64,000 bases of DNA. It comes from Gammaproteobacteria bacterium. Its GTDB lineage: Bacteria > Pseudomonadota > Gammaproteobacteria > JAURND01. The stretch covers positions 1,400,308 to 1,464,307 of the forward strand of contig JASGJS010000001.1 in the NCBI GenBank assembly GCA_047601185.1, read 5' to 3'. Position numbers and translations under genes: made by a program. Positions 1 to 64,000 of this stretch are shown here, piece after piece. Position 1 is the first letter of the stretch. Every line of letters starts with the position of its first letter. The notes below the pieces were generated by a model. The model was not told where the DNA came from. It did not search any database and saw only the letters and a program-made list of their open reading frames with translations.

Positions 1-1
1 T

Positions 2-2554
2 CCAGGCGGCGGTACGATCCATATTGAAAATATTCAGGATCAAGTCGAAATCGCCTTAATGCGCGCCGGTGAGCATTTGGTCGCTAAAGCTTATGTGGTG
101 TATCGTATCGAGCGTGAGAGGGCGCGTACTCAGCAGCAAGTAGTGCCGGAATCTCCCACTTTATTCATTACCCAGCCGAATGGGGAAAGGGTCCCTCTCG
201 ATATCGACTGGTTAGGATATTTAATTCAACAGGCTTGCCAAGGGCTTGCTTCTGTCGATCCTGAGCTGATTTTAAAAGAAACTCAGCGCAACTTATTTGA
301 TGGTGCAACGTTACAAGATATTCAGAAAGCGCTCACCCTCAGCGCGCGCTCTCTGGTCGAACAAGAACCCGATTATACCTATGTCGCGGCTCGACTCTTA
401 TTAGATCAATTACGCCACGAAGCCTTTGAGTTTTTGGGATTGTCTGGCCTGTTAGCTGAAACATACCCTGACTATTTTAAAGCCTATTTAGAACGCGGTA
501 TTGCATTAGAGCTAGTGGACCCCGCATTGGCCACTTTCGATCTCGATAAGCTTGCCAGCGCTTTAAAACCCGAGCGCGACTTACAGTTTACCTATCTGGG
601 CCTGCAGACCTTATACGACCGCTATTTTATTCATTCACACGGCACGCGATTTGAATTACCGCAGGTCTTTTTTATGCGGGTTGCCATGGGTTTGGCGATT
701 GCAGAGCCGCATCGTAAAGAAGAATACGCCATTGAGTTTTACCAATTGCTGTCCTCTTTCGATTTCATGAGCTCGACCCCCACCTTGTTTAATTCGGGGA
801 CGTTGCGGCCACAGCTGTCCAGTTGCTTTTTAACGACCATTCCAGATGATTTAGATGGCATCTATGGCGCCTTCAAAGACAATGCTTTACTGTCTAAATA
901 TGCGGGTGGATTGGGCAATGATTGGACTTACGTGCGAGCCATGGGCGCCCACATTAAAGGCACCAATGGTAAATCCTTAGGGGTAGTGCCGTTTATGAAT
1001 GTCGCGGATGCCACCGCCATTGCGGTCAATCAGGGCGGCAAGCGTAAAGGCGCGGTCTGTGCTTACCTCGAAACTTGGCATTTGGATATCGAAGAATTTT
1101 TAGAACTCCGCAAAAACACTGGCGATGAGCGACGTCGTACCCACGACATGAATACCGCCAATTGGATCCCCGACTTATTTATGAAGCGGGTGATCGAAAA
1201 TAAAGAGTGGACGCTCTTTTCTCCGGATGAAGTGCCCGATTTGCATGATACGTTTGGGGCAGCATTCGAGGCCGCCTATGTAAATTACGAGGCAAGAGCC
1301 AGCCGAGGTGAAATTCGCAGTAGAACGTTACCTGCCTCGACCTTATGGCGAAAAATGCTCAGCATGCTATTTGAAACTGGCCATCCGTGGATGACCTTCA
1401 AAGACGCCGCGAATTTGCGTTCACCCCAGCAACATGCCGGAGTGATTCACAGCTCGAATTTATGCACAGAAATTACGCTAAATACCTCAGAAACTGAAAT
1501 TGCGGTCTGTAACTTAGGCAGCATTAATCTCGTCCAACACTTAAGCGCAGATGGTCTTACGCTAAACGCTGAAAAAGTGCAGCGCACGGTTAAAACTGCC
1601 ATGCGAATGTTAGACAATGTCATTGATATTAATTTCTATTCGGTTCCACAAGCTAAAAATTCTAACTACAAGCACAGGCCAGTCGGTTTAGGGATTATGG
1701 GCTTCCATGATTGCCTATACCAATATCAAGTCTCTTATGCCTCCGAACAAGCGGTTGAGTTCGCGGATCGTAGTATGGAAATTATCAGCTATTATGCGAT
1801 TTCCGCTTCCAATGAATTGGCAGGTGAGCGTGGCGTTTACGAAAGCTATCAAGGCTCATTATGGAGCCAGGGCATTTTACCCATTGATTCTATAGAATTA
1901 CTGCAAAATAGCCGCGGTCAATATTTAGAACAAGATCGCAGTCAAGTGTTAGATTGGGCCAGCTTGCGCCAGCGCGTGTTGGCTCAAGGGATGCGAAATT
2001 CTAATGTATTAGCGATTGCACCCACCGCCACCATCTCCAATATTTGTGGCGTGTCTCAGTCGATTGATCCTACCTACCAAAATCTGTATGTCAAATCAAA
2101 TTTGTCAGGGGAGTTTACCCTAGTCAATGCCTACTTGGCCCATGATTTGAAGAAATTAGGGTTGTGGGATGCGGTCATGATTAATGATCTGAAATATTAC
2201 GATGGCAGTGTGCAGCATATTAGCCGCATCCCAGCAGAATTACGGCAAGTTTACACCACCGCGTTTGAAATCGAACCGCGCTGGCTGGTCGAAGCAGGCT
2301 CTCGCCGACAAAAATGGATAGATCAAGCCCAGTCTTTGAATTTATATATGGCGGAACCTTCAGGCAAGAAGATGGATACCCTCTACCGTATGGCTTGGCT
2401 ACGAGGCTTAAAAACCACTTATTATTTGCGTACTTTGGGGGCAACCAGTGCTGAAAAAGCTACTCTGGCCACCCAAACGCTCAACGCAGTGCAGCCAGTG
2501 CTTTCAGGAAAAGCCTGCGCGATTGATGATCCGGATTGTGAGGCGTGTCAATAG
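2..2554 (+). CDS. nrdA: Ribonucleoside-diphosphate reductase alpha subunit (class Ia), 5'-truncated by window edge
   Basis: [27 protein letters not shown] and KTTYYLR motifs; C-terminal CxxC. The frame is open upstream of 59 ([14 protein letters not shown]-cone). Confidence 0.97.
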
Positions 2555-2669
2555 GATTGCCGTCTCGACTAATGGAGTTTTTTTTGGTATAGTTAAGTGT
2601 AGAAATATTTTTTTACAGCATAAAGATACCAATTTTAGATTTTGTATAATCGATGCGTGAGGTAAATAT

Positions 2670-3800
2670 ATGACAGAACAGATAAGAGAAATCGATGCAC
2701 TATTAGGCCACCCAAAGGAAGCAGAGCAAACTCAAAGCGATGTTCAGGGTAATGAAGATTCTCCTCGGCCTTCACAAAGCTCTTCACCAATCGCAATATC
2801 TGATTCACAGCCAACAAAATTGTCAGGTCTACAAGCATCCCAAAAATCTCGTCTGCCAGCCGAATTTTCTATCATTCGTGCTGATTTACCTAATGCTCCC
2901 ATACAAGTAAAGTATCATTCAAAAGAGCAAGTTTATAAGTTTGAATTGGAAAATAAACATAATCCCGATCAACCTCAAATTTTAGCGACGATTCCTAAAG
3001 ATCCATTTGAAGCATATTTAGCATTAAAAAAAGGATTGATGTTTGTTATTCCACCGAATGTTACAAATGCCGAAGGCGATTTTTACACGCAATTGCTGTC
3101 TTTTTGTGGATTGCCTGAAAACAAAAATAAAATTGATAGTAAACACATTGAAAAAGTTAAATTAAAGCGAAAAATCAGCAATCAAGACACCTTACATGCT
3201 ATTTATGGCGCAATGATTATTTTTGCTTTATTCCCAACGGTTTCTTATGGGCAAGAAGCACTACTGGATAAAGTTGCCCCGAATTTTGCAAGCAGCACAG
3301 GAGGTCATGCCGCTGAAACGCTTATAGTTGCAGGGAGTGTACTGCTTGCTTATGGCTTGTGGAATTTCTTTGCTACTAAATACTTTGGTGACAACGCTCA
3401 GTGGTTGCAACAAGAGTTAGCATTATATGAAGGAGTTATTGCAGGCCAGCAAAAGCTTAAAGATGAAAACAGAATTAAAACCGAAGCTGTAGCAGGAGTC
3501 GATGCAAAAATTAAAACGCTTGAAGTGGCTCAAGAAAGTCTACAAAAAAAAATTGAGGATTTTGAAAAGTTTAAATCTGATTTTTTTTCAAAGCCCTCGC
3601 CTGATCCATTGTTAAGACATACTCCTAAGCGTGCGGGAATACCTAATCAAAGAGGGGAAAAAGAGGGCGATGATACTGTTCCAGAGACGTTAGAAGCAGA
3701 AGAGGGTTTTTCTCGCCTATCATCACCATCACCTGATGATGGTAAATCTGCGGAGTCGAAGCCACAAAGGTTAGAGGTCTCACGCTCTAGGACAAGTTAG
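2670..3800 (+). CDS. Hypothetical membrane protein with two TM segments, coiled coil and disordered ends; effector-like
   Basis: 376-aa ORF with two hydrophobic stretches; no recognisable family. Confidence 0.6.
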   Translation: MTEQIREIDALLGHPKEAEQTQSDVQGNEDSPRPSQSSSPIAISDSQPTKLSGLQASQKSRLPAEFSIIRADLPNAPIQVKYHSKEQVYKFELENKHNPDQPQILATIPKDPFEAYLALKKGLMFVIPPNVTNAEGDFYTQLLSFCGLPENKNKIDSKHIEKVKLKRKISNQDTLHAIYGAMIIFALFPTVSYGQEALLDKVAPNFASSTGGHAAETLIVAGSVLLAYGLWNFFATKYFGDNAQWLQQELALYEGVIAGQQKLKDENRIKTEAVAGVDAKIKTLEVAQESLQKKIEDFEKFKSDFFSKPSPDPLLRHTPKRAGIPNQRGEKEGDDTVPETLEAEEGFSRLSSPSPDDGKSAESKPQRLEVSRSRTS

Positions 3801-3910
3801 AATTCCTCTCCTCCGCTTAGAAAGTTTCATACTCCTTAGCAAGTTTGTTTAATCGTCTCTGTTGTCGGCGTGTTTTAAGATCATAAGCTAGATGAAAAAA
3901 TATGGTGATT

Positions 3911-4093
3911 AAAAGCAGCGGGCTGGCAGCCCGCGCTCCTAGGCTCGAGTTTTAACTAAGCTTAAAGTTAGAATTAAATTGTTGCCATTATAAACTTGGC
4001 ATAAAGCAATTAATAATGGCTCATCTGTAAGACGTACCTTCCTTTGCCGAAAGCTCCCAACTTAGGAGCGCGGGCTGCCAGCCCGCTGCTTTT
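3911..4093. repeat. REPIN (inverted pair of GGAG-type REPs), left flank of RAYT
   Basis: AAAAGCAGCGGGCTGGCAGCCCGCGCTCC at 3911-3939 and its reverse complement at 4065-4093. Confidence 0.92.
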
Positions 4094-4116
4094 AAAAAGC
4101 ATTCTGCTTTTAAAAA

Positions 4117-4743
4117 TCATTTTTTATACTCAAAAGCACTAGAGTAAGGCCAATAACTGGGCTTCTCACAGATCCCAGCTTTGACGGGATTGTAGTGAAT
4201 ATACTCCACCACTCGGTTAAAATGATCTTGATCTCGAATAAACCGATCCCAATAATCCGCTTGCCATATCGTTGTTGGTGCTCGTACAAACTGTTTAATA
4301 CGATTGGCGGTGTAAGACTTCCATCCATGTATAATATGTGATAAAGCATTCCCTTCAAAAACTCGAATCAGCAAATGCACATGATTAGGCATCACCACAA
4401 AAGCATGAAGTTTATAGCGCTGTTCATCAAACCAATGCCAATTGTCAATGACAATTTGAGCAATTTCAGGCTTGGATAAAATACAACTTCCATAATGCCT
4501 GTCTAAGTATTTTTCAACGTCGGAAAGTTTGTGTTTTTCATGAGTTTTATTATTAAATATTTCTTGCACAACATGTCTGGGTAAGGCATCAGCCAAACGA
4601 TAGGTGATCATTTGATAACCATAACCTGGATCGTAATGAGGGATAGATCTACGAGAATGCCAAAATGTCTTATTTTTGGATGATGTTATAGGCAGGCTGC
4701 CAATGTGCGAAACGATTTTATTATCATTCATAACATGACTCAT
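4117..4743 (-). CDS. REP-associated tyrosine transposase (RAYT, HUH/Y1)
   Basis: ITYRL, FVVMPNHVHLL (HUH), WQADYWDRFIR and YIHYNPVKAG motifs; REPINs on both sides. Confidence 0.93.
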   Translation of the reverse strand: MSHVMNDNKIVSHIGSLPITSSKNKTFWHSRRSIPHYDPGYGYQMITYRLADALPRHVVQEIFNNKTHEKHKLSDVEKYLDRHYGSCILSKPEIAQIVIDNWHWFDEQRYKLHAFVVMPNHVHLLIRVFEGNALSHIIHGWKSYTANRIKQFVRAPTTIWQADYWDRFIRDQDHFNRVVEYIHYNPVKAGICEKPSYWPYSSAFEYKK

Positions 4744-4821
4744 TTTTTTTTGTGGTGTAGGTATAACCGATATTGAGCCAATTATATGCCGATGAATGAA
4801 AATAAAAACCTCGTAATTTTT

Positions 4822-5008
4822 AAAAGCAGCGGGCTAGCAGCCCGCGCTCCCAAGTTGGGAGCTTTCGCCAAGGGGGAGGTGCGTTTTATATATCGATAGC
4901 CGTGGTTAGTTGCTTTATGCTAAGTTTCTGACGGCAAAAAATTAATTCTACGCTTAAGATTAGTTGAGGCTCGAGCCTGGGAGCGCGGGCTGCTAGCCCG
5001 CTGCTTTT
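4822..5008. repeat. REPIN, right flank of RAYT; diverged inverted copy of 3911-4093
   Basis: REPs at 4822-4850 and 4980-5008; the spacer aligns with the reverse complement of the left REPIN spacer. Confidence 0.92.
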
Positions 5009-5450
5009 ATATGATGCATTTACTTAGAAAGCATTGTACTTCCTTCGCAAGTTTTTTTATTTTTTTTAATTCTTTTTTACACTTGTTTAATCCTTGCACA
5101 ATATATTGATATAAACCAATAGGACAATCTTTAAAACCCTGTTCAATAGCATTGTTAAAATTATTAGCTGCTTGATTGAGTAAGTCAAAATCCTTAGGCT
5201 CAAGGTTAGCCTGATTGTGTTGAGTGATAGCCAAACGGTAATAATGCTGCTGAATTTTATAGTTCAATTGTTCTTTTTCATAGGGATCTGTACAAGTACT
5301 GAGCCACTCTTTGAACGTTTCAATAGTTAATTTATATAGCTCTGCACTTTGTTGATATGCTTTCCTTAGTACTTGAGTATCATTTTTTGTTGTTGAGTTT
5401 ATGTTCTTTCTCTTCTTCTCGATGGGGTTTCGCGATGAAAAGAACACCAT
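5007..5450 (-). CDS. Hypothetical helical (TPR-like) protein
   Basis: 147-aa ORF; stop codon overlaps the REP T-run. Confidence 0.55.
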   Translation of the reverse strand: MVFFSSRNPIEKKRKNINSTTKNDTQVLRKAYQQSAELYKLTIETFKEWLSTCTDPYEKEQLNYKIQQHYYRLAITQHNQANLEPKDFDLLNQAANNFNNAIEQGFKDCPIGLYQYIVQGLNKCKKELKKIKKLAKEVQCFLSKCII

Positions 5451-5489
5451 CTTGCTTCTTTGTTTTCCATGGTATTTTTCTATGAGAAT

Positions 5490-7052
5490 CTAGCGTATTG
5501 ATGGAGGCATTAAGGCCGAAAAACCTTCTTCCGAAATCAAACAACGCTGAGATGCGCAGAGTATGAAAAAGCTGAAAGGTGCGATGAGTACCATATCCCA
5601 AGGAAAGACCAGCCAATGAATTCCTCCAAAACTGCTTAAATAAGACAGTAATAGCAAGCCGGTGATATAGCTCATAAACCAGCCTACGCGCAAATTAAGC
5701 AGATTGATATTGCGTTGAGTGATGCAGTGAATCGCTAGGCCGACAATAATGGCGGCATAAAGCTTCCATAAAATATCAAAGCCGCACCACAGTAACATCA
5801 AATTGCAAATGTAAAAACCTAATTGGCAAATGACGGTGGGATATTCTAAACGAAAAGCCCGTGTTGTGGTGGGTTGCAGTTTTCTTAACGCCAATAAACA
5901 AATAGGCCCGATGCCATACGATAAAATGCTGGCGGAAGATAAAAACGCGACCATTTTTTGCCAAGTGGGGAAGGGGAGAAAAGATAAAATACCCACGACA
6001 AAATTGACATATAAGGTGACAGTTGGGATTTTAAAACGATTCAGTTTTAAAAAACATGCCGGTAAATGTTGATTGAGTGCCATACCATAGACAATTCGAG
6101 AAGTTGCTGCGGTATAGACGAGCGTGGTGCCAAATGGTGAAAACGAGGCGTCAAATAATAACAGTATGGCAACGATTCCTAACCCCAGTAACAAAGTTAG
6201 TCCAACCAGCGGCCCACTATCGCCTGGAAAGTGTAAAGCCTGCCAACCGTGAGTTAAATAAGTATCTGGAATAGCCACCAAAAAACTCAGTTGCAACATA
6301 AAGTATAAAACAAACCCAATGACCACAGCGCCTATAATGGCCCATGGAATGTCGCGTTGGGGATGACGGACTTCTCCTGCCAGCATTAAACCATTTTGAA
6401 ATCCGGTGAAGGCAAATGCAATGCCACCGGTAGATAATGCTGAAAAGATGGCAATCCACGTATTTTTAGCGCCTAAGTCGAATTGCAAATGATGAAATAG
6501 ACCGGAGGGTTGTTGATTCGCGGTGTAAAGTAATGCGGTGATGGCAATAGAAGGTAAAATAAATTTAATTAAGCTGGCATATTTATTACATTCTGCCAAT
6601 AACTTAATGCCAAAAGTATTAAGTAACACGACAAAAAACATCAAGCCGATGGCTACCACATAACCTAATGCGGTTAATTCTGAACCGCCGGGGTGTTTTG
6701 CGACCAATTGTGGAATGAAATGACTGCCATATTGCAAAATAGCTTGGATCTCAATGGGTGTCATCACCACATAAGACAGCCAGGAAATCCACGCAAATAC
6801 AAAGCCGACTTCTTTACCATGGGTAAAAGTGGGGTAATTGGTCATCCCGCCAGAAATGGGTAATAATGTGCCCAATTCGCAGAGCGGTAATGCAATAAAC
6901 AGCATAAAGATAGCTGCGATGACCCAACTGATTAATGCGCCGGGGCCTGCAATTTGGGCGCTGATATAGGGGCTGAATAGCCAGCCTGAGCCGATCATGC
7001 CGCCAGCTGCGGCGATTAAGACATTGGTACGTGATATATCCCTTTTTAGCAT
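5490..7052 (-). CDS. APC-family amino acid permease
   Basis: GGMIGSGWLF, FAFTGFQ and AGEVRHPQRDIP motifs; many TM segments. Confidence 0.92.
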   Translation of the reverse strand: MLKRDISRTNVLIAAAGGMIGSGWLFSPYISAQIAGPGALISWVIAAIFMLFIALPLCELGTLLPISGGMTNYPTFTHGKEVGFVFAWISWLSYVVMTPIEIQAILQYGSHFIPQLVAKHPGGSELTALGYVVAIGLMFFVVLLNTFGIKLLAECNKYASLIKFILPSIAITALLYTANQQPSGLFHHLQFDLGAKNTWIAIFSALSTGGIAFAFTGFQNGLMLAGEVRHPQRDIPWAIIGAVVIGFVLYFMLQLSFLVAIPDTYLTHGWQALHFPGDSGPLVGLTLLLGLGIVAILLLFDASFSPFGTTLVYTAATSRIVYGMALNQHLPACFLKLNRFKIPTVTLYVNFVVGILSFLPFPTWQKMVAFLSSASILSYGIGPICLLALRKLQPTTTRAFRLEYPTVICQLGFYICNLMLLWCGFDILWKLYAAIIVGLAIHCITQRNINLLNLRVGWFMSYITGLLLLSYLSSFGGIHWLVFPWDMVLIAPFSFFILCASQRCLISEEGFSALMPPSIR

Positions 7053-7081
7053 AATGGCTCACTTAAACTTGAGTAGTACAT

Positions 7082-7131
7082 CCATGAGATCCCGAGATCC
7101 CGCGAACAAGTCGCGGGACGTCGAGGTAGAG
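7082..7131. repeat. Palindromic repeat family 2 (ATGAGATCCCGC-loop-GCGGGACGTCGAGGTAG)
   Basis: Near-identical copy at 22177-22217 and a half copy at 10384-10404. Confidence 0.75.
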
Positions 7132-7132
7132 G

Positions 7133-8737
7133 CTAAGTCAATTCCGTGTTACTTTTAAACTGTTGCAATAGCGGGGTTTGCCAAGCACTGGCCACTCCCC
7201 AATAATAAAAAATTAAAGCGACAATGATGACGGAGATTTGATCATAAGGACCGCGCAGAAAATTCACTCCCCCAAATTCAGTTCCGCCTAACCAAGAAAG
7301 CAACGCCATCGCCAAAAGATAAAACACCAACCAAGTGCCACTTTTGAGATGTTGATTGAAATCTAACCAACCATTTTTGGCTTGATAATATAAATAAATA
7401 AACAAGCCGGCAAAAATCACTAATAAAACTTGCCCTGTCAATGGCCAGCGTGACCAGTAGACGATGAGGGACATAATAATAAAAGCGATCGGCGCGATGA
7501 TCGACATACCAGAGATACGGCAAGGGCTACGCCAATTGGGCTCAATGCGTCTTAACCCGGCAACCGCAAGTGGACCTGCGATATACGATAAGGTATTCAT
7601 AATGGAAATCACGTTGGCTAAACTTCCCCACCCACGGAAGATCCATAAAAAGATAAAGCCTAAAACCAAGCTCGCCCACATGGCATTGCGTGGAATGGCG
7701 TATTTAGGATGTAACTGCCCAAATGCTGCTGGCATATAACCATTGCGTTGCATTCCAAATAACATCCGTGCTGTGGATCCCATGTAGGCAATACCGGTGC
7801 CGGAAGGTGAAACCACGGAATCGACATACAGCAATAGCGCGATTAAATTTAAATTGAAACTGAGGGCCAATTGTACAAAAGGAGAGCTAAAATCTAACCC
7901 ATGCCAGCCATGACTCAATTCTTGTGGGGTTAGTGCGCCAATAAAACTTGCCTGTAACACCAGATAAATTAATAAGCAGATGACAATGGAGGAAATTAAG
8001 GCAATCGGGATGGTTTTATGCGGGTTTTTCGCTTCCCCTGCAAAATTGACGATGGATTGGAAGCCGTTAAAGGCAAAAATAATACCGCCCGCTGAGACTG
8101 CGATAAAGACCGCATTCCAACCATAAGGCGCAAAGGTATGGAAATCATGACCAAAATTTGCGGGCTGAAATCCTGCCCACATAATCGCAGCGACTGATAA
8201 CAAAGGAACGATAATTTTAAATAAAGTGATCCAAGTCATTGAACTTAAAAATAATTTTAAGGTCCAATAATTCAAAAGGAAGAAAACGATCATCAGGAAA
8301 CTGGCTACAATTAGGCCGTATTCTGACATATTGCCCTGAATGGGATCATACAAACCGTGAAAGCCCTTAATAGAACTTAGATATTGGGTTGATGCAGCAG
8401 CTTCAGTAGGGATGGCAGCGACAATCCCTAACCAATTGATCCAACCACTTAAGAAGCCGGTTAAGGAGCCATGGGTGTAGTCTAAATAACGCGCAATACC
8501 GCCTGATTGGGGGAATAGAGCACCGACTTCCGCGATCGTTAATGCAATGAGCATCACAGCAAAAGCGCCGACGACCCAAGCAATTAACGCCGCGGGACCT
8601 GCTAACTTAGCGCTGTGAAAGGCGCCAAATAACCAGCCTGATCCAATAATGGAGCTGATGCCGATAAAAGTGAGCTGTAAAGCGCTAATACTGCGTGAAA
8701 GCCGATAAGGGGATTGGGTTGGAGGATTTGGGTTCAC
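7133..8737 (-). CDS. APC-family amino acid permease (tandem paralog)
   Basis: SIIGSGWLF, FAFNGFQ and AGEAKNPHKTIP motifs. Confidence 0.92.
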   Translation of the reverse strand: MNPNPPTQSPYRLSRSISALQLTFIGISSIIGSGWLFGAFHSAKLAGPAALIAWVVGAFAVMLIALTIAEVGALFPQSGGIARYLDYTHGSLTGFLSGWINWLGIVAAIPTEAAASTQYLSSIKGFHGLYDPIQGNMSEYGLIVASFLMIVFFLLNYWTLKLFLSSMTWITLFKIIVPLLSVAAIMWAGFQPANFGHDFHTFAPYGWNAVFIAVSAGGIIFAFNGFQSIVNFAGEAKNPHKTIPIALISSIVICLLIYLVLQASFIGALTPQELSHGWHGLDFSSPFVQLALSFNLNLIALLLYVDSVVSPSGTGIAYMGSTARMLFGMQRNGYMPAAFGQLHPKYAIPRNAMWASLVLGFIFLWIFRGWGSLANVISIMNTLSYIAGPLAVAGLRRIEPNWRSPCRISGMSIIAPIAFIIMSLIVYWSRWPLTGQVLLVIFAGLFIYLYYQAKNGWLDFNQHLKSGTWLVFYLLAMALLSWLGGTEFGGVNFLRGPYDQISVIIVALIFYYWGVASAWQTPLLQQFKSNTELT

Positions 8738-8963
8738 GGTGGTATTTCCAGTGTGAGTAAAGAATTTGGAGATACTAACCTAATATTGAGTAAAGGACAA
8801 TGACCCTAAAGAATTTCTTCTTGGCTAGAGCATGGTTCCCCCCGGGCTATATTTTATTAAATTTAACGACAATAAATTGATTATAATGATTAATTATGGT
8901 AAATTTTCAAGGTTTTGTTTAAGATGATTAATGATTAGCTAAAGTTGAGTAGAGAACAAAAGT

Positions 8964-10199
8964 ATGACGACAGAACCTTCACAAGTAAACAAACAAACGA
9001 CACCGAGAAAAAGAAAAGCTCCCGCATCAAAAGAAGAAATTGAGAAAGGGGAAAAGCTTCAAGAAGCTAAACAGGGGGATGCTATCGCTCAAATTGAAGT
9101 GGGCCGGTGTTATGAATATGGCATTTGTGGCTTCGGGTCAGATGCAAAAGAAGCCTTTCACTATTATCAGCTAGCCGCCCAAGCTGATGTGAGTTATGCC
9201 CATTATAAAGTTGCGCGTTGTTATCATTATGGCGTTGGAGTACCCAAAGACTTAGAGAAGGCTAAAGAAAGCTATCACAAAGCAGTTGATCATGATTTGG
9301 CTTTGCCTGCGGCGATGTATGAATTAGCAAAATGTTATATTTCAGGATCTATCCCTGATAAGAGAAAATGTTTTGAATGGTTAACCAAATCCGTTGAACA
9401 CCCCTGGGAAAGGGCACCCTCAGATGCCTATTTCATGTTAGGTAGGTGCTATGATAAGGGAATAGCAGGGTTTATAGAGCGAGACCATAAAAAGGCAGCA
9501 AAATTCTTTTCCGCAGCGATTATAGATGATCGTCACGTACCTGCCGAGATTCATTTATACGCGCTCTTCGCAAAAAATGAGGGAGGAGGGACGCTAGAAA
9601 AAGCCATCGAGGGGCTGCACTATAGCCTTGATCTTGAAACATCAACAGGAAAATATTATGCAGAATTGGCTTACCATTTAGGAAATTGTTATTTCGACAA
9701 AGCAAAAAAAAATTATAAACTTGTGTCAGAATATATAAAGGCACATCAATATACAAGTTATGTTTCGGTATTGAAGCAAGCACAAGCCGACGAAACAAAG
9801 TGGCTTAAATACCTCACGATTGCAACCAATAAGAATTTTCCGAAGGCTGTGTATGCTTTTGGTGAGAGTTATCAAGAAGGTTATTTAAATCTTCCAAAAA
9901 ATTTTGAGAAAGCTAAAGAATGTTTTCTTCACTGTGTAATGCTCTTTGAAAAAAATCCTAAGCATGCTGATTGTCGTGAATTATTACCTGTTGTCAAAGC
10001 AGCCTTAGAAAAAGTCAAACAGTTAATCACTGAGCAAAACCAGCCGACATCAAGTACATCTACAGCACTGTTAGGAGAAAGTTTGACTAAAACGTTACAG
10101 AAAGGATTTCCTAATCCTTGGAAAGGACTTGATGCTACAGCTTCAATTCAAGCTGACTCTAAAAAGAATGAAAAACCTAGTTTGTCTCTTGGTCTATAA
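8964..10199 (+). CDS. Sel1-like repeat protein, putative secreted effector
   Basis: Repeated A..LG.CY..G.G...D...A units; basic PRKRK patch near the N-terminus. Confidence 0.85.
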   Translation: MTTEPSQVNKQTTPRKRKAPASKEEIEKGEKLQEAKQGDAIAQIEVGRCYEYGICGFGSDAKEAFHYYQLAAQADVSYAHYKVARCYHYGVGVPKDLEKAKESYHKAVDHDLALPAAMYELAKCYISGSIPDKRKCFEWLTKSVEHPWERAPSDAYFMLGRCYDKGIAGFIERDHKKAAKFFSAAIIDDRHVPAEIHLYALFAKNEGGGTLEKAIEGLHYSLDLETSTGKYYAELAYHLGNCYFDKAKKNYKLVSEYIKAHQYTSYVSVLKQAQADETKWLKYLTIATNKNFPKAVYAFGESYQEGYLNLPKNFEKAKECFLHCVMLFEKNPKHADCRELLPVVKAALEKVKQLITEQNQPTSSTSTALLGESLTKTLQKGFPNPWKGLDATASIQADSKKNEKPSLSLGL

Positions 10200-10204
10200 A
10201 CGGG

Positions 10205-10383
10205 AAAAGAGCGGGCTAGCAGCCCGCGCTCCCAAATCTTGTGCCATTCGTTGTAAGCACCAAGGATGGTTTTTCTGCCTTCTTAAACTTTAGGGTTTGA
10301 TGGAAAGAACCTCAAAGTTTAGCGATAGCTTAAAGTTGAAAGAGGCTGGAGTCTGGAGCGCGGGCTGCTAGCCCGCTGCTTTT
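10205..10383. repeat. REPIN of the RAYT family between convergent genes
   Basis: REP at 10205-10232 and inverted REP at 10355-10383. Confidence 0.9.
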
Positions 10384-10407
10384 CCGCGGGAAGTCGAGGT
10401 AGAGACG

Positions 10408-11652
10408 TTATTCACCTTCATCCGGTTTGATTTTTTTCTTTTTCCCAGAAGCATGACGTGCACGCAATTCAATATCAATATATTTATCAGTAATGGCACT
10501 GGACCCATGCCCTGCATCATCCCGCACATGTTCCCGCGGACGGTGTTTGACATCATCTGAAATGCCGGTATGTCTTAACCAATGCACAGTAGCGGCTTTA
10601 AGTTGTTCGGCTTCTTCTGTAAATTTATCCAGCTCCAATCGCACCACCGCAGCGTCAAAACATTGTTGCACAATCAGGCGAATTTGACGGGTGCTGTTAA
10701 TAGGCCCTTGACCACGTATTTTGGGAATCAGTGGGGTATTTTCGCCTAAATAGGGCAGTGGGGTTAAATTTAAACTCTGCCGATAACGTTTTAAGGCATT
10801 GAGCATGGCATCGCTGACGGTGATAATCCGTTGTTTATTACCTTTACCCACTGTCGTGAACCACCAGTTATTGTCTTGATCTTTGTGAAAATGCCCCATT
10901 TGTGGTTCCCAGCGGGCATTGGCGGCTAATTCCGAAATCCGTAAATACATGCCGTACAAGGCATTCATGATGAATAAAGCCCGCTCTCCTTCAGAATTTT
11001 GATCAGCCGAGCCCTCCGCTGTTTCAATCACATAAGCCCACTGGGTTTCACTCAAACGCCGAATGACTTGTCCACTTTGATATTTCCGCAGAAATTTGCT
11101 TTTTTGACGAATTTGCGCAACGGGATTAATTTCCACCACTTCTTCTTGGATTAAGTAGCTGAAAAAACTCCCAATCACCGCAAATATGGCTTGCAAAGCT
11201 TTTTGTGATAAACTATATTTTTTGGGATCTGGAACTTCCCCCTGGCTGTGTGCTATTTTACCAATGGTTGCCACAAAAGGCCGCCAGGCGGGGTTCACCT
11301 GTCGACTGCCATTCTGCTCGATAAAGCGCGCTACATTTTTAGTGCCAATCCAACTGAGTGGGGGCTTTTGACAAAATTCTATAAAGGCTTCAATGTCAGT
11401 GCGTCTTAGCTGAGTGAGGGTTTTATGTGCCACCCACCAGCTCCATTGTAGTAAGCGCTCGAGTTCGCGGCGGTAAGCGTTGAAGGTCGCTTCACTCCCC
11501 CGGTAAGCTTTTAAAAATTGCATCGCGTGGAAATAATCTTTTTGAACATCCAGCGTAATCGGCAATGACAGAGTATTTTGTAGATGATTGAGTGTATCGA
11601 AGATGGGGATAGGATGCTGCAGTTTAGGCTTTTCGACGCAGGCTGTTTCCAT
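10408..11652 (-). CDS. Tyrosine recombinase/integrase (standalone)
   Basis: LRISEL, GKGNKQR, HWLRHT, AGH and catalytic Y (TDKY). Confidence 0.9.
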   Translation of the reverse strand: METACVEKPKLQHPIPIFDTLNHLQNTLSLPITLDVQKDYFHAMQFLKAYRGSEATFNAYRRELERLLQWSWWVAHKTLTQLRRTDIEAFIEFCQKPPLSWIGTKNVARFIEQNGSRQVNPAWRPFVATIGKIAHSQGEVPDPKKYSLSQKALQAIFAVIGSFFSYLIQEEVVEINPVAQIRQKSKFLRKYQSGQVIRRLSETQWAYVIETAEGSADQNSEGERALFIMNALYGMYLRISELAANARWEPQMGHFHKDQDNNWWFTTVGKGNKQRIITVSDAMLNALKRYRQSLNLTPLPYLGENTPLIPKIRGQGPINSTRQIRLIVQQCFDAAVVRLELDKFTEEAEQLKAATVHWLRHTGISDDVKHRPREHVRDDAGHGSSAITDKYIDIELRARHASGKKKKIKPDEGE

Positions 11653-11675
11653 AAGTTAATCCATGAAGAAGGTGA

Positions 11676-12632
11676 ATGATGTTAATGAATACTATTTTGC
11701 AGGCCATTGGTCGTACGCCTACGGTTAAATTAAATCGTATTGGCAACACCTTGCCTTGCGAGCTTTATGTAAAATGTGAATTTCTCAATCCCGGTGGCTC
11801 TGTTAAAGATAGAATAGGCTACCATATGTTGGAGCAAGCTGAAAAGCGCGGGCAAATTAAGCCAGGCGACACCCTCATTGAAGCCACTTCGGGTAATACC
11901 GGCATCGCGATTGCTTTAGCCGCTGCTGTCAAAGGTTACCCTTTGATTATCACCATGCCGGAAAAAATGAGCCATGAAAAGCAGGTGGTGTTAGAAGCGT
12001 TAGGTGCGAAAATTTACCGTACCCCCACAGAAGCCGCTTGGGATTCACCCGACAGTCACATTTCATTAGCCAAACGCTTGCAACAAGAAATTCCCAACTC
12101 GCATATTTTAGATCAATATAATAATTTTGATAATATCGATGCCCATTATCAATTTACCGCCGAAGAAATTTTAGAAGATATGCAGGGCAAATTAGATATG
12201 GTGGTGATTGCGGCAGGAACGGGTGGCACCATTACTGGAGTCGCCAAACGGCTGAAAGAAGTGTTGCCGAACATTCAAGTGATTGGCGTAGATCCAATTG
12301 GTTCGATTTTAGGGGGTGGCACGGAAATTAAATCCTATTTAGTGGAAGGAATAGGCTATGATTTTATCCCTAAAGTCTTAGACAATAGCCTAATCGACCG
12401 TTATATTAAAATTAATGACAAAGATTCGTTTTTAATGGCCAGACGGTTAATTCGCGAAGAAGGTTTATTGGTGGGCGGTTCGTCGGGGAGTGCTGTTTGG
12501 GCAATGCTAGAAGCAGCAAAATCTCTATCGGCAGGACAACGGTGCTTAACCATTTTACCGGATTCAATTCGTAATTATTTAACCAAATTTGCCGATGATC
12601 GGTGGATGAAGGAACATGGGTTTGGGGAATGA
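11676..12632 (+). CDS. Cystathionine beta-synthase / PLP-dependent cysteine synthase family
   Basis: [30 protein letters not shown] and [12 protein letters not shown] motifs. Confidence 0.9.
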
Positions 12633-12805
12633 AAAGCAGCGGGCTAGCAGCCCGCGCTCCTAAACTCAAGCCATAAATGTGAATGTAGCAGACCCATCTA
12701 AGTCGAGATAGCTTGTTTAAAAAGACAAGCAAAGGCTTTAAGATGAGGAACTCTCATCCTCAAATAGTGGCTGGAGCCTGGGAGCGCGGGCTGCTAGCCC
12801 GCTTT
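12632..12805. repeat. REPIN of the RAYT family between the CBS and CGL genes
   Basis: REP at 12632-12660 and inverted REP at 12781-12805. Confidence 0.9.
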
Positions 12806-12829
12806 CTTAAAACAGGATTACAACATTAC

Positions 12830-13981
12830 ATGACAAATAATGCTAATTTAAAACTTTCTACGCGGGTGATTCACGGTGGGCAATCCCCCGACCCCTCCAC
12901 CGGCGCCGTGATGGTGCCGATCTATGCTACTTCTACCTATGTGCAAGAAAGCCCCGGCGTGCATCAAGGCTATGATTATTCTCGTGCTGGCAATCCAACC
13001 CGTGCGGCGTTAGAAGCGTGCCTCGCCAATCTGGAATCTGGCACCCACGGCTTTGCGTTTGCTTCAGGCATGGCCGCTGTTGCAACGGTTTTAGAATTAT
13101 TGCAAGCGGGTGATCACATTATCGTCACCAATAATGTCTATGGCGGAACCTACCGTTTATTTGAGCACGTGCGCAAACGCTCTGCGGGTTTGCAATTTAC
13201 TTTTATGGATTTTACCGATCTGCAGGCTTTAGAAGCTGCTATTTTGCCAAACACGCGCATGATTTGGTTGGAAACGCCGACCAACCCCCTGTTGAAATTA
13301 ATTGATTTAACTCAAATTGCAGCCTTTGCCAAAAAATATCAGTTGCTCTCTGTGGTGGACAATACCTTTGCGACGCCAATGGCGCAGCGACCGTTAGAAT
13401 ATGGTTTTGATCTGGTGCTCCATTCCACCACAAAATATTTAAATGGACATTCAGATGTCATTGGGGGAGCCGTCGTCGTCAATTCCCCTGAACTGGCTGA
13501 AAAAATGGCTTTCCTAACCAAATCGATTGGCGGTATTGCCAGCCCGTTTGATAGTTTTTTAACCTTACGTGGGATTAAAACGTTAGCCATTCGCATGCAG
13601 CGCCACACCCAAAGCGCTTTGATGATTGCAGAGTGGTTGCAGCATCATCCCAAAGTGGGGCAGGTCTATTATCCGGGTTTGCCCAATTCGCCACAATATC
13701 CCTTGGCGCAGCGTCAAATGGCTTATTTTGGCGGGATGATTAGCTTTACCTATCAAGGCGATGATGCTTTAGCGATGTTGTCACGCTGCCAGATTTTTAC
13801 GCTGGCAGAAAGTTTGGGTGGGGTGGAGAGTTTAATTTCACACCCAGCCACCATGACGCACGCTTCCATCCCACCCGAAACGCGGCAGGCCTTTGGTATT
13901 ACCGATCATTTGATAAGATTGTCAGTGGGACTTGAAGATTGTGAAGATTTGATCCAAGATTTAAAGAGTGCTTTAAGCTAA
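12830..13981 (+). CDS. Cystathionine gamma-lyase/synthase (trans-sulfuration PLP enzyme)
   Basis: YSRAGNPTR, ETPTNP, HSTTKYLNGHSD and AESLGGVES motifs. Start moved to ATG 12830 (CAGGA RBS) because the 12713 start lies inside the REPIN. Confidence 0.92.
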   Translation: MTNNANLKLSTRVIHGGQSPDPSTGAVMVPIYATSTYVQESPGVHQGYDYSRAGNPTRAALEACLANLESGTHGFAFASGMAAVATVLELLQAGDHIIVTNNVYGGTYRLFEHVRKRSAGLQFTFMDFTDLQALEAAILPNTRMIWLETPTNPLLKLIDLTQIAAFAKKYQLLSVVDNTFATPMAQRPLEYGFDLVLHSTTKYLNGHSDVIGGAVVVNSPELAEKMAFLTKSIGGIASPFDSFLTLRGIKTLAIRMQRHTQSALMIAEWLQHHPKVGQVYYPGLPNSPQYPLAQRQMAYFGGMISFTYQGDDALAMLSRCQIFTLAESLGGVESLISHPATMTHASIPPETRQAFGITDHLIRLSVGLEDCEDLIQDLKSALS

Positions 13982-14009
13982 TCAAAGCACTTAAGTAAGG
14001 TTTGGCACA

Positions 14010-14144
14010 AGCCTTTAGAGCCTGAGGTGTGCTGGTATTGGATGAGAAGGTCTCTATAAACAAGGATGTTTATAGGAAGCCTACAGGGAAGTATTTACGG
14101 CGTCCTGATCAGACAATACCAGCACACCTCAGGCTCTAAAGGCT
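14010..14144. repeat. MITE-like element with 31-bp perfect terminal inverted repeats
   Basis: AGCCTTTAGAGCCTGAGGTGTGCTGGTATTG at 14010-14040 and its reverse complement at 14114-14144; core CTACAGGGAAGTATTT resembles sequence near 41110. Confidence 0.75.
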
Positions 14145-14192
14145 AAAGTAGTTTACAAATAAATAACATATTGATTTTATAGAGGACTCATT

Positions 14193-15617
14193 GTGAACGT
14201 AACAGAATTAGGAAGTATCCGGCATATCCATTTTGTTGGCATTGGAGGCGCAGGGATGAGTGGAATTGCGGAAGTTCTGCTCCGACAAAATTATCAAGTG
14301 ACGGGTTCAGACATAGCCCAAAACGCTGTCGTCCAGCATCTGATGGGCTTGGGCGCCACCATCAGCTTAGAACATCAAGCTGAAAATATTGTCGGCGCTG
14401 ACGTCATCGTGACCTCTAGCATTATCTCGCCAGATAATCCTGAAGTGGTCGCTGCGCGCGCTGCCCAGATTCCTGTCATCCATCGGGCTCAAATGCTGGC
14501 CATGCTGATGCAGAATAAAAACGGCATCGCGATTGCGGGCACCCACGGGAAAACCACCACCACCAGTTTAGCGGCCAGTATGCTCGCAGAAGGCGGCATG
14601 GACCCCACCTTTGTGATCGGTGGCATCTTAAAAAGCGCCGGCGCCAATGCGCATTTGGGCCAAAGCGATTATTTTGTCGCTGAAGCGGATGAAAGTGATG
14701 CATCGTTCTTGTATTTACATCCCAAAATCATCATCGTCACTAACATTGATGCCGATCATTTAGGTACTTATGGCGGAGATTTTAATAAACTGTGTGATGC
14801 ATTCGTGGATTTTATCCAACAATTGCCGACAGATGGATTAGCAGTTCTCTGCCTGGACGATCCTATTGTTCGCCAAATGATTCCGCGCATCACCCGACCC
14901 ATCGTGACGTATGGTTTTGATACAGCAGCAGATTTGCGCATTATTAATTTCCGTCCCGACGGATTTCAAACGCATTTCACTGTTCATCAAACCATCAATG
15001 GTCAAGAATTAAACTTAACTTTGAATTTACCTGGCACTCATAATGTGTTAAATGCCACTGCTGCTTGTGCTGTGGCCATGCATATTAATGTGCCGCATGT
15101 CAGCATCCAACAAGCCCTGCAAAAATTCGCGGGCGTGGCGCGCAGAATGCAGATTTACGGCGAATTTGAAACCACCAAAGGGAAAATTTTATTGATTGAT
15201 GACTACGGACATCATCCTCGTGAAATTAAAGCCACTTGGTCTGCGATTCGTCAAGCTTGGCCAGATCGTCGATTGGTGGTCATTTATCAACCGCATCGTT
15301 ACACGCGTACCCAAGATTTATTTGAGGAATTTGTGGCGGTATTATCCGAAGAAGCTGATCAGCTGATTTTATTAGATGTGTATGCGGCAGGAGAGCAGCC
15401 AATTATCGGTGCTGATGGATTATCTTTATTCCAAGCCGTGGAGCAGCGTGCTAAACCTCAGCATGCGGTTTTTGTGCCGCAGTTAAGCCTTTTACCGAAA
15501 GTCCTACAAGAAGTTTTGGATGAAGGCGATATTGTCCTTACGCAAGGCGCGGGTAATGTTGGCACTGTAGCGCCGCGACTAGCCACCAATGGTTTCCATG
15601 CTTGGGAACAAGCTTAA
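14193..15617 (+). CDS. murC: UDP-N-acetylmuramate--L-alanine ligase
   Basis: GIGGAGMSGIA, GTHGKTTTT, EADESD, DDYGHHP and QPHRY motifs. Confidence 0.97.
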   Translation: MNVTELGSIRHIHFVGIGGAGMSGIAEVLLRQNYQVTGSDIAQNAVVQHLMGLGATISLEHQAENIVGADVIVTSSIISPDNPEVVAARAAQIPVIHRAQMLAMLMQNKNGIAIAGTHGKTTTTSLAASMLAEGGMDPTFVIGGILKSAGANAHLGQSDYFVAEADESDASFLYLHPKIIIVTNIDADHLGTYGGDFNKLCDAFVDFIQQLPTDGLAVLCLDDPIVRQMIPRITRPIVTYGFDTAADLRIINFRPDGFQTHFTVHQTINGQELNLTLNLPGTHNVLNATAACAVAMHINVPHVSIQQALQKFAGVARRMQIYGEFETTKGKILLIDDYGHHPREIKATWSAIRQAWPDRRLVVIYQPHRYTRTQDLFEEFVAVLSEEADQLILLDVYAAGEQPIIGADGLSLFQAVEQRAKPQHAVFVPQLSLLPKVLQEVLDEGDIVLTQGAGNVGTVAPRLATNGFHAWEQA

Positions 15618-15666
15618 GTTGCGTTCGTAATTGACTCAGGTATATACTCTAAACAGAATTAATACA

Positions 15667-15757
15667 GGAGAGATGGCTGAGCGGTTGAAAGCGGCGGTCT
15701 TGAAAACCGTTGAGGGGCAACCCCCCTCCCAGGGTTCGAATCCCTGTCTCTCCGCCA
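15667..15757 (+). tRNA. tRNA-Ser(TGA)
   Basis: GGAGAGA/TCTCTCC acceptor stem, TGA anticodon, long variable arm, TTCGAA and CCA. Confidence 0.96.
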
Positions 15758-15786
15758 TTCGTAGTTGCTATTGACGAGGAGCTAAC

Positions 15787-16425
15787 TTGCAACCCGATAT
15801 TCGCGTGTTGATTGTAGACGATCATGAACTAGTACGCGCAGGCATCGTGCGTAATCTGGCCAGCACCACTTATCTTAAGGTGGTTGGAGAAGCCAGTTCT
15901 GGTGCAGAAGCGATTCAATTAGCGGCCGAATTAAAACCGGATGTGATTCTGCTCGATTATAAAATGCCTGATATGAATGGCATGCAGGCTTCCAAAGAGC
16001 TTCTCAAACACGATCCCCAACTCAAAATCTTAATTGTCAGTGTGTTAGTCGATGAATTGCTATTACCCAAATTATTTAAGATCGGTATTGCAGGTTTTTA
16101 CAGCAAAAATAGTGATCACGAGGAAATGCTGAAAGCCATCAATCAAGTGGCTGCGGGTCATCGTTACATCAGTCGGATTTTCACGCAACAGCTCATGCAG
16201 AAAAATATTGATCATGAGACGTTTGTGTTTGATTCGTTGTCTGAACGAGAATTTCAAGTCATATTAATGTTGTTAGATGGTCATACCATTGCCGAAGTTT
16301 CGGAGAGATTAGATATTGACCGCAAAACCATTAATAGTTATCGCAGTCGGGCTTTCCATAAATTAAATGTTAAAAATGATGTGGAGCTGACGTTATTAGC
16401 AATGCGGCAGAGTTTAATATCTTAG
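15787..16425 (+). CDS. uvrY: NarL/LuxR-family response regulator (UvrY/GacA/LetA)
   Basis: REC plus LuxR HTH (LSEREFQV); conserved position upstream of uvrC-pgsA-tRNA-Gly. Confidence 0.8.
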   Translation: MQPDIRVLIVDDHELVRAGIVRNLASTTYLKVVGEASSGAEAIQLAAELKPDVILLDYKMPDMNGMQASKELLKHDPQLKILIVSVLVDELLLPKLFKIGIAGFYSKNSDHEEMLKAINQVAAGHRYISRIFTQQLMQKNIDHETFVFDSLSEREFQVILMLLDGHTIAEVSERLDIDRKTINSYRSRAFHKLNVKNDVELTLLAMRQSLIS

Positions 16426-16482
16426 ATTTAGGATTTGTATCCACTCAGCACATCCTAAGAGAAGCTTGAATTTAAAATGGGC

Positions 16483-16588
16483 AGGAGGCGTCGTCCTCGC
16501 ATGGATGCGGGGATCCAGATTACAAGGAAGTAAAGTTTTGCTTCCCTGCAGACTGGATCCCGGCATCCATGCCGGGACGACGCCTCCT
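16483..16588. repeat. Inverted doublet of GTCGTCCCGGCATGGATGCCGGGATCCAG palindromes (REPIN-like, family 3)
   Basis: Arms pair from 16483 to 16588; weaker outer pairing extends to about 16444-16615. Confidence 0.75.
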
Positions 16589-16691
16589 CTTGAGTGCCTC
16601 TTTAGGAGCACTGAGCTTGTCTTAGAAAGTGCTGAATGAAGTACACTGAATCTACAGGCAGTGCAGTAAATCAAGCTTTCCCAAATACAAT

Positions 16692-18503
16692 ATGTTCGAC
16701 TCTAAAACTTTTCTATCCAACTTAACCACCTTACCTGGCGTCTATCAAATGTTAGACGACAAAAGTCAGGTGATTTATGTCGGTAAAGCCCGCAATCTCA
16801 AAGACAGGGTCAGCAGTTATTTTCGCTCAAATATTCAGCATCCCAAAACCCTCAGCTTAGTCCAACAAATTTCTGCCATCACGGTCACAATCACAGAAAC
16901 CGAAAACGAAGCTTTATTATTAGAAAGCAACCTCATCAAACAACTCAGGCCGCGTTATAATATTTTGCTGCGCGATGATAAATCCTTCCCGTATTTATTT
17001 CTTTCCCAAGAAGTTTTCCCGCGACTGACATTCCACCGCGGTGCTAAACGCGAAAAAGGCGAATATTACGGACCTTACCCCAGCGCAGGCGCCGTCCACG
17101 AAACCTTAGATTTACTGCAAAAACTATTCAAATTGCGACAATGTAGTAAACATTTTTTCAATAGCCGTACCCGTCCTTGTTTGCAATATCAAATTAAACG
17201 TTGCACAGCGCCTTGTGTGGGATACGTCGATGAATCCCATTATCAAGAGCAAGTGCAACACACGCGCTTATTTTTGCAAGGAAAAAACGAAGCGGTGTTG
17301 AAAGATTTAGCCAACAAAATGGAGGCAGCGGCGGCGGCTTTTCACTATGAAGAAGCTGGGCGTTATCGTGATCAAATTAACACTTTGCGAAAGATTGCTG
17401 AACAACAACATATCCATTCGCAGGCGGGTGACGCAGATGCCGTAGCGGTGATGAATTGTGGCAATGCAGTTTGTATCACAGTCGTATATATTAGAGCGGG
17501 GAGAGTATTGGGCAGCAAAGCGTATTTTCCGAAAACTCCTCCGAACAGCACAGAAGAAGAAGTGTTAACCAGTTTTTTGCCGCAATATTATTTAAGCGCG
17601 CAGCGTGGGGAAACCTTTCCTGATCGCATTTTAGTGGATCGACCTTTAGCAGAAGGTGGGTGGATTGCCCAAGCTTTATCGGAACGCTGGCAAAAAAAGG
17701 TCGTGATTACCCAACCTCAGCGCGGTCAAGGCGTGCAGTGGTTAAAAATGGCTGCCCTCAATACCCAACATGCCTTAGCCAGCCATATTGGCCAACAGCT
17801 TAATTACTATCAATGGCTGGAGACTTTTCAAAAAACCTTTGGGTTGCCAAACTTGCCACAGCGTCTGGAATGCTTTGATATTAGCCATACGTTGGGAGAA
17901 GCCACTGTCGCCTCTTGTGTGGTATTTGGTTTGGAAGGGCCGATTAAGAGCGATTATCGCCGCTTTAATATTACCGATATTACGCCGGGTGACGATTACG
18001 CCGCGATGGAACAAGCCTTAACCCGGCGCTATGTCCGGTTAAAAGCCAATGATGGTCCTTTGCCGGATGTGTTATTCATTGATGGAGGGAAGGGTCAGCT
18101 CGCTAAAGCCAGTGCGGTTTTAGAAGAACTGCAAATCGTCGGGGTTATTCTGATGGGCGTGGCTAAAGGCGAGGGACGCAAACCGGGCCTAGAAACGATT
18201 TTTATGCAGGGAACGCAAAAGCCCTGGCACTTATCGCCCGATTCGATGGCGTTACATCTGATCCAGCGGATTCGAGACGAGGCGCATCGTTTTGCGATCC
18301 AAAGTCACAGACAACAGCGGGCTAAAGCACGCAAGCAATCACCGTTAGAACAGATTCCTGGGGTAGGGGCCAATCGCCGCCGTGAACTTTTGAAACATTT
18401 TGGTGGCCTGCAAGGGGTGTTACGTGCTAGTGTAGCAGAATTGGCTAAAGTGCAAGGTATCCATACCGATTTAGCCCAACGCATTTATGATCATTTGCAT
18501 TAA
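16692..18503 (+). CDS. uvrC: Excinuclease ABC subunit C
   Basis: GIY-YIG (GVYQM, YVGKA), ECFDISH, IDGGKGQ, RDEAHRFA and HhH motifs. Confidence 0.97.
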   Translation: MFDSKTFLSNLTTLPGVYQMLDDKSQVIYVGKARNLKDRVSSYFRSNIQHPKTLSLVQQISAITVTITETENEALLLESNLIKQLRPRYNILLRDDKSFPYLFLSQEVFPRLTFHRGAKREKGEYYGPYPSAGAVHETLDLLQKLFKLRQCSKHFFNSRTRPCLQYQIKRCTAPCVGYVDESHYQEQVQHTRLFLQGKNEAVLKDLANKMEAAAAAFHYEEAGRYRDQINTLRKIAEQQHIHSQAGDADAVAVMNCGNAVCITVVYIRAGRVLGSKAYFPKTPPNSTEEEVLTSFLPQYYLSAQRGETFPDRILVDRPLAEGGWIAQALSERWQKKVVITQPQRGQGVQWLKMAALNTQHALASHIGQQLNYYQWLETFQKTFGLPNLPQRLECFDISHTLGEATVASCVVFGLEGPIKSDYRRFNITDITPGDDYAAMEQALTRRYVRLKANDGPLPDVLFIDGGKGQLAKASAVLEELQIVGVILMGVAKGEGRKPGLETIFMQGTQKPWHLSPDSMALHLIQRIRDEAHRFAIQSHRQQRAKARKQSPLEQIPGVGANRRRELLKHFGGLQGVLRASVAELAKVQGIHTDLAQRIYDHLH

Positions 18504-18515
18504 AGTGGGTTCAAA

Positions 18516-19079
18516 ATGAGCATTCCTAACATTTTGACGATTCTACGTATTTTGCTGCTGCCCGTTTTTGTCGGGGTTTTTTATTTGCCGACAGAAACAT
18601 CTCGGTTTTTTGCGGCCCTCGTGTTCACCATCATTGCCATCACTGATTGGTTAGATGGCTATTTAGCACGGAATTTACAACAGGGTACAGAGTTTGGCAG
18701 TTTTCTAGATCCCGTTGCCGATAAATTAGCAGTAGCGGTCGCCTTAGTGTTAGTGGTAGGACAAATGGGCGTGGCTTATGTTGCGGTTCCTGCGGCCATT
18801 ATTGTTGGACGCGAAATCGTGATCTCAGCATTACGGGAATGGATGGCGGAAATCGGCAAGCGTACCAGCGTGGCGGTCAGCTGGATCGGTAAAATCAAAA
18901 CCATCGTGCAAATGCTGGCTTTAATCGCATTAATATTGTATAAACCGGGCGGATTCGTTACAATAAAAATACTCGGTTTGGTTTTTTTATATGTCGCCGT
19001 TTTTTTAACGTTATGGTCCATGATTTTATATTTAAAAGCTGCATGGCCAGACTTGACTTTATCCTTTAATAAAGAATAA
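18516..19079 (+). CDS. pgsA: CDP-diacylglycerol--glycerol-3-phosphate 3-phosphatidyltransferase
   Basis: IPNILT and DWLDGYLAR..FGSFLDPVADK motifs. Confidence 0.96.
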   Translation: MSIPNILTILRILLLPVFVGVFYLPTETSRFFAALVFTIIAITDWLDGYLARNLQQGTEFGSFLDPVADKLAVAVALVLVVGQMGVAYVAVPAAIIVGREIVISALREWMAEIGKRTSVAVSWIGKIKTIVQMLALIALILYKPGGFVTIKILGLVFLYVAVFLTLWSMILYLKAAWPDLTLSFNKE

Positions 19080-19134
19080 TATAGTCACCCTGTTAGATGC
19101 CCTTCAAGTTTTTCCTAGGGTTCCAATTCTGTAA

Positions 19135-19210
<76 letters not shown>

Positions 19211-19220
19211 AAATGGTATC

Positions 19221-20249
19221 ATGACGCTGCTTGAATTATATCAAACCAAGCTCTCCCTCGGTGAAATATCACCAGACCCTATCCAAGCTGCTTGCGTGGC
19301 TCAATTAGAACAACTGCATCAAACATTATTGCATCCTCACAAAAGAAATCTTCCCAAAGGTTTGTATTTATGGGGCAGTGTTGGCATTGGTAAAACATTT
19401 TTGATGGATTTGTTTTATCAGAGCCTACCTTTTCCTCAGAAAATAAGAATGCATTTCTATACTTTTATGAGCGAAATTCATCAAGCGTTGCATGCGCTGC
19501 AAGGCACGCGCGATCCTCTAGTTCACATTGGCAAAGCCTGGGCCAAAAAATATCAAGTCATCTGTTTTGATGAGCTCATCGTCACAGATATTGCGGATGC
19601 GATGGTGCTGGGTGGATTATTCGAAGCATTTTTTCATGCGGGGATTTGCTTGGTATTCACGACTAATGTGCCACCTGATGATTTATATAAAAATGGGATA
19701 CAACGCTCACGATTTTTGCCGGCAATTGCGGCGTTAAAAAAACATACCGAAGTGATTCATTTAATGTCACAACAAGATTATCGCGCGATCGCACTTCAGA
19801 AATCTCAGCAAGCGTATTATTGGTATCCCGTCTCAGTTACTTCAGAAGCGGCTTTAGAGGCTTATTTTCAGCAATGCTCAGAAGGAATAGAAATTTCAGG
19901 CACTTTAGAAATCGCACATCGATCGATTGTGGTTAAAAAATATGCGAATCAAGTGGCGTGGTTTGATTTTATGGCAATTTGTGGGATACCGCGCAGTTTT
20001 GAAGATTATTTAATATTAGTCCGACAATTTCCGATCATTATTGTGAGCAACTTACGCACAATCACCGAACAAGAACTTGATCTAGCGCGTTCATTTATTC
20101 GCTTTATTGATGTCCTGTATGACCATCAAACACGATTGATGATTTCCGCAGAAGTGCTGATTGAGCAGATTTATCCTAAAGGCAAGCTCGAGTTTGAATT
20201 CGCCCGAACCCGTTCACGGCTAAAACAAATGACACTTGCTGATAAGTGA
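19221..20249 (+). CDS. zapE: AFG1/ZapE-family ATPase
   Basis: GSVGIGKT, CFDEL, DIADAM, RFIDVLYD and RTRSRL motifs. Confidence 0.92.
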   Translation: MTLLELYQTKLSLGEISPDPIQAACVAQLEQLHQTLLHPHKRNLPKGLYLWGSVGIGKTFLMDLFYQSLPFPQKIRMHFYTFMSEIHQALHALQGTRDPLVHIGKAWAKKYQVICFDELIVTDIADAMVLGGLFEAFFHAGICLVFTTNVPPDDLYKNGIQRSRFLPAIAALKKHTEVIHLMSQQDYRAIALQKSQQAYYWYPVSVTSEAALEAYFQQCSEGIEISGTLEIAHRSIVVKKYANQVAWFDFMAICGIPRSFEDYLILVRQFPIIIVSNLRTITEQELDLARSFIRFIDVLYDHQTRLMISAEVLIEQIYPKGKLEFEFARTRSRLKQMTLADK

Positions 20250-20269
20250 AGTCGAGCTGAGAGCTTAAT

Positions 20270-20338
20270 GGAGCGCGGGCAGCTTGCCCGCTGCTTTTCA
20301 AAAATAGCTAAAAGCAGCGGGCAAGCTGCCCGCGCTCC
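20270..20338. repeat. Closely spaced REP variant doublet in the opposite arrangement; probable bidirectional terminator
   Basis: GGAGCGCGGGCAGCTTGCCCGCTGCTTTT at 20270-20298 and its reverse complement at 20310-20338, between convergent zapE and holB. Confidence 0.85.
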
Positions 20339-20350
20339 CTAGACCCCTGC

Positions 20351-21229
20351 CTATCTAAGCGGTTGAGCGCTTACAAAACATCCCTGCCAAGCGATAAATA
20401 ATTTTTCATAAACCAACTGCATATTTAAATTAATTTTTTCTAATAAATGACGGCGCAACACCATTCCACTATCTAACAGCTTCAATAATCCTTCTGAAGA
20501 AAAATTTTGCGCTATCAAAGAATAGTGAAGTGACAAAGCAGCATGCCCCAATCGATACTGCAATAGATCCGAACACATCCGCCATAAAACGCCATAAAAC
20601 GCCTCAAATTCTTCTGGTGAATAAGCCACTGCCGCTTCAACCGGGCTCAAGGTTTTTTGCGCAACTTGTATCAAACGCGTCACATAATTTTCATGCTGTT
20701 GAAACCAAGTGCTACTGGTGGTTTGATCAGGCGGCAAAGGAAAAGAAACAATTTGACAACGACTCCGCACTGTCGCAGGCACAACATGGGTTTGATGACT
20801 CACCAGCAAAAAAATCACCGAGCCGGTAGGTTCTTCTAAAATTTTTAATAACGCATTACTCGCGGCTGCATTCATCGCTTCAGCGGGTGCAATAATTACG
20901 ACTTGATATTTACCACACTGCGCAGTTTGATTGACGTTTTGCACCAGCTCTCGAATTTGTTCCACTTTAATCATTTTCCCTTCACTTTCAGGAAAAATTT
21001 TTAAATAATCTGGATGATTATTCGTTTGCAACAGTTGACAGCTAGCGCAAGCGCCACACGCCAAATCAGCATGCTGCGCCGATTGACAGAGTAACCGCGC
21101 CGCCAAGGTTTCTGCAAACTGTTGTTTACCAATCGACTTTATGCCGGAGAGTAATAAAGCATGCGGAAATCGATCCGCTTGTAATTGTTTCATCACTTGT
21201 TGCCAAAGTGATTGTTGCCAGGGCTGCAT
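20351..21229 (-). CDS. holB: DNA polymerase III delta' subunit
   Basis: PHALLL, CGACASC, HPD, ASNALLKILEEP and TVRSRC motifs. Confidence 0.93.
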   Translation of the reverse strand: MQPWQQSLWQQVMKQLQADRFPHALLLSGIKSIGKQQFAETLAARLLCQSAQHADLACGACASCQLLQTNNHPDYLKIFPESEGKMIKVEQIRELVQNVNQTAQCGKYQVVIIAPAEAMNAAASNALLKILEEPTGSVIFLLVSHQTHVVPATVRSRCQIVSFPLPPDQTTSSTWFQQHENYVTRLIQVAQKTLSPVEAAVAYSPEEFEAFYGVLWRMCSDLLQYRLGHAALSLHYSLIAQNFSSEGLLKLLDSGMVLRRHLLEKINLNMQLVYEKLFIAWQGCFVSAQPLR

Positions 21230-21299
21230 TGTAGAAGCTACCTCTATCTGGGGAGATATGCTATAATACTCTTAATTAGTCGTCCTGGAAATATGAATA

Positions 21300-21848
21300 A
21301 TGAAGCTTTTATTTGATTTTTTCCCCATTTTATTGTTTTTTATCGCCTTTAAATTCTTTGGGATTTATGTTGCCACTGCCACCACCATGGTCGGGGCGTT
21401 ATTGCAAGTTGGTATCTATTGGCTGAAGCATCGCCGCTTTGAAAGCCTGCATGTGATCACTTTTATTACCATTGTGCTGCTCGGCGGAACGACTTTAATT
21501 TTCCATAATGATCTGTTCATTAAATGGAAACCGACGGTTTTATACTGGATATTCGCTTTAGTGTTTGGTATCAGCCGTTTTATTGGCCAGAAACCGTTAA
21601 TTCAGAGAATGTTAGACAGTCAACTCAGCCTTCCCCTTAAAGCTTGGCAGCAGCTTAATTTCAGCTGGGTATTATTCTTCGCCATCATGGGCGCTGCTAA
21701 TATCTACGTGCTCTATCATTTTAGCACCAATGCCTGGGTCAACTTTAAATTATTTGGAACTTTAGGCTTCACCATTGTGTTTTTGGTAGGCCAAGGTATT
21801 TATATGTCGCGTTTTATGGAAATCAAAAATCGCCCTAAATCACAATAA
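21300..21848 (+). CDS. ispZ: Intracellular septation protein A (YciB)
   Basis: FDFFP, FIKWKPT and WVNFKLFG motifs. Confidence 0.93.
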   Translation: MKLLFDFFPILLFFIAFKFFGIYVATATTMVGALLQVGIYWLKHRRFESLHVITFITIVLLGGTTLIFHNDLFIKWKPTVLYWIFALVFGISRFIGQKPLIQRMLDSQLSLPLKAWQQLNFSWVLFFAIMGAANIYVLYHFSTNAWVNFKLFGTLGFTIVFLVGQGIYMSRFMEIKNRPKSQ

Positions 21849-21853
21849 AAAAT

Positions 21854-22117
21854 ATGACATCAGCTCGAGTCGATAAAATCAGCGCTTGTTTAAAACAACA
21901 CTTTTCTCCCACTTTTTTAGAAGTTGAAGATCAAGGCCATTTGCATATTGGCCATCCCGGTGCACAAACCGGTGCTGGACATTTTAAAGTAGCGATTGCT
22001 AGCCCCGTATTTGAAAACAAAAATCGTTTAGCTTGTCACAGACTCATTTATGAAGCATTAGGGGAGCTAATGCAAAGTGATATTCATGCTTTAATCATAG
22101 AAATAAGAAGCAGTTGA
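21854..22117 (+). CDS. bolA: BolA-family protein
   Basis: HIGHPG, GHFKV, HRLIY and IHAL motifs. Confidence 0.92.
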   Translation: MTSARVDKISACLKQHFSPTFLEVEDQGHLHIGHPGAQTGAGHFKVAIASPVFENKNRLACHRLIYEALGELMQSDIHALIIEIRSS

Positions 22118-22176
22118 TATTTTAATTCTTGGTAAACATTCAGCTTGTAAATATAAATATAACTCAAGTGTTACTC

Positions 22177-22217
22177 CCATGAGATCCCGCTAACAAGTAG
22201 GCGGGACGTCGAGGTAG
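22177..22217. repeat. Palindromic repeat family 2 copy
   Basis: CCATGAGATCCCGCTAACAAGTAGGCGGGACGTCGAGGTAG, matching 7082-7131. Confidence 0.75.
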
Positions 22218-22288
22218 CAACTGATATAAGACACGTTAAATTAATGTGCTGAATAATTACAGTTCTTAAAGATTTTATTGCTGAGTTT

Positions 22289-22492
22289 TGGCAGAAGATT
22301 AAGTTGTGGCGAGCTGTTTCTTTCTCTCCCCTGGCAGAAAATTGAGTTGTGGCGAGCTGTTCTTTCTCTCCCCTGGCGAAAATTGAGTTGTGGTGAGCTG
22401 TTTCCTTCTCCCCCCTGGCGAAAATTGAGTTGTGGTGAGCTGTTTCCTTCTCCCCCTGTGGGAGAAGGTGCCCGAATAGGGCGGATGAGGGG
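22289..22492. repeat. Four tandem ~42-bp repeats ending in a CCTTCTCCC/GGGAGAAGG palindromic element
   Basis: Unit TGGCGAAAATTGAGTTGTGGTGAGCTGTTTCCTTCTCCCCC; terminal hairpin element at 22446-22492. Confidence 0.85.
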
Positions 22493-22508
22493 TAAAATCA
22501 TAAAAATA

Positions 22509-23132
22509 TTAGAAACTCAAAAACATCCACCGCAAAAAATTCACTACAGGCAGTAAAACATTTCCTAAAACTCCACTTACCAACAGCAACAATAAAATCA
22601 AAAACCCAAAAACCCCAATCGAATCATACTTATTAGCGAGTCTCCTCGGCAAAAGACTCGATACCACCCGACTCCCATCCAGCGGCGGAATAGGAACCAA
22701 ATTCAACACCAACAAAATCAAATTAATATAAATGCCAATCTCTGCCATTTTCACAACAGCCGGAAAAAACCCGCCAACTTTCAGAATAACCGCCCACATA
22801 GCCGCCATCATAAAATTGCTGATCGGCCCAGCAATCGCCACCAAAGCTGCATCCCGTCTGGGATGTTTTAAATTCGACCAAGTGACTGGCACCGGTTTCG
22901 CCCATCCAAAAATAAATCCGCTTAAAGTCACTAACAAAAGGGGAACCAGGACAGTACCCACCAGATCGATATGCCGCAAGGGGTTCAAAGTCAAGCGACC
23001 CATGATCTTAGCAGTGGCGTCGCCTAATTTATTGGCTACCCAACCATGCGCCACTTCATGTACTGTGATGGCGAATAAAATGGGGATACTATAAATTAAA
23101 ATAAGCTGTAAAATGGATATTAGTTCTCTCAT
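22509..23132 (-). CDS. Site-2 protease (peptidase M50)
   Basis: HEVAH, AGPISN and NLVPIPPLDG motifs; ATG at 23132 preferred. Confidence 0.93.
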   Translation of the reverse strand: MRELISILQLILIYSIPILFAITVHEVAHGWVANKLGDATAKIMGRLTLNPLRHIDLVGTVLVPLLLVTLSGFIFGWAKPVPVTWSNLKHPRRDAALVAIAGPISNFMMAAMWAVILKVGGFFPAVVKMAEIGIYINLILLVLNLVPIPPLDGSRVVSSLLPRRLANKYDSIGVFGFLILLLLLVSGVLGNVLLPVVNFLRWMFLSF

Positions 23133-23249
23133 ATCAATAGTATAGTGTAAAAAAAAGATTGACAGCAAATCCAAAATATTATATTATTTTTTGATAATAT
23201 AGCAAACTTTATAATAAAATTTTCATAAAATTGTATTAAATAATGAGGG

Positions 23250-24461
23250 GTGGTTATGAAAGAATATAAGCAAAGTAAGCTTGCCAAGGAAATATTAGTC
23301 AGCAGAGCGGAAGAAAAACAGTTAATCGCAAGAGGGCGAATGCACCCTAATGTGGATATTAGTTTACGTGCATTGACGGATGACAAGTCAAGTAAAGATA
23401 ATAGTTACTGGATGGGCGCTCAGTTTAATGGGCATCCCCATTATGAATATACACGCGAAAATATAAAATACAAATTCTATCGCCCTTGCCAAGAGCTGAA
23501 CTATTTTCAATCATCTTCGTCTTCCACTGGGGTGATCATTTGTAATCCTTCCCTTAATCCTAATGAATATTTAAACCATCTCAAAAAAAACTTAGAGTCC
23601 TGGTATGAGAACTCTATTAAACCGACCGCCGATCCCGTTATTTTTATCCAGTATACCGGTGACGGACATAAGAGTGACCAGTTGGCCATGCATGATTTTG
23701 TGGAACCCACTAGGGCAGAAAAACTAGCATTGGTCAAAGTGAAGAACTTCATTGCAGGCTATCAACCCAAGTGTGCTGCAAAGGTTGTAGGAAATGATGA
23801 AAATGCTTTTGAAGCATTATTTGATCAAGCAGGTGCTCATTACGTAAACACCTCAACAGACCCGTTTGTATGTAAGGATGGTCTTAATGCTTTAATTGAA
23901 GTAGCAGTTAGTGACATATTTGCGCGTTATGACAATAGCCATTTAAAAATACAAACTTTAAAAAACATTTTTATCGAAGCTTATTCTTCATCTGATTTTA
24001 TTAAACGTGTTCTCGATTTAAGAAGTGGCGAAGCAGGAGGAGGGCAGGAGCAGGATCGTTCAGAACTTTATCAAGATTTAACGCTCATGTTGAAAGAAAT
24101 GGGAAAATTATCAGCTGTTTTTAATAAGTACCTTTCACAAGAATTTCAATATGATCCTAATAATCAACACGGTTTTTTTTGCTGCAAACCTAATCTTTAC
24201 ATCAGTCTCGCTATCGGAGGAGCTATAGCGGGTGTCGCTGTTCCTTTAATTACCTGGGGTGTTTTAGAAGCTTTAAACAGCAATCCTGATCTCCTGTTCG
24301 GAAAATTTGGAATGCCTGTCACGTTGGGGATGGGGGCAGGCGCGGGTTTTGTGTTTGGAGTTATATTAGCCACTTTAATATATGTTTGTAAAAAAACAAC
24401 ATTAGCAGATAATGATAGTTTCCATCTACCAGATGAGAAATTACGCCATGTGGCGGGATAA
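23250..24461 (+). CDS. Hypothetical protein with two C-terminal TM helices; effector-like
   Basis: 403-aa ORF with a hydrophobic hairpin near the C-terminus. Confidence 0.6.
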   Translation: MVMKEYKQSKLAKEILVSRAEEKQLIARGRMHPNVDISLRALTDDKSSKDNSYWMGAQFNGHPHYEYTRENIKYKFYRPCQELNYFQSSSSSTGVIICNPSLNPNEYLNHLKKNLESWYENSIKPTADPVIFIQYTGDGHKSDQLAMHDFVEPTRAEKLALVKVKNFIAGYQPKCAAKVVGNDENAFEALFDQAGAHYVNTSTDPFVCKDGLNALIEVAVSDIFARYDNSHLKIQTLKNIFIEAYSSSDFIKRVLDLRSGEAGGGQEQDRSELYQDLTLMLKEMGKLSAVFNKYLSQEFQYDPNNQHGFFCCKPNLYISLAIGGAIAGVAVPLITWGVLEALNSNPDLLFGKFGMPVTLGMGAGAGFVFGVILATLIYVCKKTTLADNDSFHLPDEKLRHVAG

Positions 24462-24569
24462 TGCTTAAAATTGATATTTTAAGTGATTTGTGCTATCATT
24501 AATGCTGAGAATTTATAATTTTTGTTTGTGTACTTAGGCATAAATCTAGTAGAGAGTGGGGGTATGTGT

Positions 24570-25001
24570 ATGAAAAAAATTTTATTATTATTACCAACTG
24601 CTGTGCTTTTATCGCTGTCAACGCAAATATTGGCTGCAAATAGCGGAAAGGTCTATTTTAATGATGGTCGTGGCTATAAAGATGAACAGGTCACTAAAAC
24701 CATTGAGCTGCTGTATACTCCGGTAGGGCAATCAAATAAGTTGAGTTGTTACGGTGCAAACCTTCCTCCCCATGTAGGAAGTTGGCAGACTGTGTTTGGC
24801 GAAGGAAGTTCAAGTTGCCTTTCTCCTCAAAACCCAGTCAGTTCGTTAAAGTTTCGTTGGTCGGTTGGAGGGGGTACATGGCGTGAAGTCATAGAGCCTA
24901 TTTCTGATAATACCCATTGTACCTATACGATTAATCTGTATAATGATTTTTCTAAGCCGTCCAACATTGATGCCCAAATTGCGAAAGTATCTTGCAATTA
25001 G
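24570..25001 (+). CDS. Hypothetical secreted protein
   Basis: Signal peptide MKKILLLLPTAVLLSLSTQILA; four Cys. Confidence 0.7.
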   Translation: MKKILLLLPTAVLLSLSTQILAANSGKVYFNDGRGYKDEQVTKTIELLYTPVGQSNKLSCYGANLPPHVGSWQTVFGEGSSSCLSPQNPVSSLKFRWSVGGGTWREVIEPISDNTHCTYTINLYNDFSKPSNIDAQIAKVSCN

Positions 25002-25031
25002 TAAGATTTGATTTGGTATGAAGAATCCAAC

Positions 25032-25065
25032 CATCCCGCTTTGGGCTGGGCTCAAGAGCGGGATG
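25032..25065. terminator. Hairpin between convergent genes
   Basis: CATCCCGCT/AGCGGGATG stem. Confidence 0.55.
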
Positions 25066-25093
25066 TGGAAGTAGAATAAACGATTCCTTAGCC

Positions 25094-25528
25094 TTACATA
25101 TTGTCTAATTTCATCATCAGAACTTTTTGACGTTCAGCGGGAGTTAAAGCATTCCACTGTGCCATAAAAAGCTCATCAACCTTCTTTTGTTCTTCAGGGC
25201 TTAAGCTGTCATATTTAGCCTGCATTTTTTCATGCATCTCTTTGCGTTGTTCCGGCGTCATGTCCGCCCACGCGTCATGCATTTTTTGCTTAATAGCGCG
25301 CTTTTGCTTAGGGGTCATGTCATTCCATCTTTCATTAAGCTGCTTTCTGACAGCTGCTTTTTGGTCAGCGGAAAGGCTATCCCAGGTCATCTGAGCTTCT
25401 TGCATCAAAGCGGCTTTTTGCTCGGTTGAGAGGGGTTCGGCGTTAATTGCCGACACGTGGCAGCCTAAAGCTACCCCAGAAATGATTAACCCACTGGTTA
25501 AAATCTTGCTAAAACTGATGTTGGCCAT
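25094..25528 (-). CDS. Exported helical-repeat protein (W..LT/SPEQ repeats, DUF3106-like)
   Basis: Signal peptide and ~18-aa repeats. Confidence 0.7.
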   Translation of the reverse strand: MANISFSKILTSGLIISGVALGCHVSAINAEPLSTEQKAALMQEAQMTWDSLSADQKAAVRKQLNERWNDMTPKQKRAIKQKMHDAWADMTPEQRKEMHEKMQAKYDSLSPEEQKKVDELFMAQWNALTPAERQKVLMMKLDNM

Positions 25529-25713
25529 TTGAAAATCTCCCTATAGTGAATGCTAGAAGTGTTACGGATTGCGATAATGGGCTTTCCCCCTATCTCCCAT
25601 AACGGCTGCCAGTATAACAAATTATTAGTAAAATAAATACTTCCATTGCGATAAAGGTATCTACCCTAACGGGATAAAATCTGATAATATGCACTTCCTT
25701 CCGACTGATAGAC

Positions 25714-25790
<77 letters not shown>

Positions 25791-26110
25791 GTAAAATCAA
25801 GGCTTCGCGAAGGTTGACCAGTGAGGCAGCAAGAAACGTGTCGAAGATGTGTCGAATAAATAATTAAAGGAAGGATTTACATCATGTCATTCCTTATTGA
25901 AACATTGGCGAGATGAATCAGGTCATGGACAAACTTCAAAAATTGAAGAAACTGAAGCATATACAGTAAAATATCAGCCAGAGATGGTCGCTATCCCTTA
26001 AATATATACTTCTTTGATGCTTCCAGCGCTAATATTTGAAATATTAGCTAAAGAATTTTATTTTTTACGATATCGCTTGAAATAATTATTTTTATCCCCA
26101 TTTAAGAGTA

Positions 26111-26366
26111 ATCCTGCCAATTAGGGTAGTGAGTATATGGTTAATGACGTCAATAAGAATGTCGCACATCCGGTAACAATAGTTGTCGTGAATGTGTTGG
26201 TAATAATTATTGAATTTCACAATGGTGCATAATATCATAATGATTATTTGTTCTCCATTTGGATCATACCATACAATGTTCAAGTATATATTTACCGAAA
26301 GGGATTGGCTTATAGCCTTCAGTCTAACGGAGGGTTGGTGTCGGTAACCTTATTCCCTCCGTTAAG
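26111..26366 (+). ncRNA. DRT2-associated template ncRNA (boundaries approximate)
   Basis: Lies directly upstream of the RT. Has a 5' hairpin (26111-26127), an internal stem (26164-26197) and a 3' stem TAACGGAGGG/CCCTCCGTTA (26325-26364). Split antisense -10/-35 elements flank a 138-nt template. Confidence 0.85.
26135..26272 (-). other. Predicted cDNA repeat unit (138 nt) encoding a Neo-like never-ending ORF
   Basis: Only one minus-strand frame lacks stops; concatenation gives TTGACG-17 nt-TATGAT and keeps that frame. Confidence 0.8.
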
Positions 26367-26375
26367 TGAGAAAAT

Positions 26376-27944
26376 ATGGACATATATCAATATTTTTTTG
26401 ATAAAAATGCTTTATACAAAGCAGAATTCAAAAATAAAGGCTATATACATTTTGACCACGAATTCTCGCTTAATAGGGTGTTTAAAGCATTAGCCAAATT
26501 AAAAGATACAAAACTTATATCTCATGCCTTTTATCCATTTATTCGCTTTACAATCCCTAAATATAAGCGTGATGAAAATGGAAAAAGTTACATTGACAAT
26601 GAGAACCCTCGCTACATCATACATACCGCCAGGGTAGACAGCAATATTTATTCTTTTTATAGAAATATTCTCATGAATAAATATGAAGAATTACTAAAAA
26701 AGCTAAATATAAATGAATGTGTAATTGCTTATAGAAAAATTCCCATTAGAGCAAATTCTAAGAAAAATAAATGTAGTGTCCATTTTGCCAATGAAGCAAT
26801 AGAAGAAATAAAGCGTCAAGTTCTCAGCGAAAAAAATTCAGGTTGTTACGCAATTGCATTAGATATCAAGGGCTTTTTTGACAATTTAAGCCACGGAATT
26901 ATAAAACAACAATGGTGTAAAGTAATAGGATCTAATAATGGTCTACCACAAGATCATTTCAAAATATATAAAAATATTACCAAATACCGTTATATAGATG
27001 TTGAAAAACTAGAAAATCTCTTGAACATCAACTTTGAAAAAATATATCAAAAAAATAATAAGATCAGAAAACAAAACGAAAATTTAAAACTCGGCTCAAA
27101 TGACCCGCCCTCCCCCAATCTAAAATTATGCACTGATGAGGACTTTAGAAATATTATAATACCTAATTTAGAAGAAAAAAAACAACTTGGTATCCCGCAA
27201 GGCACACCCATATCTGATGCTATCGCAAATATGTACATGTTAAACTTTGATGTTGCAATGCAAAAACTTGCTATAAAGAATAATGGTTATTATCGCCGCT
27301 ATTCTGATGATATTTTACTAATACTCCCACAGTGCTCAGTTAAAAGATCGATTAGAATTATCAATTGGTTACTCAAATATACAACAAAAACCCTAAAAAT
27401 AAATGCCAAAAAAACTGTTGTTTCAAAATTTTCAAAAAATGACTCCTCAATAGTTTGCAACACTTACAAATTAAAAAATGATATCGAATGCGAAATGGTC
27501 GGAAAGCCATTTGAATACCTTGGTCTATCCTTTGATGGAAAAATCATTAGATTGAGAAAATCAACAATCTCAGCCTTTTACATCAAATTAAGTTCTAGGA
27601 TAAAAAAAGAAGTTAAAATTGCAAAATTTAAGTTAAAAAAACGTGGCAATAAATACCCAACAGCTTCGGAAATATATAAAATTATTAGTTTTGACATGAT
27701 TTATAATTCATATATGGAATGCAGAGAGCCGGAAGAAAAATTCCTGGGAAATTTTTATACCTATGTCAATTTAGTATCAAAAGTTACAAGTTCTCTCCAG
27801 ATTAAAGATATCTTTAACAACTTGGAAAACTGGATTAAAAAAAGAGCTAAAAAATATTGTGTTGACACAGAAAAAAAATATAGAAAACTTAAGTCGTATC
27901 ATAGAAATTTTCCGTCGACGTGTACGGCTCTAGAAAAAGCTTAG
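26376..27944 (+). CDS. drt2: Antiviral reverse transcriptase, DRT2 (UG2) type
   Basis: KGYIHFD, HAFYPF, DIKGFFDNL, QWCKVIG, LPQDHF.IYK.IT, GIPQGTPIS, YRRYSDD and YLG.SFDG, matching DRT2 motifs as I recall them; very AT-rich. Confidence 0.9.
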   Translation: MDIYQYFFDKNALYKAEFKNKGYIHFDHEFSLNRVFKALAKLKDTKLISHAFYPFIRFTIPKYKRDENGKSYIDNENPRYIIHTARVDSNIYSFYRNILMNKYEELLKKLNINECVIAYRKIPIRANSKKNKCSVHFANEAIEEIKRQVLSEKNSGCYAIALDIKGFFDNLSHGIIKQQWCKVIGSNNGLPQDHFKIYKNITKYRYIDVEKLENLLNINFEKIYQKNNKIRKQNENLKLGSNDPPSPNLKLCTDEDFRNIIIPNLEEKKQLGIPQGTPISDAIANMYMLNFDVAMQKLAIKNNGYYRRYSDDILLILPQCSVKRSIRIINWLLKYTTKTLKINAKKTVVSKFSKNDSSIVCNTYKLKNDIECEMVGKPFEYLGLSFDGKIIRLRKSTISAFYIKLSSRIKKEVKIAKFKLKKRGNKYPTASEIYKIISFDMIYNSYMECREPEEKFLGNFYTYVNLVSKVTSSLQIKDIFNNLENWIKKRAKKYCVDTEKKYRKLKSYHRNFPSTCTALEKA

Positions 27945-28068
27945 ATTGTAAATTCTTAAAAAACATCTCCGTTTTCATATTTTAGAGGCTTTGATATGGC
28001 TTATGAACATTCTATTTGATTTTTATAGAGCAATAATAACTTAAATTTAGCCACTATTGCTCCTTAAT

Positions 28069-28374
28069 TTAAAAAACAGAAAACATAATATGTGGCACCA
28101 CCACACCAACAATGATTCCCATCAACATTGTCGCAGCAAATCGGAGTTGCCCGCAAAAGAACTCATGACGCTCTAGTCTTTTGACAACATCATCTATATA
28201 GACTCTGGCTGCGGCGACTTGTTCGTTGATGGCTGACAACCGCCGCTGACCAGGGCTATTGTAAGGATAATTCTGGCTAGTAGTGGGGTCACTAAAAACA
28301 TCCCGGACTAAAAACCCGAGATGTTCAATGATTTTTTGTGCCTGTTGGGCTTCTTTTTGAATGATGCGATTCAT
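28069..28374 (-). CDS. Small hypothetical protein with C-terminal TM helix
   Basis: 101 aa; ATGA overlap with the upstream gene. Confidence 0.6.
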   Translation of the reverse strand: MNRIIQKEAQQAQKIIEHLGFLVRDVFSDPTTSQNYPYNSPGQRRLSAINEQVAAARVYIDDVVKRLERHEFFCGQLRFAATMLMGIIVGVVVPHIMFSVF

Positions 28375-28661
28375 TTTGATACCTCCGCCTGCATTTTAAC
28401 GGTCATACAGGGCTCTGGCTTCTGGTAGTTTTCTTCAAATTCCACCAAAGATTGCTGGCTTTGTTGATATGCGCTATCCAGCAAATCGCTGATGGTTAAT
28501 AAGTAGTTATGAATCAAAGACTTAGGATAATGCAGAAAAGAGCCATGTAGCGCAATTTGAAGTAAAGCATTTGCTTTACTTAGTTGGTCATGGATCGTTT
28601 CAATCGAACCCATTTGTTGGTTTACGAGAGATGAAAAGTGGTTTAGGCTATCTGTAGCCAT
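28371..28661 (-). CDS. Small helical hypothetical protein
   Basis: Strong RBS AAGGAGG before the ATG. Confidence 0.7.
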   Translation of the reverse strand: MATDSLNHFSSLVNQQMGSIETIHDQLSKANALLQIALHGSFLHYPKSLIHNYLLTISDLLDSAYQQSQQSLVEFEENYQKPEPCMTVKMQAEVSK

Positions 28662-28741
28662 ATTGGCCTCCTTAGAAGGTTGATTTTGGTTAGTGGCGCG
28701 TTTGTGTTAATGGCACTGCGCGTCACGCTGCTTCCTTTTTT
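28655..28741 (+). ncRNA. Putative cis-antisense RNA (SymR-like architecture)
   Basis: TTTACG(28621)-17-TAGGCT(28644) promoter, hairpin 28693-28726 and T-tract; covers the RBS and ATG of the 28661 gene. Confidence 0.45.
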
Positions 28742-28849
28742 ATAAGAAATATAAGGAATATCAAGAAGCCTATAATTTATCTTTATCTTTGTCAAGAGGT
28801 TTAAAAATATAGTATTCTCATACCTTACCAAACCTGCGAGGAATTCAGA

Positions 28850-29077
28850 TTGTCTCATCCTGAAACTAGTAAAAAAATGAAACCTATTAAAAGAAGCTAT
28901 ACCTTTGTCCAGCTTGATTTGGATAATCTTGAAAAGATCAAAGATACGGCGCTTAACCGTAAGCTGGTATTAACTGATAGCCAAGTAGTTAGGATGGGGT
29001 TAATAATGTTGAGTACTGCTAGCGAATCTGAGCTAGAAGCAATGGCTCAGAGAGCACCAAAGCTACCAAGGCGTTAA
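28850..29077 (+). CDS. Small putative DNA-binding (RHH-like) protein
   Basis: Beta-helix-helix pattern (RSYTFVQL, DSQVVRMGL). Confidence 0.5.
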   Translation: MSHPETSKKMKPIKRSYTFVQLDLDNLEKIKDTALNRKLVLTDSQVVRMGLIMLSTASESELEAMAQRAPKLPRR

Positions 29078-29512
29078 TATAGTTTTACACTCGAAATTTA
29101 ATATAATATATAATAGTTAAGTGAATTTAGATTTAAAATTTTCCCGTTAGAACTTCCCACAATCGAGTTACCCCAATTGCGCGGCGGATTGATTACCACC
29201 GATTCGCCCCATTTACTTTAATGTTGAATCAAAGTATGGCCAGACTGATCGCGCCATATCGATGTAAGTCATCGATACCTCATTTTATTGCCTTTTTATT
29301 TCCTCCTATTCAAATTGGTTAGCATTAATTAAAAAAAGTTTGATCTCTATAAATAACTGATGAAACCAAACCAGGATTCACTTTATTTGGTAACCGTGCA
29401 AAGTGAGAGCACGAAACGCTTCAGGTGCGTTTGTCCATACATACTTTATTTATACTCTTTTCTTTATAATTGGCAAGTGTTTTTGGGAGTTTTGAAAATA
29501 AAATCGACACCC

Positions 29513-31601
29513 TCATCGCAAGTAGACTTCAGTAATATCAGGGCGAAAATGGCCGAGCTCTTGGCTTACAATACTTAAAGCCGCAGCATATAATAAGCCT
29601 TGTTGTTGCAATTCTTGCATGCGCTGTTGAGCATAACCATGTCTTAACCCATGTGCGCCATGTGACCAATGAAATAAACGTTTGCTGGCTGATGAAAAAC
29701 TATTAGACCATAATTTCCCGCCGCCGATGTCATAATATTGATGGTAATGGATAGAACGATCCGTGACATCGATTGGCCGAGCAAGCCTTCTTGCTTCCAA
29801 TTGCATTGCCAGCTCTATTGGAATGAGCACTTCTCGAATTAACCCTCCTTTTCCGGTAACCGTATATAAATTACCTTGTCGACCTAAAAATCGTTGTGAA
29901 GACCATTGTCGATGTGTGCTCGCAGCGCGTTGTGCTTGTGGCCGTAACGTCAGTAGCTCATGCGCTCTTAAACCAGCAGCTCCGGCAATTTGAGTTGCTA
30001 AGCAATGTCGATCGGTCTGTGATTGTGCGATTGTATCGATTTGCCAAAGTGTGTACGCTCGACTTTTAAGTGTCAACCCCCCATTTTTAGTACAACGCAT
30101 AAGTAGAAATCATAGCATTTCCCTATATTGCTGTGGTGTCAAATGCCCCAGCGACTGATGGGGTCTTTCCAGGTTATATTCCTGTAACCATTGATCAGTT
30201 ATGGCTTGCACGTGGTTAATATCCTTAAATAAATGCACACCTAATACTTCTTCACGATAAGTACGATTAAATCGTTCGATATAAGCATTCTGTGCTGGTT
30301 TTCCTGGCTCAATATGACGAAGCTTTACACCATGTTTTTTGGCCCAATCAAACATTTCTTTTGAAATATTCTCAGGGCCATTATCCACCCGAAGCTGCAT
30401 AGGATAACCATGCTTGATAGATATCCAATCTAAAAACGCTGTTACCCGTTTAGCAGGTAATGATAAATTTGCTTGGATTCCCAATGCTTCCCGATTGCAG
30501 TCATCCAGTACATTCACAGTGCGAAATCGCCTACCATTTGCAAGTGCATCGCTCATGAAATCCATCGACCAGCTTTCATTCATTTGCATTGGCCAATTCA
30601 ACGCAGTTTTCTCTCTCTGTGGCAGTCGCCTTTTGGGCTTACGTCTTAAATTTAATTTTAAATCACAATAAACCCTATAAACACGCTTATGGTTCCATTG
30701 ATAACCTTGTTGTCTGAGTTTTTGAAACATCTTTTCAAACCCATAACGGCGATACCTAATGGCTAAATCCTGCAGAGCACATTTAATCTCCTCATCATTT
30801 TCTAATTTATGAGAATATCCAAAAACTGAACGACTAATGTTCAATAATCGGCAGGCTCGATTTAGGCTAATTTGATGGGTTTGAATTGCATAATTAACCC
30901 ATTCTCTACGCTCTACTGCCGTAACTATTTTTTTTCGAGAACATCTTTCAATACCCGATAATCCAGGCTTAATTCAGCATACATATGTTTTAAGCGCTGA
31001 TTTTCTTCTTCTAGCTGTTTTAAGCGTTTTACATCTGATTCGATCATTCCATTAAATTTGTTCCGCCAGCTATAAATCGTTGCCTCGCTAATGGCATATT
31101 TTCGGCTTAAATCGACGATGGGCACACCGGCTTCAAGCTCTTTTAAAATCCCAATTATTTGGTTTTCAGTAAATCTCGTTTTTTTCATTGTAGAGTCCTC
31201 TTAGTTCGACTAGTTTATCGGAAAACTCTACTTATGGGTTGTACTATTTTAGGGGAGGATTACCTAAGCATTTGTGGCAGTTCGGAGCGAATGACGAGAA
31301 GCTTTATGCCTAAGTGCAGCTGTATCGCCTGACGTTCTTGGTCGAGCATTTTTTGACCGACTACCTGGCAGCGTTCTCCCAGATATTCTTTAGCAATTTC
31401 CACCGTTAATTGTTTCAATCCTCCCAGTTTATTTTGCTGAAGCCATTGTGTTAACTGCATCAATGCTTGAGTATAATTTCTAGCTGTACCCAAGCTATGA
31501 ATTGTTTTCTCATCTCGATGCGTATGGCATGCTTGTTTTAAGTGCAATTTTTTCTGTACGGCATGAGACGCTTGTTGCTTTGCAGAACGAAAACTAGGCA
31601 T
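29513..31601 (-). pseudogene. Tyrosine-recombinase-domain protein split by IS3
   Basis: Removing the IS and one TAAG restores a 296-aa ORF (PQMLKSRAYT) with GLRAHEL, GKGG, HGLRH, LGH and YLR; paralog of 53406-54374. Confidence 0.88.
30071..31264 (-). mobile_element. IS3-family element (IS407-like), copy 1, 1194 bp
   Basis: orfA 30925-31188 and orfB DDE 30110-30844 joined by an A-run frameshift; TSD TAAG. Confidence 0.96.
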
Positions 31602-31602
31602 T

Positions 31603-31860
31603 TTAAGTTTGCTCCAGAGGATTTAATTCCGGTAATCGTTTTAGGTAGCGCATAATAGTAGAGAAGCTGCATTTTAGCCGCTTATGTTTTCGCAACCATA
31701 GGGCTAATTCGCGATAGCTGGCACCAGCACGGCGTAAGGCTACGAGTTCAGCACGGTAACGATCTAACCGCGACACACGGAATTTCTTTTGCAAGCAAAG
31801 TTGTTTGTAGTGACGCACTTCTTGTAGGGCAACTGTTGCATCAAAATGTAGTATAGGCAT
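31603..31860 (-). CDS. Small HTH protein coupled to the recombinase-like gene
   Basis: SRLDRYRAELVALRRAGASYRELALWL; homologous to the C-terminus of 54352-54864. Confidence 0.75.
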   Translation of the reverse strand: MPILHFDATVALQEVRHYKQLCLQKKFRVSRLDRYRAELVALRRAGASYRELALWLRKHKRLKCSFSTIMRYLKRLPELNPLEQT

Positions 31861-31886
31861 TGTTGTATCTCCTGGCTGTAGGTCCA

Positions 31887-31935
31887 GCCCCGCTGTGCCT
31901 AAATGAGAGTTTTTGCGAATTAGGCACAGCGGGGC
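31887..31935. repeat. 16-bp perfect inverted repeat
   Basis: GCCCCGCTGTGCCTAA / TTAGGCACAGCGGGGC. Confidence 0.8.
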
Positions 31936-31996
31936 GAGAAGGCTTAAAAGTTTTGTAAGCTCGCAACACTCAGCTTGTGAATTTACCGTTTTTAAG

Positions 31997-32196
31997 TTGT
32001 CCGATCTGTCCTTTTTGTCCTGAGAAATAACCCATTGATATCATGATGTAAAATAAACAAAGTCATCAAAATTAAGGGTTTTTCTGACTCATTCCAAATT
32101 GTCCCGGGACAATGCGTTTTTCTTAGAAATGTGGCTATTTTTTTAAGATAACTCTTTGCTCTATAAACAATTATTTTCCTGGGACAAAAAGGACAA
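31997..32196. promoter_or_regulatory. Putative replication origin (symmetrical TGTCC/GGACA iterons)
   Basis: TGTCCTTTTTGTCC 32007-32020, palindrome TTGTCCCGGGACAA 32099-32112 and GGACAAAAAGGACA 32182-32195, just downstream of the helicase gene. Confidence 0.6.
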
Positions 32197-32207
32197 CTTA
32201 AATTAAG

Positions 32208-33905
32208 TTATTTATTCTCCAATTCCTCCCAGATTTTTTCTGTAAAAACATAGCATCTCGATCGACCCATTTGAGGCAAATATTCACGCCGATAAGGGTT
32301 CCCTGCATGATCGCCAATTAAGCAATTTGCTTTTAATAGCCATTGACTAACTCGTCTAAAATCTAACCCCTGACACAACTCACGTTTAAACACTTCGGTT
32401 AAAACGTAGAAATATGTAACACCGTCAACAATTTTTTTAAAACCCGCTCTATTCGGGGTAGGTGGTGCAGAGTCGCTCATATACCAACTGCTAAAACGAG
32501 ATGCCCCATGTTTTTCAAAAAAAGCTCTCACTTGAGACAATGCATGCTGATATTCTAAATTTCCTGAATCTCCACGTTGCGACAGCCAATCTTTGAAACA
32601 TTTCGCTATATTTTGCGTTGCTTCACCCGGTTGCCATCCGGTGATCTCAAAATCTGTAGCCAACTCACCGGCAACAGCAATCAGTGCAAAACGCTCACAA
32701 ATACGATGAACTTGACCGCTGCTATTGGTCGGCAAATATTGCTTAACGAAATGTCGACATAAACTATCGAGCATCGAGGGTAGAATGTTCGATATAGAAA
32801 GTTGTGTAATACTTTCGAGAAAGGCGATTGCGGCGGTACCATAACAATTACTGGCTGCTTGAGTTAATTGCTGACTAAATTGTGCGGCAGAAAGCCCTGA
32901 AGGAACCACTTCAAATAACCCTTGCCCCATTCCAGCATCAGAGGGGATGTCGGCCATACGCACCATTTGGCCTACTTTGACGCGTTTACCACTCTCAGAT
33001 AAATGTTGCTCTAAGCTAATTTCACCCGCAGATAAGAATAACAGCCGCCAATTCTGAGGAGTGCAGATATTTCCGCGCTTATCGGCTCGAATTTTCCCAC
33101 TGCCATTAGCCAACATATAAGCCACCTCGCCAGCTTCTTTAGCATCGACTTGGGCTAATTCGTCCAGTACAAGCAAAGTATCTGAACGCATCGCCGCTAA
33201 AGTTTCAATCCCATTTGCAGTGGCGCGCCATCTTTGCATAAAGCCGGGAGGACCAAATACAGAAGCCGCCACGCGTAAAGCTGTTGTTTTACCTGTACTC
33301 GATTCGCCGACCAAATGGATGCCGCCCGATTCAGCGCCAGCAGGTTTTAAGAGCAAAGCCGCAAAAGCAGCTGAGATCGCGAGGATTAACCTAGAATTTC
33401 CAGCGCATAATTTTGCGATTTTCTCTTGCCATTCTGCCAAATTGCCAGCAGAGGCAAAATCGTTAGCAGAATGCGGCGTTTTGAGAATGATTCGCTCGGT
33501 TGTCTCCCCGATGATTTTATGCGGTAACACAAACACGGAATGATGCCAGCCGATCTGCTGCACACAGCGAGCGCGTTGTGTAGTTATGCTACTGGCAATA
33601 TGCTCTAATAGTAAATGGCGTACCTTGAGACCAGGCGCAATATCTAATCCCAATCGTAATAGCTCCGCACATAATTCATCCCCGTTGCCCCTCAACAATT
33701 CCATCGGCATAGTCCACAGATGTAATTTTCCGTCTGCGTCTTTAAACTCTAATAATCTAGCCCAATTTTCAGATACTTTGTCTCGAACCATGGCAACCAC
33801 TTTTAAAGGTCCACAAATTTTATGAGAGCCTGCTTCATCCTGGTAATAGATACCTGTTTCGGAAGCGATTAATTTTTTAAGAGGAACTGCATTACCCGTT
33901 GACAT
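32208..33905 (-). CDS. DUF927-domain (Cch-like) replicative helicase
   Basis: Walker A GESSTGKT, WRATANG, LDEL, YMLANG.GK.RA and GQMVR motifs. Confidence 0.9.
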   Translation of the reverse strand: MSTGNAVPLKKLIASETGIYYQDEAGSHKICGPLKVVAMVRDKVSENWARLLEFKDADGKLHLWTMPMELLRGNGDELCAELLRLGLDIAPGLKVRHLLLEHIASSITTQRARCVQQIGWHHSVFVLPHKIIGETTERIILKTPHSANDFASAGNLAEWQEKIAKLCAGNSRLILAISAAFAALLLKPAGAESGGIHLVGESSTGKTTALRVAASVFGPPGFMQRWRATANGIETLAAMRSDTLLVLDELAQVDAKEAGEVAYMLANGSGKIRADKRGNICTPQNWRLLFLSAGEISLEQHLSESGKRVKVGQMVRMADIPSDAGMGQGLFEVVPSGLSAAQFSQQLTQAASNCYGTAAIAFLESITQLSISNILPSMLDSLCRHFVKQYLPTNSSGQVHRICERFALIAVAGELATDFEITGWQPGEATQNIAKCFKDWLSQRGDSGNLEYQHALSQVRAFFEKHGASRFSSWYMSDSAPPTPNRAGFKKIVDGVTYFYVLTEVFKRELCQGLDFRRVSQWLLKANCLIGDHAGNPYRREYLPQMGRSRCYVFTEKIWEELENK

Positions 33906-34170
33906 AAATACCTCCCATTGGCTGAGAGTATTGTGAAGTCGATTGCAAAGATAAATATTGGTTGAGCCAGTTTTGAATATCGGCTTTGCGATACCTGACT
34001 AATCGACCAATCTTGATAAAGGGGACACCCGTACCAGCCCAGCGGTCGCGCTCTATAGTGGCAAGAGAACAATCACGAATTGCTGCAATCATTTCTTGAG
34101 TGAATAAAGCAGAATCAGGGGCGGATTCAAATTCAACAATTAAATTTAAGCGGTTTTTTTCAATTTTCAT
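33892..34170 (-). CDS. AlpA/excisionase-like HTH protein
   Basis: SLATIERDRWAGTGVPFIKIGRLVRYR. Confidence 0.85.
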   Translation of the reverse strand: MKIEKNRLNLIVEFESAPDSALFTQEMIAAIRDCSLATIERDRWAGTGVPFIKIGRLVRYRKADIQNWLNQYLSLQSTSQYSQPMGGIYVNG

Positions 34171-34272
34171 AAAGCTTGCTCCAAATAATTAAAAACAAGC
34201 TTTATCATGCAATAAAATTTTTCTACAGTGTGGTAATTACAAAAAAGTTTTTTACAATTACCGGAAGAGAAC

Positions 34273-34971
34273 TTATTTTTTGTTGCTAGGCCTTTCTTCT
34301 TCTATCATTTCTAATGCTTCAGACAGCTTTCGATTTAAACTTTTTAATCCTACTAATTCTAGTCCTAGGTCTTGAGCTTTTTTGGTAAGGGTGTCAGCTA
34401 TTCGATAAACATTCAGTTTATTGCCTCGACAATATCGTGGAGATCTTTTTCCTTCATCACCGATTAATAAGTAAACCAAAATTCCGATAGTTTTTAATAG
34501 GTTCCGTCTTTCACGTGTGGTCAACGAGGATTCATGAACAATGGGTTCTTCAATTATCTTCTGTGGGGCATCCATTACAGCCATTGGTGAAGATGCCTCC
34601 TTTACTGGCCCTAAATTACTGTCTTCTTGTATTGATTCAGCCTTTTGTTGTTCCCGCTCAAACCGCTTCTTAACGACACTCAATAAGGCGGACGGAATAG
34701 GCAGCTCTTTATTAATAGCTTCTGTTAAAATTGAATAAGGATGAATGCCGGTATAGCCATTTTCATTATATCTACCCCACCATGGTACTGAGTTCAATAA
34801 AAAATATGTCTTCTGCACAGTCAAAAATTCAGTAGGAATATCGCGATTATTTATTCTTAAAGACCGATGATTGAATGGTTCGCGTCGGTGTAGGAGCAAC
34901 GCAGCTTCCTTTATGGTCCAAGTATCTTTTTTAGCCCAAAATTTGTAATCAGGCTTTTCCATAGGTTGCAT
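34273..34971 (-). CDS. Hypothetical island protein
   Basis: 232-aa ORF (WTIKEAALLL) upstream of the excisionase-like gene. Confidence 0.65.
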   Translation of the reverse strand: MQPMEKPDYKFWAKKDTWTIKEAALLLHRREPFNHRSLRINNRDIPTEFLTVQKTYFLLNSVPWWGRYNENGYTGIHPYSILTEAINKELPIPSALLSVVKKRFEREQQKAESIQEDSNLGPVKEASSPMAVMDAPQKIIEEPIVHESSLTTRERRNLLKTIGILVYLLIGDEGKRSPRYCRGNKLNVYRIADTLTKKAQDLGLELVGLKSLNRKLSEALEMIEEERPSNKK

Positions 34972-35039
34972 AGATTAATTCCTCAATATGATTCAGTTCC
35001 GGTTGATTTACCAAAATTCTTGGTACTTAAAACTCATTA

Positions 35040-36233
35040 TGTCAACCCCCCATTTTTAGTACAACGCATAAGTAGAAATCATAGCATTTCCCTATATTGC
35101 TGTGGTGTCAAATGCCCCAGCGACTGATGGGGTCTTTCCAGGTTATATTCCTGTAACCATTGATCAGTTATGGCTTGCACGTGGTTAATATCCTTAAATA
35201 AATGCACACCTAATACTTCTTCACGATAAGTACGATTAAATCGTTCGATATAAGCATTCTGTGCTGGTTTTCCTGGCTCAATATGACGAAGCTTTACACC
35301 ATGTTTTTTGGCCCAATCAAACATTTCTTTTGAAATATTCTCAGGGCCATTATCCACCCGAAGCTGCATAGGATAACCATGCTTAATAGATATCCAATCT
35401 AAAAACGCTGTTACCCGTTTAGCAGGTAATGATAAATTTGCTTGGATTCCCAATGCTTCCCGATTGCAGTCATCCAGTACATTCACAGTGCGAAATCGCC
35501 TACCATTTGCAAGTGCATCGCTCATGAAATCCATCGACCAGCTTTCATTCATTTGCATTGGCCAATTCAACGCAGTTTTCTCTCTCTGTGGCAGTCGCCT
35601 TTTGGGCTTACGTCTTAAATTTAATTTTAAATCACAATAAACCCTATAAACACGCTTATGGTTCCATTGATAACCTTGTTGTCTGAGTTTTTGAAACATC
35701 TTTTCAAACCCATAACGGCGATACCTAATGGCTAAATCCTGCAGAGCACATTTAATCTCCTCATCATTTTCTAATTTATGAGAATATCCAAAAACTGAAC
35801 GACTAATGTTCAATAATCGGCAGGCTCGATTTAGGCTAATTTGATGGGTTTGAATTGCATAATTAACCCATTCTCTACGCTCTACTGCCGTAACTATTTT
35901 TTTTCGAGAACATCTTTCAATACCCGATAATCCAGGCTTAATTCAGCATACATATGTTTTAAGCGCTGATTTTCTTCTTCTAGCTGTTTTAAGCGTTTTA
36001 CATCTGATTCGATCATTCCATTAAATTTGTTCCGCCAGCTATAAATCGTTGCCTCGCTAATGGCATATTTTCGGCTTAAATCGACGATGGGCACACCGGC
36101 TTCAAGCTCTTTTAAAATCCCAATTATTTGGTTTTCAGTAAATCTCGTTTTTTTCATTGTAGAGTCCTCTTAGTTCGACTAGTTTATCGGAAAACTCTAC
36201 TTATGGGTTGTACTATTTTAGGGGAGGATTACC
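35040..36233 (-). mobile_element. IS3-family element, copy 2
   Basis: Same orfA/orfB; TSD ATTA. Confidence 0.96.
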
Positions 36234-36664
36234 ATTATTCTTCATTGTAACGTAAACATATTTAATAAAACAAACAATTTTTTTCGAAACAAAACCAAGG
36301 ATTTAACGATATTTAATCTATATTAACGTTTATTAATCGACATCGAAAAATATGGAAAAATATCGAAGGATAGAGAAGAATAACGGAGTTAAAATTTTTT
36401 AGGAGCAACGGACTAAAATCACGAAGAGAGGGCAGAGAAGGACACAATAGAGCATTACCGATTTTTGACATGGATTAAATCCATATCAAAACTGCAGTCC
36501 AATTATGGTTGAGCCTGTGACATATGGAAGTGAGAAGCTAGTGAGCATGGTTAAATTTGGACAATGTCTTCTCGTTATCTGGGTTTGTCCATACGTCTTA
36601 GGAGGTCATCTGGTGTGGAGTGATAGTCCAAATATTCATGGAGTATTTTTGATTATTTGGTGAC

Positions 36665-37720
36665 TTATTGTTTTTTATTAAGCTCTGCTTCTATTTCTTC
36701 AATAGTAGGTAGACTCGTTTTAAGATTTTTGGGGAGGGATTTGGCTAATTTATATTCAGACACACCCATTGGGGCATTAACATTTTGTAAAGCATATTCT
36801 GCGATGATTTTGCTTTTTGACTTACAAAGCAAAATACCAATGGTACGATTATCCCCATCTTTACGCATTTGATTATCTACGGCTGCAAGATAGAACCCTA
36901 ATTGACCCGTATGCTCTGGTTTAAATTGAGTAGCTTTTAATTCAACTACCACAAAGGCTCGAAGATTTAAATGATAAAATAATAAGTCTAGAAAAAACTC
37001 TTGGTTATCGAAGGCTAAGGGCACTTGAGATCCTACGAAAGCAAAACCTTGGCCGAGCTCTAATAGGAAGTCACGAATATGAGTAATCAAAGCATTTTCA
37101 ATCGCTCTTTCATGGGCTTTGCCTTCAATTGTCAGAAAATCGAAATGATAAGGATCTTTAAGAATTTGGTTGGCTAAGTCTGATTGATCGGGAGGAAGAT
37201 GTTGACTAAAATTGGTTATTTTTTTATTTGGCTCTGCCTGACGTTCATATAACCCGGTTTCAATTTGCATTTCTAAGATAGAACGCGACCAACCATTTCT
37301 TATAGATTGCTGGATATACCACTCACGCTCTTGTTGGCCCTTTATTTGATGCAAAAGCACGCCAATGTGCCCCCATGGTAATTGGTCCACAAGCTGTGGA
37401 CTTTTTCCAAAATAAGGATATTCTTTAGCAAAAATACGCATTCTTTTTAAATTTGTGATAGAAAATCCTTTCATCTCGGGAAATAAGCAACGCATATCTT
37501 TTGAAAATTGCTCTAAAAATTGTTCTCCCCATTTGTGCATTTTTTGTTTATAAATCAATTCGTTACCCAACTCCCAATAAAAATGAATCAGCTCTTTATT
37601 AACAGTTATTGCTGCTCGAATTTGGGCATTTTTCAACCGCTCTTTGATTCCATTCAAAAAATGAGTATATTGTTCATCAAAACGTAATGCTGTTCCCAAC
37701 TTTGGTAATTGTTTTTTCAT
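36665..37720 (-). CDS. YhcG/DUF1016 PD-(D/E)xK nuclease
   Basis: LPWGH, KDPYHFDFL, LLELGQGFAFVG, DLLFYH..L..FVVVELK and GQLGFY motifs. Confidence 0.92.
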   Translation of the reverse strand: MKKQLPKLGTALRFDEQYTHFLNGIKERLKNAQIRAAITVNKELIHFYWELGNELIYKQKMHKWGEQFLEQFSKDMRCLFPEMKGFSITNLKRMRIFAKEYPYFGKSPQLVDQLPWGHIGVLLHQIKGQQEREWYIQQSIRNGWSRSILEMQIETGLYERQAEPNKKITNFSQHLPPDQSDLANQILKDPYHFDFLTIEGKAHERAIENALITHIRDFLLELGQGFAFVGSQVPLAFDNQEFFLDLLFYHLNLRAFVVVELKATQFKPEHTGQLGFYLAAVDNQMRKDGDNRTIGILLCKSKSKIIAEYALQNVNAPMGVSEYKLAKSLPKNLKTSLPTIEEIEAELNKKQ

Positions 37721-37744
37721 ACATTTATTCCATTTATAATTATC

Positions 37745-38950
37745 TTAAGAGGTTTTGATTGCTATTATGCCAGTTTTTTCAAGGATATAATCTGTAATTT
37801 GCTGCATGGGCTTACGCAATCTTTCAACATCGCTGACAATATAACCTGCCGTCACATCGTGATTCATCTTATGGTTCACCAAGCGCTTAAGCGCATAAGC
37901 CGAGATATCCAAGCTTTCCGCGATAGTGATAAAGGTACGACGCAGGTCATGCAGCATAAAAACAACTCCAGAGGCTGCAATCACTTTAGCTACCTGCTTA
38001 CGTGGATCAACAAGGTAACCCTTAGCGCCAGCTCCTGGGAAAACGTATTCACTTGTAGTCTCCTCCTTGCGCCGAACCAATAATTCCACCAAAAAATTGG
38101 ATAAAGGCAAAGTATGCGGCTGATGATTTTTAGGATCAGGCAAAGTCAAAGTATGCGCCATTAAATCTACTTGTTCCCATTTTAATGTCATGGCTTCTTC
38201 TCGTCGTAAGCCAGTAAATAATAGCAGTAACAAATAATCACGCAATACGGTATTTTGAATATTTATTACCCCCTTGTACCAGAGGATCAATTCATGGGTT
38301 TTAACAAAATTTTGTCGTTTGTGGATCTTATACCATGCTCGAGTTTGCGACAGTCGTCTGACAGGGTTTTCCGTAATAAGCGATTGGCCTTTGGCATCCT
38401 CATACTCTCCGGCAGCAAAATTAAAAATCGCTCGCAGGTAGCGCATAGCCAAATTAGTCCTAGCCTTGCTGCGCTCGCCCAACTGGGTATGCCGCTTGGC
38501 AATCATGTCTTTACTGATGCTCAATAAAGGTTTGTTCTGCCAGTCGGCAAAGGCTTCGCGCATCACCCGCTGGTAATCGAATACTGTGCTAGGTTTCAGG
38601 GTTTTTCTGGCTTTGAGGTAATCCTCAAACACCTGCTTAAGTGTAATCACTTTGATCCTAGCTTCTTTCTTTTCAGCAATAGGGTCAATCCCAGTGGCGA
38701 TCTTACCCAGCAACTTTTGTCCCTCACGCCGTGCCTGCTCTGCCGTTAATTCAGGGTAGCGCCCCAAGGTAATGCGGCGCAACTTACTCTGCGCCAGCTT
38801 TTCTACAAAAAAAGCCTTGGTTCCACCTGATGTCACCCGCACCCCAAATCCTTTCATAACCTCATCGTAATATCGCTTCTGTGCCGTCTGGCCTTCCACA
38901 GTAGAAACAGGTAACGGCAGCTTATCTACCATCAGCTTAGTAATCTTCAT
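37745..38950 (-). CDS. Integrase (tyrosine recombinase with arm-binding domain, P4-like)
   Basis: GFGVRV, TLGRYPEL, TGLRREE, HDLRRT and VNH..VTAGY motifs; ATG at 38950 preferred. Confidence 0.94.
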   Translation of the reverse strand: MKITKLMVDKLPLPVSTVEGQTAQKRYYDEVMKGFGVRVTSGGTKAFFVEKLAQSKLRRITLGRYPELTAEQARREGQKLLGKIATGIDPIAEKKEARIKVITLKQVFEDYLKARKTLKPSTVFDYQRVMREAFADWQNKPLLSISKDMIAKRHTQLGERSKARTNLAMRYLRAIFNFAAGEYEDAKGQSLITENPVRRLSQTRAWYKIHKRQNFVKTHELILWYKGVINIQNTVLRDYLLLLLFTGLRREEAMTLKWEQVDLMAHTLTLPDPKNHQPHTLPLSNFLVELLVRRKEETTSEYVFPGAGAKGYLVDPRKQVAKVIAASGVVFMLHDLRRTFITIAESLDISAYALKRLVNHKMNHDVTAGYIVSDVERLRKPMQQITDYILEKTGIIAIKTS

Positions 38951-39109
38951 AGGTTTTTCCGTGTCGAATATGTGTCGAAGGTATAAATAAAAACTGTTCA
39001 AAGAACTTAGGACGGATTGTGGAATAAAAATCTTAATAAAACAAGTACTTTTTGAGATTTTAAAAACGTGTCGAAGTGCTTAAAACCTATTAAAATACGG
39101 ATTTTTGGA

Positions 39110-39156
39110 ACTCATAATCCCTTGGTCCTAGGTTCGAGTCCTAGTGGGCCCACCAG
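39110..39156 (+). repeat. att site: duplicated 3' part of tRNA-Ile2
   Basis: Identical to 25745-25791. Confidence 0.95.
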
Positions 39157-39265
39157 AAAACACTTTAAAATCAGTAAGTTACAAGTTTTAAAGTTCCTAA
39201 ATCAAGAATCAAAATTTTTTTAGTGTAATTTTGGTGTAATTGTGTCAATAAATTGGCTTTCTAGC

Positions 39266-40983
39266 CTATGCTACCAATTTTTCTGCAAGTATAGTTTCTA
39301 TATATGGATTTATAGTTTTCAAACGCTCAACATGTTTGGTAATCCTCCCCTAAAATAGTACAACCCATAAGTAGAGTTTTCCGATAAACTAGTCGAACTA
39401 AGAGGACTCTACAATGAAAAAAACGAGATTTACTGAAAACCAAATAATTGGGATTTTAAAAGAGCTTGAAGCCGGTGTGCCCATCGTCGATTTAAGCCGA
39501 AAATATGCCATTAGCGAGGCAACGATTTATAGCTGGCGGAACAAATTTAATGGAATGATCGAATCAGATGTAAAACGCTTAAAACAGCTAGAAGAAGAAA
39601 ATCAGCGCTTAAAACATATGTATGCTGAATTAAGCCTGGATTATCGGGTATTGAAAGATGTTCTCGAAAAAAAATAGTTACGGCAGTAGAGCGTAGAGAA
39701 TGGGTTAATTATGCAATTCAAACCCATCAAATTAGCCTAAATCGAGCCTGCCGATTATTGAACATTAGTCGTTCAGTTTTTGGATATTCTCATAAATTAG
39801 AAAATGATGAGGAGATTAAATGTGCTCTGCAGGATTTAGCCATTAGGTATCGCCGTTATGGGTTTGAAAAGATGTTTCAAAAACTCAGACAACAAGGTTA
39901 TCAATGGAACCATAAGCGTGTTTATAGGGTTTATTGTGATTTAAAATTAAATTTAAGACGTAAGCCCAAAAGGCGACTGCCACAGAGAGAGAAAACTGCG
40001 TTGAATTGGCCAATGCAAATGAATGAAAGCTGGTCGATGGATTTCATGAGCGATGCACTTGCAAATGGTAGGCGATTTCGCACTGTGAATGTACTGGATG
40101 ACTGCAATCGGGAAGCATTGGGAATCCAAGCAAATTTATCATTACCTGCTAAACGGGTAACAGCGTTTTTAGATTGGATATCTATCAAGCATGGTTATCC
40201 TATGCAGCTTCGGGTGGATAATGGCCCTGAGAATATTTCAAAAGAAATGTTTGATTGGGCCAAAAAACATGGTGTAAAGCTTCGTCATATTGAGCCAGGA
40301 AAACCAGCACAGAATGCTTATATCGAACGATTTAATCGTACTTATCGTGAAGAAGTATTAGGTGTGCATTTATTTAAGGATATTAACCACGTGCAAGCCA
40401 TAACTGATCAATGGTTACAGGAATATAACCTGGAAAGACCCCATCAGTCGCTGGGGCATTTGACACCACAGCAATATAGGGAAATGCTATGATTTCTACT
40501 TATGCGTTGTACTAAAAATGGGGGGTTGACAGTTTCTTTTCTGCTGTCACGAATATGGGACAATAAGAAGCTTCAACGAATTGAAATGCGTCGGCAACCT
40601 GCTCTTCGGCAGGAGCCACCTTATGTTTTATTTCTATGAAAAATAAATACATCCTTGTTGAAATAAGCACCCTTAAGGCTGGATATAGCTCTACATTATT
40701 AGAAAAAGTCAAAAGTTGGGTATTTGATAGATTTATTCTATATTGACTTAAGGCTTCCTTGACTACACCAAAAGCTTGTGAAGTAGAGTCTTTGAGCTGC
40801 TGCCACCATTTTGTCGAATACTCTATTAAACTTCCTTTAGTACGAAAAGGGGAGGAAGAGGAAGTTGTATAAGAAATACGACCGCCTTTAAGTGATTTTT
40901 GTCTTTTAATGAGAGAAGATGCATCATTAAAATGTATCCCCTCAAGAATCCCCTCCAGAGAAATGGTTAGAAATAAGGTAAGT
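39266..40983 (-). pseudogene. Gene remnant split by IS3 copy 3; PIN-like C-terminus
   Basis: Removing the IS gives in-frame VADAFQFVEASYCPIFVTAEKKHVERL; no convincing start codon. Confidence 0.5.
39338..40531 (+). mobile_element. IS3-family element, copy 3
   Basis: orfA 39414-39677, orfB 39758-40492; TSD GTTT. Confidence 0.96.
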
Positions 40984-41168
40984 CATTGTTTACCAATGCA
41001 GCCTTGTAGAAGATATAAATTTTGTTACATTGTGCTGGATTTTAGAATCATATTGTCTTAAGCTAGGAGGTGGGTAGTAGAGCCTAAAGAGTAAGTTCTC
41101 AGGATGAGCTCTACAGGGAGTATTTGACGAGCTGTTTATGCTGTACTACCCAATGATGGCGTCATCGA

Positions 41169-42780
41169 TTACCAGCTATCCAAAACAGTCTTAGCATTTT
41201 CCATTAACTGGTCAATAAAAGCTTTTAATTCCTCAGGCTCAATGACGTGAGGTAATTGCTCTGCCTGAATAACTCCCCGCCGTATGTCATGAACTTTCAT
41301 GAACATAATGTAAATATAAACGTGGATTTATCCCATTTAATATAGCGCTTGAAATCAGGCTGTAAAAAAATGCATGAATTTTTCCACTGCATTCATGGCC
41401 AATAAACAACCAATTTTTTCGACCCAATGCAAACCCTCTGATTTCTCCTTCTATCCAATTAGTATCTATTTCTGCGATGCCATGACGTAAATACTGAATC
41501 AAGTAAGGCCATTGTTTTAGGGTATATTGAATTGCATTGCCTAGTTGGCTTTTGGGAAGAACTGAAAGACGACTTTTCTTTAACCATTTATGAAAAGCTT
41601 TGAGAATAGGCCAAGCTATTTTTTGCCGCAGTCGTTTTCTCATATGAAATGAATATTGTTTTTCGCGCATATTTCGCTCTAAAGCATATAACGGTTTTAA
41701 TCTATCAATGACTTGTGCTGCAATCCCCGTTGTATCTTTAGTGATTTTTAATATCTCACTGAACTTGCGCCTGGCGTGAGTCAAACATGCTAAGCCGGTT
41801 ATACCTTCTCGCTTGCGTAAGGCTTCGTAACCTGCATAGCCATCTGTTTGCAATAAACCTTTGTATGATGCAAGCCGTTGTTGTACCGTCTCTCCTGATC
41901 GCGTCAAACTCAATTCAAAAACAACTAACCCCCCTTTGCCTATCCAGGGTGAGTGATAGCCCCAAAGATAACCCTGTTTCTCTGGCTTTAGAATTTTCAC
42001 CGGGGTTTCGTCAACTTGAAGATAACGGCTTTCTGAAATAGCCTTCCAAAATGCTTGATACAGTGGTTGTAATGCTTCCCCCAACTGCCTAACCCAATTG
42101 CCCAAGGTATTATCTGGAATGACAAGGCCTATGCTGGCCATCATTTTAGATTGTCGATACAACGGTAAGTGATATTGATACTTGTTAATGGCAATCTCTG
42201 TTAACACACTCCCACCTGCCAAGGCTTTTGGTAAGGGAGAAGGCTCTTTATGGCCCATTTGGATCGTTTGACAATGAGAGCAGCTATATTTATAACGAAT
42301 GTGTTCGGCTCGATAAAAACGTTGGGGCAGCATTTCTAGCTGTTCAGACGTTTCTGTACCCATCATTCGCAAAGCCTGATGACAGCTATAACAAGTCTTG
42401 TCATCTAAGTCATGATGAATTTGAAAGCTAGGCAGTGAGGATAGATCTATTAAGCGCCCAGATTTAGGACCTTTTTTGCGCGAATGAGCACAGACCGTTA
42501 TGGTAGGGTTAGTGGTATCTAAAGTCAGGTCCATGCTCAAGGCTGGCACAAGAGGCAAATCTCCCGAATCTCGCTTTTTACCAAAATGACGGCTTTGAGC
42601 CAATTTCAATTGCTCTTTTAATCGATTGACCTCATCGAGTAATGTCTCAACCGCCATCTCGGATCTATGTAATTGAGAGCGTAACCAATGGTTTTCTTGC
42701 CAAAGCTCGTAGAGCCCAAGGCCTGAATGGTAAGCTGCCTGTAAGCAGGATAGATTTTTTTGTTTTGCTTCGACCTTCAT
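41169..42780 (-). pseudogene. IS66-family transposase TnpC with a frameshift near the C-terminus
   Basis: Coiled coil, Zn ribbon, HLPLYRQ, DET, TDGY, HARRKF and GRKNWLF. The tail (KVHDIRR..LPH) continues in another frame to a stop at 41169. Confidence 0.88.
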
Positions 42781-42830
42781 GACAACATAATAATCTATTC
42801 TTCCACGATTGTAAATAGACTACATTCTTC

Positions 42831-44258
42831 TTAACTAAATTGGTCGTAGTTCAGCTCTCGCCAATTGCGCATGTCAACCCCCCATTTTTAGTACAACGCA
42901 TAAGTAGAAATCATAGCATTTCCCTATATTGCTGTGGTGTCAAATGCCCCAGCGACTGATGGGGTCTTTCCAGGTTATATTCCTGTAACCATTGATCAGT
43001 TATGGCTTGCACGTGGTTAATATCCTTAAATAAATGCACACCTAATACTTCTTCACGATAAGTACGATTAAATCGTTCGATATAAGCATTCTGTGCTGGT
43101 TTTCCTGGCTCAATATGACGAAGCTTTACACCATGTTTTTTGGCCCAATCAAACATTTCTTTTGAAATATTCTCAGGGCCATTATCCACCCGAAGCTGCA
43201 TAGGATAACCATGCTTAATAGATATCCAATCTAAAAACGCTGTTACCCGTTTAGCAGGTAATGATAAATTTGCTTGGATTCCCAATGCTTCCCGATTGCA
43301 GTCATCCAGTACATTCACAGTGCGAAATCGCCTACCATTTGCAAGTGCATCGCTCATGAAATCCATCGACCAGCTTTCATTCATTTGCATTGGCCAATTC
43401 AACGCAGTTTTCTCTCTCTGTGGCAGTCGCCTTTTGGGCTTACGTCTTAAATTTAATTTTAAATCACAATAAACCCTATAAACACGCTTATGGTTCCATT
43501 GATAACCTTGTTGTCTGAGTTTTTGAAACATCTTTTCAAACCCATAACGGCGATACCTAATGGCTAAATCCTGCAGAGCACATTTAATCTCCTCATCATT
43601 TTCTAATTTATGAGAATATCCAAAAACTGAACGACTAATGTTCAATAATCGGCAGGCTCGATTTAGGCTAATTTGATGGGTTTGAATTGCATAATTAACC
43701 CATTCTCTACGCTCTACTGCCGTAACTATTTTTTTTCGAGAACATCTTTCAATACCCGATAATCCAGGCTTAATTCAGCATACATATGTTTTAAGCGCTG
43801 ATTTTCTTCTTCTAGCTGTTTTAAGCGTTTTACATCTGATTCGATCATTCCATTAAATTTGTTCCGCCAGCTATAAATCGTTGCCTCGCTAATGGCATAT
43901 TTTCGGCTTAAATCGACGATGGGCACACCGGCTTCAAGCTCTTTTAAAATCCCAATTATTTGGTTTTCAGTAAATCTCGTTTTTTTCATTGTAGAGTCCT
44001 CTTAGTTCGACTAGTTTATCGGAAAACTCTACTTATGGGTTGTACTATTTTAGGGGAGGATTACCCGCATCTTTTGCCATTCCAGCCCAGCCAATAGCCA
44101 TCCTAATTCTTGAGTATTCATTTCCATAACACCACTCGTTTGGTTAAAGTGCATTTGGAATTTGCCTTGCTCTAATCTTTTATAAAGTAAAATAAACCCA
44201 TTTTTATGCCAAGACAGACATTTTACTCTATCGCGATCGCGGTTATAGAAAATATAAA
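42831..44258 (-). pseudogene. IS66 accessory TnpB, split by IS3 copy 4 and 5'-truncated by IS5
   Basis: YIFYNR.RDRVKCLSW..NGF.LLYKRLEQGKF; continues MRNWRELNYDQFS after the IS. Confidence 0.85.
42872..44065 (-). mobile_element. IS3-family element, copy 4
   Basis: Same ORFs; TSD CGCA. Confidence 0.96.
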
Positions 44259-46557
44259 GGCTTTGTTGCATAATTAATTAATTTGAAATTTTCTTTTTTT
44301 AACAATAGGTTATGCTGCAATGTGGCTTTCTGGTATACCTTAAGATGTCATTTTATTAAGAGCATTGCATTTAATAAACGCTTCAGTCGCTTGATTTTCA
44401 AATAAAATGGCTTTTAAATCATTCCCAAATATTTTCTTAAAACGAAACATCGCATTTTCTGCAATACTCCTTCTGTGATAGCCATTCTCTCTTTTCCAGG
44501 CCGCTTTTCCTATTTTTCGAATGGCTCTTATATTTTTATCACGCCGTAAGGGTTTTCTTTTACAGTTGCCATGCTGCTTTATCTTCGCAGTCTCTCGCGG
44601 AGGAATGGTGACCTTCGCACCTTTTTTCTCAAGTAACTCATAATTTTCAAAACTGTCATAAGCACCATCGGCAGATGCCTGAAGGATTTTGCTGTTAATT
44701 TGCGCCAATAAATCAGGAAATGCTTCATTATCATGCACATCATTGGTTGACAATCCCTTGGCTATAATTTCCCCAGTTGCCTCATCGATTCCTAAATGAA
44801 GCTTACGCCAAGTTCGTCGTTTACTATAGCCATACTGCCTGACTTTCCATTCACCTTCCCCAAATACCTTTAACCCAGTAGAATCAAATACAGCATGCAA
44901 TGCTTTACCCGACTGGAATTTTTTTAGGGGGACTTCTAAATCCCCTTGCCGACGACAAACAGTCGTATAATTCGGCGTTTTAATCGGTAACGCCATTAGT
45001 TCAATAAGTGACGCTGTAAAGCCTTGTAAAGCCCGAAGAGGGAGACGGAAAACCATCTTGAGGGTCAATACACATAAGATAGCAGCTTCAGCGTAAACTT
45101 TAGGTCTCCCGCGAGCACCAGATTTGTCAATATTATGCCATTGTTTGATTGATTCCTCGTCAAACCATATGGTTAGGCTTCCTCGATTGGTCAATGCTTT
45201 GTTATAATGAGGCCAGTTACGAATGCGGTAAGTTTGTTTTTTTGCCATTTTTAATCCCTTAGTTCTTTTTTGCTTGAGAACTTAAGAGTCTAATGGCTTT
45301 TAAAATGTTTGCAACTATCCAAATTGCCGTATTTCGTGACCATTGGTAATCCTCCCCTAAAATAGTACAACCCATAAGTAGAGTTTTCCGATAAACTAGT
45401 CGAACTAAGAGGACTCTACAATGAAAAAAACGAGATTTACTGAAAACCAAATAATTGGGATTTTAAAAGAGCTTGAAGCCGGTGTGCCCATCGTCGATTT
45501 AAGCCGAAAATATGCCATTAGCGAGGCAACGATTTATAGCTGGCGGAACAAATTTAATGGAATGATCGAATCAGATGTAAAACGCTTAAAACAGCTAGAA
45601 GAAGAAAATCAGCGCTTAAAACATATGTATGCTGAATTAAGCCTGGATTATCGGGTATTGAAAGATGTTCTCGAAAAAAAATAGTTACGGCAGTAGAGCG
45701 TAGAGAATGGGTTAATTATGCAATTCAAACCCATCAAATTAGCCTAAATCGAGCCTGCCGATTATTGAACATTAGTCGTTCAGTTTTTGGATATTCTCAT
45801 AAATTAGAAAATGATGAGGAGATTAAATGTGCTCTGCAGGATTTAGCCATTAGGTATCGCCGTTATGGGTTTGAAAAGATGTTTCAAAAACTCAGACAAC
45901 AAGGTTATCAATGGAACCATAAGCGTGTTTATAGGGTTTATTGTGATTTAAAATTAAATTTAAGACGTAAGCCCAAAAGGCGACTGCCACAGAGAGAGAA
46001 AACTGCGTTGAATTGGCCAATGCAAATGAATGAAAGCTGGTCGATGGATTTCATGAGCGATGCACTTGCAAAATGGTAGGCGATTTCGCACTGTGAATGT
46101 ACTGGATGACTGCAATCGGGAAGCATTGGGAATCCAAGCAAATTTATCATTACCTGCTAAACGGGTAACAGCGTTTTTAGATTGGATATCTATTAAGCAT
46201 GGTTATCCTATGCAGCTTCGGGTGGATAATGGCCCTGAGAATATTTCAAAAGAAATGTTTGATTGGGCCAAAAAACATGGTGTAAAGCTTCGTCATATTG
46301 AGCCAGGAAAACCAGCACAGAATGCTTATATCGAACGATTTAATCGTACTTATCGTGAAGAAGTATTAGGTGTGCATTTATTTAAGGATATTAACCACGT
46401 GCAAGCCATAACTGATCAATGGTTACAGGAATATAACCTGGAAAGACCCCATCAGTCGCTGGGGCATTTGACACCACAGCAATATAGGGAAATGCTATGA
46501 TTTCTACTTATGCGTTGTACTAAAAATGGGGGGTTGACACATTTATGCAACAACGCC
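44259..46557 (-). mobile_element. IS5-family (IS903-like) element with nested IS3
   Basis: Transposase 44340-45248 (YRIRNW, DSTGLK.FGEGEW, ADGAYD, YHRRSIAE); TIRs GGCTTTGTTGCATAA / TTATGCAACAACGCC; no TSD seen. Confidence 0.9.
45345..46539 (+). mobile_element. IS3-family element, copy 5 (orfB frameshifted)
   Basis: TSD CATT; extra A near 46070 (GCAAAATGG versus GCAAATGG). Confidence 0.95.
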
Positions 46558-47211
46558 CTCCAGAATATAAATTTTATAGCAAAAAATATGTATAATAGAA
46601 ATCAAGGAAAGATTATTTATGAAACTCCCAAAGCCGATATAGTGAATTTGCCTGCAGATTCCGATGGAATGGCAGTTTTAGAAGTTTTGGTATCTGAGTG
46701 CCACAAATATTTTTTTACTCAATTAGTTACTTCATGCGAAACTGTTCTATCCAAAATATATACTTTAGAAAAAGGAAATAGACACTTAAAAGAATTGGAA
46801 CAGAAAATCAATTTATGCCAGTGTCAGATCAAAGAACAGAGCTTGAAAAAATTAAAAAAGTTGAAAAATGTAAGCCCAAATAAGCCTACTTTTAGTGATT
46901 ACATAAATCAAATTTTTAATAAATTATGTGATGATGGAATCGAAGAAGATGCCTTGGAACAAGAAAAAAAGGTATTTGATGTGCTTCGTGTAATAAGAAA
47001 CTATTTCTCTCATGGACATGATTTACAAAAAGAAGAGCTTAAAATCATAGCAGAAAGCGAAATGTCCGAAGCGGGAATCCTGGTGTTAAGGGGAAGGATA
47101 GTGTCCATTAATTTTGTATTGTACTCTCATTTTCTTTACAAGATATTATTAGTAATTGATTTAATATGTAAAAGGGCCAATGTGAGAGCTTTTAACGTCC
47201 AACAGGCATGA
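46558..47211 (+). pseudogene. Probably 5'-truncated HEPN-like protein
   Basis: Helical protein with RNYFSH (RxxxxH); its frame runs into the IS5 end. Confidence 0.5.
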
Positions 47212-47394
47212 AAATTATGTAAATTTAACTTGTTAATTCACCTCAAGTTTTTAGTATTTACATCTGGGTGAAATGTTATAGAAAGTGGTAAAAAGAGGCT
47301 TCTCTACAAAAATGCTTTGAGTTAGTAAGAAAATTAATTCCTTAGTAGCGGTTTGTCTTCAGGTTCGATAACTTTTTCCGTAACTTTGTCACTT

Positions 47395-48592
47395 TCAGAA
47401 CTCTTTTTTACGATATGCCACAATTGAAACAATCAATATTATTGCGGCGGCCGCGATCAGTTCTGCAGAGCCTATTAAATACCCTTTGTCGACACTGGCT
47501 ATTGAAGATGATAAGAATTTCTCATAATCATTAATCGGAAATAAAAAAAGATTTATCATGCTGTGCAACAAAAATTGAATCAATCCCCGTGATCGTAAGT
47601 CCGCCAACAGAAGCCATAGAAATCAGGCTGGCAGTGAACTTCATTATTTTTTTAGAGCAATCATTTTCTTCAATAATTTCTTGTGGAATTTCTTTTTCCA
47701 TTTTTTTATGCGTTTGTTTTTCATCGATCGGTGGTGAAGGTGGTGGCTCATGGCTTTTATCATCTAAGAGTTCCGTTTCTTGACAGAGAATGGGGAGGTC
47801 ATATTTTTTACAATGTTTTGATATGTCTTTTAAAAATTTCTCATAATTGGTCCTAGGGTCAGCCACGTCACTGAAAAATCCAGCTGCTTTTGCTGGAAGA
47901 ATACATTCTGATAAACTGTGATGCCCAGCTGCTACCAATCCTGCAGCAAATACCAAAATTAATTTTTCAAAATCTTTTTGCTTATAATTTCTATCATCAT
48001 CCAGACCTCTTTGTAAATCCAAAATAAAGTATTGTATGGACCCAGAAGCTCCTGCAATAAATGGAGCGCCCGATTTTCTTAAAACAGTAGCGGTAGATAA
48101 TTTTGAGCTAACAGAAATATTAGAGCTTTTGGCGTGCAATAAATCTCTCGACCAAAAATCCTTAAACTCATCATCATGAGGAGAAGATCTTTCCATGATT
48201 CCCGCGTAGGTATTTTTAAAGCTCTCGCTTTTTATTTCGTCAGATTCAGCTTCCACTCGCCCTCTATGTTTAAAAAATGATCTATTTCTAACTGCCCAAA
48301 TAGACTGCTGTTCTGAGGGGCTAATGGATTCTCCAAATCCTTTTTCGAAGTCAGTTTTAACATTATTGGTTTCATCCATTTGAAACTGCATCCATTCAAT
48401 GATGCTGGCATTTTGAGCAGGGAGTGGTGATCTAAACTTGTATTCTTGTGCAGAGCTCGAAACATATCCTTTAAATAGGTTTGCAAGTTCTTCAGGCAAA
48501 TTTTTTAAAGCCGAAACCGCCCACTTACTTTCTTTGTGGGTATGTTCTATGACATTTCCTCGTCTATCTTTTTCTTTCTCAATCATACTCAT
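47395..48592 (-). CDS. Effector-like protein, frameshifted at a homopolymer before its second TM helix
   Basis: 353-aa ORF (AGASGS..GHHSLSE). Deleting one T near 47545 joins it to the 47395 ORF. Confidence 0.6.
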
Positions 48593-49258
48593 ATACGCAT
48601 GCCTCGATAATAATTCGCCTTTTCAATTATTTATATATTAAATCATACTTACCTTAAGGAAAAATTAGGAAATTTCATTATAAAGTATGGAATTTTATGG
48701 AAAACAAGAGGCAATAGCAGGGTATAGTGACCAGTTTGTTTTTAAAATATGATGTACCCTGTCTAAAGCCAAAGTCCTTAAATGTCTCCCAAAAAGCTTG
48801 ACAAAATTTAAGATTTCTTTAATCTATTCATTATTAGTCACTGCTGCACGACTCAAAAAGCAGCTAAGGTTGGCACCTACGGAGATACATCCAACCACAA
48901 CCTTCGGTTGTCTCAGCATACTGCCTCAAGCCGTATTTTATAATGCCTACAAGGCGCATTTCTTGTTTCTGAGAAATTTTAATCAAATCTTTCATGCTCA
49001 CATAGTTGAGTTGGATTATTTCCAGCTATCAATCTATCTGCGCCTTAAGTCCCTAAATTTTCTGCGGCAAAGCATTATTGTTCCCCAGAAAGCCCGCATG
49101 ACCTCTCCTGGTGTTTTTTATTCTGGGAAGAAAGCCATGCTATCCATCATCATTAATATTTAGCCTCGGCTAAACTCTGTTTTACTCACCCATAGGGGAA
49201 AATGTCCCCTGTCGGGTATGCATTTTCTCCTTTTTTCATTTATAGGAGGAAATGTTGT

Positions 49259-49579
49259 ATGAAAAATCATCCAAAGTTTTATTTTTCAGGCTTGGGTTGT
49301 ATTGAAGCCTTTAAAAAAACCGAAACTGACGCTTATATTAAGCTCAAAGTGCTAATGGGTCCCTCTGACGATTTAGTCTTAGGCTGTTTAGTGGAATCCA
49401 AGCGGCTCATTGAAGCAATTACGCAACTATCAACCGGTCAAAAAACGATCGGTCAAGGTATCCTGGTAAAGTTCAAAATTGAATACAAGGGCTTTGATTA
49501 TTGGTACCCAGGCCGATTTGATGGGGATCCTTTGAACCTATTACAGTTTCAAGGGGTATTGACTCACGGAAAAGTCTAG
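49259..49579 (+). CDS. Hypothetical protein resembling ICE DUF3577/STY4534 proteins
   Basis: AGGAGG RBS; weak SGLG and LMGPSDD similarity. Confidence 0.45.
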   Translation: MKNHPKFYFSGLGCIEAFKKTETDAYIKLKVLMGPSDDLVLGCLVESKRLIEAITQLSTGQKTIGQGILVKFKIEYKGFDYWYPGRFDGDPLNLLQFQGVLTHGKV

Positions 49580-49683
49580 TTGGTTGATGCTGATGAGCCA
49601 TCGGTAGCGTTATCGCCGATTTACTCATCTTCTGACGACGAGCCTTCCTCTTCCTGCAATTTATCGCAAAAGAGGGTATAATC

Positions 49684-50088
49684 ATGCAAAACCCAATAAG
49701 AGATTTGTTTGCACTCCAAACAGAGCTTGTAGACGCCAAAGTGGAGGTCAGCGTGAGTAAGGCCATTAGTCAGGTTATTGAGCAAATTGTCAACTTTAGG
49801 CAAGAAGTGCAGCGGGATTTTGATGGATTAAAACATCAAATGCACCGGGAAATTTCCAGCCTGAAATACGAAATGTTGGACCGTTTTTCTAAGGTGGAGG
49901 ATCGTTTCTCCAAAGTAAAAAGCCGACTAGCATCTGTTGAAACGGCTCTAGGAAGGCGTGATCAGGTTCGAAGTGAGCTTCGTACTCGATTTTTTGATTA
50001 CACATTCCGAGCAGGTTGGGCAATTGGATTGGTCACATTATCAGCGGCAGTATCATCGCTGGTATTTGCGCTACATTCCATGTTTTAA
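49684..50088 (+). CDS. Coiled-coil protein with C-terminal TM helix
   Basis: Heptad repeats (DRFSKV twice) and a hydrophobic tail. Confidence 0.65.
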   Translation: MQNPIRDLFALQTELVDAKVEVSVSKAISQVIEQIVNFRQEVQRDFDGLKHQMHREISSLKYEMLDRFSKVEDRFSKVKSRLASVETALGRRDQVRSELRTRFFDYTFRAGWAIGLVTLSAAVSSLVFALHSMF

Positions 50089-50214
50089 GTATTGTAACAA
50101 TTGAGCTGAGCTGACAGGCTTGGCTCAATTATCATAACCCTAAAAGGGAGAAATAATTCTCTCTTTTAAGGGATACATTATTTCTCTCTACTTTACCAAG
50201 GAGGAGTAGAAATA

Positions 50215-50733
50215 ATGTCAAATTTACTGCCAAAAATTTATGTTATCTGTACGGCTGCAAGTGATGCAGGAGTGCGTCATGGTGCTTGGATAAATGCTTA
50301 TCAAGATGTTGAAGAGATAGAAGCTGATGTGCAATGCATGTTAGCTTCCAGCCCTTTCCCTGAATCTGAAGGATATGACATCTATGATTCTCTGGATTTT
50401 GGAGAATTAGAAATCCTTACGTGTGAGTCCTTAAAAAATGTTTCCGAATGGGCCAAGTTTATTGTAAAGCATGGACGTCTAGGATCGAAAGTCATTGATT
50501 ATGTGGGGGGTAATTTGGAAGAAGCCACGCGCATGATGGAAGAATGCTATTATGGTACTTATTCTAGCGAGTCTGCATTTGTTGAAAGTATTTTTGAGCA
50601 AGCGACCGACATTCCTGCGCATTTGCAGAATTACATTGACTATCAGGCTATGGCAAGAGATTGGTTTATCAGTGATTTCGTGTCTTTGAAGCTTAAACAT
50701 AAACATGAGGTTCATGTTTTTAGTCAATATTGA
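50215..50733 (+). CDS. ardA: Antirestriction protein ArdA
   Basis: IYV..HGAWI, YYGTY and IPAHLQNYIDYQAMARD motifs; acidic composition. Confidence 0.9.
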   Translation: MSNLLPKIYVICTAASDAGVRHGAWINAYQDVEEIEADVQCMLASSPFPESEGYDIYDSLDFGELEILTCESLKNVSEWAKFIVKHGRLGSKVIDYVGGNLEEATRMMEECYYGTYSSESAFVESIFEQATDIPAHLQNYIDYQAMARDWFISDFVSLKLKHKHEVHVFSQY

Positions 50734-50943
50734 AGGTCATTCAGTGTTGTTATTTGAATGATTTAGGTTTTTCTCACTTTTCCTTTGAATAAAGTGAGAC
50801 TAAATAGGCTTTCCATGGTCTATTAATCGCTCTTTAATTAGGGCGTCGTTTATTCTGATGAATAAATGCTCTTAACTAATGGAAATAAACTGATACTTCG
50901 TACATTACGCTCACTTTAGTGCAAGACTCAAAAATTTTTAAAC

Positions 50944-50987
50944 CTTCAAACAACTAGCCCCGCTTATGTGAAGCTAGTTGTTTGAAG
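50944..50987. terminator. 15-bp-stem hairpin between convergent genes
   Basis: CTTCAAACAACTAGC / GCTAGTTGTTTGAAG. Confidence 0.6.
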
Positions 50988-51010
50988 AGAGTCAAAGAGC
51001 CTTAAGCTAA

Positions 51011-53343
51011 TTACATTATTAAACAACTTCGCACGTCTGGGAATAACAAAGAGAAAATTTTTGGCTCAGCCCCAGAACAATAATCACTGGGTATTTTTCC
51101 AGAAGCATCTTTTATAGAGTTATTTGCTCCATTTAATAGCAAAATTTTAACGCATTCGAATGAATTATTTCCTATCGCCAAATGTAATGCAGTCTTTTTT
51201 AAAATGGGGTCTTGAGCGTTTACATTAACCTTTAATTCAATAAATTTTTGCAAGTCTAAGCCATTTTTGTTGGCCGCAGCCTCTCTTAAGCCTCTTTCTA
51301 ATTCTGATTGAGAAGTATTTTTAAGGTCGTAGGCTTTTACTAGTTTTGATATCAGATCTTCAGGTTGTTTACTTCCAGGGAACATGCCAGCCCAGGAAGA
51401 GAAATTTTCCGAGTTTTTATCTGAGCTTTTTCTCCGCTCAGGTTTTGGGTCAACGTGTTCTGGCTTATGAGATTCTGATGATGGGGGAGTCTCATCAAAT
51501 TTTGGATTTTTCTTCAAAGTTTCTAAAAATACTGAGAGCTCTAATTGAACAAATATTTCCGGACCGCGCTTAAGAATGCCACCCATAAAAGCACAACCAA
51601 AAAATATTTTTTCTGGTTGAATTCCTAGTTTTTTTAAGACAGAAAATACTTCATTTTCTTCACTTTTTGTCAGGTCATCCGTTTTTTTATTGAAGGTGAC
51701 TCTTACCATCAAACCAAGACCTTGTAGCTCGACATCTTTCGCAAATTCTTTTAAGCTAGTTGGGGAAAAAATCTCTGCAATTCGCGCATTTACTTCTTTT
51801 TCAGACATTGCGTCATGAGAATGTTTTTTATCAAATTTATTAAATTCTGACTCTTTGGAACTAGCGTGAGAAAACGAGGGATTGGATAGGTTATAAATGA
51901 TGTGTCAACACTTTCCCGGACACTTTTTTAATAGTTTACTACTTTTGCTTCAAATACCGCAGGCGCCATATAATCATTTGCCGAATGTAAACGCTTGCGA
52001 TTATAAAATACTTCAATATATTCAAATATTATTTTCTTTGCTTCCTCCCTTGTTGGAAATTTGCAATGATGGGTTAATTCCGTTTTTAGGGTATGAAAAA
52101 AACTCTCTGACACCGCATTGTCCCAGCAATTGCCCTTACGGCTCATGCTGTGAACGATGCCATGATCGTCAAGTATTTTTTTGTGACTTTCGCTTGCATA
52201 CTGGCTGCCGCGGTCTGTGTGCCACAATAAACCTCGCATAGGTTTTCTTGTCCATATCGCCATTGTTAAAGCATCATTTACTAATTCTGCTTGCATGTGG
52301 TCCTCCATCGCCCATCCCACCACACGCCGTGAAAATAAATCAATTACAACCGCTAAATATATCCAGCCCTCAATCGTCCAGATGTAAGTAATATCTCCTA
52401 CATACTTCTGATCCGGCTGTGTCGCTGTGAAATCACGCCCCAATAAATTGGGTGCGATTGGCAACTTGTGCTTAGAATCCGTGGTAACTTTAAACTTGCG
52501 CTTCGTTTTGCATTGTAACCCTTGCTGTTTCATCAGTTTGCCAATACGTCGTCGACTCATGCTGACGCCTTCTAGCTGTAGCTCCTTCTTGATCCTACGC
52601 GTCCCATAACTACTACGACCTTTCATAAAAACATGCTGGATCCTGCTCGCTAAATGTTGATTTTCCAAGCTCCGGGCTGATGGAGTGCTTTGTTGCCACT
52701 CGTAAAAGCTACTGCGCCCAACCTCAAGCAACTGACACATAAGCCCTACAGGGTATTCAGATTGATGTAACTGAATCCATGCGTACTTTACAGTTGATCG
52801 CCTGCGAAGTACGCCGCTGCTTTTTTTAAGATGTCACGCTCCATCTGCAAGCGTGCATTTTCTTTCTTTAAACGTTGAATCTCAGCATGGGCATCTATTT
52901 TTGAGCTTGAGCCTGCGTCAGTTTTTGTATTGGGGCCATATCGCTTTACCCAGCCATGCAGGGTTACCTCATGTACGCCTAGATTACGGGCAGTAGCAGT
53001 TATAGGTTGGTCAGATTCGATAGCAAGTTTTGCCGATGAGCGCTTAAAGTCTTCTGTATATTGCTTAAATTTTCTTTTTTGCATAGGGTTCTCCAGTCAA
53101 ATAATTCTAAGTTATTTGTCCGGAAAAGTGTAGCCACTTCAAAATACTTCGTTTTACCGGGTCAGTCAATGTTTCATAAGCTTCTTGGACTTGTTTAAAT
53201 AATTTTTCAGCTTCTTCTTTAGTTAGTCCATTTTGTTTGGCTTTATCTGGATGAGTTTCTTTTGCTCGCTTTCTATAAGCGCTTCTGATTTCCGCATCAG
53301 AGGCATCACGTGAAACACCTAATAATTCATAATAATCTTTCAT
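51011..53343 (-). pseudogene. J-domain + ankyrin + CaaX effector-like gene split by an IS3-family element
   Basis: HPD J-domain at 53343-53142 joins in frame (KRSIYNLS..HDAMSEK) to the ankyrin ORF (TALHLA) ending CLIM. Confidence 0.88.
51898..53141 (-). mobile_element. Second, distinct IS3-family element
   Basis: orfA 52788-53084, orfB 51928-52740 ([22 protein letters not shown]); 25-bp TG..CA IRs; TSD AAA. Confidence 0.95.
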
Positions 53344-53405
53344 CTCTTTCTCACCTTTATTTAGTTTTAGACTAGACCCCTGCCATATGCCGATCCATTC
53401 AGAAG

Positions 53406-54374
53406 TTAGCGAAGATAGGTCGATATTTGTTCCGCCCTATAATGCCCCATCTGCTGGCTGACGGATTCTAACACTTTTTGCCACGTCATGTCTAAACTTT
53501 GCATTTCCTTAACCCGCCATTGCGCAAAGGTATGCCTAAGCCCATGCAGCCCCCTGGAGAACCCCAGAGTAGATTTGGAAGCTTGCGACCACAAATAAGA
53601 CAACTGTAAACCGGCTGGCAAATTGTAATATTGTTTGGTCACTATATTCTCTTGCTTTCGTTCCCGAAAATCGCATGGTATATCCATCCGGTAATAGACC
53701 AGAGCTTTAGCTGTCTCCGATGAAATGGTTGAGGTGTATTCATGACCACCCTTGCCGATAAAATTCACTTGTACCCAATCCTCCCGCCCTGCAAATCGAT
53801 CAGCATGCAGTTTAGATAACCGCGCATTTCTAATAGGCCGTTCCGTCGCCAAACACAGAGACGCAAAATCTTGAGCACGACAGCCTGACTCCAAAATAAT
53901 TTGGGTTGCCAATTGTACCGGCTTGCTGAGGTTTTGTTGAATGGCGATGATTTGTGCTGATGTGTAAGCTCGGCTATTTTGGGGCTTGTCATTAGGATCA
54001 GCACTGCGGGAAGGAACCTCTAATTTGGATACCAATGGCAGGGTCTCTAAAGCTTTGGCATAACCCTGAACAGTTCTGACCCCGATTTTTTCTGCCAGCC
54101 TCTCCCTAATATAGGATTGTGCTTGTTCTGGAGTGATGTCTTTGAGTTTTTTGATGCCATATGTTTTTTGGATAAATTCAGCTGCCCGTCCCAGGTCACC
54201 TTGGTATCGTAGCACGGTACGATCGCTGCGTAACTTGGCACCACTGGCTTTGCTTTTGCCACGATTTGCTTTAGCGGCAATATATTTCTCCGCTTGGACA
54301 CGCATCGAATACTTGGCATGGCCCAAAATTTTGGTCTTATTGGATTGTGATTTAGATGATCCTGGGTGCGACAT
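53406..54374 (-). CDS. Tyrosine-recombinase-domain protein
   Basis: GCRAQD, GKGG, HGLRH, MGH and TYLR motifs. Confidence 0.88.
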
Positions 54375-54864
54375 TGGCTTTTAATTTTTTAATGTAACGT
54401 TGAATGGTCGACTGTGAGACTGAGGCATTGCGAGCGCTCAACAGCCAATATTTAATGTCGCGTTGAGATGCGCCCGAGCTATATAAAGCCCGAACCTCTT
54501 GCCGATATTCATCCAACTTGCAGGTGCCTGGCGCGTGAGGATGTTCTTTAGCTATCGCCCGAAGTTTTTTGACTTGTGTCAGGTCTGCTTCAGCTTGCCG
54601 CGATGTCAGAATTTCGAGAGGTAAGTTTTTGCGCAGCCGCTCGCGTCGTATGCGCTTGATAAGCTTTTGTGGGCTTTCACCTCGAAGCAGTGCATACTGC
54701 AACGCCTGAATTAATTGCCTAAGTTCTGGTGCTTGTGGCGTAGTGCCTAGGCTTTGTGAAACCGTATCCAGGCTTTGATGCAACGCAAAATTTTCGATGG
54801 GCTTGTGGATAAGTGATTCATAAGATGACCCAAATGGCCGATTCAGGGGGGCTGATTCATTCAT
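54352..54864 (-). CDS. HTH protein coupled to the recombinase-like gene
   Basis: KLDEYRQEVRALYSSGASQRDIKYWL..VSQSTIQRYIK. Confidence 0.7.
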   Translation of the reverse strand: MNESAPLNRPFGSSYESLIHKPIENFALHQSLDTVSQSLGTTPQAPELRQLIQALQYALLRGESPQKLIKRIRRERLRKNLPLEILTSRQAEADLTQVKKLRAIAKEHPHAPGTCKLDEYRQEVRALYSSGASQRDIKYWLLSARNASVSQSTIQRYIKKLKANVAPRII

Positions 54865-54923
54865 GCTTTTAAAAATGCCTAAAATTCTTATAGATCAAAT
54901 ATATGGGCACAAAGCAAAATTCC

Positions 54924-54956
54924 AACCCTGACCGCACGGATAGTGCGGTCAGGGTT
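54924..54956. repeat. 14-bp perfect inverted repeat
   Basis: AACCCTGACCGCAC / GTGCGGTCAGGGTT. Confidence 0.8.
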
Positions 54957-55154
54957 TAAAAAAAAACATGGGCTGTTAAGCCCATACGTTACGAGCAAAT
55001 GGTATAAAAGCAATTCGCCGACAATTTGATAGTGCATTCATGTAATCGAGGAGATGAAATTTGTCCCGCAAATGAAGAAATGTTATGATGAAGCGCATAT
55101 TGACATGATCGATGTATAAAACTAAGGATTACCACATAACTGAAGGGCACCATA

Positions 55155-56936
55155 ATGAGCGATGATATAAAAACCGTGCAAATGAAACTTCCGCTTCCTC
55201 AATCCGAATTTATTTATCAAATTCCTAGACCTTTACCATTAGATCCAAAAGCTGTTACAGACCCCAGAGAACAAAACGATCTGGCGGGTTGCTATGTCGA
55301 TGGGGTGGGAGGCGTTAAACAAGATGAAATGTTTGCTGCTAAATTATTCAGAAAAGCAGCTGATCAAAAATTAGCCTCGGCGCAATATAATTTAGGTTTT
55401 TGCTATTATGAAGGAATCGGAGTGGAAAAAGATGTCAAGGAAGCTGCACGATACTACCGGCTAGCGGCTGATCAAGGTTTAGCTATGGCACAAAGTGCTT
55501 TGGGTTCCTGCTACATATTAGGCATTGGTGTGGAAGCAAATTCCCAAGAAGGCGTTCGATTGTATGGTTTAGCAGTAGATCAAGGTCTGGCTAAGGCACA
55601 ATATTATTTAGGTTTCTGTTATGAGCGGGAAATTGGGGTAGAAAAAGATGGAAAGGAAGCGGTTCGTCTATACCAGTTAGCCACTAATCAAGGTTTAGTT
55701 GAGGCGCAGTATAATTTGGCTATCTGCTATTCGCATGGAATTGGAGTAGAACAGGATAAAAAAGAATCTATTCGGCTATGTCGGTTAGCCGCTTATCGAG
55801 GTTCCGCTAGGGCACAATATTATTTAGGTATCTGCTATGCGAATGGAGTCGGGGTAGAAAAGGATGAAGTAGTGGCCGCTCGATTTTATCAGTTAGCAGC
55901 CGAGCAAAGCTTGGCTTCTGCTCAAAATAATTTAGGGGCTTGCTATGAAAGGGGTATTGGAGTAGAAAAAAATGGAAAAGAAGCTATTCGATTATATCGA
56001 TTAGCTGCCGAACAAGGTCTGGCTTCTGCTCAAAATAATTTGGGTATCTGTTATGAAGATGGACTTGAGGTAGAAAAAGATGAAAAAGAGGCTGTTCGAT
56101 TATATCGATTAGCCGCTGGTCAAGATTTGGCTCATGCGCAATACCGTTTAGGTGTCCACTATTATGAAGGAATTGGAGTGGAAAAAGACATAAAAGAAGC
56201 CATTCGATTATATCAGTCAGCAGCTAAGCAGGGTTTTGCTGCCGCTCAAAATGATTTAGCTTTCTGCTATGAGTTTGGAATTGGGGTAGAAAAAGATACA
56301 AAAGAAGCTGTTCGGTTATATCGATTAGCTGCTATGCAAGGTTGGGCTAATGCTCAAAGTAATCTGGGTTTCTGTTATGCCGATGGCGTTGGGATAGCAA
56401 AAGATGAAAAAAAAGCCGTTCGACAATTTCGATTAGCTGCTGATCAAGGTATGATTAAGCCGCAATGTATTTTAGGTACTTTTTATGAGAATGGAATTGG
56501 TGTGCAACCAGATGTAAAAACAGCCATACGCTATTATTTGATGGCAGCAAATGTACCGCAAACCATGCCCACATTAAGTGAGGCAGCCAACATGAAAAAA
56601 GCAGAAGAAAATTTATTAGCGTTGAAAGGAAAATATTATGAATTAATTCCATCCATGATTTTCTCTGTTCTAACCAGAGAAAAACAGACCATTATTTGGC
56701 GAGATGCCTTTTTTAAAAATATGACAGATACAGATCTGAGTTGTGCTCAATATATTGAACACATAAACGAAAGACAAGCGTTGATAGCGCTAGGTTTGAC
56801 TGGTTTTCTCCCAGGGGTTTTACAAGAAATAATAAACCAATATGCTATCGAAGGTCCTAAAAAAGAAATAACAGAGCAGTCTGCTGTTAAAGAACCTAAA
56901 ATAGAACCTACCAAAACCAATTGTTTGATTATGTAA
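55155..56936 (+). CDS. Sel1-like repeat protein with C-terminal CaaX
   Basis: About 12 tandem 36-aa SLR units; ends CLIM. Confidence 0.92.
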   Translation: MSDDIKTVQMKLPLPQSEFIYQIPRPLPLDPKAVTDPREQNDLAGCYVDGVGGVKQDEMFAAKLFRKAADQKLASAQYNLGFCYYEGIGVEKDVKEAARYYRLAADQGLAMAQSALGSCYILGIGVEANSQEGVRLYGLAVDQGLAKAQYYLGFCYEREIGVEKDGKEAVRLYQLATNQGLVEAQYNLAICYSHGIGVEQDKKESIRLCRLAAYRGSARAQYYLGICYANGVGVEKDEVVAARFYQLAAEQSLASAQNNLGACYERGIGVEKNGKEAIRLYRLAAEQGLASAQNNLGICYEDGLEVEKDEKEAVRLYRLAAGQDLAHAQYRLGVHYYEGIGVEKDIKEAIRLYQSAAKQGFAAAQNDLAFCYEFGIGVEKDTKEAVRLYRLAAMQGWANAQSNLGFCYADGVGIAKDEKKAVRQFRLAADQGMIKPQCILGTFYENGIGVQPDVKTAIRYYLMAANVPQTMPTLSEAANMKKAEENLLALKGKYYELIPSMIFSVLTREKQTIIWRDAFFKNMTDTDLSCAQYIEHINERQALIALGLTGFLPGVLQEIINQYAIEGPKKEITEQSAVKEPKIEPTKTNCLIM

Positions 56937-57143
56937 GTAACCTTTTTCCCCTCTCGGAGTTTTCCAGAGGGGCAAATCCGACTATCCCGACTCGACTTGA
57001 ACGGCCCTTTTGGGGTGATAATTAACACGCGTTGTGCCTTCGAACTAAAAGCCCTCAATGTTAACTAAAATTGAATTGGATCAATTGGTTTTTTTGAGAA
57101 AACATGGTAAATTAAGAAGCTATCAGCTAATTTAACATTTGAA

Positions 57144-57924
57144 ATGGATAATCACTCTCCTGAACCAGAAATTGACCAAAAGAAACTTGACCAGCTAGCC
57201 ACAGCTTGGTCTCGTCTGGTCAGCAGTATAATACATGACGTATTAACTCCTTCTCGTCACTATTCAAATGGGTAGCGAGCGTTTATTAAGTCTGTTACCA
57301 AACTTATTAGAGGGGTACCAGCTTGCTGTCGAAAACAAGTTATTGCCAGAAGAGAAAATAGCGCCAAAATCTCTAAAAGCATTAGAGGAGAATATCTTCG
57401 CTTCAATACCCATCGAAGCCAAAAAATCCATAGCATTCTTAAATTGTCTCAGCCCTTACAATAAACAGCTCGTCAATCCTGAAATTCCCGCTTTGTCTAT
57501 TGTGGATGTTGTCCAAAATGCACTTAAAAGATTTTCTGGGCTCAACCAGGATAAATTCATAACGCATTTAGATTTAAAGTATGATTTTAAAATTCAGGTT
57601 GCTCAACCTTTCATCGATTGCTTACTTGACCATTTATTACAGAATAGCTATACAGCAATAAAAAAGGGTAACAAGGGAGAGGTCACGATATTGGCTGAGC
57701 AAGATGCTGGCTACAATGTTCTTCGCTTTCAAGATACTGCTACAGGCATGAATCAAGAAACCTTGGGGCATATTTTTAATAAATTTTTTTCTGTGAGAGA
57801 AAATCAAATTGTGCCAGGTTTAGGCTATTGTCGATTAGCCATTCTGCAAGGCGGCGGAGATATCCTATGCGAAGCTATTGAAGGGGAGTATACAAGATTT
57901 AATATACGCTTTCCAAATTGCTAA
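57144..57924 (+). pseudogene. Histidine kinase (HisKA-HATPase), frameshifted after the H-box
   Basis: ATG 57144 reads ..IIHDVLTP; one extra T near 57251 separates it from LVTIQMG..DTATGM..GLG. Confidence 0.75.
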
Positions 57925-58030
57925 TTTCAATCAAATAATATAGAATATTGCATTTAAGGTGGTGAAAAAGTACTCCCAAAATATGGTTGTGGAGTGCATT
58001 AAGCTGAAAATTCTATATGAGACGGAAGAT

Positions 58031-59086
58031 ATGAGAGAGATTGCACCAAGTTTTTTTAGAGCTTCTAATCGAAAGATACTGCTGTTGATCAATAGCGCGC
58101 CTAAGACGCATAACCGTTGTTATTCTAGCGTTCCTACACTCCCCCTAAGAGATGAGGGCAAGCCCAAGAGAGATGCATTTTTAAGAAAATATGGGCTGCA
58201 TGATCTTAACTTGGTATGGCCGCAAACCGTTAATTCTTCGCAAACTGAGGTGGATTACGTAAAGAAAAATCCGAAGTCTATTAGCCAAATGTATGGTGAA
58301 TCTGATTTATCAAAATTACCCATTTTTCAGGGAGGATTTATCAATTTTGGTTATTGGCCAAACCCGTTCTTTAATGATAGCAAAATCAGCATTGAACAAA
58401 GGATAGAATGCTCTAAAGAGCTATATAGGGTGATCGGCAATCTTGCTGGCATACTAAAACACTATAGTAGTATACTGGAAGTTGGCTGTGGGCTTGGTTA
58501 TGGCACTGCACTTCTTTCACAACAATTTCAACCCAAGTTGGCGATTGGTTTGGATATTTCGCCAGATCAGGTTGCGAGAGCAAAAAAATGCCATGTTTCA
58601 GGTATTAAATCTGGTAAATTGAGATTTACGATAGGTGAGGCTGAAAGTTTGCCATTTGCAGACCATTCCTTCGATAGCGTAATATCAGTAGAAGCAGCAC
58701 AGCATTTTATTTCCATGTCCTCATTCTCAGAAGAGGTTTCCAGGATATTAAAACCCGGTGGAAAACTAGTGATGACAAGTTTCTTTCCTGCAAATAAAGA
58801 AGGTGTTGAGGCATTAAATGCTATCATTCCAGATTATCATGTGCATGGCAGCCAACATACTATTGATGAAATCCAAGGAAAACTTGCTACAAATATGGAA
58901 GGTGTAAAAGTAAAAAGTATTGGAGAAAATGTGTGGGATGGGTTTGCAAAATGGTTAGATCAGATTGGATATCAGCATCAATGGACGAAAATATGGGGAG
59001 CTTTGTACGAAAAAGGATTAATTGACTATGTCATTTATGAAGCGGAAGCGCCAAAAGAAAGTTTACAACTTAAAAGCGGGTTCTAA
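58031..59086 (+). CDS. Class I SAM-dependent methyltransferase
   Basis: INFGYW, LEVGCGLG, LPFADHSFD, EAAQHF and LKPGG motifs; start uncertain (57959 possible). Confidence 0.88.
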   Translation: MREIAPSFFRASNRKILLLINSAPKTHNRCYSSVPTLPLRDEGKPKRDAFLRKYGLHDLNLVWPQTVNSSQTEVDYVKKNPKSISQMYGESDLSKLPIFQGGFINFGYWPNPFFNDSKISIEQRIECSKELYRVIGNLAGILKHYSSILEVGCGLGYGTALLSQQFQPKLAIGLDISPDQVARAKKCHVSGIKSGKLRFTIGEAESLPFADHSFDSVISVEAAQHFISMSSFSEEVSRILKPGGKLVMTSFFPANKEGVEALNAIIPDYHVHGSQHTIDEIQGKLATNMEGVKVKSIGENVWDGFAKWLDQIGYQHQWTKIWGALYEKGLIDYVIYEAEAPKESLQLKSGF

Positions 59087-59111
59087 AAACTGATGTTTAC
59101 AGGATGCAGAA

Positions 59112-61010
59112 ATGAAAAGCTTTGAAGGCGACTATGAAATAGCTATATTAAAAAAAATACTGAACACATTGCCTAGCAGTGTTTACATAAAAGATATTAA
59201 TGGGCGTTATGTCTGGCTAAATAAAAAATCTATCGAACAAGTAACATATAAACATCTGATACCTGAATCAATTATTGGGAAAACAGATCTTGAAGTCTTC
59301 CCAGAAGTTGACGCTATAGAGCTTGCAAAAAATGACCGCATGGTGATGGAGACTCAAAAAGGAATTTGTGTTGAAGAAAATGTTATTTTGCCCAATGGAG
59401 AAAAATTAATACAACTTTCCTTTAAGGAGCCATTATATGATGAAAATGACACTCATTTAATTGGTGTTCTTGGTTATACTCTTGAAATAACTGAGTTAAG
59501 AAAGAAGCAGGATGAAATAACTCAATTAAAACTTGAAAATGAATCTTTAAAAGATCAAGAAAAATTTGCAAAATTAGCCAATCAAGTAGTACACGACATC
59601 CGCTCACCCTTAGCAAGCCTGTTAATGATTGTTAAATCCTGTACTGGAATTCCTGAGGCGGAGCGGATTGCTCTACGCGAAGCTGCGGTCAGCATAGGCG
59701 ATATTGCTAACAATTTGCTCAGTCAATACCAGAAGAAGGCCACAGATATTCCTTCTCAACTTGAGAAGCCGCAATCTATCTTAGTGTCAGCTGTTTTGAT
59801 GCAGTTATTAACAGACAAAAAATATCAGTATCGTGACCTCCCAATCAAATTTGACCATCATATCAATGCTACAAGTTATTTTGCTTTTATTAAGGTTGAA
59901 CCTAGCTCTTTTAAGAGAATGATTTCAAATCTAATTAATAACGCGGTTGATGCCTTTGAAGATAAAACTGGCACGATAATACTTAAATTAGATGCTGACA
60001 ATAGCCAAGTAAAAGTGATTATTCAGGATGATGGTAAAGGTATCCCTCAAGAACTTTTAAAAAAAATTCAAAGCAATGTTGCAGTCACATATGGAAAACA
60101 ATCTGGGCATGGGATTGGATTAACGCAGGTCAGAGAGGCTATAGAAAGAAATCAAGGCCATTTCCATATCGACTCTAAGGTAGGTTTTGGCAGCTCCGTA
60201 ACCCTAACTTTCTCAAGGATTATGGCCCCAAATTGGATTGCTGAAGAAATTGTACTACAAAATGATGATATAGTGGTAATTTTAGATGATGATCCTTCAA
60301 TACATCGCGCATGGGATTCTAGATTTGATAGTATTTTAAGGGAACAAAATTTTGAATGTCCTAAGATAAAAATAGTACATTTTCACATTGGGATAGAGGC
60401 CCTCAATTTTTTGCAAGGGCTATCGAATACAGAGCTCGAAAAAGTGTTTTTATTAACGGATTTCGAGCTATTAAAGCAAGAGATAAACGGACTTGAAGTA
60501 ATAGCAAAAAGTCGAGTAAAGCGGTCCACATTAGTGACCAGCCATTTTGCGGAGCTTAAGCTTCAAGAAGAAATAGTGAATTTAGGCGCAAAAATTTTGC
60601 CAAAGCAGTTGGCTTCAGAGGTAATAATTCAACTTCATGATCCAACCAGTCAAAATGAAATATGCAATCAAAATGCAACTAAAACCGTAGACGCTGTAAT
60701 AGTAGATGATGATGTTAATTTCGTCAAAAACCTTACTTTGTTTGTTTTTGAAGATATCGAAGTGGATACGTACGATAATCCTGAGCAATTCTTAAAAAAT
60801 ATCAAACAATATCCTTTCAATGTTAAAATTTATATGGATAATAACTATTCGACGTCTAATAAAAAAGGGCTAGATATTGCAAAACAACTGCATCAATTAG
60901 GATATAACCGGCTTTATCTACTTTCTGGAGAAACTTTCGATAAGTCCGAGATTCCTCATTTCCTCACTGTAATAAGAAAAGACGACGTTGAAAATATCAG
61001 GAATTCGTAA
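59112..61010 (+). CDS. PAS-domain hybrid histidine kinase with two REC-like domains
   Basis: PAS (YIKD..GRY, IGKTD), HDIRSPL, NLINNA, DDGKGI, GIGL and LDDD/VDDD. Confidence 0.9.
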   Translation: MKSFEGDYEIAILKKILNTLPSSVYIKDINGRYVWLNKKSIEQVTYKHLIPESIIGKTDLEVFPEVDAIELAKNDRMVMETQKGICVEENVILPNGEKLIQLSFKEPLYDENDTHLIGVLGYTLEITELRKKQDEITQLKLENESLKDQEKFAKLANQVVHDIRSPLASLLMIVKSCTGIPEAERIALREAAVSIGDIANNLLSQYQKKATDIPSQLEKPQSILVSAVLMQLLTDKKYQYRDLPIKFDHHINATSYFAFIKVEPSSFKRMISNLINNAVDAFEDKTGTIILKLDADNSQVKVIIQDDGKGIPQELLKKIQSNVAVTYGKQSGHGIGLTQVREAIERNQGHFHIDSKVGFGSSVTLTFSRIMAPNWIAEEIVLQNDDIVVILDDDPSIHRAWDSRFDSILREQNFECPKIKIVHFHIGIEALNFLQGLSNTELEKVFLLTDFELLKQEINGLEVIAKSRVKRSTLVTSHFAELKLQEEIVNLGAKILPKQLASEVIIQLHDPTSQNEICNQNATKTVDAVIVDDDVNFVKNLTLFVFEDIEVDTYDNPEQFLKNIKQYPFNVKIYMDNNYSTSNKKGLDIAKQLHQLGYNRLYLLSGETFDKSEIPHFLTVIRKDDVENIRNS

Positions 61011-61231
61011 TCATATGACAAGGCTGGCATTAGCTCTCACCTTTTTCTAGCTTCCTGGGCTAAAAGTAGTAAGAGAAGTCATTCTTTTACTTTGTTCTGG
61101 TAATGCGTATAATAGATTCAAATTTAGGCAAAATGAACTTGAATGCTATAAAATTTGTCAAATTCAGTGATTTATTCGCCTAGATTGTATTTTATTTTCA
61201 TAATTTATTGAATACTGTTGGAGGAAGCTCC

Positions 61232-62233
61232 ATGAGAGCAAGTCGAGTTAGTCTTTGTTATTATCCAACCACTGTTATATTGGTAGATGACCAGAAAAAC
61301 TTCTTAGACTCTGTATCGATGGGGTTAAAAGAGTCTATTCCTCATAAGTGCTATACTGATCCGCATGCAGTGATTGAATTTTTTAAAAACTACAAACCCG
61401 ATCACTTCATTAATCATTGCGTAACTTTCGATGAAGACAGTGCTCAAGTCAATCTGTTAGTCAGGCAGGTGAGTTTACAGGATATCCATAGCGAAATATA
61501 CAATTCTGATCGTTTTAAACAAATATCGCTATTAGTCGCGGATTATTTTATGCCTGGTCGTAACGGGCTTGAATGTTGCGACGCAATTTCTGATAAATTT
61601 ATTCAGAAACTACTTTTAACGGGAGACGCTCAAGACGACTTGGCTATTGAGGCTTTCAATAAAAAGCGTATTAACCAATTTATCCGAAAAGGAACCTCTA
61701 ATTTAACCCAAGTTTTAAATGATAGAATTGAAGAGTTACAATTGAATTATTTTCTACAGTTATCGGATTATCTCCGAGGGACAATGAGTAATAATGATGA
61801 CGAGTATGTTCTAGGAATTCTAGATGATCCTATTTTTGCTCGATTTTTCTATGATTTATGCGAAGAAAATCAGATTGTTGAATATTACATACTAGACAAT
61901 CAAGGCAGTTTTCTATTGTTGGACGATAAAGCTCAAGCCTATTGGTTGTTGGTAAAAGACGAGGTTGAAATGCAAAGCCTAAGTGAGTTTGCCAAAATGG
62001 AGGAAGCCCTCCCTTCATTGATAAGCGCCCTAGAGACCCGATCGCATTTACCTTATTTCCACACTGACGAAGACTTACAGACTCCGGCCAAATGGGAAGC
62101 CTATTTACACCCAGCCACTCTATTAGAAGGGAAGCAAAAATATTACTACAGTTTTTTAACTGACGTATCGTTTAAAGGGGTAGAGTCTAAACACATTGTT
62201 TCTTTACAACAATATCTTAAAACTACCGCTTAG
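61232..62233 (+). CDS. lqsR: LqsR-like response regulator
   Basis: CYYPTTVILVDD, DYFMPG, LLTG and IVEYY..GSFLLLD, as in Legionella LqsR; GGAGG RBS. Confidence 0.7.
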   Translation: MRASRVSLCYYPTTVILVDDQKNFLDSVSMGLKESIPHKCYTDPHAVIEFFKNYKPDHFINHCVTFDEDSAQVNLLVRQVSLQDIHSEIYNSDRFKQISLLVADYFMPGRNGLECCDAISDKFIQKLLLTGDAQDDLAIEAFNKKRINQFIRKGTSNLTQVLNDRIEELQLNYFLQLSDYLRGTMSNNDDEYVLGILDDPIFARFFYDLCEENQIVEYYILDNQGSFLLLDDKAQAYWLLVKDEVEMQSLSEFAKMEEALPSLISALETRSHLPYFHTDEDLQTPAKWEAYLHPATLLEGKQKYYYSFLTDVSFKGVESKHIVSLQQYLKTTA

Positions 62234-62265
62234 ATTTCTAAACGACCTCAAAAACTTATTTAAGA

Positions 62266-63588
62266 TCAGATTTTAGCCGTTCTTCGTCGAGATTGTTGTT
62301 GTCTGGGCTCAATTTTTTTAGGCTTAGTTTCCTTGGCTTTGGGGTTAATACTGCTAGACATACTTTTTCCTAGAACTTCTGTAGAAGTGGAAGTTTTAGC
62401 TGTTGTGTATTCTATACCATATAATTTCGCTGTATCATAAGCAGCTTGAGTGACTTGTTGAGCTGCCGCTAAAGCAGTATCACTGGCTTTTTGAAAATAT
62501 TTTTGTCCCGTTCCAAAAAATCCTTTAGTCAGATCTATACTTAAAGCTCCATAAGCCGATTCAAAGGCTGCCTCAGCATACCCTTTTGGACCCTCTTTTT
62601 TCTCATGGAACGCTGCTATTTCAACAAATTCATCTTCTTCTGTAGATTCCTTGGATATGGCGGAGCTACCATCATATGATTTCGATCTGTCATGACTTTC
62701 TCTTTTTTTATTTTTATAGTATTCTGGGCTTTTAGTCTTCGAAAATGCTTTTTGCACTTCCCATAAATTTTGACTATCGTCTTTACTTATGGCTATACCA
62801 AGATTTTTTAAAAATTCTCTTCTAATGGCCCTACCTCTTTCGTTATTCTCATGTAAGAATTCAGGAATAAGCGCAGGATAATAATTGTCATGTGTCTCTC
62901 CATAATCGATAGGGGGGATATCAGCATACCAATTCTTTCCAAGTACCATAAGATTACGAATAGCTTTGAATGCTGCGGTACAGTTTTGACAGCATTTTTT
63001 TGAAACACCTATATAGTAACTACCCATAACATGCGATGTTTTTTTCATCAGAAGATAATCTAAAATTTTCATTTCAGCATGTAGCGGAGGTGCATTTTTG
63101 GAGCGTACTAAACTAGGAAACGTACATCTTCTCCCACCTTCTCTAATCGCTTCACTGAGTTCTATTGGAAATGCCTTCTCTTTATGTGGCCTTAGGTATG
63201 AATAAACTATTGATCGAGTGACTTTGTTTAGTGAATCTTTAAAAAAATTTTTGTAATTTTTATTGTCTTTTATTAAAAGTTTTACTGTTTCATTGGCTTT
63301 CGCTGTAAGCTTCTTTTTGCCAAAATCAAAATAGTGATACATAGTATAGTCTTTTTGGTATTTTTCTCCAGACTCCTTGAGCTGATGACTTTTTCTGGCA
63401 ACAAATTTCAAATATTTCAGGACCTCTTCTGCCATATAACTTTTTTCATCAGAATTAGTGGCCAATAGCAATTTCTCTCCATCAAAACATGCTGCCGCGC
63501 ATTGATCATTAGCGCGAATTAGGGCGGCTATAGAATCAAGCCGTCTTTCTTGGATGGGCCTCTCTGGCCTAGCTGTTCCCATATTCAT
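62266..63588 (-). CDS. Nucleic-acid deaminase-like toxin/effector (OTT_1508-like)
   Basis: HAEMKILDYL and YIGVSKKCCQNC zinc motifs; start uncertain. Confidence 0.75.
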   Translation of the reverse strand: MNMGTARPERPIQERRLDSIAALIRANDQCAAACFDGEKLLLATNSDEKSYMAEEVLKYLKFVARKSHQLKESGEKYQKDYTMYHYFDFGKKKLTAKANETVKLLIKDNKNYKNFFKDSLNKVTRSIVYSYLRPHKEKAFPIELSEAIREGGRRCTFPSLVRSKNAPPLHAEMKILDYLLMKKTSHVMGSYYIGVSKKCCQNCTAAFKAIRNLMVLGKNWYADIPPIDYGETHDNYYPALIPEFLHENNERGRAIRREFLKNLGIAISKDDSQNLWEVQKAFSKTKSPEYYKNKKRESHDRSKSYDGSSAISKESTEEDEFVEIAAFHEKKEGPKGYAEAAFESAYGALSIDLTKGFFGTGQKYFQKASDTALAAAQQVTQAAYDTAKLYGIEYTTAKTSTSTEVLGKSMSSSINPKAKETKPKKIEPRQQQSRRRTAKI

Positions 63589-64000
63589 TTTCCCATAATA
63601 ATTTAATAGCCACGTAATTATGTACTTATGCGCTGTTTTAGTCGATGCTATTTTTAGGCCAATTAGGCGAGCAGAAAGATTTTTGATAAAAAACAGTCTG
63701 ATAGGTTCGGCAGATAGGGGGGATGATAAAATCCAGCCAGGCTTCTTAATCACTTAAGATTAAAGATTGGCGGTAAGGCATCATGCTCCTTAAAAATGCC
63801 TTACCTCAACCTACCTTTGCCGGCTTATCATCCCACCTCTAAAACATTACCCGTCCAACGGGCGTACGACAACCAATGGCTATCAGCCTTCCACAGCCCA
63901 TAGCTGCAGGCAAAGGATTTAATGATAGGGTTGGCTTGACCTGCGAGAAGGCAGGAAATTACGCCGGATGAGCAGAAAATGCAGAAAAGTGTTTTACGCC

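Follow-up and report, generated by a model that had tools for sequence, protein, structure and literature searches.

The DRT2 locus and its noncoding RNA

Within the window, the 64,000-nt stretch of gammaproteobacterial DNA analyzed here, a reverse transcriptase (RT) gene follows a noncoding RNA (ncRNA) on the same strand, and both are carried on an integrative island marked by two exact copies of a 25-nt tRNA-Met repeat, of which none arose in 100 shuffles (Table 1). The GC content is about 30% over the cassette, compared with about 40% around it. The RT was absent from all eight other genomes of the same order, three of which are only 63–67% complete. Small open reading frames downstream of the RT gene (28069–28661, 29513–30100, and 31260–31601) were considered as further parts of the system and rejected, having no Pfam or PADLOC match and no conservation beside DRT2.

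Table 1. Positions of the island, the RT gene, the ncRNA, and the proposed repeat elements in the window
Feature	Position	Strand	Basis or remark
Integrative island carrying the cassette, 13.4 kb	25766–39155	.	25-nt direct repeat of tRNA-Met 3′ end
Likely ncRNA promoter: −35 TTGAAA (26077–26082), 16-nt spacer, weak −10 CATTTA (26099–26104)	26077–26104	+	Alignment; function inferred
DRT2 ncRNA of about 265 nt (approximate ends), with 5′ handle, template, and 3′ scaffold	26108–26375	+	Alignment, covariation
5′ handle hairpin, CUGCC/GGUAG stem (helix 1)	26114–26129	+	5 pairs, 95% of cells paired
Template-closing stem, left arm (helix 2)	26135–26140	+	Pairs with 26269–26274
GUU-1, proposed last templated bases per round (cDNA end ...AAC)	26140–26142	+	AAC 5 nt after −35
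Proposed 138-nt repeat unit, one 46-codon Neo repeat, frame start 26277	26140–26277	−	Stop-free in one circular frame
−35 element TTGACG of junction-formed promoter	26148–26153	−	TTG kept in 7/7 clade members
In-frame ATG of repeat	26236–26238	−	14 nt after GGAG in window
Shine-Dalgarno-like GGAG	26253–26256	−	Motif at matching place in relatives
Extended −10 TGG-TATGAT, genomically upstream of −35	26263–26271	−	TGnTAnnAT pattern
Template-closing stem, right arm (helix 2)	26269–26274	+	Pairs with 26135–26140
GUU-2, where the nascent cDNA end is proposed to land, 138 nt from GUU-1	26278–26280	+	AAC 9 nt before −10
3′ scaffold	26278–26373	+	Helices 4–6, covariance model R1
3′ scaffold helices: hairpin; long stem; inner stem	26307–26317; 26326–26334/26355–26363; 26337–26339/26347–26349
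DRT2-class RT, 522 aa, YSDD active site	26376–27944	+	Profile and structure-chain matches
Integrase in island	37745–39001

A first-pass annotation, made before any database search, had read the 522-aa open reading frame as a DRT2-type RT, and profile searches against the DRT and UG classes bore this out. The PADLOC Drt2 profile PDLC03757 matched with an E value of 5.8e-110 (366.7 bits), far ahead of the best non-Drt2 family, RT_UG17 (6e-21), the Drt9 profile (3.3e-11), and retron RTs (about 1e-10). In a PDB search, the solved Klebsiella Drt2 chain 9c0i_A aligned end to end with the protein (E = 1.6e-61), and group II and retron RTs reached about 6e-4 compared with about 1e-61 for the Drt2 chains. 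RVT_1 is the sole Pfam domain, and there is no fused effector domain. The YxDD catalytic motif is intact, its YSDD lying inside the clade-invariant block YRRYSDDIL, and all invariant columns of a 22-sequence clade alignment are kept. Identity to the 425-aa Klebsiella-like type is about 33%, and the NCBIfam Drt2 equivalog NF041746 gave 311.7 bits; because this score is below the curated cutoff of 390, the protein probably would not be given the name Drt2. These matches support assignment of the locus as an intact, divergent DRT2 (UG2-class, in the broad sense), which is real and probably functional.

For the ncRNA, alignment over the full length was possible with seven relatives. The TTGAAA of its likely promoter is kept at the equal position in the window, L081/L082, L083, L084, L001, and L011, and TATATC, TATATA, or CATATC follows it in the alignment after 16–17 nt; the TTGAAA/CATTTA pair was not among the output of a consensus promoter scan. 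Because RNAalifold (six sequences) missed the template-closing stem, helices were placed by hand and the pairs then counted. Across the 25 proposed base pairs, 95.4% of cells were paired compared with 41–50% when the pairing was slid, and compensatory changes were found in six pairs, a number reached in none of 500 shuffles. The structured noncoding region that had been proposed upstream of the RT is thus borne out by covariation. The minimum free energy is −69 kcal/mol (z = −2.39), and no Rfam family matched the ncRNA at E ≤ 1, the only matches being to tRNA and sub-threshold chance matches.

Two pairs of the 5′ handle hairpin are changed on both sides. The template-closing stem (six pairs, 93.3% paired) shows one-sided changes and no compensatory change, and in the window it carries one A–C mismatch; an outer helix, 26129–26133 with 26291–26295, is 84.6% paired with covariation absent. 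A covariance model of the 3′ scaffold, R1, scored 98 bits in the window. Its matches were limited to the clade (nine in 100 sources, none in 63), with none at 154 loci outside it. The covariance-model comparison that had been suggested for the ncRNA therefore succeeded for clade members alone, and the scaffold cannot be linked to Klebsiella-type ncRNAs by R1. In two relatives, the ncRNA lies downstream of the RT gene and is convergent with it.

Split promoter, repeat period, and open frame

The first-pass annotation had noted that an extended −10 on the minus strand of the ncRNA lies upstream of a −35, the wrong order for a genomic promoter, and every coordinate that it gave was found in the sequence. 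As it had also proposed, head-to-tail joining of 138-nt units puts the two elements 17 bp apart (8 + 9 nt across the junction). The same 17-bp spacer gives a period of 138 nt in the window, L081, L083, L084, L001, L080, and L085, and of 120 nt in the sister locus L011. Clade variants of the −35 are TTGACT, TTGCCT, and TTGCGT, and TGnTAnnAT is present in all six loci scanned. The period of 138 nt is a multiple of three, the property on which the earlier reading had been staked.

Joined units of the window have the sole stop-free frame that had been described, with 3 and 4 stops in each unit in the two remaining frames. No stop occurs in 7/7 clade units in the frame where the −10 hexamer forms two codons, compared with 2–5 in the other frames; both the repeat length of 138 nt and this frame are common to seven distinct clade members, which are related, so that counts among them are not independent. 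In 5000 shuffles of the window unit, the specified frame stayed free of stops in 3.1% and at least one frame did so in 7.8%, and shuffled clade units had the specified frame open in 2.8–4.9%. The clade units are 45–61% identical to that of the window. Differences between close unit pairs fell by codon position as 4/4/11, 4/5/11, and 3/3/6, a third-position excess, and pN/pS was 0.60 in the Neo frame compared with 0.64–0.68 and 0.88–0.92 in the other frames. With pN/pS only weakly lowest there, amino acid constraint on the Neo frame appears weak.

GGAG stands at the matching place in the window, L081, L083, L084, L080, and L085, with GGAA in L001. The in-frame ATG had been noted downstream of GGAG and is indeed there; the relatives have theirs 5–8 nt after the GGAG-like motif, and the 14 nt of the window is long and suboptimal. 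The repeat peptide that had been predicted stands as far as its open frame is concerned, and differs in two border residues when the junction is placed after the conserved AAC. AlphaFold2, run on a single 46-aa repeat with a seven-row alignment, gave low confidence (pLDDT 64.6) and helices at residues 11–25 and 33–45; a two-helix repeat predicted at this low confidence is compatible with the helix-loop-helix reported for Neo.

On the genomic minus strand, the frame runs for 255 nt from stop to stop, longer than one unit, so that openness alone cannot fix the period. In our alignments, the period is fixed by the 17-bp promoter spacing together with the conserved AAC microhomology. Direct computation showed the RT class and the structured, conserved RNA as well as the split promoter, the repeat period, and the stop-free frame, each with its conservation. 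Together, they support an ncRNA template whose antisense would hold a promoter and a stop-free 46-codon repeat after head-to-tail joining alone.

Template borders and the family-wide survey

A survey was made of 126 unique DRT2 loci, picked for their likeness to the window clade. AAC 5 nt after the −35 was found in 7/7 clade units and 31/126 loci, and in the clade and 31/126 loci another AAC precedes the −10 hexamer by 9 nt; combined, the two sites form 32 pairs in 31 of the 126 loci. The distance is divisible by three in 29/32 pairs, with lengths of 81–144 nt, and all 29 are open. As controls, the sense strand gave one pair, and twenty shuffles gave 23 pairs with remainders of 9/7/7. When 64 trinucleotides were scored in 12 geometries, AAC (9,8) came first, and the published TGT (11,6), with 14 pairs of which 11 are divisible by three, tied with two others for second place; given this rank, the method recovers the known architecture. 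The TGT/ACA geometry is found in a separate Klebsiella-like clade (11 rows, support 98).

By promoter alone, the best wrong-order pair had a period divisible by three and an open frame in 57/126 real antisense regions, compared with 2/126 shuffled upstream regions and 11/126 sense controls. A relaxed promoter scan was set aside as too permissive, since 102 of 129 loci passed it. Periods across the DRT2 family examined here range from 81 to 153 nt, and 138 nt falls inside this range.

Two candidate pairs of template borders had been named at the 138-nt offset, a GTT microhomology and ACA/ATA. The former proved to be a conserved pair: the window clade keeps AAC at both border sites, the shared microhomology is 3 nt, and GUU-2 sits 4 nt beyond the template-closing stem. 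Donor and acceptor share the base preceding AAC in 15/27 pairs, compared with 6.7 expected (3 of 2000 shuffles were as high), and the base following AAC in 7/27 pairs, compared with 6.9 expected. By alignment, the conserved template border pair is GUU at 26140–26142 and 26278–26280, read as AAC in the cDNA.

It is improbable that the mechanism is the same and the junction or the period another. One such arrangement would keep 138 nt and use ATA (26135) and ACA (26273) as borders, ACA being the published motif (PMC12039810; bioRxiv 10.1101/2024.05.08.593200, in the text available) and present at 26273–26275. However, ATA (26135–26137) and ACA match in only two of three bases and relatives read ATT or ATG in those columns, so that this pair is not conserved, whereas the clade keeps AAC at both sites. 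The ACA-1 and ACA-2 borders of the Klebsiella type, which place TGT 6 nt past the −35 and 11 nt ahead of the −10, are not found in the window, and TGT stood at the promoter-defined offset in 0/102 loci of the relaxed scan, in which the wrong −10 was chosen in Klebsiella-like loci. The other arrangement is a 171-nt unit through TTGGCA (26120–26115) in the 5′ handle, which is also divisible by three and open and has a relaxed-scan score equal to that of 138 nt. Its template, however, would have to extend to the 5′ end predicted for the ncRNA and take in the handle hairpin, which serves as scaffold rather than template in the solved Klebsiella RNP (PMC12039810), and the TTG of its −35 is kept in 4/7 clade members compared with 7/7 for the −35 of the 138-nt unit.

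Proposed mechanism and relation to known systems

We consider it likely that the locus is a functional DRT2 abortive-infection module, in which a 138-nt, GUU-bordered template gives rise to a Neo-like repeat protein. From the tRNA-Met island on which the module is located, the ncRNA (about 26108–26375) would be transcribed from its own promoter, probably along with the RT gene, and would be bound by the RT via its 5′ handle and 3′ scaffold. By analogy, the RT most likely copies the 138-base stretch of the ncRNA repeatedly into a repeat gene that is absent from the genome. Copying would run from 26277 to 26140, whereupon the cDNA end ...AAC, templated by GUU-1, would re-pair with GUU-2 (26278–26280) and copying would restart, rounds of re-pairing yielding head-to-tail 138-nt repeats. 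In double-stranded cDNA, each junction would set TTGACG 17 bp upstream of TGG-TATGAT, a sigma-70 promoter missing from the chromosome. The resulting transcript, with GGAG, ATG, and the stop-free 46-codon repeat, would be translated into a Neo-like repeat protein that arrests the infected cell. For cDNA synthesis, the phage trigger, second-strand synthesis, translation, and toxicity, this scheme follows the Klebsiella system.

Less probable than a different junction is that the RT and ncRNA are active and the effector is the cDNA itself or another untranslated product, the antisense frame being left untranslated. Alternative mechanisms for divergent DRT2 clades are raised in the available text of Tang et al. 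(bioRxiv 10.1101/2024.05.08.593200), pN/pS barely parts the Neo frame from one of the other frames, and in the sister locus L011 two frames are open, the one aligned with the promoter lacking an ATG. A noncoding product, however, needs neither an open frame, nor a triplet period, nor GGAG and ATG. Against it stand the same stop-free frame in every clade unit, the divisibility by three of nearly all AAC pairs across the family, and the retention of GGAG with an in-frame ATG in the clade.

That the island holds the cassette as a relic, decaying or silent and inactive in its host, is very unlikely. The weak ncRNA −10, the long Shine-Dalgarno-ATG spacing, the mismatch in the closing stem, and the absence of the RT from the other genomes of the order could be read in this way, as could the relative L002, which has an RT without its N terminus and no ncRNA within 3 kb. 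In the window, however, all 522 aa of the RT frame are intact, the clade-invariant residues, including YSDD, are all kept, and every RNA helix and both promoter halves are present. Extended −10 promoters are able to work without a −35, and a 63-aa minus-strand frame (26283–26092) appears in the open-reading-frame table, but it is scarcely credible that this frame is a conventional small gene of the genome, expressed from the extended −10 by itself. Against this reading, the 3′ portion of the frame reverse-complements the conserved handle of the RNA, relatives have a stop just upstream of the unit, and neither the wrong-order −35 nor the AAC pair would have a role.

The preferred reading, a GUU-bordered DRT2 module, was compared with the DRT2/Neo system of Klebsiella pneumoniae (Wilkinson et al. 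2024, PMC12039810; Tang et al. 2024). Both have a single RT gene after a same-strand ncRNA of about 270 nt, an antisense −10 before the −35 with a 17-bp spacer just across the repeat junction, a repeat divisible by three with one stop-free frame and an RBS and ATG inside it, a template-closing stem, and template borders marked by a 3-nt direct repeat. The window differs in its longer RT (522 compared with 425 aa, with insertions near residues 220–240 and 365–378), its border motif (GUU/GUU compared with ACA/ACA), the spacing from the junction to the −10 and from the −35 to the junction (9 and 8 nt, compared with 11 and 6), and its repeat length (138 compared with 120 nt). GUU-2 also lies beyond the closing stem, whereas its Klebsiella counterpart is inside the right half of the stem, and the 3′ scaffold has no similarity to the Klebsiella type detectable with R1.

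That DRT2 synthesizes neo, and that this is broadly conserved, was reported in 2024 (PMC12039810; bioRxiv 10.1101/2024.05.08.593200), and the rules given in the available text, ACA borders and repeats of 111–129 nt, derive from close relatives of one Klebsiella system. Tang et al., as far as the available text goes, describe Neo annotation as hard in divergent clades (bioRxiv 10.1101/2024.05.08.593200). The mechanism itself is thus already known; by sequence comparison, a GUU border replaces the published ACA here. No GUU/AAC-type DRT2 junction was found in the literature searched, although fig. S6 and the tables of Tang et al. may cover the clade.

Other systems, including DRT10, DRT9, and retrons, resemble DRT2 in that an RT and a dedicated ncRNA make defined DNA for phage defense; in the text available, they use protein priming or make short repeats, homopolymers, or msDNA, and no gene is created. 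To our knowledge, no gene that is written only as cDNA is known outside DRT2. Judging from the locus and its relatives, the logic of split promoter, triplet period, and open frame appears to reach a distant clade with another jump signal and scaffold. Genome annotation would miss both the 46-codon repeat gene and the ncRNA; the outcome here is a testable rule for locating such hidden cDNA-only genes, and the natural signal pair of GUU and ACA is a tool for studying the choice of jump site by the RT.

More tentatively, GUU...GUU, with its 9/8-nt junction, may be a second and possibly more widespread DRT2 jump signal, of which ACA would be a Klebsiella-like special case. If so, the AAC rule would make Neo genes readable in divergent DRT2 clades, and the ncRNA module would be movable relative to the RT, as in the two relatives with a convergent, downstream ncRNA. 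The AAC-type DRT2 loci (e.g. L107, L006, L064, L003, and L086) have geometry, triplet period, and open frame as in the window. They differ from it in their periods of 81–144 nt, in RTs with 29–40% identity to that of the window, in ncRNA scaffolds unmatched by R1, and in a microhomology that is often longer, up to 7 nt.

The reverse transcriptase and its non-coding RNA

The 522-amino acid protein is a DRT2-class reverse transcriptase (RT), as the first-pass annotation had proposed from sequence. PADLOC assigned it to Drt2 (E 5.8e-110; best non-Drt2 family, 6e-21), the solved Klebsiella Drt2 chain 9c0i_A aligned to residues 18-487 (E 1.6e-61), and Pfam returned RVT_1 only. It is nevertheless a divergent DRT2, scoring 311.7 bits against the NCBIfam Drt2 equivalog (below the cutoff of 390) and sharing 58% identity with the nearest proteins of a large collection and 33% with a 425-amino acid cluster of 238 member sequences, which we take from its length and tree position to be the Klebsiella type. 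All invariant residues of a 22-sequence clade alignment, YSDD among them, are kept. The annotation had also suggested a phylogeny; a FastTree of 125 RTs (excluding RTs <380 amino acids and rows with internal stops; local support values only, midpoint rooting) placed the window RT in a seven-row clade with support 100. One related RT copy (L002:2983-4272, 56% identity) lacks the first ~80 residues, and no ncRNA match was found in the 3 kb flanking it on each side; it is probably a decayed cassette.

Upstream of the RT, the sequence between a conserved TTGAAA promoter element and the start of the RT could be aligned with that of the relative loci L081/L082, L083, L084 and L001; the alignment with the sister locus L011 was looser. 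On an eight-sequence alignment, 25 base pairs were assigned by hand to a 5' handle hairpin, a template-closing stem and three scaffold helices. These pairs were formed in 95.4% of cells, compared with 41-50% when partners were slid, a comparison flattered by the same sequences having supplied the structure; compensatory changes occurred in six pairs, and 0 of 500 shuffles had as many. The window RNA folded at -69 kcal/mol (z -2.39), and no matching family was found in Rfam. A covariance-model check of the ncRNA, likewise suggested in the annotation, was made on the 3' scaffold, and its matches fell only in the clade (9 in 100 sources, 0 in 63). The clade scaffold is not recognisably similar to that of the described DRT2 type. 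In the relatives L080 and L085, a complete ncRNA (handle, 138-nt template with split promoter and open frame, and scaffold) lies just past the RT on the other strand, in convergent orientation and ending at the RT stop codon; the RNA module is therefore invertible relative to the RT.

Features of the cassette, the island and two relative loci (window positions unless a locus is named)
Feature	Position	Strand	Remark
RT ORF, 522 aa	26376-27944	+	preceded by non-coding stretch
TGG-TATGAT	26271-26263	-	upstream of TTGACG
TTGACG	26153-26148	-	downstream of TGG-TATGAT, in stretch preceding RT ORF
ATA	26135-26137		
ACA	26273-26275		
GTT pair (GUU-1, GUU-2 in ncRNA)	26140-26142 and 26278-26280		spacing 138 nt
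GGAG	26256-26253	-	
ATG	26238-26236	-	
Exact 25-nt direct repeat of tRNA-Met 3' end	25766-25790 and 39131-39155		island bounds
Overlapping ORFs, 101 and 96 aa	28069-28374 and 28371-28661	-	just downstream of RT
DUF927 protein	32208-33905	-	island
HTH protein	33892-34170	-	island
YhcG/DUF1016 PD-(D/E)xK nuclease-family protein	36665-37720	-	PADLOC PDC-S02 candidate defence family, E 3.8e-142
Tyrosine integrase	37745-39001	-	island
244-aa rve-type IS transposase, three copies	30110-30844; 35079-35813; 39758-40492	-; -; +	identical Pfam scores
L080 ncRNA	L080:4444-4710	-	RT at L080:2989-4446, +
L085 ncRNA	L085:1168-1434	-	

Period and open frame of the template

Every sequence element listed in the first-pass annotation was present where it had been placed, and its single stop-free frame held as well: in head-to-tail 138-nt units one frame is open, and the other two are interrupted by 3 and 4 stops in each unit. 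Requiring a 17-bp spacer between the reunited promoter halves gave a 138-nt period in the window, L081, L083, L084 and L001, and one of 120 nt in L011; the period is also 138 nt in L080 and L085. All seven distinct 138-nt units are free of stops in the frame that takes the -10 hexamer as two codons (other frames, 2-5 stops); the relatives' units are 45-61% identical to that of the window. When units were shuffled, a specified frame was open in only 2.8-4.9% of cases. Most differences between close pairs of units lay at the third codon position (4/4/11, 4/5/11 and 3/3/6 by position). The frame had the lowest pN/pS, though by a small margin (0.60 versus 0.64-0.68 and 0.88-0.92), so that the main constraint is the absence of stops, a feature shared with Klebsiella Neo, the repeat protein of the published system (Wilkinson et al., PMC12039810). 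The GGAG and in-frame ATG are retained in relatives, with a distance two codons longer in the window. L011 (L011:2725-2991; RT 45% identical) has two open frames, of which the one aligned with the promoter lacks an ATG.

Because the genomic minus-strand frame stays open beyond one unit, the open frame does not set the period; it is the promoter spacing, together with the border repeat, that fixes the value of 138 nt. A relaxed scan also offered 171 nt, with TTGGCA inside the 5' handle as the -35. This period is unlikely, since its unit must take in the handle hairpin and extend to the predicted RNA 5' end, the TTG of its -35 is kept in only four of seven clade members (seven of seven for the other -35), and it comes without a conserved border repeat.

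Template borders and proposed mechanism

The ACA/ATA borders of the first-pass annotation did not stand: they match at two of three bases, and relatives have ATT/ATG in the same columns. What is conserved at an offset of 138 is AAC in the cDNA sense (GUU in RNA), with one copy preceding the -10 by 9 nt and the other following the -35 by 8 nt. As a test independent of frame, the pattern AAC-N9-(-10-like) plus TTGnnn-N5-AAC was sought on the antisense strand of the 330 nt preceding each of 126 unique DRT2 loci (from 160 sequences; those with too short an upstream stretch, a match incomplete at the N terminus or an upstream region already represented were excluded). It yielded 32 pairs at 31 of the 126 loci; all these loci were chosen by likeness to the window clade, kin are non-independent, and frequencies are not those of DRT2 as a whole. 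The distance was divisible by 3 in 29 of the 32 (81-144 nt), and all 29 were open. The sense-strand control gave one pair, and twenty shuffles gave 23 (remainders 9/7/7).

A wider scan of 64 trinucleotides in 12 geometries summing to 17 nt (129 loci) placed AAC (9,8) first. TGT (11,6), the published Klebsiella geometry, was one of three tied for second with 14 pairs, of which 11 had a distance divisible by 3 and 10 of these 11 were open; the scan thus detects the known case. On the RT tree, labelled for motif by simple regular expressions, TGT loci and the 425-amino acid reference formed a separate 11-row clade (support 98), and AAC loci were scattered across many branches. The base before AAC agreed between donor and acceptor in 15 of 27 unique pairs (6.7 expected; equalled or exceeded in 3 of 2000 shuffles) and the base after it in 7 of 27 (6.9 expected), as predicted if the nascent cDNA end pairs up to, and not past, AAC. 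The border shared in L011 is AAAC, which precedes the -10 by 14 nt and follows the -35 by 3 nt; GUU-2 falls within the right half of the template-closing stem there, the position reported for ACA-2 in Klebsiella.

On the model of the Klebsiella system (Wilkinson et al., PMC12039810; Tang et al.), the RT would copy the template from 26277 to 26140, and the cDNA end ...AAC would jump to GUU-2, accumulating repeats. The stem 26135-26140/26269-26274 may close again once the enzyme has passed, signalling where the template ends. Once the cDNA was double-stranded, every junction would be a promoter driving a stop-free mRNA of 46-codon repeats, whose protein would arrest the cell. AlphaFold2 modelled a single repeat as two helices with low confidence (pLDDT 64.6). 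The kind of system is known and its broad conservation published; from the described DRT2 type the window cassette differs in clade, in its GUU border with 9/8 geometry and in its larger RT. A literature search found no text on a GUU-border DRT2 variant, supplements, which may list one, lying outside the search.

The integrative island

The cassette (~30% GC, against ~40% around it) occupies the tRNA-proximal end of a 13.4-kb integrative island (25766-39155), and the RT was absent from all eight other genomes of the same order. The YhcG/DUF1016 protein is likely a second defence cargo. The relative L082 (RT 56% identical, 138-nt layout kept) lies on a 49,621-bp contig also present in a viral-contig collection, so the clade can travel on phage-like elements; L164 is contained in L082 letter for letter. 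The 101- and 96-amino acid ORFs had no Pfam or PADLOC match and no counterpart beside DRT2 in 159 loci. A SymR-like Rfam match at 28656-28729 was sub-threshold (32.9 bits; gathering score 61). Two of the IS transposase copies lie within the island and one just beyond attR.
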